From Candidatus Altiarchaeales archaeon (lineage in GTDB: Archaea; Altiarchaeota; Altiarchaeia; IMC4; SCGC-AAA252-I15): a stretch of 64,000 nt of DNA. Location of the stretch: contig WJMO01000005.1 of NCBI GenBank assembly GCA_014727915.1, positions 447,243-511,242 on the forward strand, in the 5' to 3' direction. The translations under genes and the position numbers were made by a program. Of this stretch, positions 1 through 64,000 are shown in pieces (within the stretch, counting starts at the first letter, position 1; each line of letters opens with the position of its first letter). A model generated the notes under the pieces. It was not told the origin of the DNA. It saw only the letters and a program-made list of their open reading frames with translations, and did no database searches.

Positions 1-2287
1 AGTCGGTAGCTCGGACCCGACGGTATGGCTGCTGCGGGCTGTTGGATTCCTCCTCGACGGCGATGCCCTTTTCTACTCGATGGTTGTGCTATCCGCCGCA
101 TTAACGTCTTTGACTGCCGTGCTGGTGTGCCTTCTCGTCTCAAGGCTGGCGGACGACCGGGCCGGGGCCTACGCAGGCTACATCTACGCGTTCATGGTGC
201 AGCCCCTCTCCCTGACAGCCGTCGGGTTCACACACGACCACATACTGACTCCCCTATCCCTCGCGGCATTGGTTCTAGCGGTCGAAGCCGTTAAAAACGC
301 CGAAAGAAGGAGGAAGATGGCTTTTACAGCCTCTGCGGTGGTGTTGTTCTATCTTGGTTCAAGGGTCAACATCGGAGCATATGTCGCGGTAGCGGTAGCG
401 GTAGTATACGCCCTATCTCAGGCGGTTGTGAAGAGGAAGGATATCATACCGCTCTACGCCATCGCATTGTTAACCTCGATCTATCTGTTCGGCACCTGCG
501 TGGTGCCTGGCTTCATGGACTACGAGCTTGGGCGGCTTCCACAGGGCCGCCTCGGCAGCGCGGACATCAACCCGGTCACCGTAGGCAACCTGGCACTCCG
601 ATACAACCTGCTCCTGCTGGTCCTGCCTTTCGGCGCATACGCAGCCTATAGGAGGCGGGAGTTTGTCAGCCTGACATACGTGCTATTCGGCTTCATGCTT
701 GCCATGTCCATGGACCGGGGAACTCGCGTCGTCGACTTGGGCATGGCGATGGTCACCGCATATTTCCTACGGGACTGGAAGCCCAGATGGCGCATGGGAT
801 TCACACTATACTCGATCCCCGCGTTGGCTTCAGCGACACTCCTAACACCCCTCCAAATGCCCTACAGAGTCATATTAGCAGCTTCTGGTTTGGGGTTCAT
901 ATTCCTGCACAGGTACCGGAAGGTCAACACCCTCATGATGCTCTCCCTGATATGTCTGACCGGATTTTCACTGTCTTTTACGAACATGGCCTTTGAAAAC
1001 CAGCATGTGATCTCCGAGTCAGAGTACATAGCATACAGCAGAATGGCTTCCCTCCCAGGTAAAAAGGTGCTCGCATCATGGGATGCGGGCTACATGCTGG
1101 AGTACCTGTCAGGTAAGAAGTCCGCTTCCACTCCGGGCCTCATAAGGTACGACCTTCACGAAGCCCTTTGGATGGGTGAAAAGCAAGCTAACGCATACCT
1201 CTCCGCGTCGGGCGTTGACTATGTGGTGGTTTCGAACGCGCACTATAACATCGTGCAAGTCGATGGGGCGCCCAACTTCCTGCTAAGGGGAGGCCTCGTA
1301 TTCAGGCCATTGGATCCTGTAACCGTCGAATTTGCACCCTATCTGGCCATCCACAAACTGAGGTATGGCACCGCCGACCCCGAATACTTCAGGTTCCTGG
1401 GGGAGTCCGTGGACGAGCGCAGGTCCGAGAAGCACATGGTATATGAGGTGGTGGACCCTGACACGTCCGGCAGTTACATATCATTCATAGCGTACAACAA
1501 CGGCGAAGAGAACCGGACCTCCCTTGTCAACGTTTCAGTGTGGGAATACACGGGCCGGAAGGCCGGGAAGAAGAGGAAGTCGATCATGGAGCTGGCCAAC
1601 CCCCTCCCATACATCGAATGCCTCAGAGGCAAGTCGTTGAGGGTGCTGGCGTTGTATCTGCTGTTGCTGTTCGCATATCCGTTCAACGGCAGGAAAGCGG
1701 GGTTTGAACGTTACATTGTAAGGAACCGGCGCCTGATCGCAGTGGTTCTCCTAGCCGTTCTACTTATGGTCTACCTCATCCCGGGGGATGGTGCGACGGG
1801 AGAGGTTCCCATGCCCGGCCAGGAGGCAGAACCTCCCGAATACGCGCATAAGACCTTTGAGGTGTTCTTCGAGGCCGGAGCCCTGGCAGAGCACAGCCTG
1901 GACGTGGGAGACCTAGGCAGGGTGAGGGACTGCGAGGTGGGGGTCGTCGGCGGACAGAACGGTGTCGTCGGCCACACCACCTTCCGGAACATATGCCCCT
2001 CCTTTGATGATGTGCTCAAGGTGCTCTTGGTGGACGCGAACTCGACCGAACTCTACGGCGAGGTTGCTGTGGTGGACTCCATGGAGCTCAGGCTTACCAT
2101 GGGGGAGGGTGAGGAGAAGCGCGTCGACTACGTTTTGGAACGTGCGACTCCCAACCATGACTACAAGATAGGCTACTGGAAGAGCAGCTGCCTGCAGGTG
2201 GTTCCCGAGAAGACAGAGGGCCCGGACATGGAAGGCATCGAAATATTCCATGTCTCATGCGGCAGGTACAGGGAGGACCTCGGCTAG
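1..2287 (+). CDS. AglB/STT3-like GT-C membrane glycosyltransferase (5' truncated by window edge)
   Basis: Frame is open from position 2. Many TM segments, GFTHDH loop motif, and LASWDAGY resembling the WWDYG motif, followed by a soluble domain. Confidence 0.65.
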   Translation, partial: VGSSDPTVWLLRAVGFLLDGDALFYSMVVLSAALTSLTAVLVCLLVSRLADDRAGAYAGYIYAFMVQPLSLTAVGFTHDHILTPLSLAALVLAVEAVKNAERRRKMAFTASAVVLFYLGSRVNIGAYVAVAVAVVYALSQAVVKRKDIIPLYAIALLTSIYLFGTCVVPGFMDYELGRLPQGRLGSADINPVTVGNLALRYNLLLLVLPFGAYAAYRRREFVSLTYVLFGFMLAMSMDRGTRVVDLGMAMVTAYFLRDWKPRWRMGFTLYSIPALASATLLTPLQMPYRVILAASGLGFIFLHRYRKVNTLMMLSLICLTGFSLSFTNMAFENQHVISESEYIAYSRMASLPGKKVLASWDAGYMLEYLSGKKSASTPGLIRYDLHEALWMGEKQANAYLSASGVDYVVVSNAHYNIVQVDGAPNFLLRGGLVFRPLDPVTVEFAPYLAIHKLRYGTADPEYFRFLGESVDERRSEKHMVYEVVDPDTSGSYISFIAYNNGEENRTSLVNVSVWEYTGRKAGKKRKSIMELANPLPYIECLRGKSLRVLALYLLLLFAYPFNGRKAGFERYIVRNRRLIAVVLLAVLLMVYLIPGDGATGEVPMPGQEAEPPEYAHKTFEVFFEAGALAEHSLDVGDLGRVRDCEVGVVGGQNGVVGHTTFRNICPSFDDVLKVLLVDANSTELYGEVAVVDSMELRLTMGEGEEKRVDYVLERATPNHDYKIGYWKSSCLQVVPEKTEGPDMEGIEIFHVSCGRYREDLG

Positions 2288-2931
2288 TCAAGGGCTATGC
2301 GGTCTAATGTCTCGAACACCTTGTCTGCGCCGGCTTCCCTGAGCTCCTCCGCGGACGAGCATCCAGTCAGAACCGCGTATGCTGTCATGCCCGCGGACTT
2401 GGCGGCCTTCAAACCGTGCACGCTGTCCTCCACCACGATGCACTCCCCTGGCTCGGCATCCAGCAGGGACGCGGCCTTGAGGAACATCCCAGGGTCTGGC
2501 TTGCCCCTTTCCACATCGTCCAAGCCAACCACAGCGTCGAAGTAGCTGTTAAGGCCTGCGGACTCCAACGTGGCCTCTATGTTCTCACGGGTCGTGTTGG
2601 AGGCGACGGCCGCCCTCACACCCGCCTTCTCCAAGCCTTCAAGAAGTACTACAGCCCCGGGCAACACCTTTGTCATGGGCAAATGCCGCTCCCTGAACAG
2701 CCTCTGCTTGTATTCCACCAGTGGCGTCAGGTCGCCCTCGTACTCCATCCCCCTGTGTCTGAGGAAGTCCTTGAATATCTCCTCCATGCTCATCCCGAAC
2801 AATCCCCTGAACTCATCACGGGTGACAGATGCTCCGATCTTATCTCGGAACATGTCTTCCCACGCCCTGAAGTGGGCTTCGAAGGAATCCACCAATGTAC
2901 CGTCCATGTCGAAGATAAAGGCCGAGCTCAT
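2284..2931 (-). CDS. HAD-superfamily phosphatase (beta-PGM-like)
   Basis: FDMDGTLVDS, KPDP and VVEDS motifs. Confidence 0.9.
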   Translation of the reverse strand: MSSAFIFDMDGTLVDSFEAHFRAWEDMFRDKIGASVTRDEFRGLFGMSMEEIFKDFLRHRGMEYEGDLTPLVEYKQRLFRERHLPMTKVLPGAVVLLEGLEKAGVRAAVASNTTRENIEATLESAGLNSYFDAVVGLDDVERGKPDPGMFLKAASLLDAEPGECIVVEDSVHGLKAAKSAGMTAYAVLTGCSSAEELREAGADKVFETLDRIALD

Positions 2932-2963
2932 CTTTTAAACATATGTGTCTAGAATTTGACATC

Positions 2964-3656
2964 ATGCGTAAAAAAACATTGGCTGCGCTGACGGTCATGC
3001 TCGCGCTCTCGTCAGCAGTGTCAGCCGCCTCATGCTCTATGCAGGCCTACAAGAGCGCATGCCAATGCCCATTCAACGGGGGAAAGGTGGATGAGGCCTG
3101 CAAGGAGAAGCGCAAGGACGCCGGCATACAGTGCATACTGAAGGCCCACCCGTCGCTTGGAGCAAGCAAGGTCGGGGGTATTCTCGGCGACATGCTGGGC
3201 ACGGACCTGGGAGGGATACTTGGCGGATGTCCGGCTGTGGACCGGTGCAAGGCCACCCTCGAAATGTGCGTTGCAGAGACGGGCAGATGCCCTGGGAACG
3301 ACCTGAACGACTGCCAGAGCGCCTACTGTGCGAGCTGCTACGCTGAAGCCGACGCATGCGTAGCCTACGCGGCCAAGAACTGCAAGAAGGAGGCGGAGTG
3401 CGGCGACGGGAACTGCGACATGGGCGAGAGAGAATCCTACCTCAACTGCTGCAAGGACTGCAGATGCCCCGAGGGACAGTCGTGCGTCAACGACAGGTGC
3501 GCCGATGACGAGGAAGAGGGGGGCATGTCAACATCCACGACCCTACCCTACTATACGTCACCCTCTGACGCGGGCTTTGACATATTCTGCTTCCCGTTCC
3601 TGATAGTCCCCTTGACTTCGCTCTTGGCGGCGTTGGCCAGGGCCCTCCCAGTTTAG
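2964..3656 (+). CDS. Cys-rich secreted/membrane-anchored protein
   Basis: Signal peptide MRKKTLAALTVMLA, many Cys, CGDGNCD motif, Thr-rich linker, C-terminal TM. Confidence 0.75.
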   Translation: MRKKTLAALTVMLALSSAVSAASCSMQAYKSACQCPFNGGKVDEACKEKRKDAGIQCILKAHPSLGASKVGGILGDMLGTDLGGILGGCPAVDRCKATLEMCVAETGRCPGNDLNDCQSAYCASCYAEADACVAYAAKNCKKEAECGDGNCDMGERESYLNCCKDCRCPEGQSCVNDRCADDEEEGGMSTSTTLPYYTSPSDAGFDIFCFPFLIVPLTSLLAALARALPV

Positions 3657-4441
3657 CCTATGATGGTGCCTATGCCTTCCTCTCCCATCAAAGCCCTCTT
3701 CAGGTAGCCTGGCCTGGCCCCTGATATGACCTCCGACTTAATGCCGTCCTCCGATAGCGTCAGCAGTTCCCTGACCTTCCTCGCTATGCCTCCCGTGACG
3801 TCGGTGCCGTCGGTCTCCCTCTTTTCAAGTTCTGCCATGACATCCCCGTCAACCCTGTCGTACTTCACCGCGTTCTTGTCATCCGGGCTGCGGTCGTAGA
3901 TGCCATTATGCGAAGTCGTGATTATCACCCTGTCTGCTCTTAGCCTCCCTGCAAGGTATGGGACGAGGTGGTCGCCGCTCAGTATGTTGAATCCGGTCTT
4001 GAGGTCGGGCAGCACGTCACCGTATGCCACGGGGGTGAGCCCCAGCCCCAAGAGGAGTTCCACGGACCTCACAGGATACTCTGCCAGCTTCCTGCCATCA
4101 AGTATCCCGCCAGCCGACGGCTGGCATGCGATCGCGTTCACGCCCGAGTCGACGAGGGCTGACACCACTTTCTCGTTGAGGGCCTCCATGCTCTTATGCG
4201 TCAGGGCAAGGCCCCTAACCTGTTTCCTGCTCTGGTAGCCCCTGTCAAGCTGGTATTCCTTGGCGAGGACGTGCCCGAAGGGTCCTGCGCCGTGGACGAC
4301 CACCAGGGTCATGCCCCCCTCGTACATGGCCTCGGATATCTCGCATGCCAGCCTCTTAAGGGTCTCTTCGTCCACTTCCATCTTGTCCTCGCTCTTCCTG
4401 GTTATAAGCGACCCTCCCAGCTTCAAGACAGTCAGACTCAT
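3653..4441 (-). CDS. ipk: Isopentenyl phosphate kinase
   Basis: LKLGGSLIT, VHGAGPFGH (IPK His), LSGD and DVTGG motifs. ATGA overlap with proB stop. Confidence 0.85.
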   Translation of the reverse strand: MSLTVLKLGGSLITRKSEDKMEVDEETLKRLACEISEAMYEGGMTLVVVHGAGPFGHVLAKEYQLDRGYQSRKQVRGLALTHKSMEALNEKVVSALVDSGVNAIACQPSAGGILDGRKLAEYPVRSVELLLGLGLTPVAYGDVLPDLKTGFNILSGDHLVPYLAGRLRADRVIITTSHNGIYDRSPDDKNAVKYDRVDGDVMAELEKRETDGTDVTGGIARKVRELLTLSEDGIKSEVISGARPGYLKRALMGEEGIGTIIG

Positions 4442-5559
4442 CTTTTTATCAGTACTATGTTGTCGTTGTTTATGACCTCCTTGCAGGCTTTCCTCTTGAG
4501 GATCTTCACTATCTCGCTGCACTGCCTTCCCCTGATCTTCGCCAGGTCGTCGGAGCTGAAGTTGCTTATCCCCCGCGCGAACTCCCTGCCCCTCCCGTCG
4601 ACCACTGCCACCAGGTCTCCCCTGTCGAAGATGCCCTTCACCTTCGTGATCCCGGAGGGTAGGAGGCTTGCCTTGCCCTTGGACAGGACTCTCACCGCGC
4701 CTTCATCCACCACTATGAATCCCTTCGCGGCAGAGGAGAAGAGTATCCACTGCTGCTTGTTCTCCATCCTCTTGTCAGGTATGAATACGGTGCCCACAGG
4801 TTCTCCATTTATCAGCCTTGACAGGACGTCCTTCATTCCGGAATCCACTATGGCCATGGCTATCCCGCAGTCCATCATTATCTTCCCGGCCTGTATCTTG
4901 GACTGTATGCCGCCGACGCCGCCGAGCCTGGACTTCCCCTTGATGGACTTGATGTCCCCCGTCATCTTGTCCACGACGTCTATCTTTATGGCGTTCCTGT
5001 CCCTCACGGGGTCTCTAGTGTATAGTCCGTCCATGCTGGACATGAGTATGAGCAGGTCTGCGTTCAGGTTCGACGCCACCAGCGCGGAGAGCGTGTCGTT
5101 GTCGCCGACTTTGATCTCCTCGACTCCCACGCTGTCGTTCTCGTTGATTATGGGTGTGGTTCCCTGTTTCAATAGCGTGTTCACCGTGTTCCTTATGTTC
5201 AAATACCTGGACCGGCTGCAGAAGTCGTCTCTTGTGAGCAGTATCTGCGCGACGTTAACCCCCTGTCGGTTGAACGCTTTTCCATATGCTTTCATCAGCT
5301 CGTTCTGCCCTACGGCGGCTGTGGCCTGGAGCATGTGCAGGTCCCTGGGCCTCTGTTCCAAACCCATCTTCCTGATGCCGGCGGCGATGGCCCCGGAGGA
5401 GACTATTATGACCTCCCGCCCGTCTTTCTTCAAGCCCATGATCTCCCGGACTATTTTGCCTACCTTACGGTCGCTCAACACCAGGTCGTCTGTTATGCTT
5501 GCCGTCCCCACCTTGACGACTATCCTCCCGGCCTTAGATAGTGTTTTGCGCCGTTCCAT
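4438..5559 (-). CDS. proB: Glutamate 5-kinase with PUA domain
   Basis: VVKVGT, VSSGAIAAG, NENDSV, GDNDTLSA motifs and C-terminal PUA (SLLPSGI). Confidence 0.95.
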   Translation of the reverse strand: MERRKTLSKAGRIVVKVGTASITDDLVLSDRKVGKIVREIMGLKKDGREVIIVSSGAIAAGIRKMGLEQRPRDLHMLQATAAVGQNELMKAYGKAFNRQGVNVAQILLTRDDFCSRSRYLNIRNTVNTLLKQGTTPIINENDSVGVEEIKVGDNDTLSALVASNLNADLLILMSSMDGLYTRDPVRDRNAIKIDVVDKMTGDIKSIKGKSRLGGVGGIQSKIQAGKIMMDCGIAMAIVDSGMKDVLSRLINGEPVGTVFIPDKRMENKQQWILFSSAAKGFIVVDEGAVRVLSKGKASLLPSGITKVKGIFDRGDLVAVVDGRGREFARGISNFSSDDLAKIRGRQCSEIVKILKRKACKEVINNDNIVLIKR

Positions 5560-5615
5560 GGCAATAAACCATTTAGGTATTCCCTGTTTTAATAACCGGG
5601 GGCTAATATGGTAGC

Positions 5616-6200
5616 ATGGTCGATATGGTCGGTTTTGCCATTCCAGTGATCCTCCTCTCGATAGCAATATTCGCCGTCCTGGTGGTTTTGAACGCATTCT
5701 TCAAGCTGGCCATGTTCAACAGGTCCATGAGGTCCCTGGCCAGGGACATGGGGTTGAACTACACCCAGACCCTAGTGTTCCGCCCTCCCAAAGTGAACGG
5801 CTTCTACAATGGCCGGGACGTGGTCGTGGACACCTTCGAGAAGCCCGGCGGCGGCGACCGCATTCGAGTGCGCGTTTTCCACTCCGGCGAACTATCGGAC
5901 GAGTTCACCGTCGGTTCGAAGGAGTTCTTTGAGGAGGAGAGCAAGGGTGCTGCTATACCTCTAGAATCAGATAACACAGGCTTCACCGAGGGGTTCAGGG
6001 TTTCCGGCGGCGACAGGAAGCTGGTGAGAAAGTTCCTGGACGCCGACCTCCAGGAGAGGATTGTGTCTTCAGGCCTGTCCTTCATGGTGGGGAAATACTA
6101 TGTCCAGCACGTTTCAAAGGATTTGACAGTGGACAAGGACAGGATCGTCAGGGCCCTTGACCTTCTGGTCGAGGCCGCCTCCCGGGCTGACACCCTGTGA
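5616..6200 (+). CDS. Hypothetical N-terminally anchored membrane protein (paralog of 24463-25059)
   Basis: N-terminal TM followed by LARDMGLNY..GFYNGRDVVVD. Confidence 0.7.
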   Translation: MVDMVGFAIPVILLSIAIFAVLVVLNAFFKLAMFNRSMRSLARDMGLNYTQTLVFRPPKVNGFYNGRDVVVDTFEKPGGGDRIRVRVFHSGELSDEFTVGSKEFFEEESKGAAIPLESDNTGFTEGFRVSGGDRKLVRKFLDADLQERIVSSGLSFMVGKYYVQHVSKDLTVDKDRIVRALDLLVEAASRADTL

Positions 6201-6204
6201 CGCC

Positions 6205-6930
6205 TCACATCCTTTTTTCGTCTACGAAGTCTCCGAATATGGTCTGGTGGGGCTGCAATGTTATCCCCTTTTCCAGCACGTAGGGCACGAGGTTCGTCAT
6301 GTGCCTGGCGCCCCTCATCTTCAGTATCTCCAGGGCTCTGACGCGCGTCTTGCCCCTGCGCAGGTTGTACAAGAGTATGACCCCGTCTACGATGGATTCC
6401 ATGTTCCCGTGGTTGGACGCCGAATGCACGTCAACCGCCTTCTCATAGACCATCAGCGATGTGCACCCGCTCTTCCTGAGCCATGTTATCAGCTTCAAGA
6501 CGCCCTGCCGCTGCTCGAACTCGCTCTCTATCATCATCTCTATGCTGGTGACCGAGTCTATGACCACCCTGTCAGCGCCGAGCTCGTTTATGGCGTCCTC
6601 TATCCTGCCGTATTCTCCCCTGAGTATGTGCATTACGTCCTGCGGCTCTATGGCGAGTATCCTGATCTTGTTCTCGTCCTCCATCTTTTTGATGTCCCAC
6701 CCGTGGCCTTTCATGTTCTCCCTTATCTCTTCCGCGCCCTCCTCGAAAGTGACATACACTCCTGGATGGCCCATCTTCGCCCCGTTGTAGATGAACTGCA
6801 TGGCCATGGTGGATTTCCCTGACCCGCAACCGCCGACTATCAGGACGTTCGTGTTCTTCTTGAAACCTCCTTCGAGCATCTCGTCCAATCCTGGTATCCC
6901 CGTGGGGACCTTCTCCTTCATAACGCCCAC
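6205..6930 (-). CDS. Single-domain KaiC-like/RAD55 family ATPase
   Basis: TGIPGLDEML, GGCGSGKS, TFEE, VVIDS, ILKMRG motifs. Confidence 0.9.
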   Translation of the reverse strand: MGVMKEKVPTGIPGLDEMLEGGFKKNTNVLIVGGCGSGKSTMAMQFIYNGAKMGHPGVYVTFEEGAEEIRENMKGHGWDIKKMEDENKIRILAIEPQDVMHILRGEYGRIEDAINELGADRVVIDSVTSIEMMIESEFEQRQGVLKLITWLRKSGCTSLMVYEKAVDVHSASNHGNMESIVDGVILLYNLRRGKTRVRALEILKMRGARHMTNLVPYVLEKGITLQPHQTIFGDFVDEKRM

Positions 6931-6983
6931 CTCATTTTGCAGATATATTTAACCCAATTACTAATACCCTTACAGTCTTTAAA

Positions 6984-7850
6984 ATGGAGATGCTTGTTTT
7001 CGGGGGGACGAGGTCCTCTGGCATCGCCTGGTCGGTGGCCAAGGCGCTGAAGTCCGAGGTTGGTAAGTCTGAGGTGAAGACCTTCCCAGACGGGGAAAAA
7101 TACGTGAAACTGCTCTCTAAGGCTGAGGGCCGTGAGTGCGCGGTCGTCCAGTCCGTCAGGTCCAACGACGATTTCATGGAGTTGCTGCTCATGCTGGACG
7201 CCCTGCGGGACATGGGCGCCGTCCAAGTGCATGCGATAATGCCCTACATGGCCTATATGCGGCAGGACAAGAGGTTCACAGAGGGGGAGGCGCTGAGCGC
7301 GAAGACATTGCTTAAGGTGTTGGACGAGTTCGCGGACTCGCTGACGATGATAAACTGCCATTTCCTCAGCGAGGGCGGGGAGTCCTTCTACAAACACGTG
7401 CGTTTCATGAACTTGGACGCCGTGCCCCTGCTGGTCAAGTACTTCAGGTCCAAGGTGAAGAACCCGATCGTGGTCGCGCCCGACAAGGGGTCGATGGGGT
7501 ATGCGAAGGCTGCTGCGGAGATACTCGACTGCGACTTCAACCACCTTTCCAAGAAGCGGATATCCGGGAGCGAGGTAGTCATCAAGTCCAAGGACCTGGA
7601 TGTGAAGGGGAAGGACGTCATAATATTGGATGATATCATAAGCACCGGCGGAACCATAGTAGAGTCTGTGAAGGTCATACGAGGCTGGAAGCCGGCTTCC
7701 ATCAATGTGGGCTGCGTGCACGGCCTCTTCCTCAAGGGCATAGAGTCTTTCACAGGCGTCGTGGACCGTCTGGTTTCAACTGACACGTTGGACAACCCGG
7801 TGGCCAAGGTCAACGTGGCAGACCTGATTGCCGAAGACCTTAAGAGATGA
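6984..7850 (+). CDS. prs: Ribose-phosphate pyrophosphokinase
   Basis: FPDGE, PYMAYMRQDK, APDKG, DDIISTGGT motifs. Confidence 0.95.
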   Translation: MEMLVFGGTRSSGIAWSVAKALKSEVGKSEVKTFPDGEKYVKLLSKAEGRECAVVQSVRSNDDFMELLLMLDALRDMGAVQVHAIMPYMAYMRQDKRFTEGEALSAKTLLKVLDEFADSLTMINCHFLSEGGESFYKHVRFMNLDAVPLLVKYFRSKVKNPIVVAPDKGSMGYAKAAAEILDCDFNHLSKKRISGSEVVIKSKDLDVKGKDVIILDDIISTGGTIVESVKVIRGWKPASINVGCVHGLFLKGIESFTGVVDRLVSTDTLDNPVAKVNVADLIAEDLKR

Positions 7851-8275
7851 AGCTTGCCTGCTATCTTCTGACTGTGTTGCTGACGCTCTCTGCGCTTTGC
7901 ATGGATGATGGCACACCCACGGTCTGCTTTGGCCTTTCCTGCGTTTCCGTGGAGGTCGCCGACGACGACGGCGAGCGGACGGCCGGGTTGATGCACAGGG
8001 AGGGCCTTCCACCCGACGCGGGCATGCTGTTCGTGTTCGAGGATGAGGGCATGCACTCCTTTTGGATGAAGAACACGCTCATGCCATTGGACATGGTGTG
8101 GTTGGACTCCGACTACCGTGTCGTGCATGTGGTCAGCGCCCTGCCCTGCGAGTCCGACCCTTGTCCAACCTATTCTCCGCCCACCCCATCCAGGTATGTG
8201 CTGGAGGTGAACATGGGATATGCTGAACAGCATGGCATCCGGGTGGGTGACGTGGCGGAGGTGACCGGCTTATGA
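7847..8275 (+). CDS. DUF192 family protein
   Basis: GLMHRE..GMLFVF..FWMKNTLMPLD..YVLEV pattern. Confidence 0.9.
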   Translation: MKLACYLLTVLLTLSALCMDDGTPTVCFGLSCVSVEVADDDGERTAGLMHREGLPPDAGMLFVFEDEGMHSFWMKNTLMPLDMVWLDSDYRVVHVVSALPCESDPCPTYSPPTPSRYVLEVNMGYAEQHGIRVGDVAEVTGL

Positions 8276-9756
8276 GGTCTTTCCCCTTGAAGTTCACGGT
8301 GTTCTCGGCGGGCGCTTCGGTCATGGTGGTGGAGATACTGGCGAGCAGGATAATGGCGCCCTACTATGGGTCGTCAACGTTCGTGTGGTCGGCTCTCATA
8401 GCGGTCGTATTGGCGAGCCTGAGCGTCGGATACTATGTTGGCGGCAGGTTGGCTGACATGAACCCGACCGTGAAGACGCTCTCCCGGATACTAGTTCTTT
8501 CGTCCGTTTTCATAGGCTTGATACCGTTCTTCAAGGAGCCTGTGCTCCTGGCGTGCTATTTCCTCATGGGGTTGAAGGCCGGCTCTATCGCAGCTTCCGC
8601 GATACTACTCTCCGTTCCCGCTGTGCTGTTGGGCACCGTCTCACCGTATGCTATCAAACTTTCCGCCCGGGACCTCAAGGGGATTGGGACCACGTCAGGG
8701 GACATATATGCGCTTTCGACTGTGGGCAGCATAGTCGGAACCCTTGCGGCGGGCTTCCTCCTCATACCCTACCTGCCCCTTTCAACTGTGTTCTACTCCG
8801 TGTCGGTAACGCTGCTGGCTTCCAGCATACTGTTGCATTTCAGCAGTTGGCGTGTGGACCAAGTAATACTCCTGGTCCTGATGGCGGGTTTGATGCTCTT
8901 CTTCCGCGAGCCATATGTGGGGGGCAGGCAGCTTTTGCACATGGAGTACTCGCCCTACAACAGGATCATAGTCGAGGAGGACGACCACAACAGGTACATG
9001 TACCTGGACGGGCGGTCCACGGGCGCGATGGTGCTGTCTACGGGTTTTAGCCTCTACGAGTACGCCCACTACTTTGAGATACCCTTCCTCCTGAAACCTG
9101 ACATTGGGGATGTGTTGTTCGTGGGCGGCGGTTCCGGAGTTGGTGTGAAGCAGGTGGTCGCAAACCACCCTAGCGCGTCTGTAACGGTGTCCGAGATCGA
9201 CCCCCGGGTCTACGAGGCTTCCCACGAGTACTTCTATCAGGGCATGGACGATTCAGTCGACGTTCGGCTGATGGATGCGAGGATGATAGTGAAAGACGGC
9301 GGTGAATACGACTATGTCGTGTTTGACGTCTTCACGGGCAGGAATGCGATACCAAATCACCTTGTGACCTCCGAGTTCTTCGCTGACGTTTCCAGGTCAA
9401 CCTCCGATGATGCGATAATACTTTTGAACGTCATCTCCTCCGTTGAGGGAAGCCGCAGCCTGGTTCTCAAGTCGGTGCTGAAGACAGTCTCGCCCTATTT
9501 CCCCCATGCGAAAGTGTATCCTCTGCATTCCGTCAGCATAATGCCCCAGAACGTGATAGTGATTGCGTCGAAGAAGCCCTTACCATCCGACGGGGAGGTA
9601 CGGGCCAGGATCGAGGATACCCGGGTCCTTTCCTCGTCGAAACTGCACAGCCTACTTGACCGTGAGCTGAAGAAGCCGTTGTCCCTCGACGGCGGTGTGA
9701 TGCTGACTGACGAGCACAACCCCGTGGATCAGATGTACGCTGAGGTCTGGGGTTAG
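8272..9756 (+). CDS. Fused membrane domain/spermidine synthase-like protein
   Basis: N-terminal TMs (VEILASRIMAPYYGSS), SAM-binding VGGGSG/EIDP, terminal LTDEHNP. Confidence 0.85.
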   Translation: MRSFPLKFTVFSAGASVMVVEILASRIMAPYYGSSTFVWSALIAVVLASLSVGYYVGGRLADMNPTVKTLSRILVLSSVFIGLIPFFKEPVLLACYFLMGLKAGSIAASAILLSVPAVLLGTVSPYAIKLSARDLKGIGTTSGDIYALSTVGSIVGTLAAGFLLIPYLPLSTVFYSVSVTLLASSILLHFSSWRVDQVILLVLMAGLMLFFREPYVGGRQLLHMEYSPYNRIIVEEDDHNRYMYLDGRSTGAMVLSTGFSLYEYAHYFEIPFLLKPDIGDVLFVGGGSGVGVKQVVANHPSASVTVSEIDPRVYEASHEYFYQGMDDSVDVRLMDARMIVKDGGEYDYVVFDVFTGRNAIPNHLVTSEFFADVSRSTSDDAIILLNVISSVEGSRSLVLKSVLKTVSPYFPHAKVYPLHSVSIMPQNVIVIASKKPLPSDGEVRARIEDTRVLSSSKLHSLLDRELKKPLSLDGGVMLTDEHNPVDQMYAEVWG

Positions 9757-10397
9757 CCGTCCCACCCGTCCTCGCCTATCAGGGGGACGAAAACGCAACC
9801 TCCATGGCATATCTCCTCCGGTCTTCCGCTGGCGTCCTTCCGTATCTCGAGGAGTGTCTGACCTGATCTTCCCCCTACTGGGATCAGCATCCTGCCGTCA
9901 TCTGCCAGCTGGTCTGCCAGGGCCTTGGGAACGCCTGGGGATGCTGCCGTTACCAGTATCCTGTCGTAGGGCGCCTTCCCAGCGTGTCCCATGGTCCCGT
10001 CTGCGTCCACGACTTCCACGTTATCGTATCTTAAACTCCTTAGAAGTTCTCTGCTCCTCTCAGCCAATTCAGGCACGCGCTCCACGGTGACCACATCCCC
10101 TTCCCTGGCTAGTTCAGCCAGTATGGCCGCCTGGTAACCTGACCCGGTGCCTACCTCGAGTATGTGGCTGTCTTCTCTCACGTCCAAGAGCTCGGTCATT
10201 ATGGCCACCATATGCGGCGCGCTTATGGTCTGGTTTGATCCTATGGGCTGGGGCGTGTCCGCGTAGGCGCGGTCCCTTATGCCGCCCGGCATGAAAAGGT
10301 GGCGGGGGACCCTGCTCATGGCTTCTATGACACGCTTTGACTTCAGATATCCCCTGCTTACGAGTCTTTCTACCAGTTCCCTTCGTTCTTCGTCCAT
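9753..10397 (-). CDS. pcm: Protein-L-isoaspartate O-methyltransferase
   Basis: VPRHLF, QTISAPHMV, LEVGTGSGYQAA, APYDRI motifs. Confidence 0.95.
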   Translation of the reverse strand: MDEERRELVERLVSRGYLKSKRVIEAMSRVPRHLFMPGGIRDRAYADTPQPIGSNQTISAPHMVAIMTELLDVREDSHILEVGTGSGYQAAILAELAREGDVVTVERVPELAERSRELLRSLRYDNVEVVDADGTMGHAGKAPYDRILVTAASPGVPKALADQLADDGRMLIPVGGRSGQTLLEIRKDASGRPEEICHGGCVFVPLIGEDGWDG

Positions 10398-10398
10398 G

Positions 10399-11019
10399 TC
10401 ACTTCCGCGACCTTCCGAACCGTCCTGTCTTCTTGGCTGCGGTCTTCTTGGACCCGAACCCCCTGAAACCGGGTTTACCACCTATCTGGTCCTTGTAGTC
10501 TGTGGTGCCGAAGACCTTCATCATATGCTCCTTGTACGAGCGCGGCTTTCCCTCGGCCTTTTCGTGGTGTCCCTGGTGCATCTGCGAGAACGGGTTGCCT
10601 CGTCCGCCGCTTGTCTGCTTGCCCTCTTCCATCTTCTGCTTTATGTACTCTTTCATCTTCTCCTGTGTGCTGGCGTCATCGTCGGAGTCCAGCTGCGGGA
10701 GGTGGCTCGCGTGCTGTTTCCGCATGAACTTGGCCATACGCTCCTGGAGGGTGAGCTCATGGGGCGCCTTCATCTCAGGCGGCTTCTCCTCCGGCGGGGG
10801 TTCCGGCGGCGGTTCGGGAGGCTGCTGTGATTCTCCGCTGTAGGTCTCGGATATGGTGTTGAAGTCCGCGTCGTATGCTGTGAAGCTCCGTCCCCCGACT
10901 TCGAAGTCGTCGCGGGTGGAGCCGTCGCTCAGGACTTCGAGTATCCTCCCGTCACCCATCCTCCTGAAAAGCCGGTTTCCGATGTATTTCTCCTCCATCC
11001 ACTGGCCGTCTTCGCCCAT
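10399..11019 (-). CDS. Hypothetical protein with Pro-rich linker
   Basis: 206-aa ORF co-directional with uppP and pcm, with tight spacing. Confidence 0.65.
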   Translation of the reverse strand: MGEDGQWMEEKYIGNRLFRRMGDGRILEVLSDGSTRDDFEVGGRSFTAYDADFNTISETYSGESQQPPEPPPEPPPEEKPPEMKAPHELTLQERMAKFMRKQHASHLPQLDSDDDASTQEKMKEYIKQKMEEGKQTSGGRGNPFSQMHQGHHEKAEGKPRSYKEHMMKVFGTTDYKDQIGGKPGFRGFGSKKTAAKKTGRFGRSRK

Positions 11020-11043
11020 GTTTAAACATTTGATTGGGGCGGT

Positions 11044-11820
11044 TTAAAAGGCTAGGGTTGCCAGGACAGCCAGCAAACCGAATAGTATGCAGAAGATGTC
11101 GAACCTCACCCTTTTAGCGAACAATATCAGAGCGTCCATGAGGGCGTAGCCTGATATGAACGAGGCGAGCAATCCGGCGGCTCCCACGCCCAGTTCAACG
11201 CTGCCAAGCCCGTCCGTTAGCAACTCCAAAACCACTGCGCCGGCGACGGCGGGCACGCTCAACAAAAAGCTGAGCCTCAACGCCTCGTCCTGCCGGACCT
11301 CGCTCAACACCAAGGTGGAGACCGTGACCCCGCTCCTGCTAACCCCGGGCAATATGCTGAACCCCTGCGCCAAACCCACCACCGCAGTGTCAAAAAGAGA
11401 AAGCTGCTTGAGGCTTTTAACCCCAAAAACCTTCTTGTGGGATAAATAGAGGGCTATTCCTGTGACAATCAATAGGAAGCCGATTATTGCATTCATGAAC
11501 CCCCCATCAAACGCCTTCAATGTAACCGACTTAAACCAGAAATACATGACTAACCCGCTGACCCCCGTGAACACGGATGCGACAGCCAGGAACTTCACCA
11601 ATGGCTTGTCCTCGAAAACCTTCGCCCACGTCCCCCGGTACTTCACCAACACCGCCGCCATGGTCCCCACATGCAGGAAAATCCCATAGGCAAACGCCTC
11701 ACCCGGACTCAATCCGAAGAAATCCAACAACACCAACATCGTCTGCCCACTACTGGAAACAGGCAACCACTCACCCACACCCTGCAACAAACCCAACAAC
11801 AAACCAGACAACAAATCCAC
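11044..11820 (-). CDS. uppP: Undecaprenyl/polyprenyl-diphosphate phosphatase (BacA/UppP)
   Basis: QGVGEWLPVSSSG and PGVSRSG motifs, GTG start. Confidence 0.9.
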   Translation of the reverse strand: MDLLSGLLLGLLQGVGEWLPVSSSGQTMLVLLDFFGLSPGEAFAYGIFLHVGTMAAVLVKYRGTWAKVFEDKPLVKFLAVASVFTGVSGLVMYFWFKSVTLKAFDGGFMNAIIGFLLIVTGIALYLSHKKVFGVKSLKQLSLFDTAVVGLAQGFSILPGVSRSGVTVSTLVLSEVRQDEALRLSFLLSVPAVAGAVVLELLTDGLGSVELGVGAAGLLASFISGYALMDALILFAKRVRFDIFCILFGLLAVLATLAF

Positions 11821-11824
11821 ATTA

Positions 11825-11831
11825 TTTATAA
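11825..11831 (+). promoter_or_regulatory. TATA box for tRNA-Lys
   Basis: TTTATAA ending 23 nt upstream of the tRNA 5' end. Confidence 0.6.
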
Positions 11832-11853
11832 CTCATACCTCCCTAATAAAATC

Positions 11854-11927
11854 GGGCTCATAGCTCAGTCTGGTAGAGCGCTCGGCTTTTAACCGAGATG
11901 CCGCGGGTTCGAACCCCGTTGAGCCCA
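11854..11927 (+). tRNA. tRNA-Lys(TTT), intronless, CCA not encoded
   Basis: GGGCTCA/TGAGCCC acceptor stem, D-loop AGTCTGGTA, anticodon arm CTCGG-CTTTTAA-CCGAG, GTTCGAA T-loop. Confidence 0.97.
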
Positions 11928-12178
11928 ACCTTTCCCTCCCTAACGGTCGGCAAAAGCTTGACCAAAATACTGTTTCAGGATGATTCACCCCCAAAGAAAA
12001 CGAACTACTTATCTAGTCTCTCAGTTACACTAGTTAGTTTATAAATGTGACTAATTCTACTCAGTTTTTTTTAAGAACTGATATTTTTTTAATTATTTAT
12101 ACTTTTTTATCAATTATTTGTGTTTTTTGTCATTTATTTGTGTTTTTTTTTTTTTTGTGGTGTTTTATGTCTGTTGTC

Positions 12179-12346
12179 TTACTTTGTGAAGTATATTGTG
12201 GCTATGGCTGATGTGAGTGCCATGCCCCAGAAGAATATGAGGAACATGAGGTTCTCCCTGGCATAGTAGATGCCCGCGATGACGGAGGCGACAGCCAATG
12301 CTAGGAACAACAGCCTCAAAGCCAGTTTCTTCATGAAGTCCTCCAT
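12179..12346 (-). CDS. Small 2-TM membrane protein (55 aa, not in ORF track)
   Basis: Manual translation MEDFMKKLALRLLFLALAVASVIAGIYYARENLMFLIFFWGMALTSAIATIYFTK*. Confidence 0.65.
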   Translation of the reverse strand: MEDFMKKLALRLLFLALAVASVIAGIYYARENLMFLIFFWGMALTSAIATIYFTK

Positions 12347-12454
12347 GTTATTCTATCCGTGGATGTGGTTATAACCCTAGCTACCTGTTGGAAACCTCCA
12401 TGTTCTTATTGCCAGCCAGGTCATTGATTACACCTGAGATAATATGGGTGATCT

Positions 12455-12835
12455 ATGATGAAGAAAGGAATGGTTTTGTTGACGGCCCTGGTGTTGCTAG
12501 CCGCCTACGCGGTAGCGCAGCCGGGCCCAGGGAAGAGCAAGAACAAAAGAGTGGAACACTGTAGCTTTACTGGTGGTGGCGTTGGAGTCGACGCAGTATT
12601 CCTATCAACCGGAAGCGGAGTAGTCCAGGAATGGCAGACAAGAGACGACGGAACATACCAGCATGTGACATTCGTCCCCGGCGACAGGGAGATGCCAGAG
12701 GAAGAATGCACGGGCAACGGATGGTTCACTTGGGAGCCCCACGCCTACCCCGATGAAGACCCCGCAGGCTGCGTGATGGACAACCTGCCGATGGACAGCT
12801 ACTGGGTCTGCATAGAAGACATAATGATGGATTAA
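12455..12835 (+). CDS. Secreted hypothetical protein
   Basis: Signal peptide (MKKGMVLLTALVLLAAYAVA), 4 Cys. Confidence 0.7.
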   Translation: MMKKGMVLLTALVLLAAYAVAQPGPGKSKNKRVEHCSFTGGGVGVDAVFLSTGSGVVQEWQTRDDGTYQHVTFVPGDREMPEEECTGNGWFTWEPHAYPDEDPAGCVMDNLPMDSYWVCIEDIMMD

Positions 12836-12848
12836 ACTAATCCATCAA

Positions 12849-12866
12849 CCCCCCTCTTTTTTTTTA
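12849..12866 (+). terminator. Pyrimidine/oligo-T terminator
   Basis: CCCCCTC followed by a long T run between convergent genes. Confidence 0.5.
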
Positions 12867-13580
12867 ATTCACTCTCTTCTTACCTGCTTCTATGAACCCC
12901 TGCAGGTCCCCTCTCCCGGCCAGTTTTTCGATGTTGGATGCGAGCGCCTCCTGGAACATCAGATAATCCATCGTTGAACCCGCCGACCCGGTGGGCATCA
13001 CTCGAGTCACACCATCACTCACAGTCTTCTCCGTTACCGTGGGACTCTCCACGTTGTCGCTGTAGACAAGCGCATAGAGGTCGTTGGTGTAGCCCTGCGG
13101 GTACCTGTGCTGGTCTATCAAGTTCACCCTGGCCCTGGGCTCCACCAGATGTATCTCCCTGCTCAGCCGGGATAGGTTGCCTTCCACGCGCTGGCTGGTG
13201 TCCACCAGATTATAGGTTCCACTGCCGTCCAAGATATTCGACGCCTTCAGCGCCTCCCCCGCCTCGCCTTCAGTATAGGTTGGCTTCTCGCCCCCTTCGC
13301 TGGTGCTGTATATGAAGTACCTGAGCCTTGACTTCGGCACTAACCCCATGGCGTTGTTCAACCCGCTGGTAGCCTCGAACAATGCCCGCATACCCTGGCC
13401 CAGGAATATTGTCTTACCCTCCACCCGGCCCTCTCTCATGTCGAGGAGCAGGCGGGCGGAGAAACGAAGTATGTCCTTGGCAACACTGTCATAGTGGTCT
13501 CTCACAGAGTTCAAGTCGGGCAGCTCATCCGATCGGGCGTCCACCCGCTTGCCATAGTAGTCAGAATCCCTTAACCGCAT
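12864..13580 (-). CDS. Hypothetical protein
   Basis: Long ORF directly downstream of the tautomerase. Start MRLRDSD chosen to avoid overlap. Confidence 0.6.
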   Translation of the reverse strand: MRLRDSDYYGKRVDARSDELPDLNSVRDHYDSVAKDILRFSARLLLDMREGRVEGKTIFLGQGMRALFEATSGLNNAMGLVPKSRLRYFIYSTSEGGEKPTYTEGEAGEALKASNILDGSGTYNLVDTSQRVEGNLSRLSREIHLVEPRARVNLIDQHRYPQGYTNDLYALVYSDNVESPTVTEKTVSDGVTRVMPTGSAGSTMDYLMFQEALASNIEKLAGRGDLQGFIEAGKKRVN

Positions 13581-13587
13581 CTCCAAC

Positions 13588-13782
13588 CTACTTGATGTCC
13601 TTGAACCTGACGGAATGTTGTTCGCCGCCGGAACCCCAGTTCTCACGTCTGGTCTCGTGTATTACCACGGTCACAGCCTCGGCTGGTATCCCCAACCCTG
13701 TGAACACTTCCGTGATCCCCCTTATGACCTCCGGCTTCCTCTCATCATCCAACGGCCACGTCTCCACTGTAACAAATGGCAC
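13588..13782 (-). CDS. 4-oxalocrotonate tautomerase family protein
   Basis: GTG-Pro start (catalytic Pro1) PFVTVE..VTVVIHE..NWGSGG, with GGAGGTGA RBS. Confidence 0.9.
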   Translation of the reverse strand: MPFVTVETWPLDDERKPEVIRGITEVFTGLGIPAEAVTVVIHETRRENWGSGGEQHSVRFKDIK

Positions 13783-13787
13783 CTGCT

Positions 13788-14066
13788 TCACCTCCTTTTC
13801 CTTCTGCTGAACGGCTGCGGGAGCACCTGAACCCTCCGTATCCTCTTCAACGGTATGCTGTACGTGTGGTCGTACCAGTCCGACTCGTCCTTCCCCTGCC
13901 CTATCTTCCGAGTCCCAGACACGTTTATGAACCCGCCCGTGCTAGTCTTATAGCAGGCCTCCAGGAAGTAACCCGTGCATATGCTGTTGTTGGTCCTGCA
14001 GGCGATGAAAGTGCCCTTCCTGATCCTCTTATCAGCCACGACCTTCTTGAACTCCGGCACCCGCAT
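13788..14066 (-). CDS. Small basic hypothetical protein
   Basis: ORF co-directional with the tautomerase. Confidence 0.5.
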   Translation of the reverse strand: MRVPEFKKVVADKRIRKGTFIACRTNNSICTGYFLEACYKTSTGGFINVSGTRKIGQGKDESDWYDHTYSIPLKRIRRVQVLPQPFSRRKRR

Positions 14067-14132
14067 AATGAAATATTGGTAGGGCCTCAATAAAACAGGT
14101 TTTATTTATTGGGTCGAGAGTAAGTTCTACCT

Positions 14133-14402
14133 ATGGAAGACGTCGTGGGTGTTAGGCTAGACCTCCTAGCCTCGATAGTCGAGGATATGATCTCCAGCAA
14201 AGACCTGGAGTCAGTGCTCGGCTCTCCGGTTATGGCGCACGTGGCCATGACAGTGGAAGACGGCCAGTTCAAGTTCAGGACCCTCATACCCGACGGAGAG
14301 GAACGTGAACCCTACACCGACGAGGAGGTTATCAGGGCGTCCGAGATAGTGGACCAGATAGTCTCGGACAGACTTCCAGGCGACCTCCCGGAGGTCAAGT
14401 GA
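14133..14402 (+). CDS. Small acidic hypothetical protein
   Basis: 89-aa ORF after an AT-rich divergent promoter region. Confidence 0.6.
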   Translation: MEDVVGVRLDLLASIVEDMISSKDLESVLGSPVMAHVAMTVEDGQFKFRTLIPDGEEREPYTDEEVIRASEIVDQIVSDRLPGDLPEVK

Positions 14403-14470
14403 GAGATGGAAGAGAGCGGAAAATGGCGGAACATCATAGGAGGGAAGTTAGGGAAGATCATCGGCGCGAT

Positions 14471-15976
14471 CTAGCCGATCCGGTAGACCCTCACCGGCCT
14501 TAATGTGCCCACCGACTTCACGAGGGTTGCGTTCTCCGCGAGGAAACCGTAGAAGCCGCCGAATCCCGATACATCATACATCAGCGCAAAGCGCACGTCA
14601 CCTGCGTGTTCCCTGTAGTACTCAGGCGAACGGTTGAGCGCTCCAACGTGCAACCCGTAGAATTCCATGAACTCCCCAGGTATCTCACGGCCCGTCCTGA
14701 ACGCGACCGGGCAGGCCAGGTATGACAGGCCCATGATCTGCTCGTCCTCCCCCGAATTCTCCGAAACATAGGATGACAGGACGTTCACAACCATGTTCCC
14801 ATAAGACTCGGATACTATGAACACATAGTAGGAGAACAGCGACACAAGCAGCAGAGATACGAGCACCGGCATCATGGACTCCCTGGCGTTGTCGAACGAG
14901 AAGCCCGCCAGGAGTGACAGGGGTATGATCGAGAGGGTGAAGTACAGGTAGGGGTGGGAGTAACCGCAAAGGTACTTCAGGAAGAGCACCGGCGGCAACG
15001 AGGACAGGAGATACATAAGTAGGTAATCCTCTTCGAACCTGCGCTTCCCAGACTTGATGACATGGCAGGCTCCGAACACGGACGGCACGGTGAAGAGGGG
15101 GTCGACGGCCAGTACCTTCAGGAACTCGAACAGTTTGCACCCGAGGCCGCTGTCCTGGTAGAGGCTGTGGTGCACGTAGACCTGGTAGAAGTACTCGGGA
15201 GACCATAGGAGCGCGGTTGCAGGCGCGTATACGAGGATGAACCCGGCCACTACGGGAGCCAGACATGGTATGATGTTCTTCCGGTCTCTCAAGATGACTG
15301 TCAGAAACATGGGTCCCAAAGCCACCAACCCCAGCATCTTATACAAGGCGGCCGCCCCGACGCACGCACCCGAAGCAAGGAGATAGGCTCTCTTACCCCG
15401 GCTCCTACCCTCTAGGAACAGGTAGGCTGCGATGAGATGCAAGAGTATGAGTTCCGCGTAGGCGGTGGCCGCGTTGGTGAACTTGAAAACGAAATGGGAG
15501 AGCCCCAACACCGCAGTGGAGGCGAGCGCATGCTCCCTGCTCCAGAACCTACCTGCTACATGGTATGTCAGGAGGATGGTTGCTACCGATGCGAGTGTGG
15601 GCACCAGCTTGGCCTGGAAAACACCCACCCCCAACAGGTTGAAAACAGCCGATGTGACGTAGAGGTAGACGGGCTGCTGTGTGAACATGAAGTCGGCGTA
15701 TGGTCGAGCGCCTGTGAAGTGCTTGTAGGCGGAGTATATGAAGAAACCCTCATCCGAGGTTATGGAGATTATGTTCAGCGTTGAAGCGCGCAACACCACA
15801 GATGCGAATATGACCGCTGCAAGGTATAAATGCCAGTATTCGCCCAACCTCATAGTGGATGAGAGCATCCTACGGTCCGACAGCCTTTTCCCAGTAGCGG
15901 CCGCGACTATGCTCTGAGCCACCACCACGGCTATGAGGAGCACCAGCCATATGATGGTGTTCTGGAACGCTATCAT
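14471..15976 (-). CDS. GT-C glycosyltransferase (ArnT/PMT family 39/83-like)
   Basis: SDEGFF, PYADFMFTQQPVY, LYK motifs, multiple TMs. Confidence 0.85.
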   Translation of the reverse strand: MIAFQNTIIWLVLLIAVVVAQSIVAAATGKRLSDRRMLSSTMRLGEYWHLYLAAVIFASVVLRASTLNIISITSDEGFFIYSAYKHFTGARPYADFMFTQQPVYLYVTSAVFNLLGVGVFQAKLVPTLASVATILLTYHVAGRFWSREHALASTAVLGLSHFVFKFTNAATAYAELILLHLIAAYLFLEGRSRGKRAYLLASGACVGAAALYKMLGLVALGPMFLTVILRDRKNIIPCLAPVVAGFILVYAPATALLWSPEYFYQVYVHHSLYQDSGLGCKLFEFLKVLAVDPLFTVPSVFGACHVIKSGKRRFEEDYLLMYLLSSLPPVLFLKYLCGYSHPYLYFTLSIIPLSLLAGFSFDNARESMMPVLVSLLLVSLFSYYVFIVSESYGNMVVNVLSSYVSENSGEDEQIMGLSYLACPVAFRTGREIPGEFMEFYGLHVGALNRSPEYYREHAGDVRFALMYDVSGFGGFYGFLAENATLVKSVGTLRPVRVYRIG

Positions 15977-16014
15977 CTCAACTAGTATATTAACATTGAA
16001 TATTAGATTAAGAC

Positions 16015-17199
16015 ATGGGAGAATCAAGTCCCTGGAAGCTGGCAGTATACGCGGTTGTCCTTGCTTTCCTGCTTTTCCAAGCCCAAAAGGTGCTGTTGCC
16101 CGTGCTGTCGGACATAGACAGCACTCAGTGGGATTTTGAGAAGGACTACTATGGTGCGGTCGCATACAGCAGGGGCTACAACCCCTACCATAACTCGGAC
16201 CTAGCCCGCGTGTCCGGCAAGCACATGGCCCTCCCTTATGTCTACCCGCCCCTGACTATCGGCTTCTACCGGCTATTCGCATTCCTCCGATATGACTCGG
16301 CCCAGTATGTTTTCCTGGCGTTGAAGGCCCTCCTCCTAGTCGGGCTCATGCGGCTGTGGGGTTGGAGGATGGTGGAATCCGGCAGCAAGTCAGAGTTCGC
16401 CGTCTTCACAGTGCTCGCCTATAACAGCACCGCGCTCATAGACCTCCACACAGGAAACGTTGCCATGCTAGAGCAGGCCCTCCTCTGGCTGGGATTCCAC
16501 TACTACCTCAAAGGCGACCTCATGCGGTTCACCGGGTTCACTTTAGCCGCCGCATCCTTCAAAGTCCTGCCGATAGCGTTCCTCGGTCTGCTCCTCTTCT
16601 CCGACGACGATCGTAGACACAAGTACCTGTTAACCTCGGCGGCCATATTCATGGCATACCTGCTCCTGCCCGCTTTCCTGATGCCCGGTCTCTTCGACGG
16701 CTACGTTCGCAACCTGGAGATAACCATCTTCCACCTGCGGTCCGAGAGGGGCATGATAAACCCTTCCACGCTGGCGTTGGTCAAGGACCTCACCGTCCTG
16801 TGGTCTTTCATACTGGGATTGGAACCGCCTGCCAACGCCCATCTAATACTTTACCTGGCCATGGCCGCGGCGGTGGTCTCCGTCAGCGCCAGGGCAGTGT
16901 CCGAGCTTAGGAGGAGGAACGACCGGCGGATGCTCCTGTTCTTCCTGGTACTCGTCTACGCCCTGTTGGCTCCGAGGATGAAAGACTACGGTTACGTGAT
17001 CCTAATACCCTCGACGTTCTACGCGGCCGGACTGCCCAGGTTCAGGAGTTACAGGCCGCTCATACTGTTGGCGGGTATGGTGCCAGTCTCAGTCCTACAG
17101 CCCCACCCGGAGTTCCTGCTCGGCATGTGGGGATACTATGCGCTCGCATACGCATATCTCATATGGGTGTTGTACGTGATCGAGGCAGCGGGGGAATAG
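16015..17199 (+). CDS. GT87/DUF2029 glycosyltransferase
   Basis: DF..DYY..GYNPY, YVYPP, GNV and FKVLP motifs. Confidence 0.85.
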   Translation: MGESSPWKLAVYAVVLAFLLFQAQKVLLPVLSDIDSTQWDFEKDYYGAVAYSRGYNPYHNSDLARVSGKHMALPYVYPPLTIGFYRLFAFLRYDSAQYVFLALKALLLVGLMRLWGWRMVESGSKSEFAVFTVLAYNSTALIDLHTGNVAMLEQALLWLGFHYYLKGDLMRFTGFTLAAASFKVLPIAFLGLLLFSDDDRRHKYLLTSAAIFMAYLLLPAFLMPGLFDGYVRNLEITIFHLRSERGMINPSTLALVKDLTVLWSFILGLEPPANAHLILYLAMAAAVVSVSARAVSELRRRNDRRMLLFFLVLVYALLAPRMKDYGYVILIPSTFYAAGLPRFRSYRPLILLAGMVPVSVLQPHPEFLLGMWGYYALAYAYLIWVLYVIEAAGE

Positions 17200-17299
17200 G
17201 ATTATTTATTAGTTCTGAATCGTTTATCTCCAAAAAATACAGGGGTCGAACAAAATAGCCAAGAAACTAAGCCTGAGGTTTTCCGTCGGCAGGAACCTG

Positions 17300-19318
17300 G
17301 TGCTTTTCCTAGTCTCATTCATAGCAGTCTTGGCATTCTACATAGGACTGACCTCCATGCAGGTCCCCGCATACCAGTACCGGTGGTTCAACTGCCTCGA
17401 CTACCTCAAAGAGGGGACACTATACGGGGGCCAGCCCGAGTGCGTCCAACCCCCAATGGTCTACTTCACAGGTTCCCTGATTTCGGTCTTCGGCGACGAA
17501 TACCTCCACATGCTGTCGAACTTCACTCTCATACTCCTGAACACATTCTGCCTCTACCTCACGCTCCGGATGACGAAAGGAAGGAGATACTGGGTGGCGG
17601 GCACGGTCATACTCGTCTACTGCCTTCTGATACTGCCCCTCTCAGTCGAGTACAAGTCAAGCCCTGGCAAAGCCTATCTTGACACGGTCTTGTCTGCGTG
17701 CTTCATGATGGCGGGTGTGTACGTTTTCCTGAACAGGAAGTCCACTAACCATGTTGCTTTGGCTTCCCTGATGTTCGCCCTCGCGCTAATGTCAAAGCTG
17801 ACGGTCCTCTCAGTCGTAGTGGGCTGCTTCACGGTGCTGCTGCTATCCCATGCCCAGGGAATGTTGAAGCTGAGCAGGGATGACCTGTACCTGGACTCGT
17901 CCAAGCTGCCGCCGCTGCTGAATGACGCCGCAGCTTTCCTGACGCCCATGCTCGCGTCCTTCATACTCTTGAAGCTCATCTTCCCCAACATCATAGTCTA
18001 CACCGTGCTATGCCACACCTTCGCCGAGCAGATAGGGTACGTGGATACGGTCAAGGCGATAGTCACAACCAACCCGCTCTCAGACAACAGCCTCCTGGTC
18101 TTCTACGCCCTTCTGGCTGGTGTGGCAGCATACTATCGCCGGAGCCGGGACGGCGTTGCCCTGATGTACCTGGTAGCCTCCCCGCTCACCTTCGTCTCTG
18201 TCTACAAGCTCAGAAGCCAGATGCCTGACGTCTTCAGCTCATACTATGCCGTCCTTCCCATCTTCCTGCTGCCCCTCATCTTGGGGAATCACGCATCATC
18301 ACTGAAGGGAAACAGGAAGAAGATGGCCTGTGCGGTCCTGGTCGCAGCCGCATTGTTCTTCGGCAACATGCACTTCTACGGCCAGCCCAACGTAAGGGAG
18401 ATAGCCTCCATGAAGTCGGCGGGCTACAGCCTCAAGGGCATATTCTACGACCTCGAGGATGTGGAGGAGATAAGGGAGACCGTGGACACGGTCTACATGC
18501 TCCTGCCATCGAACTCGAAGAAGGTGCTCATAGACGGGAGGATGTACGACACCCTCCGCGCATACGAGACTGACCTGGTAATGCCCCTGGTGGACTGGAG
18601 GAGCGCCCCCCAGGACCGCGTGATAGACTCGGTTTTCGCCCCCGGGCTGATACACTATGGCGTCCTATCCAAGGAGTACAACTTCACGGACAGCATGGCC
18701 GAGGAGAACATCAGCATGGAAAAATACGACTACCAGCTCTCCCTCTACATCTACGAGATGAACCAGCGGGAGGAAGAGCTCATAGAAGACATCGAATCCG
18801 GCGAGTATGAGATGATAATCATCGGCCCCGCGGCGTGGAGCACCCACATATGGTATCTGCTTTCCACGCAGATAAGCCCCAAGACAATACAGGGATACTG
18901 CAGGGTCTACCTGCCGGTATTCAACGAGGAGAAGCACCTCCGTCACTGGTCCACGATACTCATGCAGGACCAGAGCAAATGCAACCTACTGGGGAACAGG
19001 GCGAAAAGCTACATGGAGGCGGTCTTCGATAGCGTCTGCCAGAAGGACGAGTGGGCTGCCAACTACCTGCTCAGGCGGGTGTTCGCAATGAACACGGTTA
19101 CCAACTGCGATGAGGGCGGGTGCAAGATGTATCGTGTCCTGCTGGACAAGGAATGCAAGTCCGGGGCCAACGTCCTGGGCAGGTACATGAACGCAAAGCA
19201 GGCGTGGGACCCCCGCAGGGCGGGGGTAGTGGCGTTTGCCGTCCTATGGCTGCTGATACATGTGCGGTTGAAGGCAGGGTTCAAGGACAACTACCTCTAC
19301 GTGAACGTCCGAGACTAG
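17300..19318 (+). CDS. GT-C-like multi-TM protein with Cys-containing extracellular domain
   Basis: LYGGQPECVQPPMVY, LMSK motif, many TMs. Start uncertain. Confidence 0.7.
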   Translation: MLFLVSFIAVLAFYIGLTSMQVPAYQYRWFNCLDYLKEGTLYGGQPECVQPPMVYFTGSLISVFGDEYLHMLSNFTLILLNTFCLYLTLRMTKGRRYWVAGTVILVYCLLILPLSVEYKSSPGKAYLDTVLSACFMMAGVYVFLNRKSTNHVALASLMFALALMSKLTVLSVVVGCFTVLLLSHAQGMLKLSRDDLYLDSSKLPPLLNDAAAFLTPMLASFILLKLIFPNIIVYTVLCHTFAEQIGYVDTVKAIVTTNPLSDNSLLVFYALLAGVAAYYRRSRDGVALMYLVASPLTFVSVYKLRSQMPDVFSSYYAVLPIFLLPLILGNHASSLKGNRKKMACAVLVAAALFFGNMHFYGQPNVREIASMKSAGYSLKGIFYDLEDVEEIRETVDTVYMLLPSNSKKVLIDGRMYDTLRAYETDLVMPLVDWRSAPQDRVIDSVFAPGLIHYGVLSKEYNFTDSMAEENISMEKYDYQLSLYIYEMNQREEELIEDIESGEYEMIIIGPAAWSTHIWYLLSTQISPKTIQGYCRVYLPVFNEEKHLRHWSTILMQDQSKCNLLGNRAKSYMEAVFDSVCQKDEWAANYLLRRVFAMNTVTNCDEGGCKMYRVLLDKECKSGANVLGRYMNAKQAWDPRRAGVVAFAVLWLLIHVRLKAGFKDNYLYVNVRD

Positions 19319-19427
19319 CTTTTATTCCAGTCCTCCCTCTTCTATTGCATGCCAGTCAAGGGCCGGAAGACCAGCTACAAGGATGCCAGGCGGAAGAAGA
19401 AGCACAGGAAGCGGATTGGGAGATAGT

Positions 19428-19640
19428 CTAAGGGCACGGTTCGAACTCACAGTATGGGAGCATCCTATGGGCGACCGTCCCGTCAGGGCAGGTGAAATTG
19501 TCCCCCGGGCAGCCTTCACCCATGCTATCACGCTCGTTCTTCTCGTTCTCCACGGACTGTATGAAAGACGCTATCGTTATCGCTGAGAGCAACACCAGCA
19601 CAGTAAGGAAGAATATTGCGGCCTTCGTCTCCGGTTTCAT
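19428..19640 (-). CDS. Small membrane-anchored protein with CPDG..R..PxCEFxPCP motif
   Basis: N-terminal TM plus GCPGDNFTCPDGTVAHRMLPYCEFEPCP. Confidence 0.75.
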   Translation of the reverse strand: MKPETKAAIFFLTVLVLLSAITIASFIQSVENEKNERDSMGEGCPGDNFTCPDGTVAHRMLPYCEFEPCP

Positions 19641-19678
19641 TCTGGATATATATTACCCGTCGTTTTTAATGTCTTAAG

Positions 19679-22600
19679 ATGGTACACAAGGGTTACAGGA
19701 TTATCACCCTGTTGGCGGCGGCCCTCATAATCTGCTCTGTTTCCGTGTCCTCCCAGGAGGTGAACATGTCGGTCACAATACCAATAGTCCCCTGGAACAA
19801 GATAATCTACCCCGACGGCGTCTACGAACCCTACATGGAAGGGCTGAAGGGCACCCACAGGCACACGTTCAAGCTTAAGTTCCTCAACTTCACCGCGGAG
19901 GCGGGGTCAACCCTAAGCTGCCTACTAAGGCGTTCTGACGGGAGCTTGCAATCCCTATATGAGATAGTCCCCCAGTCCAAGGACAGGGTGGAGGAGCTGG
20001 AATACACGGTCCAAGTCTCCGACCCCATAAACAAGGCGGTTCCTTGGTATGTGGTCAACTGCACATTGAGGGATGGCCTGGGAGAGCTATTGTACGTCGA
20101 CAAAAGCCACTATAACCACCCGCTGAAGAAGCAGATATACGTTCACGGGAACACGTGGACCCGGTTCGACACAATATACGACGACGCGTATCTCGCGTCG
20201 AGGTGTTGGATGGGCATACCCAAGAGGTACTTCAACAACAGCGTCTGGTGCGACTACGCCGGGGACGTCGGATTCGCGGTGGCGATGAGCAGGGGCATGT
20301 ACGTGGAGGGGGACTGCCACGACGGCGCCGACGGGATGGACCAGAACACGGACGTCGACTGCGAGGACATATACTGCCAGGGGATGATATACAGTTGCAG
20401 CCCCAAGGCATGGGCTGGGGACCCGTTCCTCGGATCATGCAGCAGCGGGGTATGCTGGGAGACCAAGAGGTTCGCAGGACACGACGTCACCTACTACTAC
20501 ACGAGGTATGTCAGGGCTGGGGGGACATTGAAGGTGAGGTTCAAGCCTGACAGGTACTACACAACGAAGCCCATATCCTACGCGTTGACCGGGCTTCCGG
20601 GGTTCAGCTCGGAGGGCACCTACACAGACCATGACTCCCATAAGCCGGAGAACGAGGAGGTGACTGGCACGAGCTACGCCCTGGAGGACCCGAAAGGCTA
20701 CTATGGGGACATGGACTTCGTCATGTATCTGAACCCGGCCGGAGTCAGGCAGGGCTGGAACACCTTCAGCATATACATGGTCCACCACGGCCAGGACCTG
20801 CTCATAGAGGGCATTCCCTATTATGTTAGCGACAACGCTCCCTCTAACTGGGATGAATCCGACATAATGCCCCCGGCGATTGACATACCCTGCGGTGACG
20901 GCCTGGACAACGACCTAAGCTACTCATACGACTGCCTTGACAGCAACTGCGACGGGGAGGTCGGGGGCAACGACTGCGAGGGAGGTCCAGCCTACTGCGA
21001 GTATGCGTTGGAAGGCGACTGCGACGACTGCTTCGACAACGACGCCGACTACTCCGTGGACTGCGGCGACTACAACTGCAACGGGGAGCCAGGCAACTAC
21101 TATGACCCCTCGGACATATGCGAGTTCGGCTGCGAAGGCTGCGGCGGCAGCTACCCAAGCCACTGCGTGGACGGGTTCGACAACGACAAGGACGGCGTCA
21201 TAGACTGCATGGACAGGTCCTCCTGCTGGGGGAGGGGGGGCGAGTCAGATTCGCAGCCCTGCCCTGCCTACGAGAGCAACAGCCCAAGCTGGTGCGCTGA
21301 CGGCCTGGACAACGACTTTGATGGGGCAGTGGATTGTGAGGACTACGACTGCAGGGGTGTGCAGATAGGCGCCGCCTACGCCTGCCCCTATAATGAACTA
21401 TACGATGTGGAGGGCAACTTCCGGCCCGACCAGTGCTTCGACAACAAGGACAACGACCTGGACAGCCCCGACCTGATATACCATGGTCCGGGTACTTACA
21501 TTGACTGCGGGGACCCCGACTGCATAAGCATGGTAAACCCAGACAACCCCAGCCAGAAGTGCACGCAGACTGAGTACATGGAAGACCTGGGAGTCCAGCT
21601 CTGCGACAACGGCATAGACGACGACAGCGACGAAGACCAGGGCTGGCCCGGCGGCACAGACTGCACGGACCAGGACTGCTACCAGAAGTTCGACCTCTGC
21701 GGGCCCTGCCCCTACTTCGAGAGCTTCAGGTACGACAGCTGCACCAACGGCGAAGACGACGACTTTGACTACATCCTCTACGGCGAGCAGACCGACTGCG
21801 CCGACCCGGACTGCATAGGCGAGGTGGGCAGCCTTGAGAACAGCCAATTATGCGAGGAGAGCGAGACAACGTGCAATGACCGATTCGACAACGACGCGGA
21901 CACCCTCACAGACTGCGACGACCCGGACTGCACCGGCAGGACCGGCCCGGGCGGCGGAGTATGCGCGAACACAGAGGCTACGAGCACCCTGTGCAAGGAC
22001 AACTTCGACAACGACGGGGACACCCTAATCGACTGCATAGACCCCCAATGCTGGGGGGTCTCAGGTTCCGGCTGCGCTGCCAAGACCTGGAGCGAGGGAA
22101 CCCCCATCGAGATACCGTACATGACACCCCTGAAGAGGATACAGCCGACGAGCATCAGCTACAGCCACCTGGAACGGCTGCATGTGAATGAATCCTATGT
22201 GATAAGGTTCATAGGCGATGGGGAATACTCCGCGGTCGTGCACACACTCGGCGACGCGACAAACCCCCTCCGGCTATTCCCCTATGATGCGGACTCATGC
22301 GTTCTCACAGGCCAATCAAAGCTGAGATGGGTGTCCAACCAATTGGATGTCGGCCAGATACAGCACAAGCCCGACTTCGTGGACTCCGCCAACAAGCTGG
22401 ACGGGTTCGACGTGACATTGACCTGCGACGGCGTTCCAAACCCCCAGAACAAGACCTACCCGGCCACATTATCGAACCTCGACGGCACAACGCCGGAGAT
22501 GGTGGACTTCCTCCTCAACACCCAGGTCTTCCCCGTCAAGAACCCCCTGATTGAGAAGCTGGAGGTCGAGCCATCTGAGGGGGGCAGGGTGGACATACCC

Positions 22601-24442
22601 TATGGCGGATACTTCGACATACGGGCCATCCCAAACATGTCAGTGACGGATGACGTCAGCCAATGCCACTTCAACATAAGCGACGTGACATACGTGACAC
22701 CCTCCGACTGCATATTCCGCAACTCGGGCGTCATAGACGATGAGTTCATCGCGGTAAGCGTCGCATTGGAGGATGGCCTGGGCAACATAGGCCCCTCCAG
22801 CAGGATGAGGTATGTCGATGTCAATGTAATGCCCAAGCAGAAGAACATAACCTTGGACCAGGTGTTCCTTAGGTCAGGCGACCGGCTGACTGTGACAGCG
22901 TCCTTCATAACCGCAGAGACAGGCCAGTTCATAGGCGAATGCATCATTCACCTGACAGACCGGTCAGGCTTCGAGCTGGACACATTCAACCTACCTGGTG
23001 ACGTTGTGATGAACGAGATAGAATGCACCGGGGAGATAGACACCTCAGGCCTGGTGAACGGCATGTACCATATCACGGCAACCGCCGAGGACGAGGACGC
23101 CGACCAGGGAAGGTCCAACAAGAAGCTGTTCTACATATGCAACGACTACTCGAGCAGCGGAGACGGGTGGGACTGCGCAAAGGCAGACTTTGACCTGGAT
23201 GGCATACCAGACCTGTGCGTCATAAACGGCTCCGTCGTGACCACCACAACCACTTCGACAACATTGTTGAACGTGACGACCACGACACTGCCGCCGGAGA
23301 CGATAGGATGCCAGACAATATGCGCGGACTACTACAACACGGACCAGTGGGCATGCACTGGGGACCTGACATGCAACATAAACGGGTCCAAGTGGGTTTG
23401 GACCCACGATGACAGAGGGGACGTGGACTGTTTCCTCGCCGATCCTCAGACGAACTACTGCTGCTGCCAGCTTGAAGGCCTGGAGACCACCACCACAATA
23501 CCCTCGGTGAAATACCTGCCCTCATGCGACAACGGGTTCAGGGACGAGAACGAGGAGGGCATAGACTGCGGCGGCCCCTGCCCGCCCTGCCACTGCTTCA
23601 ACGGCAAACAGGACATGGGAGAGCTTTGGATAGACTGCGGCGGCGTGTGTCCCCAGTGCGGAAGCTGTGACAATGGCATACAGGACCCCGGCGAGAACGG
23701 CGTCGACTGCGGCGGCCCCTGCCCGCCGTGCTCGGACGAGGACATAATAACCGGGACCAACCTTGGACTCCAGCCCAGGCTGTACATAATCGACCTCCCA
23801 GCCTATGTCTCAGCAGGCAGGGACGTCCACTTCAAAGTAGTTGACAACAGGGGACTGGGCACCAAGGCCTTCCTAGAGTATAAGATGCCGAACGGCATCG
23901 TGATACAGTCCTGGTCGGAGGAGAACGGGAACGCCAAGATGAACAGCTCCGTCGTCGGCCTATGGTCGGTTGAAGCGCGGAAGTTCGGTCACATACCGGC
24001 ATCTGCGGTCTGGGCATCGACGCCGTCCACGGCATCGGACGCGGTATCCGCGACCGGGTCAATACTGGTTCCGCTGGCCGCGGCAGGTCTGCTGCTGCTC
24101 TGGTGGCGTAGGCGCAGGAAGGGATATGCAGCCAGCGAGCTGGCATTGAGGAGGCTGGAGACCTCAGACACCATAGAAGAGCTCGCTCCCATATACGTGA
24201 CCGAGTCGGCATACAATAACCTCGTCGAGATAAGCAGTCTGCTGAAGCCGGTTAAGCTTTCGGACATGGAGCTAACTAAGGCCGATCGTATAGCCGACGA
24301 GCTGGGCGTCGACAACGAATGGGCTAAGCTGCTGGTAATAGCCGAGAAGAAGAAGGTAAAGAAGCTCATATTGGAGGGTGAACTCCAGTTCTCAGAGTAT
24401 CATCTGACGAAGATAGTCCCGGTATGGAGCGAGATGAAATAG
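19679..24442 (+). CDS. Giant Cys/Asp-repeat cell-surface protein (single-pass, cytoplasmic tail)
   Basis: Signal peptide, many CxDGxDNDxDxxxDCxDxDC repeats, three DCGGxCxxC repeats, Thr runs, TM followed by RRRRK. Confidence 0.9.
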   Translation: MVHKGYRIITLLAAALIICSVSVSSQEVNMSVTIPIVPWNKIIYPDGVYEPYMEGLKGTHRHTFKLKFLNFTAEAGSTLSCLLRRSDGSLQSLYEIVPQSKDRVEELEYTVQVSDPINKAVPWYVVNCTLRDGLGELLYVDKSHYNHPLKKQIYVHGNTWTRFDTIYDDAYLASRCWMGIPKRYFNNSVWCDYAGDVGFAVAMSRGMYVEGDCHDGADGMDQNTDVDCEDIYCQGMIYSCSPKAWAGDPFLGSCSSGVCWETKRFAGHDVTYYYTRYVRAGGTLKVRFKPDRYYTTKPISYALTGLPGFSSEGTYTDHDSHKPENEEVTGTSYALEDPKGYYGDMDFVMYLNPAGVRQGWNTFSIYMVHHGQDLLIEGIPYYVSDNAPSNWDESDIMPPAIDIPCGDGLDNDLSYSYDCLDSNCDGEVGGNDCEGGPAYCEYALEGDCDDCFDNDADYSVDCGDYNCNGEPGNYYDPSDICEFGCEGCGGSYPSHCVDGFDNDKDGVIDCMDRSSCWGRGGESDSQPCPAYESNSPSWCADGLDNDFDGAVDCEDYDCRGVQIGAAYACPYNELYDVEGNFRPDQCFDNKDNDLDSPDLIYHGPGTYIDCGDPDCISMVNPDNPSQKCTQTEYMEDLGVQLCDNGIDDDSDEDQGWPGGTDCTDQDCYQKFDLCGPCPYFESFRYDSCTNGEDDDFDYILYGEQTDCADPDCIGEVGSLENSQLCEESETTCNDRFDNDADTLTDCDDPDCTGRTGPGGGVCANTEATSTLCKDNFDNDGDTLIDCIDPQCWGVSGSGCAAKTWSEGTPIEIPYMTPLKRIQPTSISYSHLERLHVNESYVIRFIGDGEYSAVVHTLGDATNPLRLFPYDADSCVLTGQSKLRWVSNQLDVGQIQHKPDFVDSANKLDGFDVTLTCDGVPNPQNKTYPATLSNLDGTTPEMVDFLLNTQVFPVKNPLIEKLEVEPSEGGRVDIPYGGYFDIRAIPNMSVTDDVSQCHFNISDVTYVTPSDCIFRNSGVIDDEFIAVSVALEDGLGNIGPSSRMRYVDVNVMPKQKNITLDQVFLRSGDRLTVTASFITAETGQFIGECIIHLTDRSGFELDTFNLPGDVVMNEIECTGEIDTSGLVNGMYHITATAEDEDADQGRSNKKLFYICNDYSSSGDGWDCAKADFDLDGIPDLCVINGSVVTTTTTSTTLLNVTTTTLPPETIGCQTICADYYNTDQWACTGDLTCNINGSKWVWTHDDRGDVDCFLADPQTNYCCCQLEGLETTTTIPSVKYLPSCDNGFRDENEEGIDCGGPCPPCHCFNGKQDMGELWIDCGGVCPQCGSCDNGIQDPGENGVDCGGPCPPCSDEDIITGTNLGLQPRLYIIDLPAYVSAGRDVHFKVVDNRGLGTKAFLEYKMPNGIVIQSWSEENGNAKMNSSVVGLWSVEARKFGHIPASAVWASTPSTASDAVSATGSILVPLAAAGLLLLWWRRRRKGYAASELALRRLETSDTIEELAPIYVTESAYNNLVEISSLLKPVKLSDMELTKADRIADELGVDNEWAKLLVIAEKKKVKKLILEGELQFSEYHLTKIVPVWSEMK

Positions 24443-24462
24443 TGCATTGTATGGGCTGGAGG

Positions 24463-25059
24463 TCACCTGACTCGCTCGGCCATGTTGGCGATGTATACCA
24501 TCGCGTCGACTATGTGCTTCACCCGCTTCTTGTCCTCGAACACCTTCTCCTGGTGGTATACGATATGCCCGTCTGAGAGGGTGAAGGGCATGTCCAAGGC
24601 TATCACCCAGTTGGCCACGTCCTTGGTGACTACCTTCTCTCCCTTCTTGGGGGAGCTGGAAAGGAACACGTACCTGTCGCCGAAACGCGGGTGGTCGACG
24701 TCGACTTCGCCCAGTTTCCTGCTGAAGAACCTTCCCCTGACCGCGATTATATGGGTGTCACGGACGCTCCTGTCGACTGACACCACGATCCTCGAGTGCG
24801 GGTGCCATTTGTCCACGTAACCTTTCTCGTTCAAAAGGTCCAGGGTCAGACCGCGCCCGCTGTAGGTTCCGGAAGCGAAGGCTGGCTTACCCTCAGTCTC
24901 AGGGTAGAAGTTGATCTTGAGCTCCCCAGCCAACTCCATCAAAACAGATTCAACAGGCTTTTTGGACGTGTGGTTGTAGACGAAGTATGCGCCGCCGCCT
25001 AGGCCTAGCAACCCTAGCAGAAGCCCGATGAAAAGGACCGCAAAGCTCAATAGGGACAT
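24463..25059 (-). CDS. Hypothetical membrane-anchored protein (paralog of 5616-6200)
   Basis: N-terminal TM followed by LAGELKINF..GTYSGRGLTLD. Confidence 0.7.
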   Translation of the reverse strand: MSLLSFAVLFIGLLLGLLGLGGGAYFVYNHTSKKPVESVLMELAGELKINFYPETEGKPAFASGTYSGRGLTLDLLNEKGYVDKWHPHSRIVVSVDRSVRDTHIIAVRGRFFSRKLGEVDVDHPRFGDRYVFLSSSPKKGEKVVTKDVANWVIALDMPFTLSDGHIVYHQEKVFEDKKRVKHIVDAMVYIANMAERVR

Positions 25060-25100
25060 GGTAAAGACTATTATAATAGTCCATTAAATAACTGGGGTTT

Positions 25101-26444
25101 TCAACGCATGGTCTGCAAGAATTTCCTTAGACTATCATAGTCGTTTTCAAGGGGGGTGACATTCTCCTCCAGGTCGTCCAAGCCCTTGAGGCTGTCGGGC
25201 AATTCAGGCTCGAACCCTAGGAGACTCTCTATCTCCTCCGGGAATTTAGCAGGGTCCGCAGTCTCAAGAGACACCGACAAAGCGCCCCCCTCAGATGCGA
25301 GGTAGTCCACTAACGCCTTCCAACCCACCGCGCCATGGGGTTCCAACAGCAGCCCATGCCTCTCATAGGCGTCCTTGATGGTCTTCCGCGTCTCATCATC
25401 CGAGACGGACACAGCCCAGAGGTCCCCTCTCATGGCTTCAACGTCCGGGTTCTCCCTCACGCGCCCTGTTTCGTCAATCCAGCCTCCGTACACGTGGAAG
25501 AGCCGGGCAAGGTTGCTGGGATGGCCGACGTTCATGGCATTGCTGATGCAAGCCCTGGAAGGCCTTAACGGCTTGTAAACTCCGGTCTTTAGGAATTCGG
25601 GGAACTCGTCGTTCTCGTTGGTTGCCACCACAAATCGCTTGACGGGCAGGCCCATCTCCCTCGCGACTATGCCTCCCATAAGATCGCCGAAGTTCCCTGA
25701 AGGAACGCTGAATACGATCTCATCCCCCTCTCCGGCGAGTCGGGAGTATGCGTATACGTAATAGAACGACTGCGGCAGAAGCCTCCCGAAGTTTATGCTG
25801 TTCGCGGATGAAAGGCGGAGGCTATCGAGCGAACTGTCTGAGAACGCCCTCTTAACCAGCGCCTGGCAGTCGTCGAACTTGCCGTCCACCGAGATAGTGG
25901 AAACATTGCCTCCCAATGTGGTCATCTGGCGTCTCTGCCTCCCAGTCACCTCCTTTTCAGGGAACAAGACAACGACCCTTACGTTCTCCAGGCCATGGAA
26001 TGCGTTCGCCACGGCGCTCCCTGTATCCCCTGACGTGGCAGTCAGGATCAACGCCTCACTGTCGTCTTCACCCAGGAAATAGGACATCAGACGCGCCATC
26101 ATCCTCGCGGCAAAATCCTTGAAGGACGCGGTTGGCCCACGGTCCAACCTCATGACATAGGCGCTGTCAAAGACGTGCTCGATCGGAACGTCAAAGTCAT
26201 AGGCCTCCCTGGTTATCCTGCCAACCTCCTCCGAGGGTATCTCCCCCTCAAGGAAGAGCATTGCCAGGTGGCGGGCTATCTCATGGTAGCTCATGCTACT
26301 GAAGCCCTCAAGGTCCGAAACTCCCATGCGTGGCACTTCAACGGGCGTGTAAAGCCCCCTGTCAGGAGCCTGACCCCTGATAAGCGCCTCTTTGAAGGAT
26401 ACCCTGTCACAGCCCCTGTTGGTGCTCTCGAACTCCACCGCCAT
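25101..26444 (-). CDS. thrC: Threonine synthase (class II, E. coli-like)
   Basis: GPTASFKDF, ATSGDTG, SANSINFGR, VPSGNFG, TADPAKF motifs. Confidence 0.95.
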   Translation of the reverse strand: MAVEFESTNRGCDRVSFKEALIRGQAPDRGLYTPVEVPRMGVSDLEGFSSMSYHEIARHLAMLFLEGEIPSEEVGRITREAYDFDVPIEHVFDSAYVMRLDRGPTASFKDFAARMMARLMSYFLGEDDSEALILTATSGDTGSAVANAFHGLENVRVVVLFPEKEVTGRQRRQMTTLGGNVSTISVDGKFDDCQALVKRAFSDSSLDSLRLSSANSINFGRLLPQSFYYVYAYSRLAGEGDEIVFSVPSGNFGDLMGGIVAREMGLPVKRFVVATNENDEFPEFLKTGVYKPLRPSRACISNAMNVGHPSNLARLFHVYGGWIDETGRVRENPDVEAMRGDLWAVSVSDDETRKTIKDAYERHGLLLEPHGAVGWKALVDYLASEGGALSVSLETADPAKFPEEIESLLGFEPELPDSLKGLDDLEENVTPLENDYDSLRKFLQTMR

Positions 26445-26483
26445 CTTCCACTCTAATAATGGTCCTAGCATTAATTAATAAAC

Positions 26484-27173
26484 ATGTTAAAGGCGGTTCT
26501 ATTCGACTTGGACGGCACCTTATACGACACCAGACGGCAGGTGGACTCGGCGAGGAGGAACGCCGTGAAGGCCATGATGGCCGCGGGATTGGACGTGGAC
26601 GAGGAAGAGGCCTTGACTGCATTGTCCGATGTGGTGTTGAAACGGGGGCCGAACTTCCAGCACCACTACGATGAGATGCTCGAGGTGCTGGGGTTCGAAA
26701 CAGACCCCAAGATCATAGCTGCGGGGATAGTGGCGTACCATGAGACAAAGACAGCCTATCTGGTCCCATACCCTGACACAGTATCCACGCTATTAGAGCT
26801 CCGTGACCTGGAGTACAAGCTTGCCGTAGTCACGGACGGCGTTCCCGTCAAACAATGGGAGAAGCTCATCCGACTCGGGCTGAAGGACTTCTTCCACACG
26901 GTCATAGTCTCATCGTCTGGAAGGGAGAGGAAGCCGTCCAAGAAGCCATTCCAGAGGGCTGCAGCCAGTCTGGGTGTGCGCGAGGAAGAATGCATGATGG
27001 TCGGGGACAACCTCGAGAGGGACGTGAGAGGCGGGAACAACGCGGGCATGAAGACCGTCCAGCTGCTGACGAACGTCAAGTCAGCGTCCAAGCCCGAGTC
27101 GGAGGACATGCTCCCTGACTATATCATTACGGAACTGAAGGAGCTCATCCCATTGCTGGAAGGCGAGGTATAA
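26484..27173 (+). CDS. HAD hydrolase (TIGR02253-like archaeal)
   Basis: FDLDGTL, AAGIVAYH, QWEKLIRLG, VGD motifs. Confidence 0.9.
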   Translation: MLKAVLFDLDGTLYDTRRQVDSARRNAVKAMMAAGLDVDEEEALTALSDVVLKRGPNFQHHYDEMLEVLGFETDPKIIAAGIVAYHETKTAYLVPYPDTVSTLLELRDLEYKLAVVTDGVPVKQWEKLIRLGLKDFFHTVIVSSSGRERKPSKKPFQRAAASLGVREEECMMVGDNLERDVRGGNNAGMKTVQLLTNVKSASKPESEDMLPDYIITELKELIPLLEGEV

Positions 27174-27175
27174 GT

Positions 27176-27583
27176 TCAAACCACAACCTGGGTGCCCGCT
27201 ATCTTGTCTCCCAACCGCAATCCTTCCGCGTCAACTACGGGCAGTAGCAGCTCCACCACCCCCACCACTGGTATGATGAATGATATGTTCCTCAGACCGG
27301 AGGAGACCAGGTCGCAGCGGCTCCCGTCACACTTGACCACCCGCAGGCCCAACGCCTTCTTGCCCACGCTCCTGCCGCCCATGATCCCGTCCCTTGCAAG
27401 GGCATAACCCAAGAACGCTATCGAACCGCCCAGGACCATCAGCATCTGGGCTATCACGACGATCGCACTGTCCGCTATCAAACCCAGGACATAACCCATG
27501 GCCAGGAATGCCAGCAGGGCCAGGAATGCCACGCCAACGTCGATCAGGAACGCCAGGACCCTCCTGCCAAGAGGTGCTCTCAC
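27176..27583 (-). CDS. RDD family membrane protein
   Basis: RRVLAFLID, SVGKKALGLRVV, RLGDKIAGT motifs. Confidence 0.9.
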   Translation of the reverse strand: MRAPLGRRVLAFLIDVGVAFLALLAFLAMGYVLGLIADSAIVVIAQMLMVLGGSIAFLGYALARDGIMGGRSVGKKALGLRVVKCDGSRCDLVSSGLRNISFIIPVVGVVELLLPVVDAEGLRLGDKIAGTQVVV

Positions 27584-27632
27584 TTCAAACCACCTGCTCG
27601 ATTAATTTATGTTAAGCGGCTGTATAAATAAG

Positions 27633-28001
27633 ATGGCATTCATACGAAGGGATGCGCTGGAGTTCATGCTCGGAGTCTCAAGGGAAGCGCATCCCAGGGA
27701 GTTCATAGGATTGCTCAGGGGTGATGAAAACACTGTGAGGGAGGTCATGGTCATACCTGCCAGCCTGTACGGGGAAGGGTTCTCCCACTTCAACTGGATG
27801 CACGTGGGCATGGACAAGAGCATAATCGGCAGCGTTCACAGCCACCCTTCCACCAACAACAGACCGTCCAAGACCGACGTCAGGAACTTCTCGAAGACTG
27901 GGGACATACATCTGATAATAAAGTATCCCTATGAGACGGCCGCGGACGTCGCATGCTATGACAGCAGAGGAAACAGGCAGGACATCATAGCATTGGAATG
28001 A
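27633..28001 (+). CDS. JAMM/MPN+ metalloprotease
   Basis: PREFIGLL and HSHPS-x5-S-x2-D JAMM motif. Confidence 0.9.
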   Translation: MAFIRRDALEFMLGVSREAHPREFIGLLRGDENTVREVMVIPASLYGEGFSHFNWMHVGMDKSIIGSVHSHPSTNNRPSKTDVRNFSKTGDIHLIIKYPYETAADVACYDSRGNRQDIIALE

Positions 28002-28035
28002 ACATAAATGTGCAGGAAATTCGAAACCGACAAGC

Positions 28036-28043
28036 TTTTATAT
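28036..28043 (+). promoter_or_regulatory. TATA box for the predicted ncRNA
   Basis: TTTTATAT ending 23 nt upstream of the start of the end-paired structure. Confidence 0.6.
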
Positions 28044-28065
28044 GGGTGTTCGTATACGCTATCAA

Positions 28066-28265
28066 GGGTGTAGGGAAATCAAGTAATTCGCCCAATAGGC
28101 ATCCCATTGATAACCGGATAGGGGGTTGTCGGTTCAACTTCGGTTGAACTCTCTCAGGAGTGATGCGGTGTCTGCAATCCGTCAAGCTTACGCAAGATGG
28201 TGGTTGGGGAATACTTCCGAAAAGGGAAGTGGGCGTAAAAAACCCTGCTTGACCCTATAGCACCT
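28066..28265 (+). ncRNA. Unassigned structured ncRNA closed by a canonical BHB motif (predicted 181-nt circular product 28078-28258)
   Basis: GGGUGU/GCACCU, AGGG/CCCU 4-bp helix, AAA and AUA 3-nt bulges, UCAAGUA/UGCUUGA. Internal hairpins include a C(UUCG)G loop. Upstream TATA and downstream pyrimidine tract. Confidence 0.7.
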
Positions 28266-28398
28266 GCTTCTTCTGCGACCTTTTTCCATACGGTCCCAGG
28301 ATACCGTCAATTCCGCCTAATCGCCTTGAAAAATAGACTCTCTCGACCTTCCATTATATAAACCCTGACACGAATAACTAGATACACGAGGGTGGAAG

Positions 28399-28815
28399 AT
28401 GGCTGAAGAAATCATAAAAATCGGGGAATTGACGCCGAAGGCCAAGCGAGTCAACGTTGTGTTCAAGGCGGTCAGCAAAGAGGATGTGAAGAAGGTAAGG
28501 TCAAAGAAGGATCATACGCCCCATGTGGTGACAGAGGCGACTGTGGGCGACGAGACGGGCACCGTTCTACTGACATTATGGGATGAGAACGTCGAGCAGC
28601 TGGAGACGGGCAAGACGTACAAGCTCGAGAACGGATATGTGACACTCTTCAAGGGCACCATCCGGCTTAACATCGGAAAATACGGAGAGCTTTCGGAGGC
28701 GGAGGACCTTGACGTGGAAGTCGACATGGAAAACAACATGTCAGAGAAGGTGTTCGAGGAGTACCAGAGGAACAGGAGATACGAGGGATTCGGCTCCGGG
28801 AGCTTCTGGCCTTAA
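28399..28815 (+). CDS. Single-OB-fold ssDNA-binding protein (RPA/SSB)
   Basis: VGDETGTVLLTLWD, LENGYV, RLNIGKYG motifs. Confidence 0.9.
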   Translation: MAEEIIKIGELTPKAKRVNVVFKAVSKEDVKKVRSKKDHTPHVVTEATVGDETGTVLLTLWDENVEQLETGKTYKLENGYVTLFKGTIRLNIGKYGELSEAEDLDVEVDMENNMSEKVFEEYQRNRRYEGFGSGSFWP

Positions 28816-28842
28816 CGATAAACTAGAGGGGGTTAGACTAAG

Positions 28843-31263
28843 ATGACCGACCGCAGCGAAGAGCTCATATTATGGTTTGACGAATTAGGGATAGAGGACG
28901 TGCCGCTCGTGGGTGGAAAGAACGCGTCGCTTGGCGAGATGCACAGGAACCTGACGGGCAGGGGAGTGAACGTCCCAAACGGCTTTGCTATAACTGCGGC
29001 AGCCTACAGACTGCTTCTCAAAGACGCCGGGATAGAGGAGAGCATAAGGGACATACTCTCGGACCTTGACACCTCTGACATGGAGAACCTTGCGGACCGA
29101 GGCCACCGTGTCAGGGACCTGATAAGGAACAGCGAGTTCCCCCCCGCATTGAAGGATGCCGTTGTGGGGGCTTACAACAAGCTTTCCGAGCAGTATGGAG
29201 ACCACTGTGACGTGGCTGTTAGGTCGAGTGCGACCGCCGAGGACCTGCCTGACGCCTCCTTCGCGGGGCAGCAGGAGACCTACCTGAACATCCGCGGGGA
29301 GTCCCAGCTGATAGAAGCGTGCAAGAAATGCTTCGCCAGCCTCTTCACGAACCGTGCAATATCATACCGTGTGGACAAGGAATTCGACCACTTCAACGTG
29401 TACCTCTCCATCGGAGTCCAGAAGATGGTGCGGTCCGACAAGGCATCGTCGGGTGTCATGTTCTCCATAGACACGGAGTCAGGGTTCAGGGAAGTCGTAT
29501 TCATAACCGGCGCCTACGGCCTGGGAGAGAACGTCGTCCAGGGTGCGGTGACACCGGACGAATACTATGTCTTCAAGCCCACGCTGAAGGAGGGCAAGAG
29601 GCCGATAATCAGCAAGAAGGTGGGGGCGAAGAAGATAAAGATGGTGTACAGCACCGACGGGAACAAGCTCACCAAGAACGTTGACGTGCCGGAGAACGAA
29701 CGGCGCAAGTTCGTGATATCAGACGATGAGATACTCAAGCTGGCAGAGTGGGCGTGCATAATCGAAGACCACTACAGCGAGAAGGCCGGCCATTTCAAGC
29801 CCATGGACATGGAATGGGCGAAGGACGGGGAGAGCGGTGACCTGTTCATCGTCCAGGCCAGGCCCGAGACCGTCCAGTCCCAGAAGGAAGCCAACAAGCT
29901 AGAACAGTACATCCTTGACGAGAACGGTGATGTTATCGTGAAAGGGGACTCTGTGGGGGACAGGATAGGCGCCGGGAAGGTTCACGTGATAAAGGACGTC
30001 CATGACATCTCCAAGTTCGAGGAAGGAGAGGTCCTGGTGACGGACATGACAGACCCCGACTGGGAGCCCATCATGAAGATCGCCGCCGCCATAGTCACCA
30101 ACCGCGGCGGCAGGACCTGCCACGCGGCCATAGTATCCCGGGAGCTGGGGATACCCTGCGTCATAGGCACCGAGAACGGGACCGAAAACCTCGGGTCCGG
30201 GGATGACGTGACAGTATCCTGCGCGGAGGGCGAGGAGGGATATGTGTACCGCGGGCAGCTCAAGTTCCACATTGACTCGGTGAACATCGACGAGATACCC
30301 AAGACCAAGACGATGATAATGATGAACGTCGGCATACCCGAGCGCGCATTCGAGCAGTCGTTCATACCCAATGACGGCGTCGGCCTCGCAAGGGAGGAGT
30401 TCATCATAAACAGCTACATAAGCATACACCCGAAGGCTTTGATAAACTATGACAGCCTGGAGGACTCCGAGGTGAAGGCGAAGATAGACGACCTCACATT
30501 CGGCTACGAGGACAAGAAGCAGTTCTTCGTGGACAAGCTGGCCATGGGCATAGCGCACATCGCCGCTGCTTTCTACCCCAAGGATGTCATACTCCGGTTC
30601 AGCGACTTCAAGAGCAACGAGTATGCGAACCTCGTCGGGGGCGAGGCGTTCGAGCCCGAGGAGCACAATCCCATGATAGGGTGGAGGGGCGCCAGCAGAT
30701 ACTATGACGAGAAGTACAGGGACGCGTTCGCCCTCGAGTGCCAGGCGATAAAGAAGGTCCGGGACGAGATGGGGTTGGCCAACCTGAAGGTAATGGTGCC
30801 CTTCTGCCGGACAGTCGACGAGGGCAAGGCAGTCATCGAGGAGATGAGGGATAACGGTCTCGTGCAGGGTGAGAACGGGCTGCAGGTTTATGTGATGTGC
30901 GAGATACCGTCTAATGTCATATTGGCCGACCAGTTCAGCGAGATATTCGACGGGTTCAGCATCGGCAGCAACGACCTCACCCAGCTGACATTGGGGTTGG
31001 ACCGTGACAGCGACATAGTCGCCCACCTCTTCGACGAGCGGAACGACGCCGTCAAGCGCATGGTGTCCCAGGTGATAAAGACGGCCAACGAGAAGGGTCG
31101 GAAGATCGGCATATGCGGGCAGGCCCCGTCGGACTATCCGGAGTTCGCGGAGTTCCTGGTCGAGTGCGGCATAAACAGCATAAGCTTGAACCCTGATACT
31201 GTGATCAAGACCAGATTGAAGATCGCGGAGAAGGAGAAGCAGCTGGGCGTAAGTCCACAATAG
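28843..31263 (+). CDS. ppsA: Phosphoenolpyruvate synthase
   Basis: VGGKNASLGEM, RSSATAEDLPDASFAGQ, GGRTCHAAI, SIGSNDLTQ motifs. Confidence 0.97.
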   Translation: MTDRSEELILWFDELGIEDVPLVGGKNASLGEMHRNLTGRGVNVPNGFAITAAAYRLLLKDAGIEESIRDILSDLDTSDMENLADRGHRVRDLIRNSEFPPALKDAVVGAYNKLSEQYGDHCDVAVRSSATAEDLPDASFAGQQETYLNIRGESQLIEACKKCFASLFTNRAISYRVDKEFDHFNVYLSIGVQKMVRSDKASSGVMFSIDTESGFREVVFITGAYGLGENVVQGAVTPDEYYVFKPTLKEGKRPIISKKVGAKKIKMVYSTDGNKLTKNVDVPENERRKFVISDDEILKLAEWACIIEDHYSEKAGHFKPMDMEWAKDGESGDLFIVQARPETVQSQKEANKLEQYILDENGDVIVKGDSVGDRIGAGKVHVIKDVHDISKFEEGEVLVTDMTDPDWEPIMKIAAAIVTNRGGRTCHAAIVSRELGIPCVIGTENGTENLGSGDDVTVSCAEGEEGYVYRGQLKFHIDSVNIDEIPKTKTMIMMNVGIPERAFEQSFIPNDGVGLAREEFIINSYISIHPKALINYDSLEDSEVKAKIDDLTFGYEDKKQFFVDKLAMGIAHIAAAFYPKDVILRFSDFKSNEYANLVGGEAFEPEEHNPMIGWRGASRYYDEKYRDAFALECQAIKKVRDEMGLANLKVMVPFCRTVDEGKAVIEEMRDNGLVQGENGLQVYVMCEIPSNVILADQFSEIFDGFSIGSNDLTQLTLGLDRDSDIVAHLFDERNDAVKRMVSQVIKTANEKGRKIGICGQAPSDYPEFAEFLVECGINSISLNPDTVIKTRLKIAEKEKQLGVSPQ

Positions 31264-31312
31264 ATATCTTAAATTATCTGTATTTTTTTATGGATAATTT
31301 AGAATATTCTCT

Positions 31313-31936
31313 CTATTTTTTGTATTCTCCCCTGTCGACTTCCTCTTTGGCCTTGACGAGGCGGTTCAAAACATGCACCGGATCCTGGTCCATGAGATGT
31401 TCGACAGTGACTCGTATGAACCTTGTCTCCTCATGGTACTCGTCCATTTCCCGGGGAGGCTCTATCCTGAGCCAGGTCTCACGTGTCTCGTCAACCAGCC
31501 CCAAAAGCTCGTTCTTCTTCTCCTTAATGTCCTCGTACTTGTCCATGAAACCCTGCTTGAAAGCGAACAAGACCTTCGGCCGGTCCTCGTTGGACCTGAA
31601 GCTGGGTATGTACTTGAGGTTGGACAGCTCGCACGCCGCTATCTCCTGCGTGTAAACGTTGCCCTCCTCTAAAGTGGTGTGAGGGTCGTCGGGGACGTCC
31701 AGGAAGCTCTCCTTGTCCACCCGTGTGAGTATCTTGTCAACGGGGTTGAAGATGTAGTTGGTCTGGTAGCCGTCCTTGCTGCCGAAGACATATGCGAAGG
31801 CCATATGCATCCCAAGCTGGTAGGCGATGGTTATCTTATGCTCTTCCAGAACCTCGGGGCGCCTGTATGTGAGCTCGTTCAACGTGCTCCCAGGCACCCG
31901 GTCCATCACCACAAAAGCCCTATCGTCCAACATCAT
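31313..31936 (-). CDS. C-terminal half of a HipA/PI3-PI4-kinase-like protein (possible frameshift)
   Basis: MDRVPG hinge, DGYQTN catalytic-loop-like and VDKE (IDH/DFG-like) segments. Confidence 0.55.
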   Translation of the reverse strand: MMLDDRAFVVMDRVPGSTLNELTYRRPEVLEEHKITIAYQLGMHMAFAYVFGSKDGYQTNYIFNPVDKILTRVDKESFLDVPDDPHTTLEEGNVYTQEIAACELSNLKYIPSFRSNEDRPKVLFAFKQGFMDKYEDIKEKKNELLGLVDETRETWLRIEPPREMDEYHEETRFIRVTVEHLMDQDPVHVLNRLVKAKEEVDRGEYKK

Positions 31937-32568
31937 GCGCTCATCTGTAGATTAGCCTTCTCAGGCACGAACTTCAAGCTCAGCCGGTCATAGAACCTGC
32001 TGGCCATGACCTCATTGTATACCCCCCTGCTTCCCTTCAGCGTCTGCCTGGAAACTAGCCTCTCTGATTCCGTTCTCGTCTCTCCCTCGGCCTGCTCATC
32101 GCCGGCTTCAACGCCGAACAGGACCCGCACCTGTGGGAGATGCTGTCCTGTGTCCCGGTCCACGATCTCCAGTGTGAAGTCCCTGTTGTCGGTCCTGTGA
32201 CCTCGCTTCACGGCCTTAATCTCGAGGTTCTTGCCCTCCCGTAGGAGGGAGGTTATCAGCTTTATTCCGTCGATGGTGTGGTCCACATTCATCCAGTCCC
32301 GGACCTGCTTCCTCACCCCCTGGGCCATCGCGACATCCACCTTTGTGCCCTGCGATGATTGCTGCCTGAGGGCTTCACCACCCTCCTTGCCAGATCCCAG
32401 GTAGACCACGTCAGGGAAGGTCTTCTCGTCGATCCTGTCGTTGGCGTCCTCTATGCTCCGCTCCACGCGACGGCTCTCGGAGGTCACATCCTCCCTGAAC
32501 TTCGCATTCAGCTCGTCCGACTCCAGGAGGCTCCTGAACTCGTCCAAGGTCATGACAGGAGACGGCAT
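31933..32568 (-). CDS. N-terminal half of the same kinase-like protein
   Basis: Ends LKGSRGVYNEVMASRFYDRL (Lys/helix-C Glu pattern). ATGA overlap with the next ORF. Confidence 0.5.
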   Translation of the reverse strand: MPSPVMTLDEFRSLLESDELNAKFREDVTSESRRVERSIEDANDRIDEKTFPDVVYLGSGKEGGEALRQQSSQGTKVDVAMAQGVRKQVRDWMNVDHTIDGIKLITSLLREGKNLEIKAVKRGHRTDNRDFTLEIVDRDTGQHLPQVRVLFGVEAGDEQAEGETRTESERLVSRQTLKGSRGVYNEVMASRFYDRLSLKFVPEKANLQMSA

Positions 32569-32631
32569 ATCACATCAATATTAGATAAGGGAATCAATAC
32601 CTAAATAACTGGGGTAGGTGATGGTGACAGC

Positions 32632-32717
32632 TGCCGAGTTCATGAACCCCTCCAAGCATACGAGCCAGGACCGTGAGAGCATCTGGCCCAGGGAGCCCGA
32701 ATTGTAGCCTCGGCACT
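32632..32717. ncRNA. Candidate structured RNA/leader between the kinase-like gene and pyrG
   Basis: TGCCGAG/CTCGGCA closing stem, CCCT/AGGG and GCCAG/CTGGC inner stems. GC-rich island in an AT-rich intergenic region. Confidence 0.45.
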
Positions 32718-32759
32718 CTAGCTTTTAATCTCTAATGCATAATTAGTAACCCGTTTAGT

Positions 32760-34331
32760 ATGAAGTATATCGTTGTGACGGGAGGAGTATTAAGCGGGCT
32801 TGGCAAGGGAGTTGTAGCTGCTTCTATCGGCAGGATCCTGAAAGACCGTGGATACACTGTTGTGCCTGTTAAGATAGACGGATATGTGAATGTGGACCCT
32901 GGGACCATGAACCCCTACGAGCACGGGGAAGTGTACGTCCTGGACGACGGCAGCGAGACGGACCTGGACCTCGGCCACTACGAGAGATTCCTCAATGTGG
33001 ACCTCACCGGACAGTCCAACATAACCACCGGCTCCGTTTACAAGAAGGTCATAGAGAAGGAGCGCAGGGGAGAATACCTCGGCAAGACCGTGCAGGTGAT
33101 ACCCCACATAACCGACGAGATAAAATCCAGGATACGCAAGTTCAAAGCCGACATAGTCCTGGTCGAGGTCGGAGGAACCGTCGGAGACCTTGAGAACAGG
33201 ATATTCATCGAGTCCCTCAGGCAGCTCAGCCTGGACAAGGGCAACAGGTTCCTGTTCATGCACCTCTCATACATACCGTTGATACTGAGCGGCGAGCAGA
33301 AGACCAAGCCGACGCAGCACAGCGTGAAAGAGCTGCTTTCCCTTGGGATACAGCCGGACATCATAATCGGCAGGTGCGCGGACCACCTAACCGAGGAGAC
33401 CAGGCGGAAGCTCGCCATGTTCTGTGGCGTCAAACCCGAGCATGTGCTCAGCGACCCGGACATGGACGACATATACCTGCTGGCATCTGAGTTCAGGAGG
33501 CAGCATGTCGCCGAGCTCATATCCAAGAAGCTGGACTTGAAGAAGCCCACAAAGGACTCCCGGAAATGGCGCATGCTCGTTGATAGGATGCAGAAGCCGG
33601 ATTCACAGGTGAAGATAGGCGTTGTTGGTAAGTACACGGGACTGGAGGACGCGTACATAAGCATCAAAGAGTCCTTCAAGCACGCGGGAGCAGCGAACAA
33701 CTGCTCAGTCGACCTGGAATGGATTGAGGCGGACAAGCTCGGCTATGGGAACTTCAAAGGCTATGACGGCATACTGGTCCCCGGAGGCTTCGGGTCGAGG
33801 GGGCTAGAGGACAAGATAAAGGCGGTGGAGTATGCGAGAACCAAAAATGTTCCGTTTCTGGGCATCTGCCTCGGCCTGCAGGTGGCAGTCATTGAATATG
33901 CCCGGAACGTATGCGGCCTGGAAGACGCCAACACAACCGAAGCCGATGAACGTACCGCCCACCCTGTCATCGACCTGATACCCGAACAGAAGGACATACA
34001 CGACAAGGGAGGCACGATGCGGCTGGGAGGATACGAGTGTGAGCTGGTGAAGGGCAGCCTCGCGCATCGCCTGTACGGGAGGCGGACTGTCTCGGAGAGG
34101 CACCGGCACAGGTGGGAGGTGAACCCGGACTACGTAGACGTCCTTGAGGACGGGGGCATGGTATTCTCCGGCAGCTACAAGAAGAGGAACCTCATGGAGA
34201 TTGTAGAGCTTCCAGACCACCCATATTTCATAGCCTCACAGTTCCACCCTGAGTTCAAGTCACGGCTGGAGACCCCTGCTCCGTTGTTCCTCGGGCTTGT
34301 GAAGGCAGCGTTAGAATGTAAAAAGGATTGA
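32760..34331 (+). CDS. pyrG: CTP synthase
   Basis: TGGVLSGLGKG, DPGTMNP, GICLGLQ, QFHPEF motifs. Confidence 0.98.
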   Translation: MKYIVVTGGVLSGLGKGVVAASIGRILKDRGYTVVPVKIDGYVNVDPGTMNPYEHGEVYVLDDGSETDLDLGHYERFLNVDLTGQSNITTGSVYKKVIEKERRGEYLGKTVQVIPHITDEIKSRIRKFKADIVLVEVGGTVGDLENRIFIESLRQLSLDKGNRFLFMHLSYIPLILSGEQKTKPTQHSVKELLSLGIQPDIIIGRCADHLTEETRRKLAMFCGVKPEHVLSDPDMDDIYLLASEFRRQHVAELISKKLDLKKPTKDSRKWRMLVDRMQKPDSQVKIGVVGKYTGLEDAYISIKESFKHAGAANNCSVDLEWIEADKLGYGNFKGYDGILVPGGFGSRGLEDKIKAVEYARTKNVPFLGICLGLQVAVIEYARNVCGLEDANTTEADERTAHPVIDLIPEQKDIHDKGGTMRLGGYECELVKGSLAHRLYGRRTVSERHRHRWEVNPDYVDVLEDGGMVFSGSYKKRNLMEIVELPDHPYFIASQFHPEFKSRLETPAPLFLGLVKAALECKKD

Positions 34332-34359
34332 TGCAGGAAGAAATAGGGTGCGCGCCTAC

Positions 34360-34806
34360 TCAAAGGTTGTCGATGAAGTTGTCATGTATGTTATGGTCGA
34401 ATTTCACCACGTCATCTACTGCGTGGACTGTGAAGCTATAGTCGCCAATCTTGGACATCACGCCCTCGAGGCATGAGGGGTTGCTGTCGTCAACGATAGC
34501 CTTTACTATCACCTTGTTGTCAGACGTCTTGAAGACCTTCATCACCTCCTCACATGCCGATATGGAGGCAGCCAGGTTGTCAGCGTCCGTTTCAGGCACG
34601 TCTATCACCATGAAGTTGAGCTTGAACCCCAGGTCATGGGGGTGCAGCACTGCGGAGAACTTCTTGATCACCCCGTTCTTCACGAGCTTCTTCACCCGTG
34701 TGAACACGGTAGTATGCGGGACGTCCAGTCTCCTGCCCAATTCGCGCAAGCTGACCCTAGCATCATCCTGGAGGTTTTTGATGATTTCCCTGTCCAAAGA
34801 ATCCAA
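34360..34806 (-). CDS. Lrp/AsnC family transcriptional regulator
   Basis: LDREIIKNLQDDARVSLRELG..RVKKL..GVIKKF, TTG start. Confidence 0.9.
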   Translation of the reverse strand: MDSLDREIIKNLQDDARVSLRELGRRLDVPHTTVFTRVKKLVKNGVIKKFSAVLHPHDLGFKLNFMVIDVPETDADNLAASISACEEVMKVFKTSDNKVIVKAIVDDSNPSCLEGVMSKIGDYSFTVHAVDDVVKFDHNIHDNFIDNL

Positions 34807-34998
34807 TTTAACCTATTAAATATGCTCGTTGCTCGTTAATAAGTGTCAAATTTCCACGGTCTAAAGGCCTAAAACATGGCAAAGCTTATAAAAACGAGTA
34901 TTAAGCCTGAAAAAACCATGGCTACTTGCTTGAGGTCCATGTTGACTGACAGATATAAGTCATTCCCCTTTATAAATCCATATAAATGCTGGCTCTAA

Positions 34999-36621
34999 AT
35001 GGATATTATGCGGTGGTTTCACTCTGCGGTCGCATTGTTGCTGTTGGCCACTGGAGGATGCGGGCAAGAGTGGAACATGTTCCAGGGTGACATAAGGCAT
35101 TCCGGCTATTACAACGCTGATTCTGACCTGGTATGGGATGATGTAGTTCAGCTCTGGGCCTATGACGTCCCTGGCAGGATATACTACACCCCTCTGATAA
35201 CGGACATGGACGATGATGGCCTTCTCGAAGTGGTGGTGGCGACATTGGAAGGTGACGTTTACCTGTTCGGGGCGGACGGTGGGATGCTATGGCGTTATGG
35301 GTTGGGGTCTCCGGTGGGATCCCACTGTGCCATCGGCCAGGATAACGGCGAGAAGTTCGTGGCTTCCCTGACCTCGTCGGGGATGCTCGTGCTCATAGGC
35401 TCGGATGGGATGCCCCTATTCATGGAGAACCTGGATATTAAGCTGGCGCAGATGCCCATATCGACGGGGGACTTGAACGGGGACGGCAAGTCCGAGTTCA
35501 TACTCGGCTCGCTGGTGCTCACCGTTGACGGCACACAATTGGAATATGACAGCGACCACCTTTTCGAGATGGGATATGCGCTGGGCTATCAGATGCTCTC
35601 GGACCTGGATGGGGACGGGGGGTATGAGGCGTACGATGGGGGTCATTTTTCAATGCCTGCCTCGGCGGACGTGAACGGTGACGGGGTCGCAGAGCTTATC
35701 AGATACGAGATGGAAATATCCGGTAAGAGGCGATACCTGGCTGTTTACAACAATGAGAGGGAGGTCATATGGTTGAGGAACGTTACTGGTTTAAGGTCCT
35801 CCCTGCTGGTGGGAGACCCTGACGGGGACGGGGAGACGGACGTCATCTTCTGCGATGACATTGGCTCACTTCAGATAATGTCTCTGGGCCTGGCTGATGA
35901 AGTCCATATCTTCGAGGGGTTGGACTGCGTCTACGCGATACCAACGGACCTGAACGGAGACGGGCATGCCGAATTCTTAGTCGCTTCCTCGGACGGCAGG
36001 GTGTCCCTGTTGGGTTCTGACAAGGACTCGGATGGGGACGGGCTCATGGACTTCTTCGAGGACGTCAAGGGCCTGGACAAGCACTCCAGGGACTCCGATG
36101 GGGATGGAATTGAGGACATAAGGGATCCCAAGCCCCTTGAGCCTCATGTGATGGTGGACGCGGATGAGATAGGCCGCAAATCGACGGTTGAGGTATTATC
36201 CGAGTTGGTTTTCACTCCTCTGTCGCTTTTTCTGATAGTCGTGGTATGCCTTGCCCTGCTGTACCGGTTCACATCCTACAACCTCCTCGAGTACAGGATA
36301 CGGAAGCCCCTTGTCAGGGACCTGAAAGGCGTCAAGAGCAAGATGTTCCCCAAGAGGGTCAAGGCATCCGAGCGTAGGGCCATGGACACCCGTTTCATAT
36401 CCAAATACTCCCCTGTGGAATTCAGCTTGGCGCGTCAGCTTTCTAAGATACTTGCAGAGGGGGACATATCACTGGACTATTCGTCGGCGGCGTTGAAGAT
36501 ATCCAAGGAGGAGGTGCTGAAAATCGTGGAGAAGATGGAGAAGGACGGCTATCTCACGGTAGACTCCTCGAACGCCAACAACCCGGTCTTCAGAGCCACA
36601 GACAAATTGAGGGGGCTTTAG
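34999..36621 (+). CDS. FG-GAP/PQQ-like beta-propeller surface protein with TM and wHTH-like C-terminus
   Basis: Signal peptide, DLNGDG repeats, DSDGDG Ca-binding repeats, TM, C-terminal helix-turn-helix-wing pattern. Confidence 0.75.
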   Translation: MDIMRWFHSAVALLLLATGGCGQEWNMFQGDIRHSGYYNADSDLVWDDVVQLWAYDVPGRIYYTPLITDMDDDGLLEVVVATLEGDVYLFGADGGMLWRYGLGSPVGSHCAIGQDNGEKFVASLTSSGMLVLIGSDGMPLFMENLDIKLAQMPISTGDLNGDGKSEFILGSLVLTVDGTQLEYDSDHLFEMGYALGYQMLSDLDGDGGYEAYDGGHFSMPASADVNGDGVAELIRYEMEISGKRRYLAVYNNEREVIWLRNVTGLRSSLLVGDPDGDGETDVIFCDDIGSLQIMSLGLADEVHIFEGLDCVYAIPTDLNGDGHAEFLVASSDGRVSLLGSDKDSDGDGLMDFFEDVKGLDKHSRDSDGDGIEDIRDPKPLEPHVMVDADEIGRKSTVEVLSELVFTPLSLFLIVVVCLALLYRFTSYNLLEYRIRKPLVRDLKGVKSKMFPKRVKASERRAMDTRFISKYSPVEFSLARQLSKILAEGDISLDYSSAALKISKEEVLKIVEKMEKDGYLTVDSSNANNPVFRATDKLRGL

Positions 36622-37358
36622 ACGGCATCTCCCCCATGTTTCTTGTCTCTTTTCTCTAGGAGGTCTCCCATACGCTCTATCACCCTCAGCACCTCTATTG
36701 GAAGTGCGTAGACCACCGTGCCCGACCTGTCCGAAGATAGGTCGTTGATTGTCTGCAGCGTCCTTAGATGGAGGGCGCCGGAGCTGTCATATAGCGTCTT
36801 CGCAGCTTTCGCGATGTTCTGCGACGCTATCAGCTCGCCCTCAGAGTTTATGATGACCCCCCTTTTTTCCCGTTCTGCTTCGGCTTGTTTGGCCATGGTC
36901 CGCTTCAGGTTCTCCGGGAGTTCGATGTCCTGCAGCTCGATCGCAGTCACCTTGATGCCCCACGGGTCCGTGGCGATGTCGACTATCTCCCTCAGATTGT
37001 CGGCTATCTTCTGCCGCTCGCTCAGAAGCTCGTCCAGTGAGGCCTCACCAGCGACGTTGCGCATGGCAGTTTGCGAATACCTTGAGGTCGCGAATATGTA
37101 GTCCTTGACGTTCAGTATGGCCTTCTCCGGGTCGTAGACCTTGAAGTATATGACGGCGTTTATCTTCACGGGGACGTTGTCCTTCGTCATCACCTCCTGT
37201 TTCGGTATGTCGATGGTCTTGATGCGCATGTCAACCACTTCAAGCGAGTGGTACACCATCACCAGTATCTTGAGCCCAGGGTCCATGACTCCGCTGTACT
37301 TCCCGAATGAGAAGAGCACCCCCCGCTCGTACTCGTTTATGACTCTAGGGTATAGCAT
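36618..37358 (-). CDS. SPFH/stomatin (slipin) family protein
   Basis: YERGV, QEVMTKDNV, DPWGI, AKQAEAERE motifs. Confidence 0.92.
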   Translation of the reverse strand: MLYPRVINEYERGVLFSFGKYSGVMDPGLKILVMVYHSLEVVDMRIKTIDIPKQEVMTKDNVPVKINAVIYFKVYDPEKAILNVKDYIFATSRYSQTAMRNVAGEASLDELLSERQKIADNLREIVDIATDPWGIKVTAIELQDIELPENLKRTMAKQAEAEREKRGVIINSEGELIASQNIAKAAKTLYDSSGALHLRTLQTINDLSSDRSGTVVYALPIEVLRVIERMGDLLEKRDKKHGGDAV

Positions 37359-37359
37359 T

Positions 37360-38163
37360 CTAGTCGATCTCCTCCAATGCTCTTAGTATCTCCAACGGAA
37401 CGAAGAAGTGTATTATGTTGGACTGGTCCGATGACATGTCGTTCAAAGAGTGCAATGACCTGAGATGCAGTGCGCCCTTGGTGCCGTAGAGGTTCTGGGC
37501 TGCCTTGGCAAGGTTGGTGGACGCGACCACTTCTCCTTCCGCCTTGATTATGGTGGCCCTTTTTTCCCGTTCTGCTTCGGCTTGTTTGGCCATGGTCCGC
37601 TTCAGGTTCTCCGGGAGTTCGATGTCCTGCAGCTCGATCGCAGTCACGTCTATCCCCCAGGGGTCGGTGGCCTTGTCGACTATCTCCCTCAGCTTGTCGG
37701 CTATGCTCTGCCGCTCGCTCAGAAGCTGGTCCAGTGAGGCCTCACCAGCGACGTTCCGGAGGGAGGTCTGCCCGTATTTGGAAACTGCATACGTGTAGTT
37801 TTCGACGTTGAAATAGGCTTTCTTCGGGTCTTTCACGTAGAAGTATATGACGGCGTTTATCTTCACGGGGACGTTGTCCTGGGTCATCACCTCCTGGGTG
37901 GGGACGTCCACGGTCAATATCCTAAGGTCGATCTTGACTAGCCTGTGATAGACTGGTATTATGAAGTTCAGACCCGGTCCCCTTATGCCCGCGTATTTTC
38001 CGAACGCCAGGAGTATGCCCCTCTCGTATTCGCGTATGACCTTGAAGAACATGGAGAGTATGCCAACGATGAACGGCCCGCCGAACATGACGGCGAAGAA
38101 TCCGAAGAAAAACAGCGAGAATAAAAAATCGAACAACGCCATGAACATACTATGTGCTATCAC
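37360..38163 (-). CDS. SPFH/stomatin family protein with N-terminal TM
   Basis: Same motifs, tandem paralog. Start may be at the second Met. Confidence 0.92.
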   Translation of the reverse strand: MIAHSMFMALFDFLFSLFFFGFFAVMFGGPFIVGILSMFFKVIREYERGILLAFGKYAGIRGPGLNFIIPVYHRLVKIDLRILTVDVPTQEVMTQDNVPVKINAVIYFYVKDPKKAYFNVENYTYAVSKYGQTSLRNVAGEASLDQLLSERQSIADKLREIVDKATDPWGIDVTAIELQDIELPENLKRTMAKQAEAEREKRATIIKAEGEVVASTNLAKAAQNLYGTKGALHLRSLHSLNDMSSDQSNIIHFFVPLEILRALEEID

Positions 38164-38230
38164 ATATAAAAGCTTTTATACTGTGGTTGCCAACAATTAA
38201 AGGTTGTATTTTTTATGATAGGGTGAGATT

Positions 38231-38977
38231 ATGGGCGATAAAATAAGCAGTAGGAAGACAAGCCTTCTATTGGGTCTTTTTGTGATGTCCCTCGTTCTCT
38301 CGAACGCATTGGGCGCTAAGATTGCGGAGTTCCACGTTCCGGATTTCGTCTCAAAGCCGTTGAACGTCATATTCTACCCGCTGATATACATTATGCGGGC
38401 GTTCCTCGCGTCTATTGGAGGTCGTGAGATACCGCTCAACTTCTTCGACACCTTCCACGTGTCAGTGGGAATACTCACAGTGCCCCTGATGTTCCTCATA
38501 ACCGACATCGTAGAGGAGGTCTACGGCATGAAGAAGGTGAAGGAGTTCATATTCGTGGGGGTCTCATCGATGGTGGTCATGATAATCATCACCACGGTCG
38601 CCGTCATGCTCCCGTCCGCGGAACGCTCGGTGGACCCTCAAAGCTACAACGCGATTTTCAAGGTCACCATCAGGATGTCGATAGCCAGCATATGCGCGTT
38701 CGTCCTGGCGCAGGTCCATGACATGTGGTCGTTCGAGTTCTGGAAGTCCAAGACAAGGGGCAAGCACCTCTGGCTTCGAAACAACCTCTCTACCATGGTA
38801 AGCCAGCTGATTGACAGCACAGTGTTCATGTTCGTGGCGTTCTACAAGTCGGCTCCCATGTGGGATGCGGTCTTCATAATATCCTTGATAATACCCTATT
38901 GGATATTCAAGATACTCTTCGCCATACTGGACACTCCGCTGGCGTACGCAGGAGTCAGATGGGTGAGGGAGGGCTAG
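38231..38977 (+). CDS. yhhQ: Queuosine/archaeosine precursor transporter (YhhQ/Vut_1)
   Basis: SNALGAKI, FLITDIVEEVYG, LWLRNNLSTMVSQLIDS, LDTP motifs. Confidence 0.88.
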   Translation: MGDKISSRKTSLLLGLFVMSLVLSNALGAKIAEFHVPDFVSKPLNVIFYPLIYIMRAFLASIGGREIPLNFFDTFHVSVGILTVPLMFLITDIVEEVYGMKKVKEFIFVGVSSMVVMIIITTVAVMLPSAERSVDPQSYNAIFKVTIRMSIASICAFVLAQVHDMWSFEFWKSKTRGKHLWLRNNLSTMVSQLIDSTVFMFVAFYKSAPMWDAVFIISLIIPYWIFKILFAILDTPLAYAGVRWVREG

Positions 38978-39189
38978 CGGAAGAAATCGTCCAATATGAG
39001 TATAATCTGCTCCCGGTTCTCATCCACCATATAAGGGCAGTCGTAGACGTTCTTAAGGCCCTTCAGAAGCGCCTTGGCGAAAATGGAGCACTTGGCATAC
39101 CCGCAGGGTGAGTTCTCGCCGCAGTTCTTGCCAGGCAGCAGAGTATAGATGTCCGCCGCCGCGTCTGCCATGGACTTCTCCCCCGTCAT
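38974..39189 (-). CDS. Stand-alone putative Fe-S binding domain (AcsC/RnfB N-terminal type)
   Basis: LLPGKNCG..CG...C..FA.ALL.....CPY. Confidence 0.8.
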   Translation of the reverse strand: MTGEKSMADAAADIYTLLPGKNCGENSPCGYAKCSIFAKALLKGLKNVYDCPYMVDENREQIILILDDFFR

Positions 39190-40313
39190 CCGATCACCTT
39201 CTCAAAAGCCGACAATACAGCATCAGCCTCCTCCCTTCCGATGTTCAACGGCGGTAACAAGCGCAATGTATTGCCACTGTATATTACGATTACGCCGTTT
39301 TTAATCAATTCGAGCGTTTTTCCCCTTCCATCATCGACGTCAACGCCTATCATCAGGCCCCTACCATGGGGTTTGAAGCCTGAAAGCCCCTTCATCAGGT
39401 AATCGCCCATCTTCCGCGAGTTCTCCACGAGCCCCTCATCATCTATCGCCCCGATCACCGCATTCGATACCGCGCAGGCAAGCGGGTTGCCGTTGAAGGT
39501 GCCCCCATGCTGTCCGGTTTCGAAGTCCATGGCAGAGTATGCGATGGCGCCTATGGGGAACCCGCCTCCCATTCCCTTGGCCAACACGAGGATGTCCGGC
39601 TCTATGCCAGCCCGCTTGAACTCGAACCAGCTTCCGGTCCGGCCGAATCCAGTCTGCACCTCGTCAACGATCAAGACCGCCCCCTTATCGCTTGTGAGGT
39701 CCCGAAGCTCCTTGAGATACTCGTCAGAGGGAACGATCACACCCGCCTCCCCCTGTATGGGCTCGACTATCACAGCGGCAGTATCGTCAGTCAAAAGGCT
39801 TTCAACCGACTCTATGCTGTCGTATTCCGCGAATTTGACCCCTTTGACGAGTGGCTCGAATGGTTTCCGGTACTTCTCGCACCAAGTCGCCGACAAGGCG
39901 CCTTTAGTCCGCCCGTGGAATGCATTCTTGAAGGCGATGACCTCGTGCTTGCCAGTGTGCTTCCGCGCCAGCTTGAAAGCAGCCTCCACCGCGCCGGTAC
40001 CGTCGTTGGTGAAGAACGCCCGCTCCAGGCCGGTGAGTTTGGACAGCCTCTCAGCCAATGCCAGCTGCTGTTCCGTGTAAACCCAGTTGCTAGCATGCAT
40101 TAGCAGGGAAGCCTGGGAAGACAACGCCTCAACGACCTTCGGGTGATTGTGCCCCACGGCCGAGACAGCGATGCCCGAGAAGAAGTCCAGGTACTCGGCG
40201 CCCGTGTGATCGAATACCTTGCACCCTTCACCCCTCACGAGCAACAGCGGAAGCCTGTTGAAAACCTGCGCGAAGTATCTACCCTCCTTTTTGACCGCCT
40301 CCTCGAAGTCCAT
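39186..40313 (-). CDS. argD: Acetylornithine aminotransferase (class III PLP)
   Basis: FHGRT, EPIQGEAG, DEVQTGFGRTG, AKGMGGG, GGTFNGNP motifs. Confidence 0.88.
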   Translation of the reverse strand: MDFEEAVKKEGRYFAQVFNRLPLLLVRGEGCKVFDHTGAEYLDFFSGIAVSAVGHNHPKVVEALSSQASLLMHASNWVYTEQQLALAERLSKLTGLERAFFTNDGTGAVEAAFKLARKHTGKHEVIAFKNAFHGRTKGALSATWCEKYRKPFEPLVKGVKFAEYDSIESVESLLTDDTAAVIVEPIQGEAGVIVPSDEYLKELRDLTSDKGAVLIVDEVQTGFGRTGSWFEFKRAGIEPDILVLAKGMGGGFPIGAIAYSAMDFETGQHGGTFNGNPLACAVSNAVIGAIDDEGLVENSRKMGDYLMKGLSGFKPHGRGLMIGVDVDDGRGKTLELIKNGVIVIYSGNTLRLLPPLNIGREEADAVLSAFEKVIG

Positions 40314-40383
40314 CTTCTCCTTTTTTTTAAGCTCGGATTATATAAGTGGTTCTTCTTATTATTAGTATTCGGGTTGATTAAAT

Positions 40384-41157
40384 ATGCTGAGCCTCTATCG
40401 CGGGATAAAAAGCCGTTGGGAGAGATTTTTGGGTATGCTGCCCGGGTGGCTTTCCCCCTGGGTCAGGGACCTGGCAGACGTCACCTTGACTGTGCTCGTC
40501 GTCATAGTCGTGCTGAAGGTCTTGTTCAGGGCCGACATGCTGGTGCCTTTGGTGGTCGTGACCTCCGATAGCATGGTCCACACGCCAGGCGACAACGACT
40601 GGCATTCGTGGATGGTAGACCATGGGCTAACAGAAGAGATGATATCCTCGTTTCCCATGAAGAGCGGTTTCAACATGGGCGATATGATACTCGTAAAGAA
40701 CCCGAGGGCGGAGCTGGGGGACATAATCATATATGAGAGGGACCTGGACCACCGCCACTTCAGCTCAAACGACCCAATAATACACCGTGTGGTCGGGGTG
40801 GTGCACGTTGAAGGGTATGAGATAGGCGCTGTGGAAGGGACCTTAGACTGCATGAACGACCAGTCCATGATGAGATACGTGGATATGGTGAGGGCCTGCC
40901 AGGATAAAAACGGCGAATGCCCGTACACCAGGTACCCGAAGGATGGCATGTTCAAGCTGTTCATAACGAAAGGCGATAACAACGAGGGTTCGGACCAGTG
41001 CAGCTCAAGGCTTAAGATAGCCTACCCAGTCAACGACGCCCAAGTCACCGGCAGGGCCCTCGTAAGGCTGCCCTACGTAGGATGGCTGAAGCTCATACTC
41101 AACTTCGTGCTGAGCATACCCCTGCTCATATTCAAGATACTGACCTTCCAGGTCTGA
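40384..41157 (+). CDS. Signal peptidase I (Sec11/S26B type)
   Basis: VVTSDSM (Ser), IIHRVV (His), TKGDNN. Confidence 0.88.
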   Translation: MLSLYRGIKSRWERFLGMLPGWLSPWVRDLADVTLTVLVVIVVLKVLFRADMLVPLVVVTSDSMVHTPGDNDWHSWMVDHGLTEEMISSFPMKSGFNMGDMILVKNPRAELGDIIIYERDLDHRHFSSNDPIIHRVVGVVHVEGYEIGAVEGTLDCMNDQSMMRYVDMVRACQDKNGECPYTRYPKDGMFKLFITKGDNNEGSDQCSSRLKIAYPVNDAQVTGRALVRLPYVGWLKLILNFVLSIPLLIFKILTFQV

Positions 41158-41164
41158 GGCTAAG

Positions 41165-41764
41165 ATGAAATTAAAAGACCTTGAGATATACTTCGTGACC
41201 TTCTACCTGCTGCTGTTCTCCTCGCTTGTGGTGCACGAGTTCGGTCACATATACGCGGCACAGCACATATCCAAGAGGTGCATATTCACTGAGACATCCC
41301 TGACATTCGATTTTCTCCTGCTGCGGAGGTCGGGGATGACCTACTTCACCTGCAGTCACGGCGTTGAATACCTGGAAAACCCCCTGTTAACGGTGGACTT
41401 CAACGATATCACAGCCCCTAAGCTGCGGTTCAAGGCGGCCAGGTCAGCGGGCATAGCCCAGGTGACCAGCCCCCTGACCACGGGATGGTTCACTGCCCTC
41501 ATGGGGCCCCTGCTGGAGGTCATCTACATAACCCTGGTGATAGACTGGCTCTCCAGGAGCTACGAGAGGTTCAGATTCGTCAAGGGATACTACCTATTCT
41601 TCATAGTCATAGTCTTTGTGAGCAGCAGATACGATTTCCTAGAGCTAATTCCTGTCTTGGGCGTGGTGCCCTTCATGTCCTTGTACTTCCTGTCATTCAT
41701 GCTCGTGGCACTGGTGCACCTGACATACAACATCGAGTATTACAGGAGACTCTTCAAGGGCTGA
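41165..41764 (+). CDS. M50-like intramembrane metalloprotease
   Basis: HEFGH in a TM segment, ALMGP and downstream Asp. Confidence 0.65.
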   Translation: MKLKDLEIYFVTFYLLLFSSLVVHEFGHIYAAQHISKRCIFTETSLTFDFLLLRRSGMTYFTCSHGVEYLENPLLTVDFNDITAPKLRFKAARSAGIAQVTSPLTTGWFTALMGPLLEVIYITLVIDWLSRSYERFRFVKGYYLFFIVIVFVSSRYDFLELIPVLGVVPFMSLYFLSFMLVALVHLTYNIEYYRRLFKG

Positions 41765-41813
41765 CACATTCCTTTTTTATACTGTATGCCCATATGGTTG
41801 TTGAGGTGATCGC

Positions 41814-41924
41814 ATGGAGTTAGTTCTTCAGCTATTCCTGGCAGCCGGGGTAGTGGGGCTACTGCTGATATTCGAGGAGTTGCGCGAGATAAAGAACCTG
41901 ATGAAGGCTAAGGCAGGCATTTGA
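41814..41924 (+). CDS. 36-aa single-TM small protein (not in ORF track)
   Basis: GAGGTGA RBS, MELVLQLFLAAGVVGLLLIFEELREIKNLMKAKAGI*. Confidence 0.55.
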   Translation: MELVLQLFLAAGVVGLLLIFEELREIKNLMKAKAGI

Positions 41925-41964
41925 GATGATGTCTGCCGCATTTATTCTAATATTTTAATCTTTT

Positions 41965-44220
41965 ATGATGCGGTTGCTTAAGCTGGAGCTGGAGAACTGG
42001 AGCTGCCATGACAGCCTTGAGGCGGACCTGGAGAGGGGCCTCCAGATCGAGGGCCGGAACGGGACGGGAAAGAGCAGCATACTCGAAGCCATAAGGTTCG
42101 TGTTCAAGGAGACTGCCAGGGGATACACCAACAGGATCCGGAACGGGGAAAGGCGCGCATCGGTGAAGCTCTCCTTCTCCGACGGAGGGCACACATACCT
42201 CGTCGAGAAGAGCCTCTACGTTGACAAGGCATCGACCGCTTCTATGATACAGGGCGACACCCAGGTGGCTGACAACCCATCGTCAGTCCATAAGAGGCTC
42301 CAGAACATACTCTCCGAGGACGTTCTCGAGAAGCTACTCTACATACCCCAGGACGGCCTGACCAACATATTGGACCGCCTCTCAGGCCGGGAGGGCAAGC
42401 TGGAGTTTGACCGCCTTTTCGGGCTGGACAAGCTTGAGAGGGTCTGGGAGAGGACCGGGCAGGAGATACAGGACTCGGAGTCTAAGCTGGAAGTCTACGC
42501 GGACGAGCTGAAGAAGCACCCTGAGAACGCGGAGGATGACTTCAAGGACAGGATCAGCGAGTTCTCCGCTTCAGTCTCCAGGGTGGAGGAGAATGCGTCA
42601 AAGCTGACGGAAGATATGGAAAAGGTTAAAGAGCATCTTTCAAGGGTCGAGGGCGAGTTGAAGAGGCTCGGGGAGGCCAAGAGGTCTATCGACTCCCTGA
42701 ACAAGAGGAAGGGTGCCTTGCAGGTCGTGGATGCGGAGACCCGGAAGGAGCTTGAATCCCTCAGGGACCGCATAAAAAAAGTCGACGTTAAACGCAAGGA
42801 CCTGAGCACCCTAACGGTCAAGAAGAGGGCGTTGGAGAGGTATAAGGGAATAAGAGAGGGGCTTCATGAGCTGAGATCGACCGGCGACCGCCTTGAGGGG
42901 CTCAAGGACCTGAAAGGGAGAAAAGAACGTCTGCTCCAGTTGGAAGAGCTCTTGAAGGAGAAGGATAAGGTCAGGGAGGCATATGAGAGGGGGAAGTCAG
43001 GGCTCAAGGCCTTGGAGGATGAGCTCTCAAATCACATGAACGAGCTCAAGAGGCTTGCGGACTACTACAGCCAACTGGGAGGCCTTGAGGGCCAGGCCAA
43101 ATGCCCCCGTTGCGGGCAGAGGCTGAACGCATTTGTGATGGAGCGGGAGAAGGTCGAGACAGCCCAGGAGATCAAATCCGTTGAAGAACACCGGAGAATG
43201 ATTGAGGCGCAGTTGAACGAGGTTAGGGAGTCAGTGGACCCGCTCAAGGAGAAGATAGAACGGTTCAGGGAATGGGAGGCGGAGGCCAAGCACCTGAGGT
43301 CCGAGGTTGGTGGGATGGAGGCCAAGGCCGTGGAATACCTTAAGAGACAACAGGAGATAAGGGCCAGAATGGAGAAGCTAGGGTACTCGGGGGAGGAACT
43401 GCCTGTCGTGGAGGAGAAGTTCATGGAATTGACGCGTGTGTCTGCGCTGATCAAATCCCTGATCGACGAGGTCGAGGGGGAGGAGAGGCTGAAGGACAAG
43501 GTCGAAAAGCTGGAAGCCAAGCATGCCGGCATAGCGGAGGAGATGAGAGCCGTTGAAAAGCAGCTCTCGCAGACTTCCTACGATGAGGGCGAACACCGGG
43601 ACAGGACGAAGAACAGAGACAGGCTGTCAGACTCGAAGTACAGGATCAAATCAGACCTTAAATCACTGTCGGCGGAGGTCAAGATGCTCAAGGCCGAGAA
43701 GAAAGCGTTGAAAGACAGGCTCATCCACTACTATGACCTCAGGAAGAAGCACGACGACGCCATGGACCATGTGCGGATGCTGAAGTCAGCCAGGGAAGTC
43801 TTCCACAGGGACAAGGGCCTGGTCAAATACCTCAGGGAGAGGTTCATAGTGAGGTTGAACTCCCTCCTCACACAGCATTTCAAGAGGTTCAACACCAACC
43901 CAAGATACGTTGACGTGAGCTTTGACAGGGACTATAACATACTGCTTAGAACCACTTCAGGCGACCTGAGCGTCTCACAGCTTTCGGGCGGCGAGCGTGC
44001 CCAGCTAGCCCTCGCCTTGAGAGTGGCCCTGATAGACCTGCTCTCTCCCATACCCCTGCTCATATTGGACGAGCCCTTCGGGAGCCTGGACGAGGCACAT
44101 CGTGAGATACTCGGAGAATCTCTGAACAAGCTATCCGAACAGGGTCAGCTGCTGATCGTCACACACGTTCACGTTGACAGCCTTCAACTGCAGAATAGGA
44201 TAGACCTCGGAGGATATTAA
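41965..44220 (+). CDS. Rad50/SbcC-like SMC ATPase
   Basis: GRNGTGKS, Q-loop YIPQ, CPRC zinc hook, LSGGE, LDEP, VTH. Confidence 0.92.
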   Translation: MMRLLKLELENWSCHDSLEADLERGLQIEGRNGTGKSSILEAIRFVFKETARGYTNRIRNGERRASVKLSFSDGGHTYLVEKSLYVDKASTASMIQGDTQVADNPSSVHKRLQNILSEDVLEKLLYIPQDGLTNILDRLSGREGKLEFDRLFGLDKLERVWERTGQEIQDSESKLEVYADELKKHPENAEDDFKDRISEFSASVSRVEENASKLTEDMEKVKEHLSRVEGELKRLGEAKRSIDSLNKRKGALQVVDAETRKELESLRDRIKKVDVKRKDLSTLTVKKRALERYKGIREGLHELRSTGDRLEGLKDLKGRKERLLQLEELLKEKDKVREAYERGKSGLKALEDELSNHMNELKRLADYYSQLGGLEGQAKCPRCGQRLNAFVMEREKVETAQEIKSVEEHRRMIEAQLNEVRESVDPLKEKIERFREWEAEAKHLRSEVGGMEAKAVEYLKRQQEIRARMEKLGYSGEELPVVEEKFMELTRVSALIKSLIDEVEGEERLKDKVEKLEAKHAGIAEEMRAVEKQLSQTSYDEGEHRDRTKNRDRLSDSKYRIKSDLKSLSAEVKMLKAEKKALKDRLIHYYDLRKKHDDAMDHVRMLKSAREVFHRDKGLVKYLRERFIVRLNSLLTQHFKRFNTNPRYVDVSFDRDYNILLRTTSGDLSVSQLSGGERAQLALALRVALIDLLSPIPLLILDEPFGSLDEAHREILGESLNKLSEQGQLLIVTHVHVDSLQLQNRIDLGGY

Positions 44221-44248
44221 AAAAAAATAGGGGTATGATGGGCAGATA

Positions 44249-44389
44249 TCATATCTGTATCAAACCCATCAGGAAGAATACGACCACGGTGATCACAACA
44301 CCGACTATCAGGAACACCAGCCTGTCGCTGTGTGAAACCTCGTCGTGTGCGATCGGATGGTCCAATATCTTCGGTTCTTCTTCAGCCAT
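44249..44389 (-). CDS. 46-aa tail-anchored small protein (not in ORF track)
   Basis: GGTGAGGT RBS, MAEEEPKILDHPIAHDEVSHSDRLVFLIVGVVITVVVFFLMGLIQI*. Confidence 0.6.
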   Translation of the reverse strand: MAEEEPKILDHPIAHDEVSHSDRLVFLIVGVVITVVVFFLMGLIQI

Positions 44390-44400
44390 GCCACCTCACC

Positions 44401-44640
44401 TCATTTAGATTGTTTCATGAGCAGTTCAAACGCCTTCAAAATCTTGGGTCCGATGCCTGCACTCATGATCTTAAGATAGACCGCGTCGTCTCCTTTCTTC
44501 TTCGCCTCTTCGTTCACCTTGTTGAGGAAGTAGGTCACCTGCCCATGCGTTAGCTTGAGCCTCTTAGCGACTTCGGATTCGGTATAGCCCAAACCCCTTA
44601 ACTCAACAATCTTCGACTTTTGGAAGTCAGACAAAACCAT
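44401..44640 (-). CDS. Small HTH DNA-binding protein
   Basis: IVELRGLGYTESEVAKRLKLTHGQVTYFL. Confidence 0.8.
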   Translation of the reverse strand: MVLSDFQKSKIVELRGLGYTESEVAKRLKLTHGQVTYFLNKVNEEAKKKGDDAVYLKIMSAGIGPKILKAFELLMKQSK

Positions 44641-44733
44641 ACACATCACCCCATCAAATGTTGTTCAACCAACAATATAGATTATTACAACATTCCTTTA
44701 AATAGTTTAAAAAAAGGCATATATTATTTGGAT

Positions 44734-45636
44734 TTATCGCCTGCAGAGGTTTAGGCCCTCATCCAGGGCACATTCCACTGCCAGCTCGTGCTCCTCCCTT
44801 TTTAAAGGCCTGCATATCTGCGGGTGCCGGGATGCCAAGTATTCCGGCCGGTACTGGGCCATCACATTCACCCTGACCGTATCTCCCAGGTGCTCGCCAA
44901 TCCAGTGGAGCACCGGCTTCGTGCAGCATTCCAGGTGCCCGGGCATGACAAGATGGCGGATGACGAGTTCAGCCTGGTCCCTTGCCAGAATGTGGTTCCC
45001 CGTCGTCACACTCCAATAGCGTGGAGCATCGCTCAACTCCATTGCGCAGTCGTCGTTCCCGTATTTGAAGTCGGTGAGGTAGACGTCGACGACACCGTCC
45101 AACAAACCCATCGACTCCTCTGACAGGTACATGTTGCTGTTCCATATCTGGGGTATGCTCCTCCCGACCTTTGACAGCACCTCCAGCACGTATGGAAGGC
45201 TGGGCGCTGGGTCTCCGCCCACCCAGTTGACGTTGACGCCCTGAGAACTGGATATTATGTCTGCCATCCTTCCGGGGTGAACCACAGTCCCGCCACCTGG
45301 GCTCTGGCTTATGTCCCAGTTCTGGCAGAACACGCACTTGAACGTGCATCCGGTTAAGAATATGGTATGGCTCGGGACGATCTCAGGTTCCTCTCCAAGG
45401 TGTATGAACTCGGAGGATATCCGCGGCTCCAGAACACCGCAGTATCCGCGTTCACCGGCTGCCCTGTTCGACCCGCACCGCCGTTCGCACAAGTTGCATA
45501 ATCCCAGGATAGCAGACGCTGCCTCGGCCTTCTCCTCCAGGCTGTCACATTCGAGGAACCTGGCCTTCCTCCGCCCATCCAGAACCTCAAGATACCTTGG
45601 AAGGGCTCTCTGCACGCCCTCATCCCCGGCTGACAT
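44734..45636 (-). CDS. Radical SAM protein (PflX-like)
   Basis: CNLCERRC N-terminus, CTFKCVFCQN, DFKYGND, RHLVMPGH motifs. Confidence 0.9.
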   Translation of the reverse strand: MSAGDEGVQRALPRYLEVLDGRRKARFLECDSLEEKAEAASAILGLCNLCERRCGSNRAAGERGYCGVLEPRISSEFIHLGEEPEIVPSHTIFLTGCTFKCVFCQNWDISQSPGGGTVVHPGRMADIISSSQGVNVNWVGGDPAPSLPYVLEVLSKVGRSIPQIWNSNMYLSEESMGLLDGVVDVYLTDFKYGNDDCAMELSDAPRYWSVTTGNHILARDQAELVIRHLVMPGHLECCTKPVLHWIGEHLGDTVRVNVMAQYRPEYLASRHPQICRPLKREEHELAVECALDEGLNLCRR

Positions 45637-45638
45637 CT

Positions 45639-45914
45639 TCAATACCTGACTTCATAGCCTGCTAGGCCCTCTGGCTTCTCGTTCCAGTCGACGTCAACGG
45701 CCTCGACCCTGCTGGTCGGCGGACCCCGCCTGCACCAGGAGACCATCTCCTTCACGCTCCCGGGGTCGCCTTCGAACACGGCTTCGACGCTGCCGTCGCG
45801 GAGGTTCCGAACCCATCCGCTGACGCCCGTGGCCAGGGACTTGTCCCTGGTGCTCTGCCTGTAGAACACCCCCTGGACCCTCCCCCTCACGATAACATGC
45901 GCTCTTACGGCCAT
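45639..45914 (-). CDS. acyP: Acylphosphatase
   Basis: GRVQGVFYR, GWVRNLRDGSVE motifs. Confidence 0.95.
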   Translation of the reverse strand: MAVRAHVIVRGRVQGVFYRQSTRDKSLATGVSGWVRNLRDGSVEAVFEGDPGSVKEMVSWCRRGPPTSRVEAVDVDWNEKPEGLAGYEVRY

Positions 45915-45952
45915 CTTATATTAAATATCCTGTACTCCTTATTAGTGTTTTG

Positions 45953-46882
45953 ATGAAGGCCACTGCACTATGCCATGGTGCCGCCACCATAATAACCGGT
46001 TTTGCCACAGGCAACGGGGGAGCCTACGGGATAGGGTTGGAGAACAGGACCACCGTGGAACTGAACGATTCAGGGAAGACCGAGTCCATAGTGAACGGGG
46101 AAGCGGATGTTGGAGTCGTGCTCGCCGAGGCTGCGGTGAAGCGAGCTCTTGAGCGTTTCAAAGCAGACTTCACAGGCGCGAAGGTGGTTACGGAATCTGA
46201 GATACCCGTGGCCGCGGGGTTGAAGAGCTCCAGCATAGCAGCCAACGTGATATCCTTGGCCGCAATAGGCGCAGTGGCGAAGGACCGGGGCGAGATAAAG
46301 GAGGTAAAGCTCAGCAAGACCCTGAAGGAGCAGAAGATAATCATAGGCGGCGAGGTCGTGGAAGACATGGATGTGATAAACGCGGGCATAGACGCCGCCT
46401 TCGACGCAAAGGTCACGGCAACAGGGGCGTTGGACGACGCGAGCGCGGCATACCTAGGAGGATACACGATAACACGTAACCTGGACCGGGAGATCGTATA
46501 CCACGGCGGCATGGAGGAGACGTTGAAGGTGCTCATATACCTCCCGGAGGGGAGGAGCTACTCCGGCGATATCAAACCCGAGATGGTGAATGCCTTCTCC
46601 AAGGAGGTGGGTCTGGTGTGGGAGCAGGCCAGGTCCGGCAGGGTATACGAGGCCATAACATTGAACGGCCTCATCCACTCCACCGTCTTTGGCTACGGGT
46701 GTGAGCCGGCGGTCAAGGCGTTGGAGGCTGGGGCGATAGCATGCGGCCTCTCCGGCACCGGACCTTCGGTGGTGGCGCTCTCACGCGACAATGGGAAGGC
46801 AGTGAAGGACGCGTGGGAGTCCCTTGAAGGCGAGATATTCGAGACTTCCATAAACAACGAGAAGGCGAGGGTGATAGGTTGA
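45953..46882 (+). CDS. aroK: Archaeal shikimate kinase (GHMP)
   Basis: GLKSSS, TGALDDASA, GLSGTGP motifs. Confidence 0.9.
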   Translation: MKATALCHGAATIITGFATGNGGAYGIGLENRTTVELNDSGKTESIVNGEADVGVVLAEAAVKRALERFKADFTGAKVVTESEIPVAAGLKSSSIAANVISLAAIGAVAKDRGEIKEVKLSKTLKEQKIIIGGEVVEDMDVINAGIDAAFDAKVTATGALDDASAAYLGGYTITRNLDREIVYHGGMEETLKVLIYLPEGRSYSGDIKPEMVNAFSKEVGLVWEQARSGRVYEAITLNGLIHSTVFGYGCEPAVKALEAGAIACGLSGTGPSVVALSRDNGKAVKDAWESLEGEIFETSINNEKARVIG

Positions 46883-47298
46883 CCGTCGTGACCGACCACG
46901 TGAAGCTGAGGACGGACGGGGAGGGTAGCATGGTGGACGTAACCCCCAGAGTCCAGGAGTGCGTGTCGAAGTCAGGCATCTCAAACGGCATCGTAACGGT
47001 ATTCTGTCCCGGGAGCACCGGCGCATTGTCTACGGTGGAATACGAGCCGGGTCTGATGAAGGACGTCCCCGACGCGCTGAAGCGGATCGCACCCGATGAA
47101 CTCTACTACGCACACCATGAGACATGGCATGACGACAACGGCAGAGGCCATGTCAAAGCCACGCTCCTGGGACCGGACATTTCAATTCCGTTCACCGACG
47201 GTGCGTTGACGCTCGGCACCTGGCAGCAGATATGCTTCATAGAATGCGACACGCGAGGCAGGGACCGCGAGCTTGTGGTCCAGATAATTGGTGAATAG
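46879..47298 (+). CDS. YjbQ/UPF0047 family protein
   Basis: PGST, EYEPGL, DNGRGH, LGTWQQI motifs. Confidence 0.9.
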   Translation: MTVVTDHVKLRTDGEGSMVDVTPRVQECVSKSGISNGIVTVFCPGSTGALSTVEYEPGLMKDVPDALKRIAPDELYYAHHETWHDDNGRGHVKATLLGPDISIPFTDGALTLGTWQQICFIECDTRGRDRELVVQIIGE

Positions 47299-47305
47299 TC
47301 GGGTT

Positions 47306-47665
47306 CTATCGCATTATGTTCTTCAAGTAGATGTAAAGGCCCCGCTTCAGCTCTTCCTCTGTTGGCTTGCGGCCAAGGGTCTGCTCCAGGTACGCTGACG
47401 CTGCGGTGTCCAGTTTTATCCTTCCCAGGCTGGCCCATATCCTGTCAGCCACTGCAACTGCCTGAGCGCTGTCAGGAGGGTGGGCGAGGTCGGAGTTCTT
47501 GAGCTCCGGTATCATCTCGGTGATCATCTTGAAGAGCGCCGCGTTCATGCCGGGATCCCCGAACAACGGATCGCTTCCAAGCGTGTCTGAGATGGATTTG
47601 GGGTCGATCTCGCCTAACTCTTCGGCTTCAACCTGGTTGCCTGAGTTGTCATCCATTTCGAACAC
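47306..47665 (-). CDS. Hypothetical protein
   Basis: ORF filling the gap downstream of the TIGR00725 gene. Confidence 0.55.
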   Translation of the reverse strand: MFEMDDNSGNQVEAEELGEIDPKSISDTLGSDPLFGDPGMNAALFKMITEMIPELKNSDLAHPPDSAQAVAVADRIWASLGRIKLDTAASAYLEQTLGRKPTEEELKRGLYIYLKNIMR

Positions 47666-47689
47666 TTGATTATGTATTGACTGCAGGTT

Positions 47690-48178
47690 TTATATAAACT
47701 TGAGGCACTCCCTTATCGCGTCCTCCGCCTTGACCATCTTTATCTGTGAGACTCTTTTGTCATCCGCGAGCGCGTTCCTGACTTTGTCAGTCACTCCGCC
47801 GCTGCCTTCAATGCAGAACACTGGCTTTCCATAGTTCAGTGCCATCGCTATCTCCGAGAGCGTTCCAGTGCTGCCGTTCAAGGACACTATCGCATCCCCG
47901 GACGAGACTACCAGCGTGTTTCTGGCGTATCCCATCCCCGAGGGTATCACCACATCCACATAGTCGTTGGCTTCCGACCCGTCGAATGAGGGGAGTATCC
48001 CCACAGTAATACCTCCGGCTTTCTTAGCTCCCCTGCACGCCGCTTCCATGACGCCTTTCTTCCCTCCGCATATGAGCACACACCCTGAGTTTGCGATGTC
48101 CTCGCCTATCCTCTCGGCCATCCTGTCGACTTCGGGCGGTAGCTTACCATCCAACCCTATGACTGTTATCTTATTCAT
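47690..48178 (-). CDS. TIGR00725 (LOG/SLOG-family) protein
   Basis: CGGKKGVMEA, VGILP, ARN, GTLSEIA motifs. Confidence 0.9.
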   Translation of the reverse strand: MNKITVIGLDGKLPPEVDRMAERIGEDIANSGCVLICGGKKGVMEAACRGAKKAGGITVGILPSFDGSEANDYVDVVIPSGMGYARNTLVVSSGDAIVSLNGSTGTLSEIAMALNYGKPVFCIEGSGGVTDKVRNALADDKRVSQIKMVKAEDAIRECLKFI

Positions 48179-49497
48179 CTTAGCCTGCCGCCGATCCTAG
48201 TGAAGAAGTCCTTCAGCTCCATGTCCGTTCCCTTCACGTCCTCCTGTATGAACTCGACCCCGAAGCAGACGCTCTTGACACCCTCCCCCAGCTTCTCCCC
48301 CTGATATATGTCCTTGACAGCAACAGAGGAGACCCTATCGTTGTCTTCGACTATGAGCTCGGAGATGAACGTCTCGTCAGCCCCCTCGGCCAGTATGACA
48401 GAATAGTCCCTGGATGTCGTCCCGTATTTGCCCAGTTTATAATCGAACATCTCCGCGTCACCCAGGACCTGTAGGTTGGAGAGTTTCAGAACGTTCCGTT
48501 TGCCCCCGTCCAACAGCACCACCTCATCTGCGCTAACGGCCTCGACCACGCCATAGTGGAGCACGCCGGAGTACATGTGCCTCAGACACATCTCCTCCCC
48601 AATGCTGTTCTTCAGCGTCTTCAGCTCAGCGACCAGGCTGCCGATGGCCTTGTCGCTCCGGCCCATGCTCCGCTCCGTGTCTCCGAAGTGCCGGGCGGCT
48701 TCGGCCATCATCTCCACGAACTCCGGCTCACGCTTCTCCCGGACTGCGCTGCTCAGGTCCCCGGATGCCTTCAGGAAGGCGTTGTGGACGTCAATAACCC
48801 GGGGGTTCTGCATCTGTATCTCGGCATACAAGTGCGGGTCCTGGCCGATTATCCGCCCTATCATGTCCAACATAAGCTCATATACCGGGCTTGAGAAGTG
48901 CCGGGACCGTTTCACGTCCAATTCCAAGTCCTTCAAGGTCTTACCCACGCTGATGTAGGCGAAGTGTGTGAGGCCCTGGACCACCGCCATGACCTCATCA
49001 TGTTCCTCGGGAGTGGAGTCTATGATCCTCGCATTATGCCTTTCCAGTATGTCTCTCAGCCAAGAGAGCCATTTTTTACCTCTCACCGGGGTTAGGACGA
49101 ATATCTGCCCGTCCACGCTGCCGACTCTCGGGCCGAATACGGGATGTGTTCCGATGACCTCCACGGCTTTGCCTGCATGCTCTGCCATGAGCTGGCAGGG
49201 CCAGCCCTTAACGGATGTCAGGTCCATCAGCAGCGATCCCTCATTCACAGCCGGTGCCACCTCCTTTATCGTATCCGCGGTGACTGCTATGGGGACTGTT
49301 ATAACGACTACATCCGCTTCCTTCACGGCGGTAACGTTGTCTTTCTCGTATGCGACACCAAGTTCCTTCGCAGCCTTCCTGCCCTTACGCTCTGTCGGGC
49401 CGGTTATGCATACATCACATCCCTCTCCCTTGAACAGACGGGCGAACAGCTGCCCCATACCACCGTATCCGCCCACTATAACCACGCGCACAACCAT
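48175..49497 (-). CDS. tyrA: Prephenate dehydrogenase with C-terminal extension
   Basis: GGYGGMG, DLTSVK, HPVFGP, EEHDEVMAVVQGLTH motifs. Confidence 0.92.
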   Translation of the reverse strand: MVVRVVIVGGYGGMGQLFARLFKGEGCDVCITGPTERKGRKAAKELGVAYEKDNVTAVKEADVVVITVPIAVTADTIKEVAPAVNEGSLLMDLTSVKGWPCQLMAEHAGKAVEVIGTHPVFGPRVGSVDGQIFVLTPVRGKKWLSWLRDILERHNARIIDSTPEEHDEVMAVVQGLTHFAYISVGKTLKDLELDVKRSRHFSSPVYELMLDMIGRIIGQDPHLYAEIQMQNPRVIDVHNAFLKASGDLSSAVREKREPEFVEMMAEAARHFGDTERSMGRSDKAIGSLVAELKTLKNSIGEEMCLRHMYSGVLHYGVVEAVSADEVVLLDGGKRNVLKLSNLQVLGDAEMFDYKLGKYGTTSRDYSVILAEGADETFISELIVEDNDRVSSVAVKDIYQGEKLGEGVKSVCFGVEFIQEDVKGTDMELKDFFTRIGGRLR

Positions 49498-49536
49498 CCT
49501 TATATTATTCAATTAGTAATATAATATTGATTTTCT

Positions 49537-51108
49537 ATGGCCTACGATGATTATGGGGAGCTCAGCCTGGAGCACGAGTACCATAATCTCGCCAACGACT
49601 ACTACAAGGTTGGCGAATTCGACAAAGCAATCGAACACTACAACAAGGCCCTTGAATTGAGGCCCGACCTCCTGGAGACCTACTTCAACCGGGGTTTGGC
49701 CTATACGCGCAAGGGCATGTACGACAAGGCATTGGAGGATTTGAACAAGGTCATAGAGTTGAACCCCAACCTGGCTGAAGCCTATTACACGAGGGGCCTG
49801 GTCCACGAGTACAAGCTCGAATATGACCTTGGCATATTGGACTATAACAAGGCCTTGGAGGTGGATCCGAAGTACACGAAGGCCGAGACCCAGCGGCAGG
49901 TGGCGTTGAACAAGAAGGCCAGCCTCCAGGCGGGTGGAGGCTATGGGGGAGGGGCTCCCGCTGCGACGCCCGGAGCGCCGGGAGGCCAGGAGGGGGAGGG
50001 GCTGACACAGTTCCAGGTCATGCAGAAGCCGGACATGCACTTCGACGACGTGGCGGGATTGGACAAGGTCAAGGAGCGCATATTCGACTATATCGTATAT
50101 CCTCTCAGCAACCCAGAGCTCGCCAAGAGATACGGGAAGGAAGCCGGGGGCGGTGTGATAATGTACGGCCCGCCAGGATGCGGTAAGACATACATCGCGA
50201 AGGCTTCGGCGGGGGAGTGTGAGAGCTCGTTCATCAGCGTCAAGATGAGCGACATAGTGGACATGTATGCCGGTAACACTGAGAAGAACCTCCACAACGC
50301 ATTCGAGACCGCGCGTGAGAACAAGCCCTGCATACTCTTCTTCGACGAGATAGACGGCATTGCAGGCAAGCGAGAGGGGATGGACCAGAGCTTCGAGAAG
50401 CGGGCGATCAACCAGTTCCTGCTGGAGATGGACGGCGCCGAATACAGCAACGAGGGCGTGCTGGCCATAGGAGCCACCAACGCGCCATGGGACATCGACG
50501 CCGCACTCAGGCGTTCGGGACGTTTCAGCAAGACCATATTCATCGGCGAACCGGACACGAAGACACGCCGGGAGATACTGAAGCTGCACCTTAAGAAGAG
50601 GCCCTACAGCAAGAAGCTTCCCATAGGCAGGATCGCGAGGATGACCGAGGGTTACTCGCCTGCGGACCTGGCGTCATTGGTCGATGAGGCGGCTACGATA
50701 CCCTGGAAGGAGGCTATAAAGACAGGTAAGGAGAGGGTCATAACTTTCAGGGACTTCCTAAAGGCAACTGCAGGAGAGGATGCTGTGCAGCCTTCCCTCC
50801 CAGCATGGTATGGCAGCGTGAAGAAGAAGCTCATCGAGGATGAAGACGACGAGGAAGACGACAAGTACAAGCATGGATTCCTCAGGGGCGTCTTTCTGGA
50901 CATAATCTCCCTTGAGACCCCGGACAGCCAGAGCCAGCCCGGCAGCAGGAGCCAGACGGTAAAGCACAAGAAGGAGCAGGAGGAGCTGTTGGAGGAGGAG
51001 GACAGGAGGCTCTTCAGCCACTTGATAAAGGACATCGAAAAACGCACTGACGGCCTCTACCAGATGACCCGGAAGATGAGGATAATGTTCGCGAGGCATG
51101 TGATGTAA
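49537..51108 (+). CDS. TPR-repeat AAA+ ATPase (Cdc48/Vps4 clade-like)
   Basis: Three or more TPRs, GPPGCGKT, FFDEID, ATNAPWDIDAALRRSGRF. Confidence 0.92.
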   Translation: MAYDDYGELSLEHEYHNLANDYYKVGEFDKAIEHYNKALELRPDLLETYFNRGLAYTRKGMYDKALEDLNKVIELNPNLAEAYYTRGLVHEYKLEYDLGILDYNKALEVDPKYTKAETQRQVALNKKASLQAGGGYGGGAPAATPGAPGGQEGEGLTQFQVMQKPDMHFDDVAGLDKVKERIFDYIVYPLSNPELAKRYGKEAGGGVIMYGPPGCGKTYIAKASAGECESSFISVKMSDIVDMYAGNTEKNLHNAFETARENKPCILFFDEIDGIAGKREGMDQSFEKRAINQFLLEMDGAEYSNEGVLAIGATNAPWDIDAALRRSGRFSKTIFIGEPDTKTRREILKLHLKKRPYSKKLPIGRIARMTEGYSPADLASLVDEAATIPWKEAIKTGKERVITFRDFLKATAGEDAVQPSLPAWYGSVKKKLIEDEDDEEDDKYKHGFLRGVFLDIISLETPDSQSQPGSRSQTVKHKKEQEELLEEEDRRLFSHLIKDIEKRTDGLYQMTRKMRIMFARHVM

Positions 51109-51109
51109 T

Positions 51110-51949
51110 ATGGACTGCCCCAATTGCGGCCAGACTGCTATAGAAGGAGACAGCACGTGCTGGCAGTGTGGTCACAGGCTTTCGGCGGCTGGCGAATCAC
51201 AAGTTCTAACAAGACCCGGAGCCGTGACAGGAAGACCTGCCGAATCTGCGAAGCCAAGGGGCACGCTGCCGATGACTGCTGTCAGGAAACGCGGATCCGG
51301 GAGAGCGGGGGAGCGCTCGTTCCTAGATAGGATACGGGCAGTGCTCACCCTGGACATATCAGTATTCGACGAGATAAGCCGCAGCCGGCCGTGGATGCAG
51401 ATAGGCGTGCTGATGGTATTCGGGCTTATCCTCTCCAGTCTGCTGAACCTATCCTATGTTATCTTACGCCCCACTCCGGAGCTGCAGCAGTTCTCATCCG
51501 ACATACTGGCAGTCTCCGTTCTCATATCGGTTGGCGGGGGCTTTGCACTATCCCTGTTCCTGACTCCCCTAATGATACTGATATCCTCGCTCATACTCCA
51601 CCTGCCCATACGAGTCTTCGGCGGTCGGGGAACATGGAAGGACACCACCGCAGTATGGGGGTATTTCCAGGCCTGGACGCCCGTGAACGTGCTCCTTGGC
51701 GGGGCGTTCATGCTAGCAGGGTTTGCCAGTATCGGGACCTTGGTGAACTTCCTCATCGGGTTGGTTATGCTCGCCGAGCTCATACTAGCAGTAGAACTCG
51801 TCCACGGGATCAGCAGAGTACGGGCGGCACTTTCAGTTCTAATCCCAGTGGCAGTTGTGATCGTTGTGGTGCTGGTGTTGTTCATCATACTTGGAGCCCT
51901 TGCCATGAGTGTGATAATGGCAGGACCTGGAATGGCAGGCGGACTCTAA
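51110..51949 (+). CDS. Zinc-ribbon + Yip1-domain membrane protein
   Basis: CPNC..CWQC and Yip1-like TMs (HLPIRVFGGRG..VHGIS..RA). Confidence 0.8.
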   Translation: MDCPNCGQTAIEGDSTCWQCGHRLSAAGESQVLTRPGAVTGRPAESAKPRGTLPMTAVRKRGSGRAGERSFLDRIRAVLTLDISVFDEISRSRPWMQIGVLMVFGLILSSLLNLSYVILRPTPELQQFSSDILAVSVLISVGGGFALSLFLTPLMILISSLILHLPIRVFGGRGTWKDTTAVWGYFQAWTPVNVLLGGAFMLAGFASIGTLVNFLIGLVMLAELILAVELVHGISRVRAALSVLIPVAVVIVVVLVLFIILGALAMSVIMAGPGMAGGL

Positions 51950-51993
51950 AAAGAGTCAGATAAAAAAAGAAAGAGAAAAGAAAGAAGAAGATT

Positions 51994-54726
<2,733 letters not shown>

Positions 54727-54826
54727 TTTCACAAACTCCGTTAATCACCGAAAACAGTAGATTAAAACAAGATTTCTATTATAAGAAAGACCGTTTATAA
54801 ATAATATGAGCCATACAGGGAATACG

Positions 54827-56197
54827 ATGAAGAAGACCAAGATACTCTGCACGCTCGGCCCGGCCTCCAACGACGAAGGAACGCTCTCCCGGATGGTCGG
54901 GAAGGGTATGAACGCCGCGAGGATAAACACAGCCTACGGTGACAGAAGCGATTATGCACGTCTGATACGCCTGGTCAGGCGCGTTTCTGACATACCCGTC
55001 GTCTTGGACATCAAAGGCCCGGAGATACGGGTCAGATGCGATGAGGATGTGGAAATGGGCAGAGGCCAGGTCATCACTGTGGGTTCGGCCAGAAAGGAGG
55101 GGATATGGTTCAACAGGGGCATACACGACCAGGTCAGGTTGGGGGATAGGGTCTTGCTGGGCGATGGCAGGGTGGAGACAGTGGTCGAGGGAATAACGGG
55201 CTCACGTATCGACCTCAGGTCCGAATGCGAATGCACGTTGACCGACGGCATGGGAGTGAACGTCCCGGGCAGGAAGCTGGAGATGCCGACTTTGTCCGAA
55301 CGGGACCTTGAAGCAGTCAATTTAGCCAAGAAGGAGGGTGTCGAGTACATTGCACTCTCTTTCACCCGCGACAAGGAGGATGTGAGAAGGCTGAAGAAGA
55401 GGATCGGGAAGTCTGACATATCAGTCATCGCCAAGATAGAGAACCGTGACGGCGTAGATAACGTCGATTCCATAATAAGGGAGTGCGAGGGCGTTATGAT
55501 AGCCCGCGGGGACCTCGGGGTTGAGATACCCTCCGAGGAGATACCCCTACTGCAGAAGGAGCTGATAACGAAGTGCAACCGCCAGGGGAAGATATCCATA
55601 GTCGCGACGGAGATGCTCCAGTCGATGGTCAAAAACCCGAAGCCGACCCGGGCGGAGACGAGCGACGTCGCCAACGCCGTCATCGACGGTGCTGACGCGC
55701 TGATGCTGTCAGCCGAATCCGCGGTGGGCGGTTACCCTGTCGAGTCAGTGGATGCCATGTCCAAGATCGCCTTGAATGTCGAATCTCACCTGCCGATAAA
55801 GCCCCTTGACGAGGAAGTTCACGACCCTATATCACTTGCGATATCCAAGGCTGTGACCACCATAATCGAAACGGTCGACGTGGATAAGATAGTGGTGGCC
55901 ACCCACTCAGGATATACTGCGATGCTGATCTCTAACTTCAGGGCGTGCAAGGACATAATCGCCATAACGGACAGTCCCATGACTATGAAGAAACTGCATC
56001 TGGTATATGCCGTTCGTCCGGTGCAGCACACTCTCTTCAAGGAGAAGAACAAGGTCCAGGAGATGGGCAAGTTCTGCCTGGAGAACGGGCTGGTGGCCAA
56101 GGCGGACATGGTTCTTTTCACCGCGGGAGTCTACACCAGGAAGCAGATGACCAATCTCGTGGAGATACACAAGGTGAAAGAGCTGGTAGAATACTAG
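54827..56197 (+). CDS. pyk: Pyruvate kinase
   Basis: KTKILCTLGP, AKIE, MIARGDLGVE, PTRAE motifs. Start could be 54806. Confidence 0.96.
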   Translation: MKKTKILCTLGPASNDEGTLSRMVGKGMNAARINTAYGDRSDYARLIRLVRRVSDIPVVLDIKGPEIRVRCDEDVEMGRGQVITVGSARKEGIWFNRGIHDQVRLGDRVLLGDGRVETVVEGITGSRIDLRSECECTLTDGMGVNVPGRKLEMPTLSERDLEAVNLAKKEGVEYIALSFTRDKEDVRRLKKRIGKSDISVIAKIENRDGVDNVDSIIRECEGVMIARGDLGVEIPSEEIPLLQKELITKCNRQGKISIVATEMLQSMVKNPKPTRAETSDVANAVIDGADALMLSAESAVGGYPVESVDAMSKIALNVESHLPIKPLDEEVHDPISLAISKAVTTIIETVDVDKIVVATHSGYTAMLISNFRACKDIIAITDSPMTMKKLHLVYAVRPVQHTLFKEKNKVQEMGKFCLENGLVAKADMVLFTAGVYTRKQMTNLVEIHKVKELVEY

Positions 56198-56198
56198 C

Positions 56199-56603
56199 CT
56201 AGTCGCCGCCCTTAGCCTGTGTGATCTTCTTCTTGTCGCTCCATTGGAGGTACATGACCTCGGCGCCCTCCTTTATGAACGATTTGATCTCGGCATCGTC
56301 TGGCATGGGCATCTCGAAGGTCTCATAGGATTCCATGTCCATCATCTGGAGCTTGTCCCCGACGACTGCCAGAACCTGGGCGGTCCGCTTGTCCATCATG
56401 GGGACCTCCGCCTTGTCGCTGGCCGGCTTTATCATGCTCTTCTTCGTGTCCTCGAATATCCCCATAGCGTCTATCCTGACCCGCGCTCCCCCGTGCTTTC
56501 CGGGCTTGCTGTGGGTCATACTCTGGATCTTGCAGGGTACGCCGTCGATGAGTATGTACTTGCCAACCTTTAACGTCCGAACTTCAACGATCTTCTTCTC
56601 CAT
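56199..56603 (-). CDS. eif5a: Translation factor aIF5A
   Basis: SKPGKHG hypusine motif. Confidence 0.96.
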   Translation of the reverse strand: MEKKIVEVRTLKVGKYILIDGVPCKIQSMTHSKPGKHGGARVRIDAMGIFEDTKKSMIKPASDKAEVPMMDKRTAQVLAVVGDKLQMMDMESYETFEMPMPDDAEIKSFIKEGAEVMYLQWSDKKKITQAKGGD

Positions 56604-56715
56604 GACTCTCAGCCTCTAGAATCTTGAGAATAAATATGGGAGACAGCCTTAAAAAGGGTTGTAACATGATTTAAATATTTGTCTGAGAATAACATTGTCA
56701 AAGCGGTGAATTGAA

Positions 56716-57399
56716 ATGAAAAGGATTGTGTTTTTTATGGTTTTTATGGTATTTGCAAGCGCGTGCATCGGCTCCGGCGAAAGCAAGGGAACGGAGCAGG
56801 GGCAATCCCAGGCTGGTGAAGGCAACCAGCAGATGCAGGGACAGAACCAAGGCCAGGGACAGGGCAGCGGGTCGGGCGGCCAGGGGATGGTGGACAACGT
56901 TGTTGACATGGCCACCGCACTCGCTTCAGGCCAGTCGTACAGGTGCACTTACAGGTATGAGAAAAGCCAGGCCGAGACATGGATAAAGGGGAAAAAGTAC
57001 AAGTCAGTGGTCCAGGCCGAAGGCATGAAGGTCAACACCGTCAGCGACGGGGAATGGGCATACCAGTGGATGGAAGGCGAGACGTCAGGGACCAAATTCA
57101 GGCTATCAGACTTTGAGAGCATGGAGGAAGAGGCGGAGCAGGTCCAGTACCAGGACATAGAGACGGTCGCGTCAGTCGCGGTCAACGTGGATTGCAGGCC
57201 CGAAGCCATCGGCGACAGCACCTTCAACCCGCCGGGGAACGTCCAATTCCAGGACCTGGGTGAGATGCTGAGGCAGCTTCAGAACATGCATGGCGGAGGC
57301 GGAATGCCAGGGTCTGTTGAGACAACCTGTGAAACCTGCGAGTACATACCTGAGGGGCCGGGTAAACAGCAGTGCCTAAGGGACTGTGGGGCCATGTGA
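56716..57399 (+). CDS. Putative lipoprotein
   Basis: Lipobox-like ASAC, Gln/Gly-rich linker, C-terminal CxxC..CxxxC. Confidence 0.75.
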   Translation: MKRIVFFMVFMVFASACIGSGESKGTEQGQSQAGEGNQQMQGQNQGQGQGSGSGGQGMVDNVVDMATALASGQSYRCTYRYEKSQAETWIKGKKYKSVVQAEGMKVNTVSDGEWAYQWMEGETSGTKFRLSDFESMEEEAEQVQYQDIETVASVAVNVDCRPEAIGDSTFNPPGNVQFQDLGEMLRQLQNMHGGGGMPGSVETTCETCEYIPEGPGKQQCLRDCGAM

Positions 57400-57430
57400 A
57401 CGGCCCCCGCAAAACCCCAAAAAACACAAG

Positions 57431-57439
57431 TTTTATATA
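57431..57439 (+). promoter_or_regulatory. TATA box
   Basis: TTTTATATA with A-rich upstream, ending ~21 nt before the end-paired RNA. Confidence 0.6.
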
Positions 57440-57459
57440 GGGGTAGTCTTATTGATATT

Positions 57460-57577
57460 TGGTGGGTTGGGTTGAGATGTCATTCTGGTATTCAGGGAAA
57501 CACCTCCTATTCAGGTATTCTGGATTACCACATTTAGAGACCAACCTCATTTCATGATGGCAGCAACCCGCCCACCA
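57460..57577 (+). ncRNA. Candidate ~118-nt end-paired ncRNA with internal repeated motifs
   Basis: UGGUGGG/CCCACCA, UGGGUUG/CAACCCG and UGUCAUU/GAUGGCA stems. Own TATA and downstream T run. Confidence 0.55.
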
Positions 57578-57639
57578 CAGGCTCATATGACCTTTTTATT
57601 CTGGCTTCGAATAATAGTTCTTCCAACAGGGTTGATCTT

Positions 57640-58095
57640 ATGGAAAAGCTTGTTAGGCCTTCCTGGGACGAGTATTTCGCGAGGATAGTCGAGGACGTCG
57701 CCCGCAGGAGCACATGCTTCAAACGGCAGATAGGTGCCATAGTCGTGAACCAAGACCATGAGATCGTCGCGACCGGCTTCAACGGCAACGTGCGGGGTGC
57801 TAAGCACTGTGATGAGGTAGGGTGCATAAAGGACGAGATGGGTTTGAAGAGCGGGGAAGGTCAGGAGTGGTGCACTGCAGTCCACGCCGAGCAGAACGCC
57901 CTGCTCCAAGCCGGGAAGCAATCGAGGGGTTCTGCGCTTTACGTTAACGCGTTCCCCTGCAAGATATGCGCGCGCCTGATAGTAAATGCGGGCATCAGGA
58001 AGGTTGTCATAAGCGGGGAGTACACGGACAAGGACGGGCTCAAGATACTTGAGGAGATGGGTGTGGAAGTCGCTCATGTGGTGATTGGGAGATGA
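57640..58095 (+). CDS. dCMP deaminase family (ComEB-like)
   Basis: RPSWDEYF, RSTC, HAEQNA, PCKIC motifs. Confidence 0.92.
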   Translation: MEKLVRPSWDEYFARIVEDVARRSTCFKRQIGAIVVNQDHEIVATGFNGNVRGAKHCDEVGCIKDEMGLKSGEGQEWCTAVHAEQNALLQAGKQSRGSALYVNAFPCKICARLIVNAGIRKVVISGEYTDKDGLKILEEMGVEVAHVVIGR

Positions 58096-58634
58096 GGCTG
58101 ATAGTTGGTTTGATTGGCAGGATCGCATCCGGTAAGAGCATCGTCGCAGACCACCTGGTAAAGGAGCATGGAGCGAGCTACTACAGGTTCAGCGATGTCC
58201 TCAGGGATATGCTGCTGAGGCTTCAGATGCCCAACACAAGGGAGAACCTCCAGAACATGGGGTTAGCGCTGAGGAGACTGTTCGGGGATGGCATCCTCGC
58301 CGAAGCCTTGAAAGCCGACATCGAGGAGGATGGGAGCGGTCTCATAGTGGTCGACGGCATACGCTACCAGGACGAGTTCGACATGGTGAAAGACTTAGGA
58401 GGCGTTATATTGCATGTTACTTCTCCTGAGAGGGTCAGGTATGAGCGTGTCCTCAAACGCGCCACCAGGGGAGAGGCGGAGATAAGCTTCGAAGAGTTCA
58501 AACGGAACGAAGACAAGGAGACCGAACGCCTAATCGACGAACTCGGAGAGAACTCCGACCATACCATCGAGAACAATGGCACGATAGACGGGCTTAAAAG
58601 GCAGGTTGAAGATTTCGTAAGAGATAACTCCTAG
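58092..58634 (+). CDS. P-loop nucleotide kinase (CoaE/dNMP kinase-like)
   Basis: GRIASGKS, VDGIR, IENNGT motifs. Confidence 0.8.
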   Translation: MRLIVGLIGRIASGKSIVADHLVKEHGASYYRFSDVLRDMLLRLQMPNTRENLQNMGLALRRLFGDGILAEALKADIEEDGSGLIVVDGIRYQDEFDMVKDLGGVILHVTSPERVRYERVLKRATRGEAEISFEEFKRNEDKETERLIDELGENSDHTIENNGTIDGLKRQVEDFVRDNS

Positions 58635-58636
58635 CT

Positions 58637-59191
58637 TTACCTCACCATCAGAGTCACTGTATTGGGCCTTATCACATCCGTGTTGGGGTACAGGCGCAGA
58701 AGCTCCTCTTCGATCCGGTCTAAAACGGCGATCTTGACCATGAGATTCCTGAACTTAGGGTCAGGTATGTAGTCGCTGAGCTTGATGTCGTGCACGGTGT
58801 ATCTCCGCTTGTTGTAGGCTTCAATCGCCGCCCTTGTTATGTGCTCGGGGTTCACGTTCATCCCATACACGATAACGACCTTTTTAGGCTTTACAGGCAG
58901 CCTTTTAGGCAGTATTATCTCTATCTTGGGCTTTCTTGCGCGTTTCTTGGGCTTTTTGACCGGCTTCCTTGCTTTCTCAGCCTTTTTAACCTTTTTGGCG
59001 GGTTTCCTCTTGACTTTGGCTTTTTTAACGGTTTTAACCCGGGTTTTGGATTTTTTAGCGGTCTTTTTCTTCACTTTCTTCCTGGCTTTTTTCTTGACTT
59101 TCTTGCGGGGTTTTCTCTTTAAAGCCTTCTTTTTAGAGGATTTAGCCTTTCTAGCAGTTTTTCTCTTTGCCTTCTTCTTCCTTCCAGCCAT
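58637..59191 (-). CDS. Lys/Arg/Ala-rich histone-H1-like N-terminus plus small globular C-terminal domain
   Basis: Start MAGRKKKAKRK, about 100 residues of K-rich low complexity. Confidence 0.75.
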   Translation of the reverse strand: MAGRKKKAKRKTARKAKSSKKKALKRKPRKKVKKKARKKVKKKTAKKSKTRVKTVKKAKVKRKPAKKVKKAEKARKPVKKPKKRARKPKIEIILPKRLPVKPKKVVIVYGMNVNPEHITRAAIEAYNKRRYTVHDIKLSDYIPDPKFRNLMVKIAVLDRIEEELLRLYPNTDVIRPNTVTLMVR

Positions 59192-59419
59192 ATTCCACCG
59201 TAACCTAATATGAGTTTCGAAATAAAAGCAGAGAAAAACTTGCCGTAAAGTTATTTTTCCACTGGAGACTAGGAAAAACCGCTTATATGCAGGATCCAAG
59301 GATTATAAAAGTCAAACGCTTGGGGGTTGGTTGGCTGAATACCCGCTAAAATGGAGCCTAACATGATATTGGACAGGGTGTACATGGCTGCCCTCGCAAT
59401 GGTGGCATTGGCAGCTCAC

Positions 59420-59725
59420 CTAATATGATACCCCCTTCAGGTTGACGGTGCGTCCCTTCTTAACCGACCTTATCTTCGGTTTTATCCTCTTTCGGGTTCC
59501 GCTCAACCTCCTCTTCTTCTTGCTGAGATGCTTTGTCTCCTCCTTCAGCCGCTTCCGCTTCTCTGACTCCCTCTTCTGCGGTCTCCGGGACTCCCTTATC
59601 TCGAAATAGACCGAGAGCGGGTCAGCCTTAAGATGGTATAGTGTGTTGGTGTCAAGCAGGTGGGATAGGTGCTTCAGTATCTCCTCCTTCTTCTGGTTGC
59701 TGAATCGCTTGCCCGCCTTGGCCAT
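59420..59725 (-). CDS. Small highly basic protein
   Basis: 101-aa ORF, K/R-rich C-terminal half. Confidence 0.6.
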   Translation of the reverse strand: MAKAGKRFSNQKKEEILKHLSHLLDTNTLYHLKADPLSVYFEIRESRRPQKRESEKRKRLKEETKHLSKKKRRLSGTRKRIKPKIRSVKKGRTVNLKGVSY

Positions 59726-59757
59726 ACCTTATTACTTGCCTTACCAGAATAAAACGG

Positions 59758-60903
59758 TTAGGTGCGTGATAGCATGCGGCCTATCAGGGTATTCCTCAGA
59801 TCCACTGCACTGTGGGGGCAGAGCTCATGGCAGCAGTAGCAGCGTATGCACTTTTCCAGGTCCATGCGAGCCCTATCCCCCATGGTGATCGCATGGGCGG
59901 GGCAGTTTTGGGCGCATACTCCGCACCTGACGCATTTGCTGTTGGAGTCCGGGTAGGGTGCCATGTTCTTTAGCATCACCTTCCGCATCAGGCTGCTGGA
60001 CATGAGCCGCCCAACCAAGCCCATCCTATGAGACGGCTGCTTGAAGGACGTCTTAACCGAATCAATACTCTCACCAACCACTCCCACGTCTGACAGTTTT
60101 CCAGAGACCATGCCACGCTCAATGGCCCTCTTTAGAACTGGCACGTCAGCCGGATTCATCCCCGCTATGGAGGCTGCGACGACGTCCAATGCCACGCTAT
60201 CCCTGCCTGCGAGGATAACCCCCGCTTCCTTGGGTGTTCCGCTGGCGCCCGGGCCGTCACCTTCCAAGCCGACTATGCCGTCCATCAAGGACAGGGAAGG
60301 CCTGACATACTCCAGCAGGTCTAGTAGCATGTCGCTGAATTCCATGACGTCATGGAATTTGAGATGATATGCTGGCTTGGCCAGGCCCGGTATCACCCCG
60401 AAGAGTATCTTAGTAGCTCCTGTGAACTGTGTGAATAGGTGGGTCTTCATCTTGGGCAACGTTATCACATGGTCGACTTCAGCTAGCACGGCCATAACGT
60501 CCAGGCGCTTGATCAGCTTGCCCTCCGGGAATGCGATCTGCATGTTCTCCGTGTCATAGTTCAGACCCGCACCAGTCTCCTCTGCGACCCTGGTCATCCC
60601 CGTTCGGCCATATAGCCTATCCAGTATCTTCCTGGTTACAGGCCCTCCCGGAGTGTCCCCTATTATCGGTGAGGCGCCCACTGACTTAACCTCTTCCACT
60701 ACTGCCTTGACAACCGACGGGTGTGTTGTCACATGCCTGTCTGGCGACATCGCAGACAACAGGTTAGGCTTTACGAGAACTTTGTCGCCGACGCCTATGA
60801 TCGAGTTCAACCCGCCAACCAGGGATATCGACTTAGAAACAGCGGTTTGTACTTCTTCTTCAGCGTATGAATCGCATTTCACAACAGACACTCGCCCGTT
60901 CAT
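59758..60903 (-). CDS. DUF362 + 4Fe-4S ferredoxin protein
   Basis: VLVKPNL, TTHP, PKMKTH motifs and two CxxCxxCxxxCP clusters. Confidence 0.92.
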   Translation of the reverse strand: MNGRVSVVKCDSYAEEEVQTAVSKSISLVGGLNSIIGVGDKVLVKPNLLSAMSPDRHVTTHPSVVKAVVEEVKSVGASPIIGDTPGGPVTRKILDRLYGRTGMTRVAEETGAGLNYDTENMQIAFPEGKLIKRLDVMAVLAEVDHVITLPKMKTHLFTQFTGATKILFGVIPGLAKPAYHLKFHDVMEFSDMLLDLLEYVRPSLSLMDGIVGLEGDGPGASGTPKEAGVILAGRDSVALDVVAASIAGMNPADVPVLKRAIERGMVSGKLSDVGVVGESIDSVKTSFKQPSHRMGLVGRLMSSSLMRKVMLKNMAPYPDSNSKCVRCGVCAQNCPAHAITMGDRARMDLEKCIRCYCCHELCPHSAVDLRNTLIGRMLSRT

Positions 60904-60945
60904 GTCAATGCTTATAAATACTTCGAAAATAAATATAATTCGACG

Positions 60946-61152
60946 ATGGACGTGGCAGACGAAGACCAGGCCAAGAAGCAGAGGATACTTTTTCTGGTGG
61001 TTGGAGCGGTTGCAGGCGGGATTCTTGGCCCGTTCATGCCATTCATAAACGACATGTTCCTGGGCAGCGCCATAGGCATCGTGGCCGGAGTTCTGATAGG
61101 CACCAAACTCATACCAGACGAAACCAGCAGCAATTTCAGGGGTTACGAGTAG
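60946..61152 (+). CDS. Small Gly-rich 2-TM membrane protein
   Basis: Two hydrophobic GxxxG helices, directly abutting the next gene. Confidence 0.6.
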   Translation: MDVADEDQAKKQRILFLVVGAVAGGILGPFMPFINDMFLGSAIGIVAGVLIGTKLIPDETSSNFRGYE

Positions 61153-61695
61153 ATGAGCGACGAAGACGACATCAAAAGGGCTGAAGACCGTCTTGAAGAG
61201 GATGAAAAGAAGCTTCAGGAGATCGAGGACGAGGAGAAGGACCTGGAGGAGAAGGATGACGAGCTTGAATCCCTGATAAGAAAGCGTGACGAAGAGCTTA
61301 AGGACCAGGAGAAGAGGCTAGAGGACACGCGAAAGTCGGTTGAGAAGAAGGAAGTCGAGCTCGCTGAAAAGGAAGCCAAGATCAAGGTTATAGAGGAGCG
61401 GGAGAAGAGGGTCCAGCATGATAAGGAAGAGCTTGAAGCCCGGCTGAAGGACAGCGAAGGCGCCGAGGAGGGGGATGATTTCGAGGATATAAAGAGGAAG
61501 GTCGATGAGAAGGAGAAGGAACTGATAGAGAAGGAGGTCCTCATAAGAGAGGCTGCCAAGAGGGAGAGGGAGCTTCAGGAGAAGGAGAAGGCCCTTGACC
61601 TGGCTCTCGAGGAGAAGTCGAAGGAGTTGGAGAAGCGAGAGAAGGAATTGGAGGCCTTGGAGGACAAGATCGATCGCGCTCTCCAGGACTCGTGA
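61153..61695 (+). CDS. E/K-rich coiled-coil protein
   Basis: Heptad pattern, paralogous to the start of the next ORF. Confidence 0.8.
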   Translation: MSDEDDIKRAEDRLEEDEKKLQEIEDEEKDLEEKDDELESLIRKRDEELKDQEKRLEDTRKSVEKKEVELAEKEAKIKVIEEREKRVQHDKEELEARLKDSEGAEEGDDFEDIKRKVDEKEKELIEKEVLIREAAKRERELQEKEKALDLALEEKSKELEKREKELEALEDKIDRALQDS

Positions 61696-61813
61696 AGACC
61701 CTGCTTTTTAGCGTTTGAGTGGTGATAGACGCTTAATCTGCGTTTTTTCCAAAACTGTCTTTTAAAGATTAACACATCATATTTAGTATTTAACATAATG
61801 GTGGGCTACCAAC

Positions 61814-64000
61814 ATGTCCGACGATCGTGATAGTTCTTCGAGGGGGGATACACGCCGTGTTGAGACGCGCAGGAAGAGCAGTGAAGACCGTAAGAAAGAG
61901 CTTGAAATCCTCATAAAGAGGCGTGAGGAAGAGCTGAAGGACAAGGAAGAGCAGCTAGAGGAGACGCGCAAATCCGTGGAGCGCAAGGAGAGGGAGCTCA
62001 GGGAGAAGGAGGACAGGATAGACCACATCGAGGACCGGGAGAAAAAGCTCGAGAAGGAGGAGGACGAGCTTGAGGGCAAGAAGAAGCTCATCGAAGACCG
62101 TGAGAGAGTCCTTGAAGCCCGTGAGCGCGAAGTCGAAGAGCTTAGGAGCAGGGTCGAGGACCGGGAGAAGGAGCTTGCCGAAAGGGAGCAGCGCGTCAAG
62201 AAGGCAGGCGAGAAGGAGAAGGAGCTCGAGAAGCGGGAGAAGGAGCTCGACGACATCATCCGCGAGAAGAACCGCGAGCTGGACGAGCGTGAACGCGAGA
62301 TTTCTGAGACTAAGAAGCTGATAGAGAAGAAGAACCGCGAGCTGGACGACAAGGAGGAGAGACTGCGGGACATAGAATCAAGGGAGAAGAAGCTGAAGGA
62401 CAAGGAGCTTTCAGTGGAACGAAAGATCAGGGACCGAGAGGACGAGATAAAGAAGAAGGAGTTCAGCCTTGAAGGGGTGAAGAAGGCCATCGAGGAGAGG
62501 ACCGGACTGCTCAAGAACAAGGAGATGGAACTCCACGAGGCCAAGAACATCGTCGAGCTTAGGGAGCAGAAGATCGCCGAACGCGAGCAGAAGCTAAACC
62601 AGATAACCAAAATAAGGCAGAAGGAGATAGAGGAGAAGGAATCCCGGCTCAAGGACATGGAGGCCCGGGAGAAGTCCCTACAGCAGAAGATAGAGGAGAA
62701 GCAGAAGAGCCTGCAGGAGCGGGAGAATCACGTCAAGGACATGGAGGCCCGGGAGAAGGAGATCCGAGAGCGGGAGAAGGAGCTGGAGCAGTCGATGGTC
62801 AACATCGACGACCGGGTGAGGCAGGTAATCAAGAAAGAGGACCAGGTCAACAGGGAATGGCAGAAGATCGAGGCCAAGGAGAAGGAGATATCCGAGAGGG
62901 AGAAGCAGCTTGACAAGGCAATAGAGGAGAAGGAGGACGAGCTCAGCTGGAAGGAGCTGAAGATCGAGGACAAGCTCAAGTCTGTGGAGGAGCAGGAGAA
63001 GAAGTTCACCGAGAAGCAGAAGAACATAGAGCAGCGCCTCAAGCAGAGGGAGGTCGAGGTCGACAAGAGAGAGCAGGACTTCAACGAGAGGGTCAAGCAG
63101 TTGGAGACCCGAGTTCGCAAGCTGGTGGAGCGGGAGCAGACCGTCAAGGACAAGGAGACCTCCCTTATGGAGGAGGTCAGGAAGAAGGAGAAGGCCATAA
63201 ACGACAGCATCGCCGAGCGCGAGCGGCAGATAACCGAGGACATCAAGCAGAGGGAGAAGGACCTGGAGGAGAAGGAGCACCGGATGGAGGTGCGGGAAAA
63301 ACAACTAGGCGAGAGAGAGGGCAGGCTCAACATAAGGGAGAACGAGATCAAGGATAAGGAGAAGGGTTTTGTCAAGCAGGAGCAGGACCTACAGGAGAAG
63401 ATCAAGCAGCGGCAGGCGGAGCTGAAGGACAAGGAGGAGCAGCTCCGCATAGCAGCCGAGCGCGAGACCCACCTCAATTCAAGGAGCAGCGAGCTGGAGC
63501 AGAGGATAAAGGACCGTGAGAAGTATCTTATGCAGAAGGAGGAAGAGTCGAAAGAGTTCGAGGACCGGGAGAAAACCCTGAAGCAGAAGCTCGACGAGAT
63601 CGGCAGCCGCGAGGAAGACATAAGGGCCAAGGAAGCCGATCTGGAGAAGAAGTCCGTGGAAATCGACGGGAGGATGAAGACCCTCCAGGAGAGGGAAGCA
63701 GACCTGGGCAAGAAGGAGCTGGAGCTGAAGAGCCTCGCCAACACCGCAGAGCAGAGGAGCAAGGAGCTCGAATCCCGGGAGAAGAAGATCAGGGAGTTCG
63801 AGGAGCGGGAGGCCGAGCTTAACCAGAAGTCCGCGGAGTTCAAGGAGACCATAGCAGCCAAGGAGCGGATGTTGGCTGAGAAGGAGAAGGAGGTCAACGA
63901 CCTGCAGGGCCGCATACAAGGGAAGGAGAAGGAACTCAACGACAAGGCAGCCCAGCTGGAGAACATGAAGAAGACCCTCGTAGAAAGGGAGAAAGAGCTC
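61814..64000 (+). CDS. Giant E/K/R coiled-coil protein (>=729 aa, runs off window end; absent from ORF track)
   Basis: ATG at 61814 (MSDDRDSSSRGD..ELEILIKRREEELKDKEEQLEETRKSVE). No stop seen. The long Ser/Phe-rich antisense ORFs are its shadows. Confidence 0.88.
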   Translation, partial: MSDDRDSSSRGDTRRVETRRKSSEDRKKELEILIKRREEELKDKEEQLEETRKSVERKERELREKEDRIDHIEDREKKLEKEEDELEGKKKLIEDRERVLEAREREVEELRSRVEDREKELAEREQRVKKAGEKEKELEKREKELDDIIREKNRELDEREREISETKKLIEKKNRELDDKEERLRDIESREKKLKDKELSVERKIRDREDEIKKKEFSLEGVKKAIEERTGLLKNKEMELHEAKNIVELREQKIAEREQKLNQITKIRQKEIEEKESRLKDMEAREKSLQQKIEEKQKSLQERENHVKDMEAREKEIREREKELEQSMVNIDDRVRQVIKKEDQVNREWQKIEAKEKEISEREKQLDKAIEEKEDELSWKELKIEDKLKSVEEQEKKFTEKQKNIEQRLKQREVEVDKREQDFNERVKQLETRVRKLVEREQTVKDKETSLMEEVRKKEKAINDSIAERERQITEDIKQREKDLEEKEHRMEVREKQLGEREGRLNIRENEIKDKEKGFVKQEQDLQEKIKQRQAELKDKEEQLRIAAERETHLNSRSSELEQRIKDREKYLMQKEEESKEFEDREKTLKQKLDEIGSREEDIRAKEADLEKKSVEIDGRMKTLQEREADLGKKELELKSLANTAEQRSKELESREKKIREFEEREAELNQKSAEFKETIAAKERMLAEKEKEVNDLQGRIQGKEKELNDKAAQLENMKKTLVEREKEL

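Follow-up and report, generated by a model that had tools for sequence, protein, structure and literature searches.

To judge from sequence comparison, the locus studied here is a genuine conserved gene for a folded non-coding RNA of about 200 bases, whose family is absent from Rfam. It lies in a 64-kb stretch of an Altiarchaeales contig, hereafter called the window, and its two ends pair into a motif of the bulge-helix-bulge (BHB) kind. We propose that the locus is an independent non-coding RNA gene, that its transcript would be cut at the BHB by the splicing endonuclease EndA, and that RtcB would circularise the excised piece into a functional circle of 181 nt. For this joint reading we estimate a probability of roughly 0.6. 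The processing route is already known biology; the novelty lies in a gene that stands alone, in its fold and in its family.

The RNA occurs more than once in the genome and in its relatives. BLAST found a second copy in the same genome, 48 kb upstream of the locus (C12:427326-427525, minus strand, 82% identity), and further copies in 7 of 40 relatives, which makes 8 of 41 genomes with the window's own. The second copy (C12:427333-427532 as a full match of 211.5 bits), about 20 kb before the start of the window, sits between a 476-aa ORF without Pfam match and a CBM96/disaggregatase-repeat protein. Six sequences from four genomes could be aligned. In this alignment the two halves of the BHB are invariant, and the flanks outside it are short and unconserved, in agreement with the preliminary description of the locus, which had considered these flanking 'exons' too small to be a tRNA or an rRNA.

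A covariance model built from those six sequences (R1; 200 positions, 59 pairs) gave 24 full-length matches. These lie in 18 genomes, out of 49 in the order and 61 in the phylum Altiarchaeota. By family, the RNA was found in 14 of 20 genomes of f1, 2 of 2 of f3 and 1 of 1 of f4, and in none of the genomes searched in f5 (22), f9 (8), f8 (4) or f2, f6 and f7 (one each). Laxer filters produced three weak matches in the 22 genomes of f5 (E 0.0027 to 0.96), none of which was accepted as a member; the only one to cover the full span, L044, looks like coding sequence. A core-only model (R2, 79 positions) recovered the same loci in 16 of 61 genomes and added no new members, its three borderline matches being rejected at no more than 4.6 bits with R1 when filters were off. 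An exact-pattern scan of one genome per species returned four loci, all in MAGs of Candidatus Altiarchaeota or uncultured archaea, and these look like the copies already known from G001-G003. Pattern scans gave 19 loci in metagenomes, 4 of them true members and 15 chance matches, and no match in viral contigs. As far as searched, the family is limited to three families of one Altiarchaeota order. The working set comprises 28 sequences, 24 genomic and 4 metagenomic (alignment A5). In a FastTree tree of this set (199 columns, midpoint root), the first tandem copies of G004 and G013 join copy a of G001 and the second copies join copy b, and the two copies of the window's genome group by genome, as do those of G018. 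This topology tentatively suggests two old paralogue lines kept across genera.

All BHB elements of the preliminary description, and its TATA box, were found in place when the sequence was checked (Table 1). The motif is of the hBHBh' type, with two 3-nt bulges on opposite strands, a 4-bp spacer between them, helices adjoining on both sides and the matching handedness: read directly from the sequence, each bulge sits 3' of its central-helix strand. The handedness rule follows from tRNA numbering (position 37/38), and in a canonical BHB EndA cuts after the second base of each bulge. The same closure appears in the minimum free energy (MFE) fold of the plus strand, at -76.4 kcal/mol (z -3.45; none of 200 shuffles is as stable). 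The minus strand gives a poorer fold (z -1.79, equalled in stability by 10 of 200 shuffles).

Table 1. Features of the RNA locus in window coordinates, and tandem homologues in the coordinates of their own loci
Feature	Position	Strand	Remarks
Promoter	28028-28043	+	BRE-like CGACAAGC, then TATA box TTTTATAT at 28036-28043; read from the sequence, BRE-TATA block aligned in homologues
BHB outer helix, 5' strand GGGUGU	28066-28071	+	pairs with GCACCU 28260-28265; in MFE fold
BHB central 4-bp helix, 5' strand AGGG	28072-28075	+	pairs with CCCU 28253-28256
5' bulge AAA, 3 nt	28076-28078	+	predicted EndA cut between 28077 and 28078
BHB inner helix (P1), 5' strand UCAAGUA	28079-28085	+	pairs with UGCUUGA 28246-28252
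P2, 5' strand AUUC.CCCAAU	28086-28096	+	pairs with 28203-28212; in MFE fold; missed by first model
Conserved core	28097-28173	+	P3 (28097-28103/28167-28173) and P3b (28105-28107/28163-28165) close a four-way junction with P4, P5 and P6
P4 hairpin	28109-28115/28124-28130	+	loop GGAUAGGG
P5 hairpin	28131-28138/28143-28150	+	UUCG loop
P6 hairpin	28151-28153/28158-28160	+	
P7 hairpin CCGUC..GC-UUAC-GC..GAUGG	28179-28200	+	95.6% paired; in L025 a fully paired 9-bp stem with UUCG loop
P8 hairpin ACUUCC-GAAAAG-GGAAGU	28213-28230	+	7 of 7 pairs changed on both sides
P9 hairpin GGG-CGUAAAAAA-CCC	28231-28245	+	97.1% paired; GG-UUCG-CC instead in L025, L027 and L030
BHB 3' half	28246-28265	+	inner UGCUUGA, central CCCU, bulge AUA 28257-28259, outer GCACCU; predicted cut 28258/28259
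Predicted excised piece, 181 nt	28078-28258	+	inferred from BHB geometry; most likely circularised
T5 run, likely transcription terminator	28281-28285	+	read from the sequence
Tandem pairs	L022 1501-1923; L023 1501-1912; L024 1277-1702		

Taken in a single sequence, the motif is within chance expectation. We scanned the window for the bare BHB geometry (outer helix, 4 bp, two 3-nt bulges and inner helix, over a span of 40-400 nt and with at most three G-U pairs). At 4+4+6 bp the 64 kb hold 27 matches against 14.9 +/- 3.4 in 10 Markov-1 simulations, and at the observed 6+4+7 bp there is one, the RNA locus, against 0.4 +/- 0.7 simulated. It is the conservation of the central helix and of both bulges, free of indels in 28 of 28 homologues, that lifts the BHB above chance. 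In every one of these sequences the central helix has four of four standard pairs and the bulges are exactly 3 nt long, though other helices vary in length.

The helices of the motif also covary. In the alignment of 24 sequences, the central helix is paired in 100% of cells, the inner helix is 94.6% paired, with 6 of its 7 pairs changed on both sides, and the four modelled pairs of the outer helix are 92.7% paired, with three of the four changed on both sides. Across the family, the central helix shows a compensatory change from GGGG/CCCU to GGAG/CUCC in L034, and the outer helix changes from GUGC/GCAC to AGGC/GCCU, AAGC/GCUU and GUGU/AUAC. This outer helix, formed by leader and trailer, reaches 10 bp in distant members. 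What had been described as a textbook BHB from one sequence is conserved among 28 homologues, with compensatory changes in all three helices.

By a strict definition, which demands at least two outer and at least three inner contiguous pairs touching the bulges, 22 of the 28 BHBs are canonical; the window copy has six and seven such pairs. The other six are relaxed, in that a mismatch adjoins a bulge or the outer helix is weak (the first copy of L023, the second copy of L022, L026, L030, L032 and L033), and might be poorly cut by a homotetramer EndA. Within the 5' bulge, positions 1 and 2 vary (the first base is A in 14, U in 12 and C in 2), and 27 of 28 sequences have A at position 3; the 3' bulge begins with A in all 28. 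Conservation is found on the bases that would be kept in the excised piece, a pattern that fits selection on the product together with the predicted cut sites and is not proof of it.

Compensatory changes extend to the interior of the RNA. In the 24-sequence alignment, which like the others used for pair counts is fitted to the model and hence biased toward structure, standard pairs make up 92.8% of cells, compared with 76.8 +/- 0.6% for shuffled partners (0 of 500 shuffles as high), and 46 of the 59 pairs have compensatory changes on both sides, which are still plain in the raw rows. When partners are slid by 1-3 columns, pairing falls to 36-44%. Four of the six interior helices first drawn for the window copy (GAUAACC/GGUUGUC, GGUUCAAC/GUUGAACU, CCGUC/GAUGG and ACUUCC/GGAAGU) stand by covariation, and the remaining two had to be corrected. 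CGCCC/GGGCG is unconserved, with 51.6% of cells paired, and gives way to the covarying helix P2. At the place of P2, RNAduplex detects a helix whose sequence changes between members, at -6 kcal/mol or lower, in 20 of 24 homologues, for example CCCUGA/UCAGGG, GUCAAA/UUUGAC, UCUCGU/ACGAGA and ACGCAUCA/UGAUGCGU. GCAUC/GAUGC is paired in 89.6% of cells, but it competes with the better-supported combination of AGGCAUC/GGUGUCU and CAU/AUG (9 pairs, 7 with double changes). In addition to the junction of the conserved core, hairpins P8 and P9 form a second four-way junction with P1 and P2. A circular fold of 28078-28258 retains the same helices and architecture.

After the predicted ligation, the inner helix would be capped by a loop of 7 nt, which reads CCCUAUA in 16 of the 28 sequences. 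Its sequence complements that of the conserved P4 loop, (U)AUAGGR, and L031 has CCCUAAA opposite UUUGGGG. Scored as a contact, AUAGGR-CCCUAU is paired in 78.5% of cases against 76.6% in shuffles (26 of 500 as high), with only two double-change cells. As there is no covariation beyond conservation, we treat this loop-loop contact as no more than a lead. A mutual-information-style scan for tertiary pairs returned only isolated pairs. Columns 78 and 206 of A5, which correspond to 28123 (the last base, R, of the P4 loop) and 28166 (the unpaired Y between P3 and P3b), vary together, with A-U in 11 sequences, G-C in 4 and G-U in 6; either a tertiary pair or phylogenetic noise could account for this.

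The signals around the RNA are those of a stand-alone gene with its own promoter, as the preliminary description had claimed. All 25 of the solo or first copies have a loose TATA-like hexamer 29-56 nt ahead of the model start, and the BRE-TATA block upstream of the RNA has the consensus CGATAAGTATTTATAT. Downstream, a run of at least four T lies within 50 nt at 14 of the 24 unit ends open to examination. Three genomes of one genus carry head-to-tail tandem copies, with model ends 3, 14 and 18 nt apart and a single upstream BRE-TATA per pair; a TATA-like box was found before none of the three downstream copies. Second copies that lack a TATA box and follow the first at 3-18 nt must be co-transcribed with it and then released from the common precursor. 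A BHB at each unit boundary would achieve this release.

The enzymes for such a route are encoded in the genome. Its single EndA is 178 aa long, has an N-terminal and a catalytic domain and is of the homotetramer type; RtcB is encoded as well. A homotetramer EndA is generally taken to require the canonical BHB motif. In the mechanism that we propose, transcription would start about 25 nt downstream of the TATA box and end near the T run. The short leader and trailer would then pair to give the canonical hBHBh' motif, the homotetramer-type EndA would cut after the second base of each bulge, and RtcB would join position 28258 to position 28078, so that the circle would read ...CUUGACCCUAU up to the ligation point and AUCAAGUA... 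beyond it. In this circle, the conserved loop CCCUAUA would cap the inner helix, and the rest would comprise about ten helices and two multi-helix junctions. We infer cleavage, circularisation and function, the functional product presumably being the circle and not the tiny ligated 'exons'. Its putative role would most likely be that of an exonuclease-resistant RNP scaffold, or of a catalytic RNA.

We hypothesize that, once the central helix has lost its 5' strand, CCCU would become available for a contact with the P4 loop. A bolder proposal builds on this, and we advance it tentatively, at somewhat below even odds. The family may represent a new archaeal RNA class, a free-standing gene whose sole product is a stable structured circle made by the tRNA-splicing enzymes, kept as two old paralogues that are often in tandem and working as a catalytic RNA or as the core of an RNP. 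Removal of the 5' exon would free CCCU(AUA) to dock on the P4 loop (U)AUAGGR, and processing would thereby switch the RNA to its active fold.

Alternatively, the BHB could serve end maturation only, as in pre-16S and pre-23S rRNA. The circle would then be a transient, reopened or trimmed later, and the working RNA would be linear, possibly permuted. We regard this as unlikely, at about one chance in five by feel of the evidence, which points both ways. A leader-trailer stem bearing a BHB is the architecture of archaeal pre-rRNA, whose circles are described as intermediates in the text of PMC7714728 and PMC12918454, and the tandem units require a release mechanism. On the other hand, neither a second conserved processing signal nor another closing helix came to light, and the loop that ligation would make is itself conserved, both in its CCCUAUA form and in the A at the ligated 5' base (27 of 28). 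Neither point is decisive.

Improbable, in our view, is that the staggered 3-4-3 closure is not cut by EndA and has a structural or protein-binding role within a linear RNA, with a convergent likeness to a BHB. The window simulations, in which chance BHB geometry is fairly frequent, and the six relaxed members would agree with it. Such an element does not explain well why all 28 sequences keep the exact 3-4-3 spacing without an indel when the length of other helices varies, nor why second tandem copies have no promoter. Archaeal EndA is moreover reported, in the text of PMC7714728, to cut BHBs whether the context is tRNA, rRNA or mRNA.

The RNA could also be a strongly diverged or circularly permuted form of a known one, such as RNase P RNA, SRP RNA, an H/ACA or C/D guide or an rRNA fragment. 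A precedent exists in the SRP RNA of Thermoproteus, a permuted RNA restored through a BHB (PMC4731332). For the Altiarchaeota RNA we consider this very improbable. Searched with Rfam 15, the window contains at the gathering threshold only a tRNA-Lys (11854-927); at E up to 10 the locus matches only Ysr49, with 15.1 bits against a cut-off of 95, and 20 homologous loci at E up to 1 give a single unrelated match, outside the RNA. These permissive scans of the linear sequence, which the preliminary description had proposed, yielded no related match even locally, and neither the locus nor its 20 homologues belongs to a known Rfam family. Furthermore, the genome encodes elsewhere a full-length RNase P RNA (G000:C3:339220-339508, minus strand; 80.5 bits, just below the gathering score of 84), an SRP RNA (159.6 bits) and a 5S rRNA (72.5 bits), none of which has BHB flanks. 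The preliminary description had found no RNase P, SRP or 5S signatures in the locus, and it is none of these RNAs, nor a tRNA.

The RNA has a conserved GUGAUG that resembles box C, but on inspection its GAUG pairs in P3b, with compensatory changes. The sole CUGA, the candidate box D, lies within the covarying inner helix, where UUGA, CCGA, CCAA and UUAA also occur, and is not conserved as a box. A reading of GAGUGAUG as a K-turn or box C/D element was ruled out by register and covariation. We also discarded a reading as a circular ωRNA: the circular ωRNAs described in the text of PMC12558985 have no link to BHBs, and no tnpB lies near the locus. Full-text literature searches turned up neither an account of such an RNA nor one of non-coding RNA genes with BHB flanks in Altiarchaeota; PMC3491384 concerns Nanoarchaeum, and Altiarchaeota or other circles are not mentioned in the text of PMC12918454.

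That the downstream SSB/RPA-PpsA genes have the RNA as their cis-regulatory leader or riboswitch is hardly credible: an SSB-like OB-fold gene does lie near it in 5 of 21 loci, but in two of these five the gene is on the other strand or side, 16 of the 21 loci have no SSB gene, the second copy in the same genome lies between unrelated genes, and in the window the RNA has its own T run and the SSB gene its own TATA-like box (28355-62).

In the window, a Prok-JAB gene (27609-28001) precedes the RNA, and the SSB-like OB-fold gene (28399-28815) and then PEP synthase follow it. Across the 21 loci, the RNA keeps no constant position or orientation upstream of any one gene family. The SSB-like gene is found in both orientations, and the other recurrent neighbours are a DUF357 gene (5 of 21 loci) and PEP synthase. 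We read these recurring genes as inherited local synteny. The link to RPA/SSB genes, upstream of which the preliminary description had proposed to look for homologues, is one of local synteny only and holds for 5 of the 21 loci. The neighbourhoods contain no RNA-processing, RNA-modification, reverse transcriptase, transposase or Cas genes, and no conserved protein partner gene was found in them. In G001, a genome of the same genus (loci compared: L019, L035, which is the window locus, and L036), one copy has the upstream neighbours of the window (JAB and others) and the other has the downstream ones (SSB, PpsA). This split suggests rearrangement or recombination at the RNA genes.

To our knowledge, the archaeal splicing endonuclease is known to act on tRNA introns, on rRNA processing stems, on two mRNAs and on one permuted SRP RNA. 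Archaeal tRNA introns with a functional RNA inside, such as the C/D box sRNA in the tRNA-Trp intron, are released as circles, and metazoa have tricRNAs. The biogenesis predicted for the Altiarchaeota RNA is the same, in that an EndA-recognised BHB delivers an excised piece which, circularised by the tRNA ligase, is the functional product. The Altiarchaeota RNA differs from these circles in that there is no tRNA, its 'exons' being a leader and a trailer that measure about 10-25 nt and are unconserved; it has its own promoter, can be in tandem, and measures about 180 nt with some ten helices, among which no C/D or H/ACA boxes were found. With circular pre-16S and pre-23S rRNA it shares a BHB-bearing leader-trailer helix around the whole functional RNA and the freeing of units from a polycistronic precursor; however, it is no rRNA, having no Rfam rRNA match, and is only 181 nt long.

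Large orphan structured non-coding RNAs are known from bacteria, among them OLE, GOLLD, ROOL and raiA. By analogy only, the Altiarchaeota RNA is like these in its complex multi-junction fold supported by covariation, the lack of a known function and the narrow range. It differs in being archaeal, far smaller and linked to the splicing machinery, and no relation in sequence or structure was found to those families, which Rfam holds.

The permuted SRP RNA of Thermoproteus is likewise a stand-alone gene, neither tRNA nor rRNA, whose product arises by BHB cleavage and circularisation (PMC4731332), as we predict here. It is a permuted member of a universal family, whereas the Altiarchaeota genome has a normal SRP RNA elsewhere and the new RNA matches no known family. 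In Haloferax, the EndA substrates named in the text of PMC7714728 are tRNA, rRNA and the 5' UTR of HVO_1309. The BHB intron of this H. volcanii 5' UTR also lies outside tRNA and rRNA, is processed by EndA and was found as an excised circle (PMC7714728, in its text); it is a short piece of an mRNA leader, whereas the Altiarchaeota RNA is a conserved and highly structured gene.

If our reading is true, a free-standing RNA delivered through a BHB would show that the tRNA-splicing machinery is a general archaeal route to stable circular non-coding RNAs, and archaea would gain a rare example of a large orphan structured RNA. From the family follows a precise and testable prediction, namely a junction that joins 28258 to 28078. 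It could also provide a compact natural scaffold for BHB-driven RNA circularisation.

A second BHB-like motif was observed in the window, at 40803-41110 on the plus strand. This perfect hBHBh', with Watson-Crick pairs throughout (GCACG/CGTGC, TTGA/TCAA, bulges AGG and CTT, GTATGAG/CTCATAC), falls within an ORF of 257 aa (40384-41157) that has a weak signal-peptidase S26 match. Its predicted excised piece, 40814-41104, is 291 nt long, exactly 97 codons. Homologous proteins align through the motif region in 25 of 25 relatives searched. Since no matching BHB was found in the five orthologous loci with the gene on the scanned strand, the motif is likely due to chance or specific to this genome.

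As for the tRNA genes, the Rfam tRNA model finds 27 in the 1.8-Mb genome, which is 90.6% complete. About 12 of these 27 matches are 97-194 nt long, which indicates that splicing is heavily used in the lineage. ARAGORN reports 16 intron-less tRNAs and 7 intron candidates, one with an intron of 190 nt (C11:99288-99551). So few detectable tRNA genes at this level of completeness suggest many large or non-canonical introns, or split genes.
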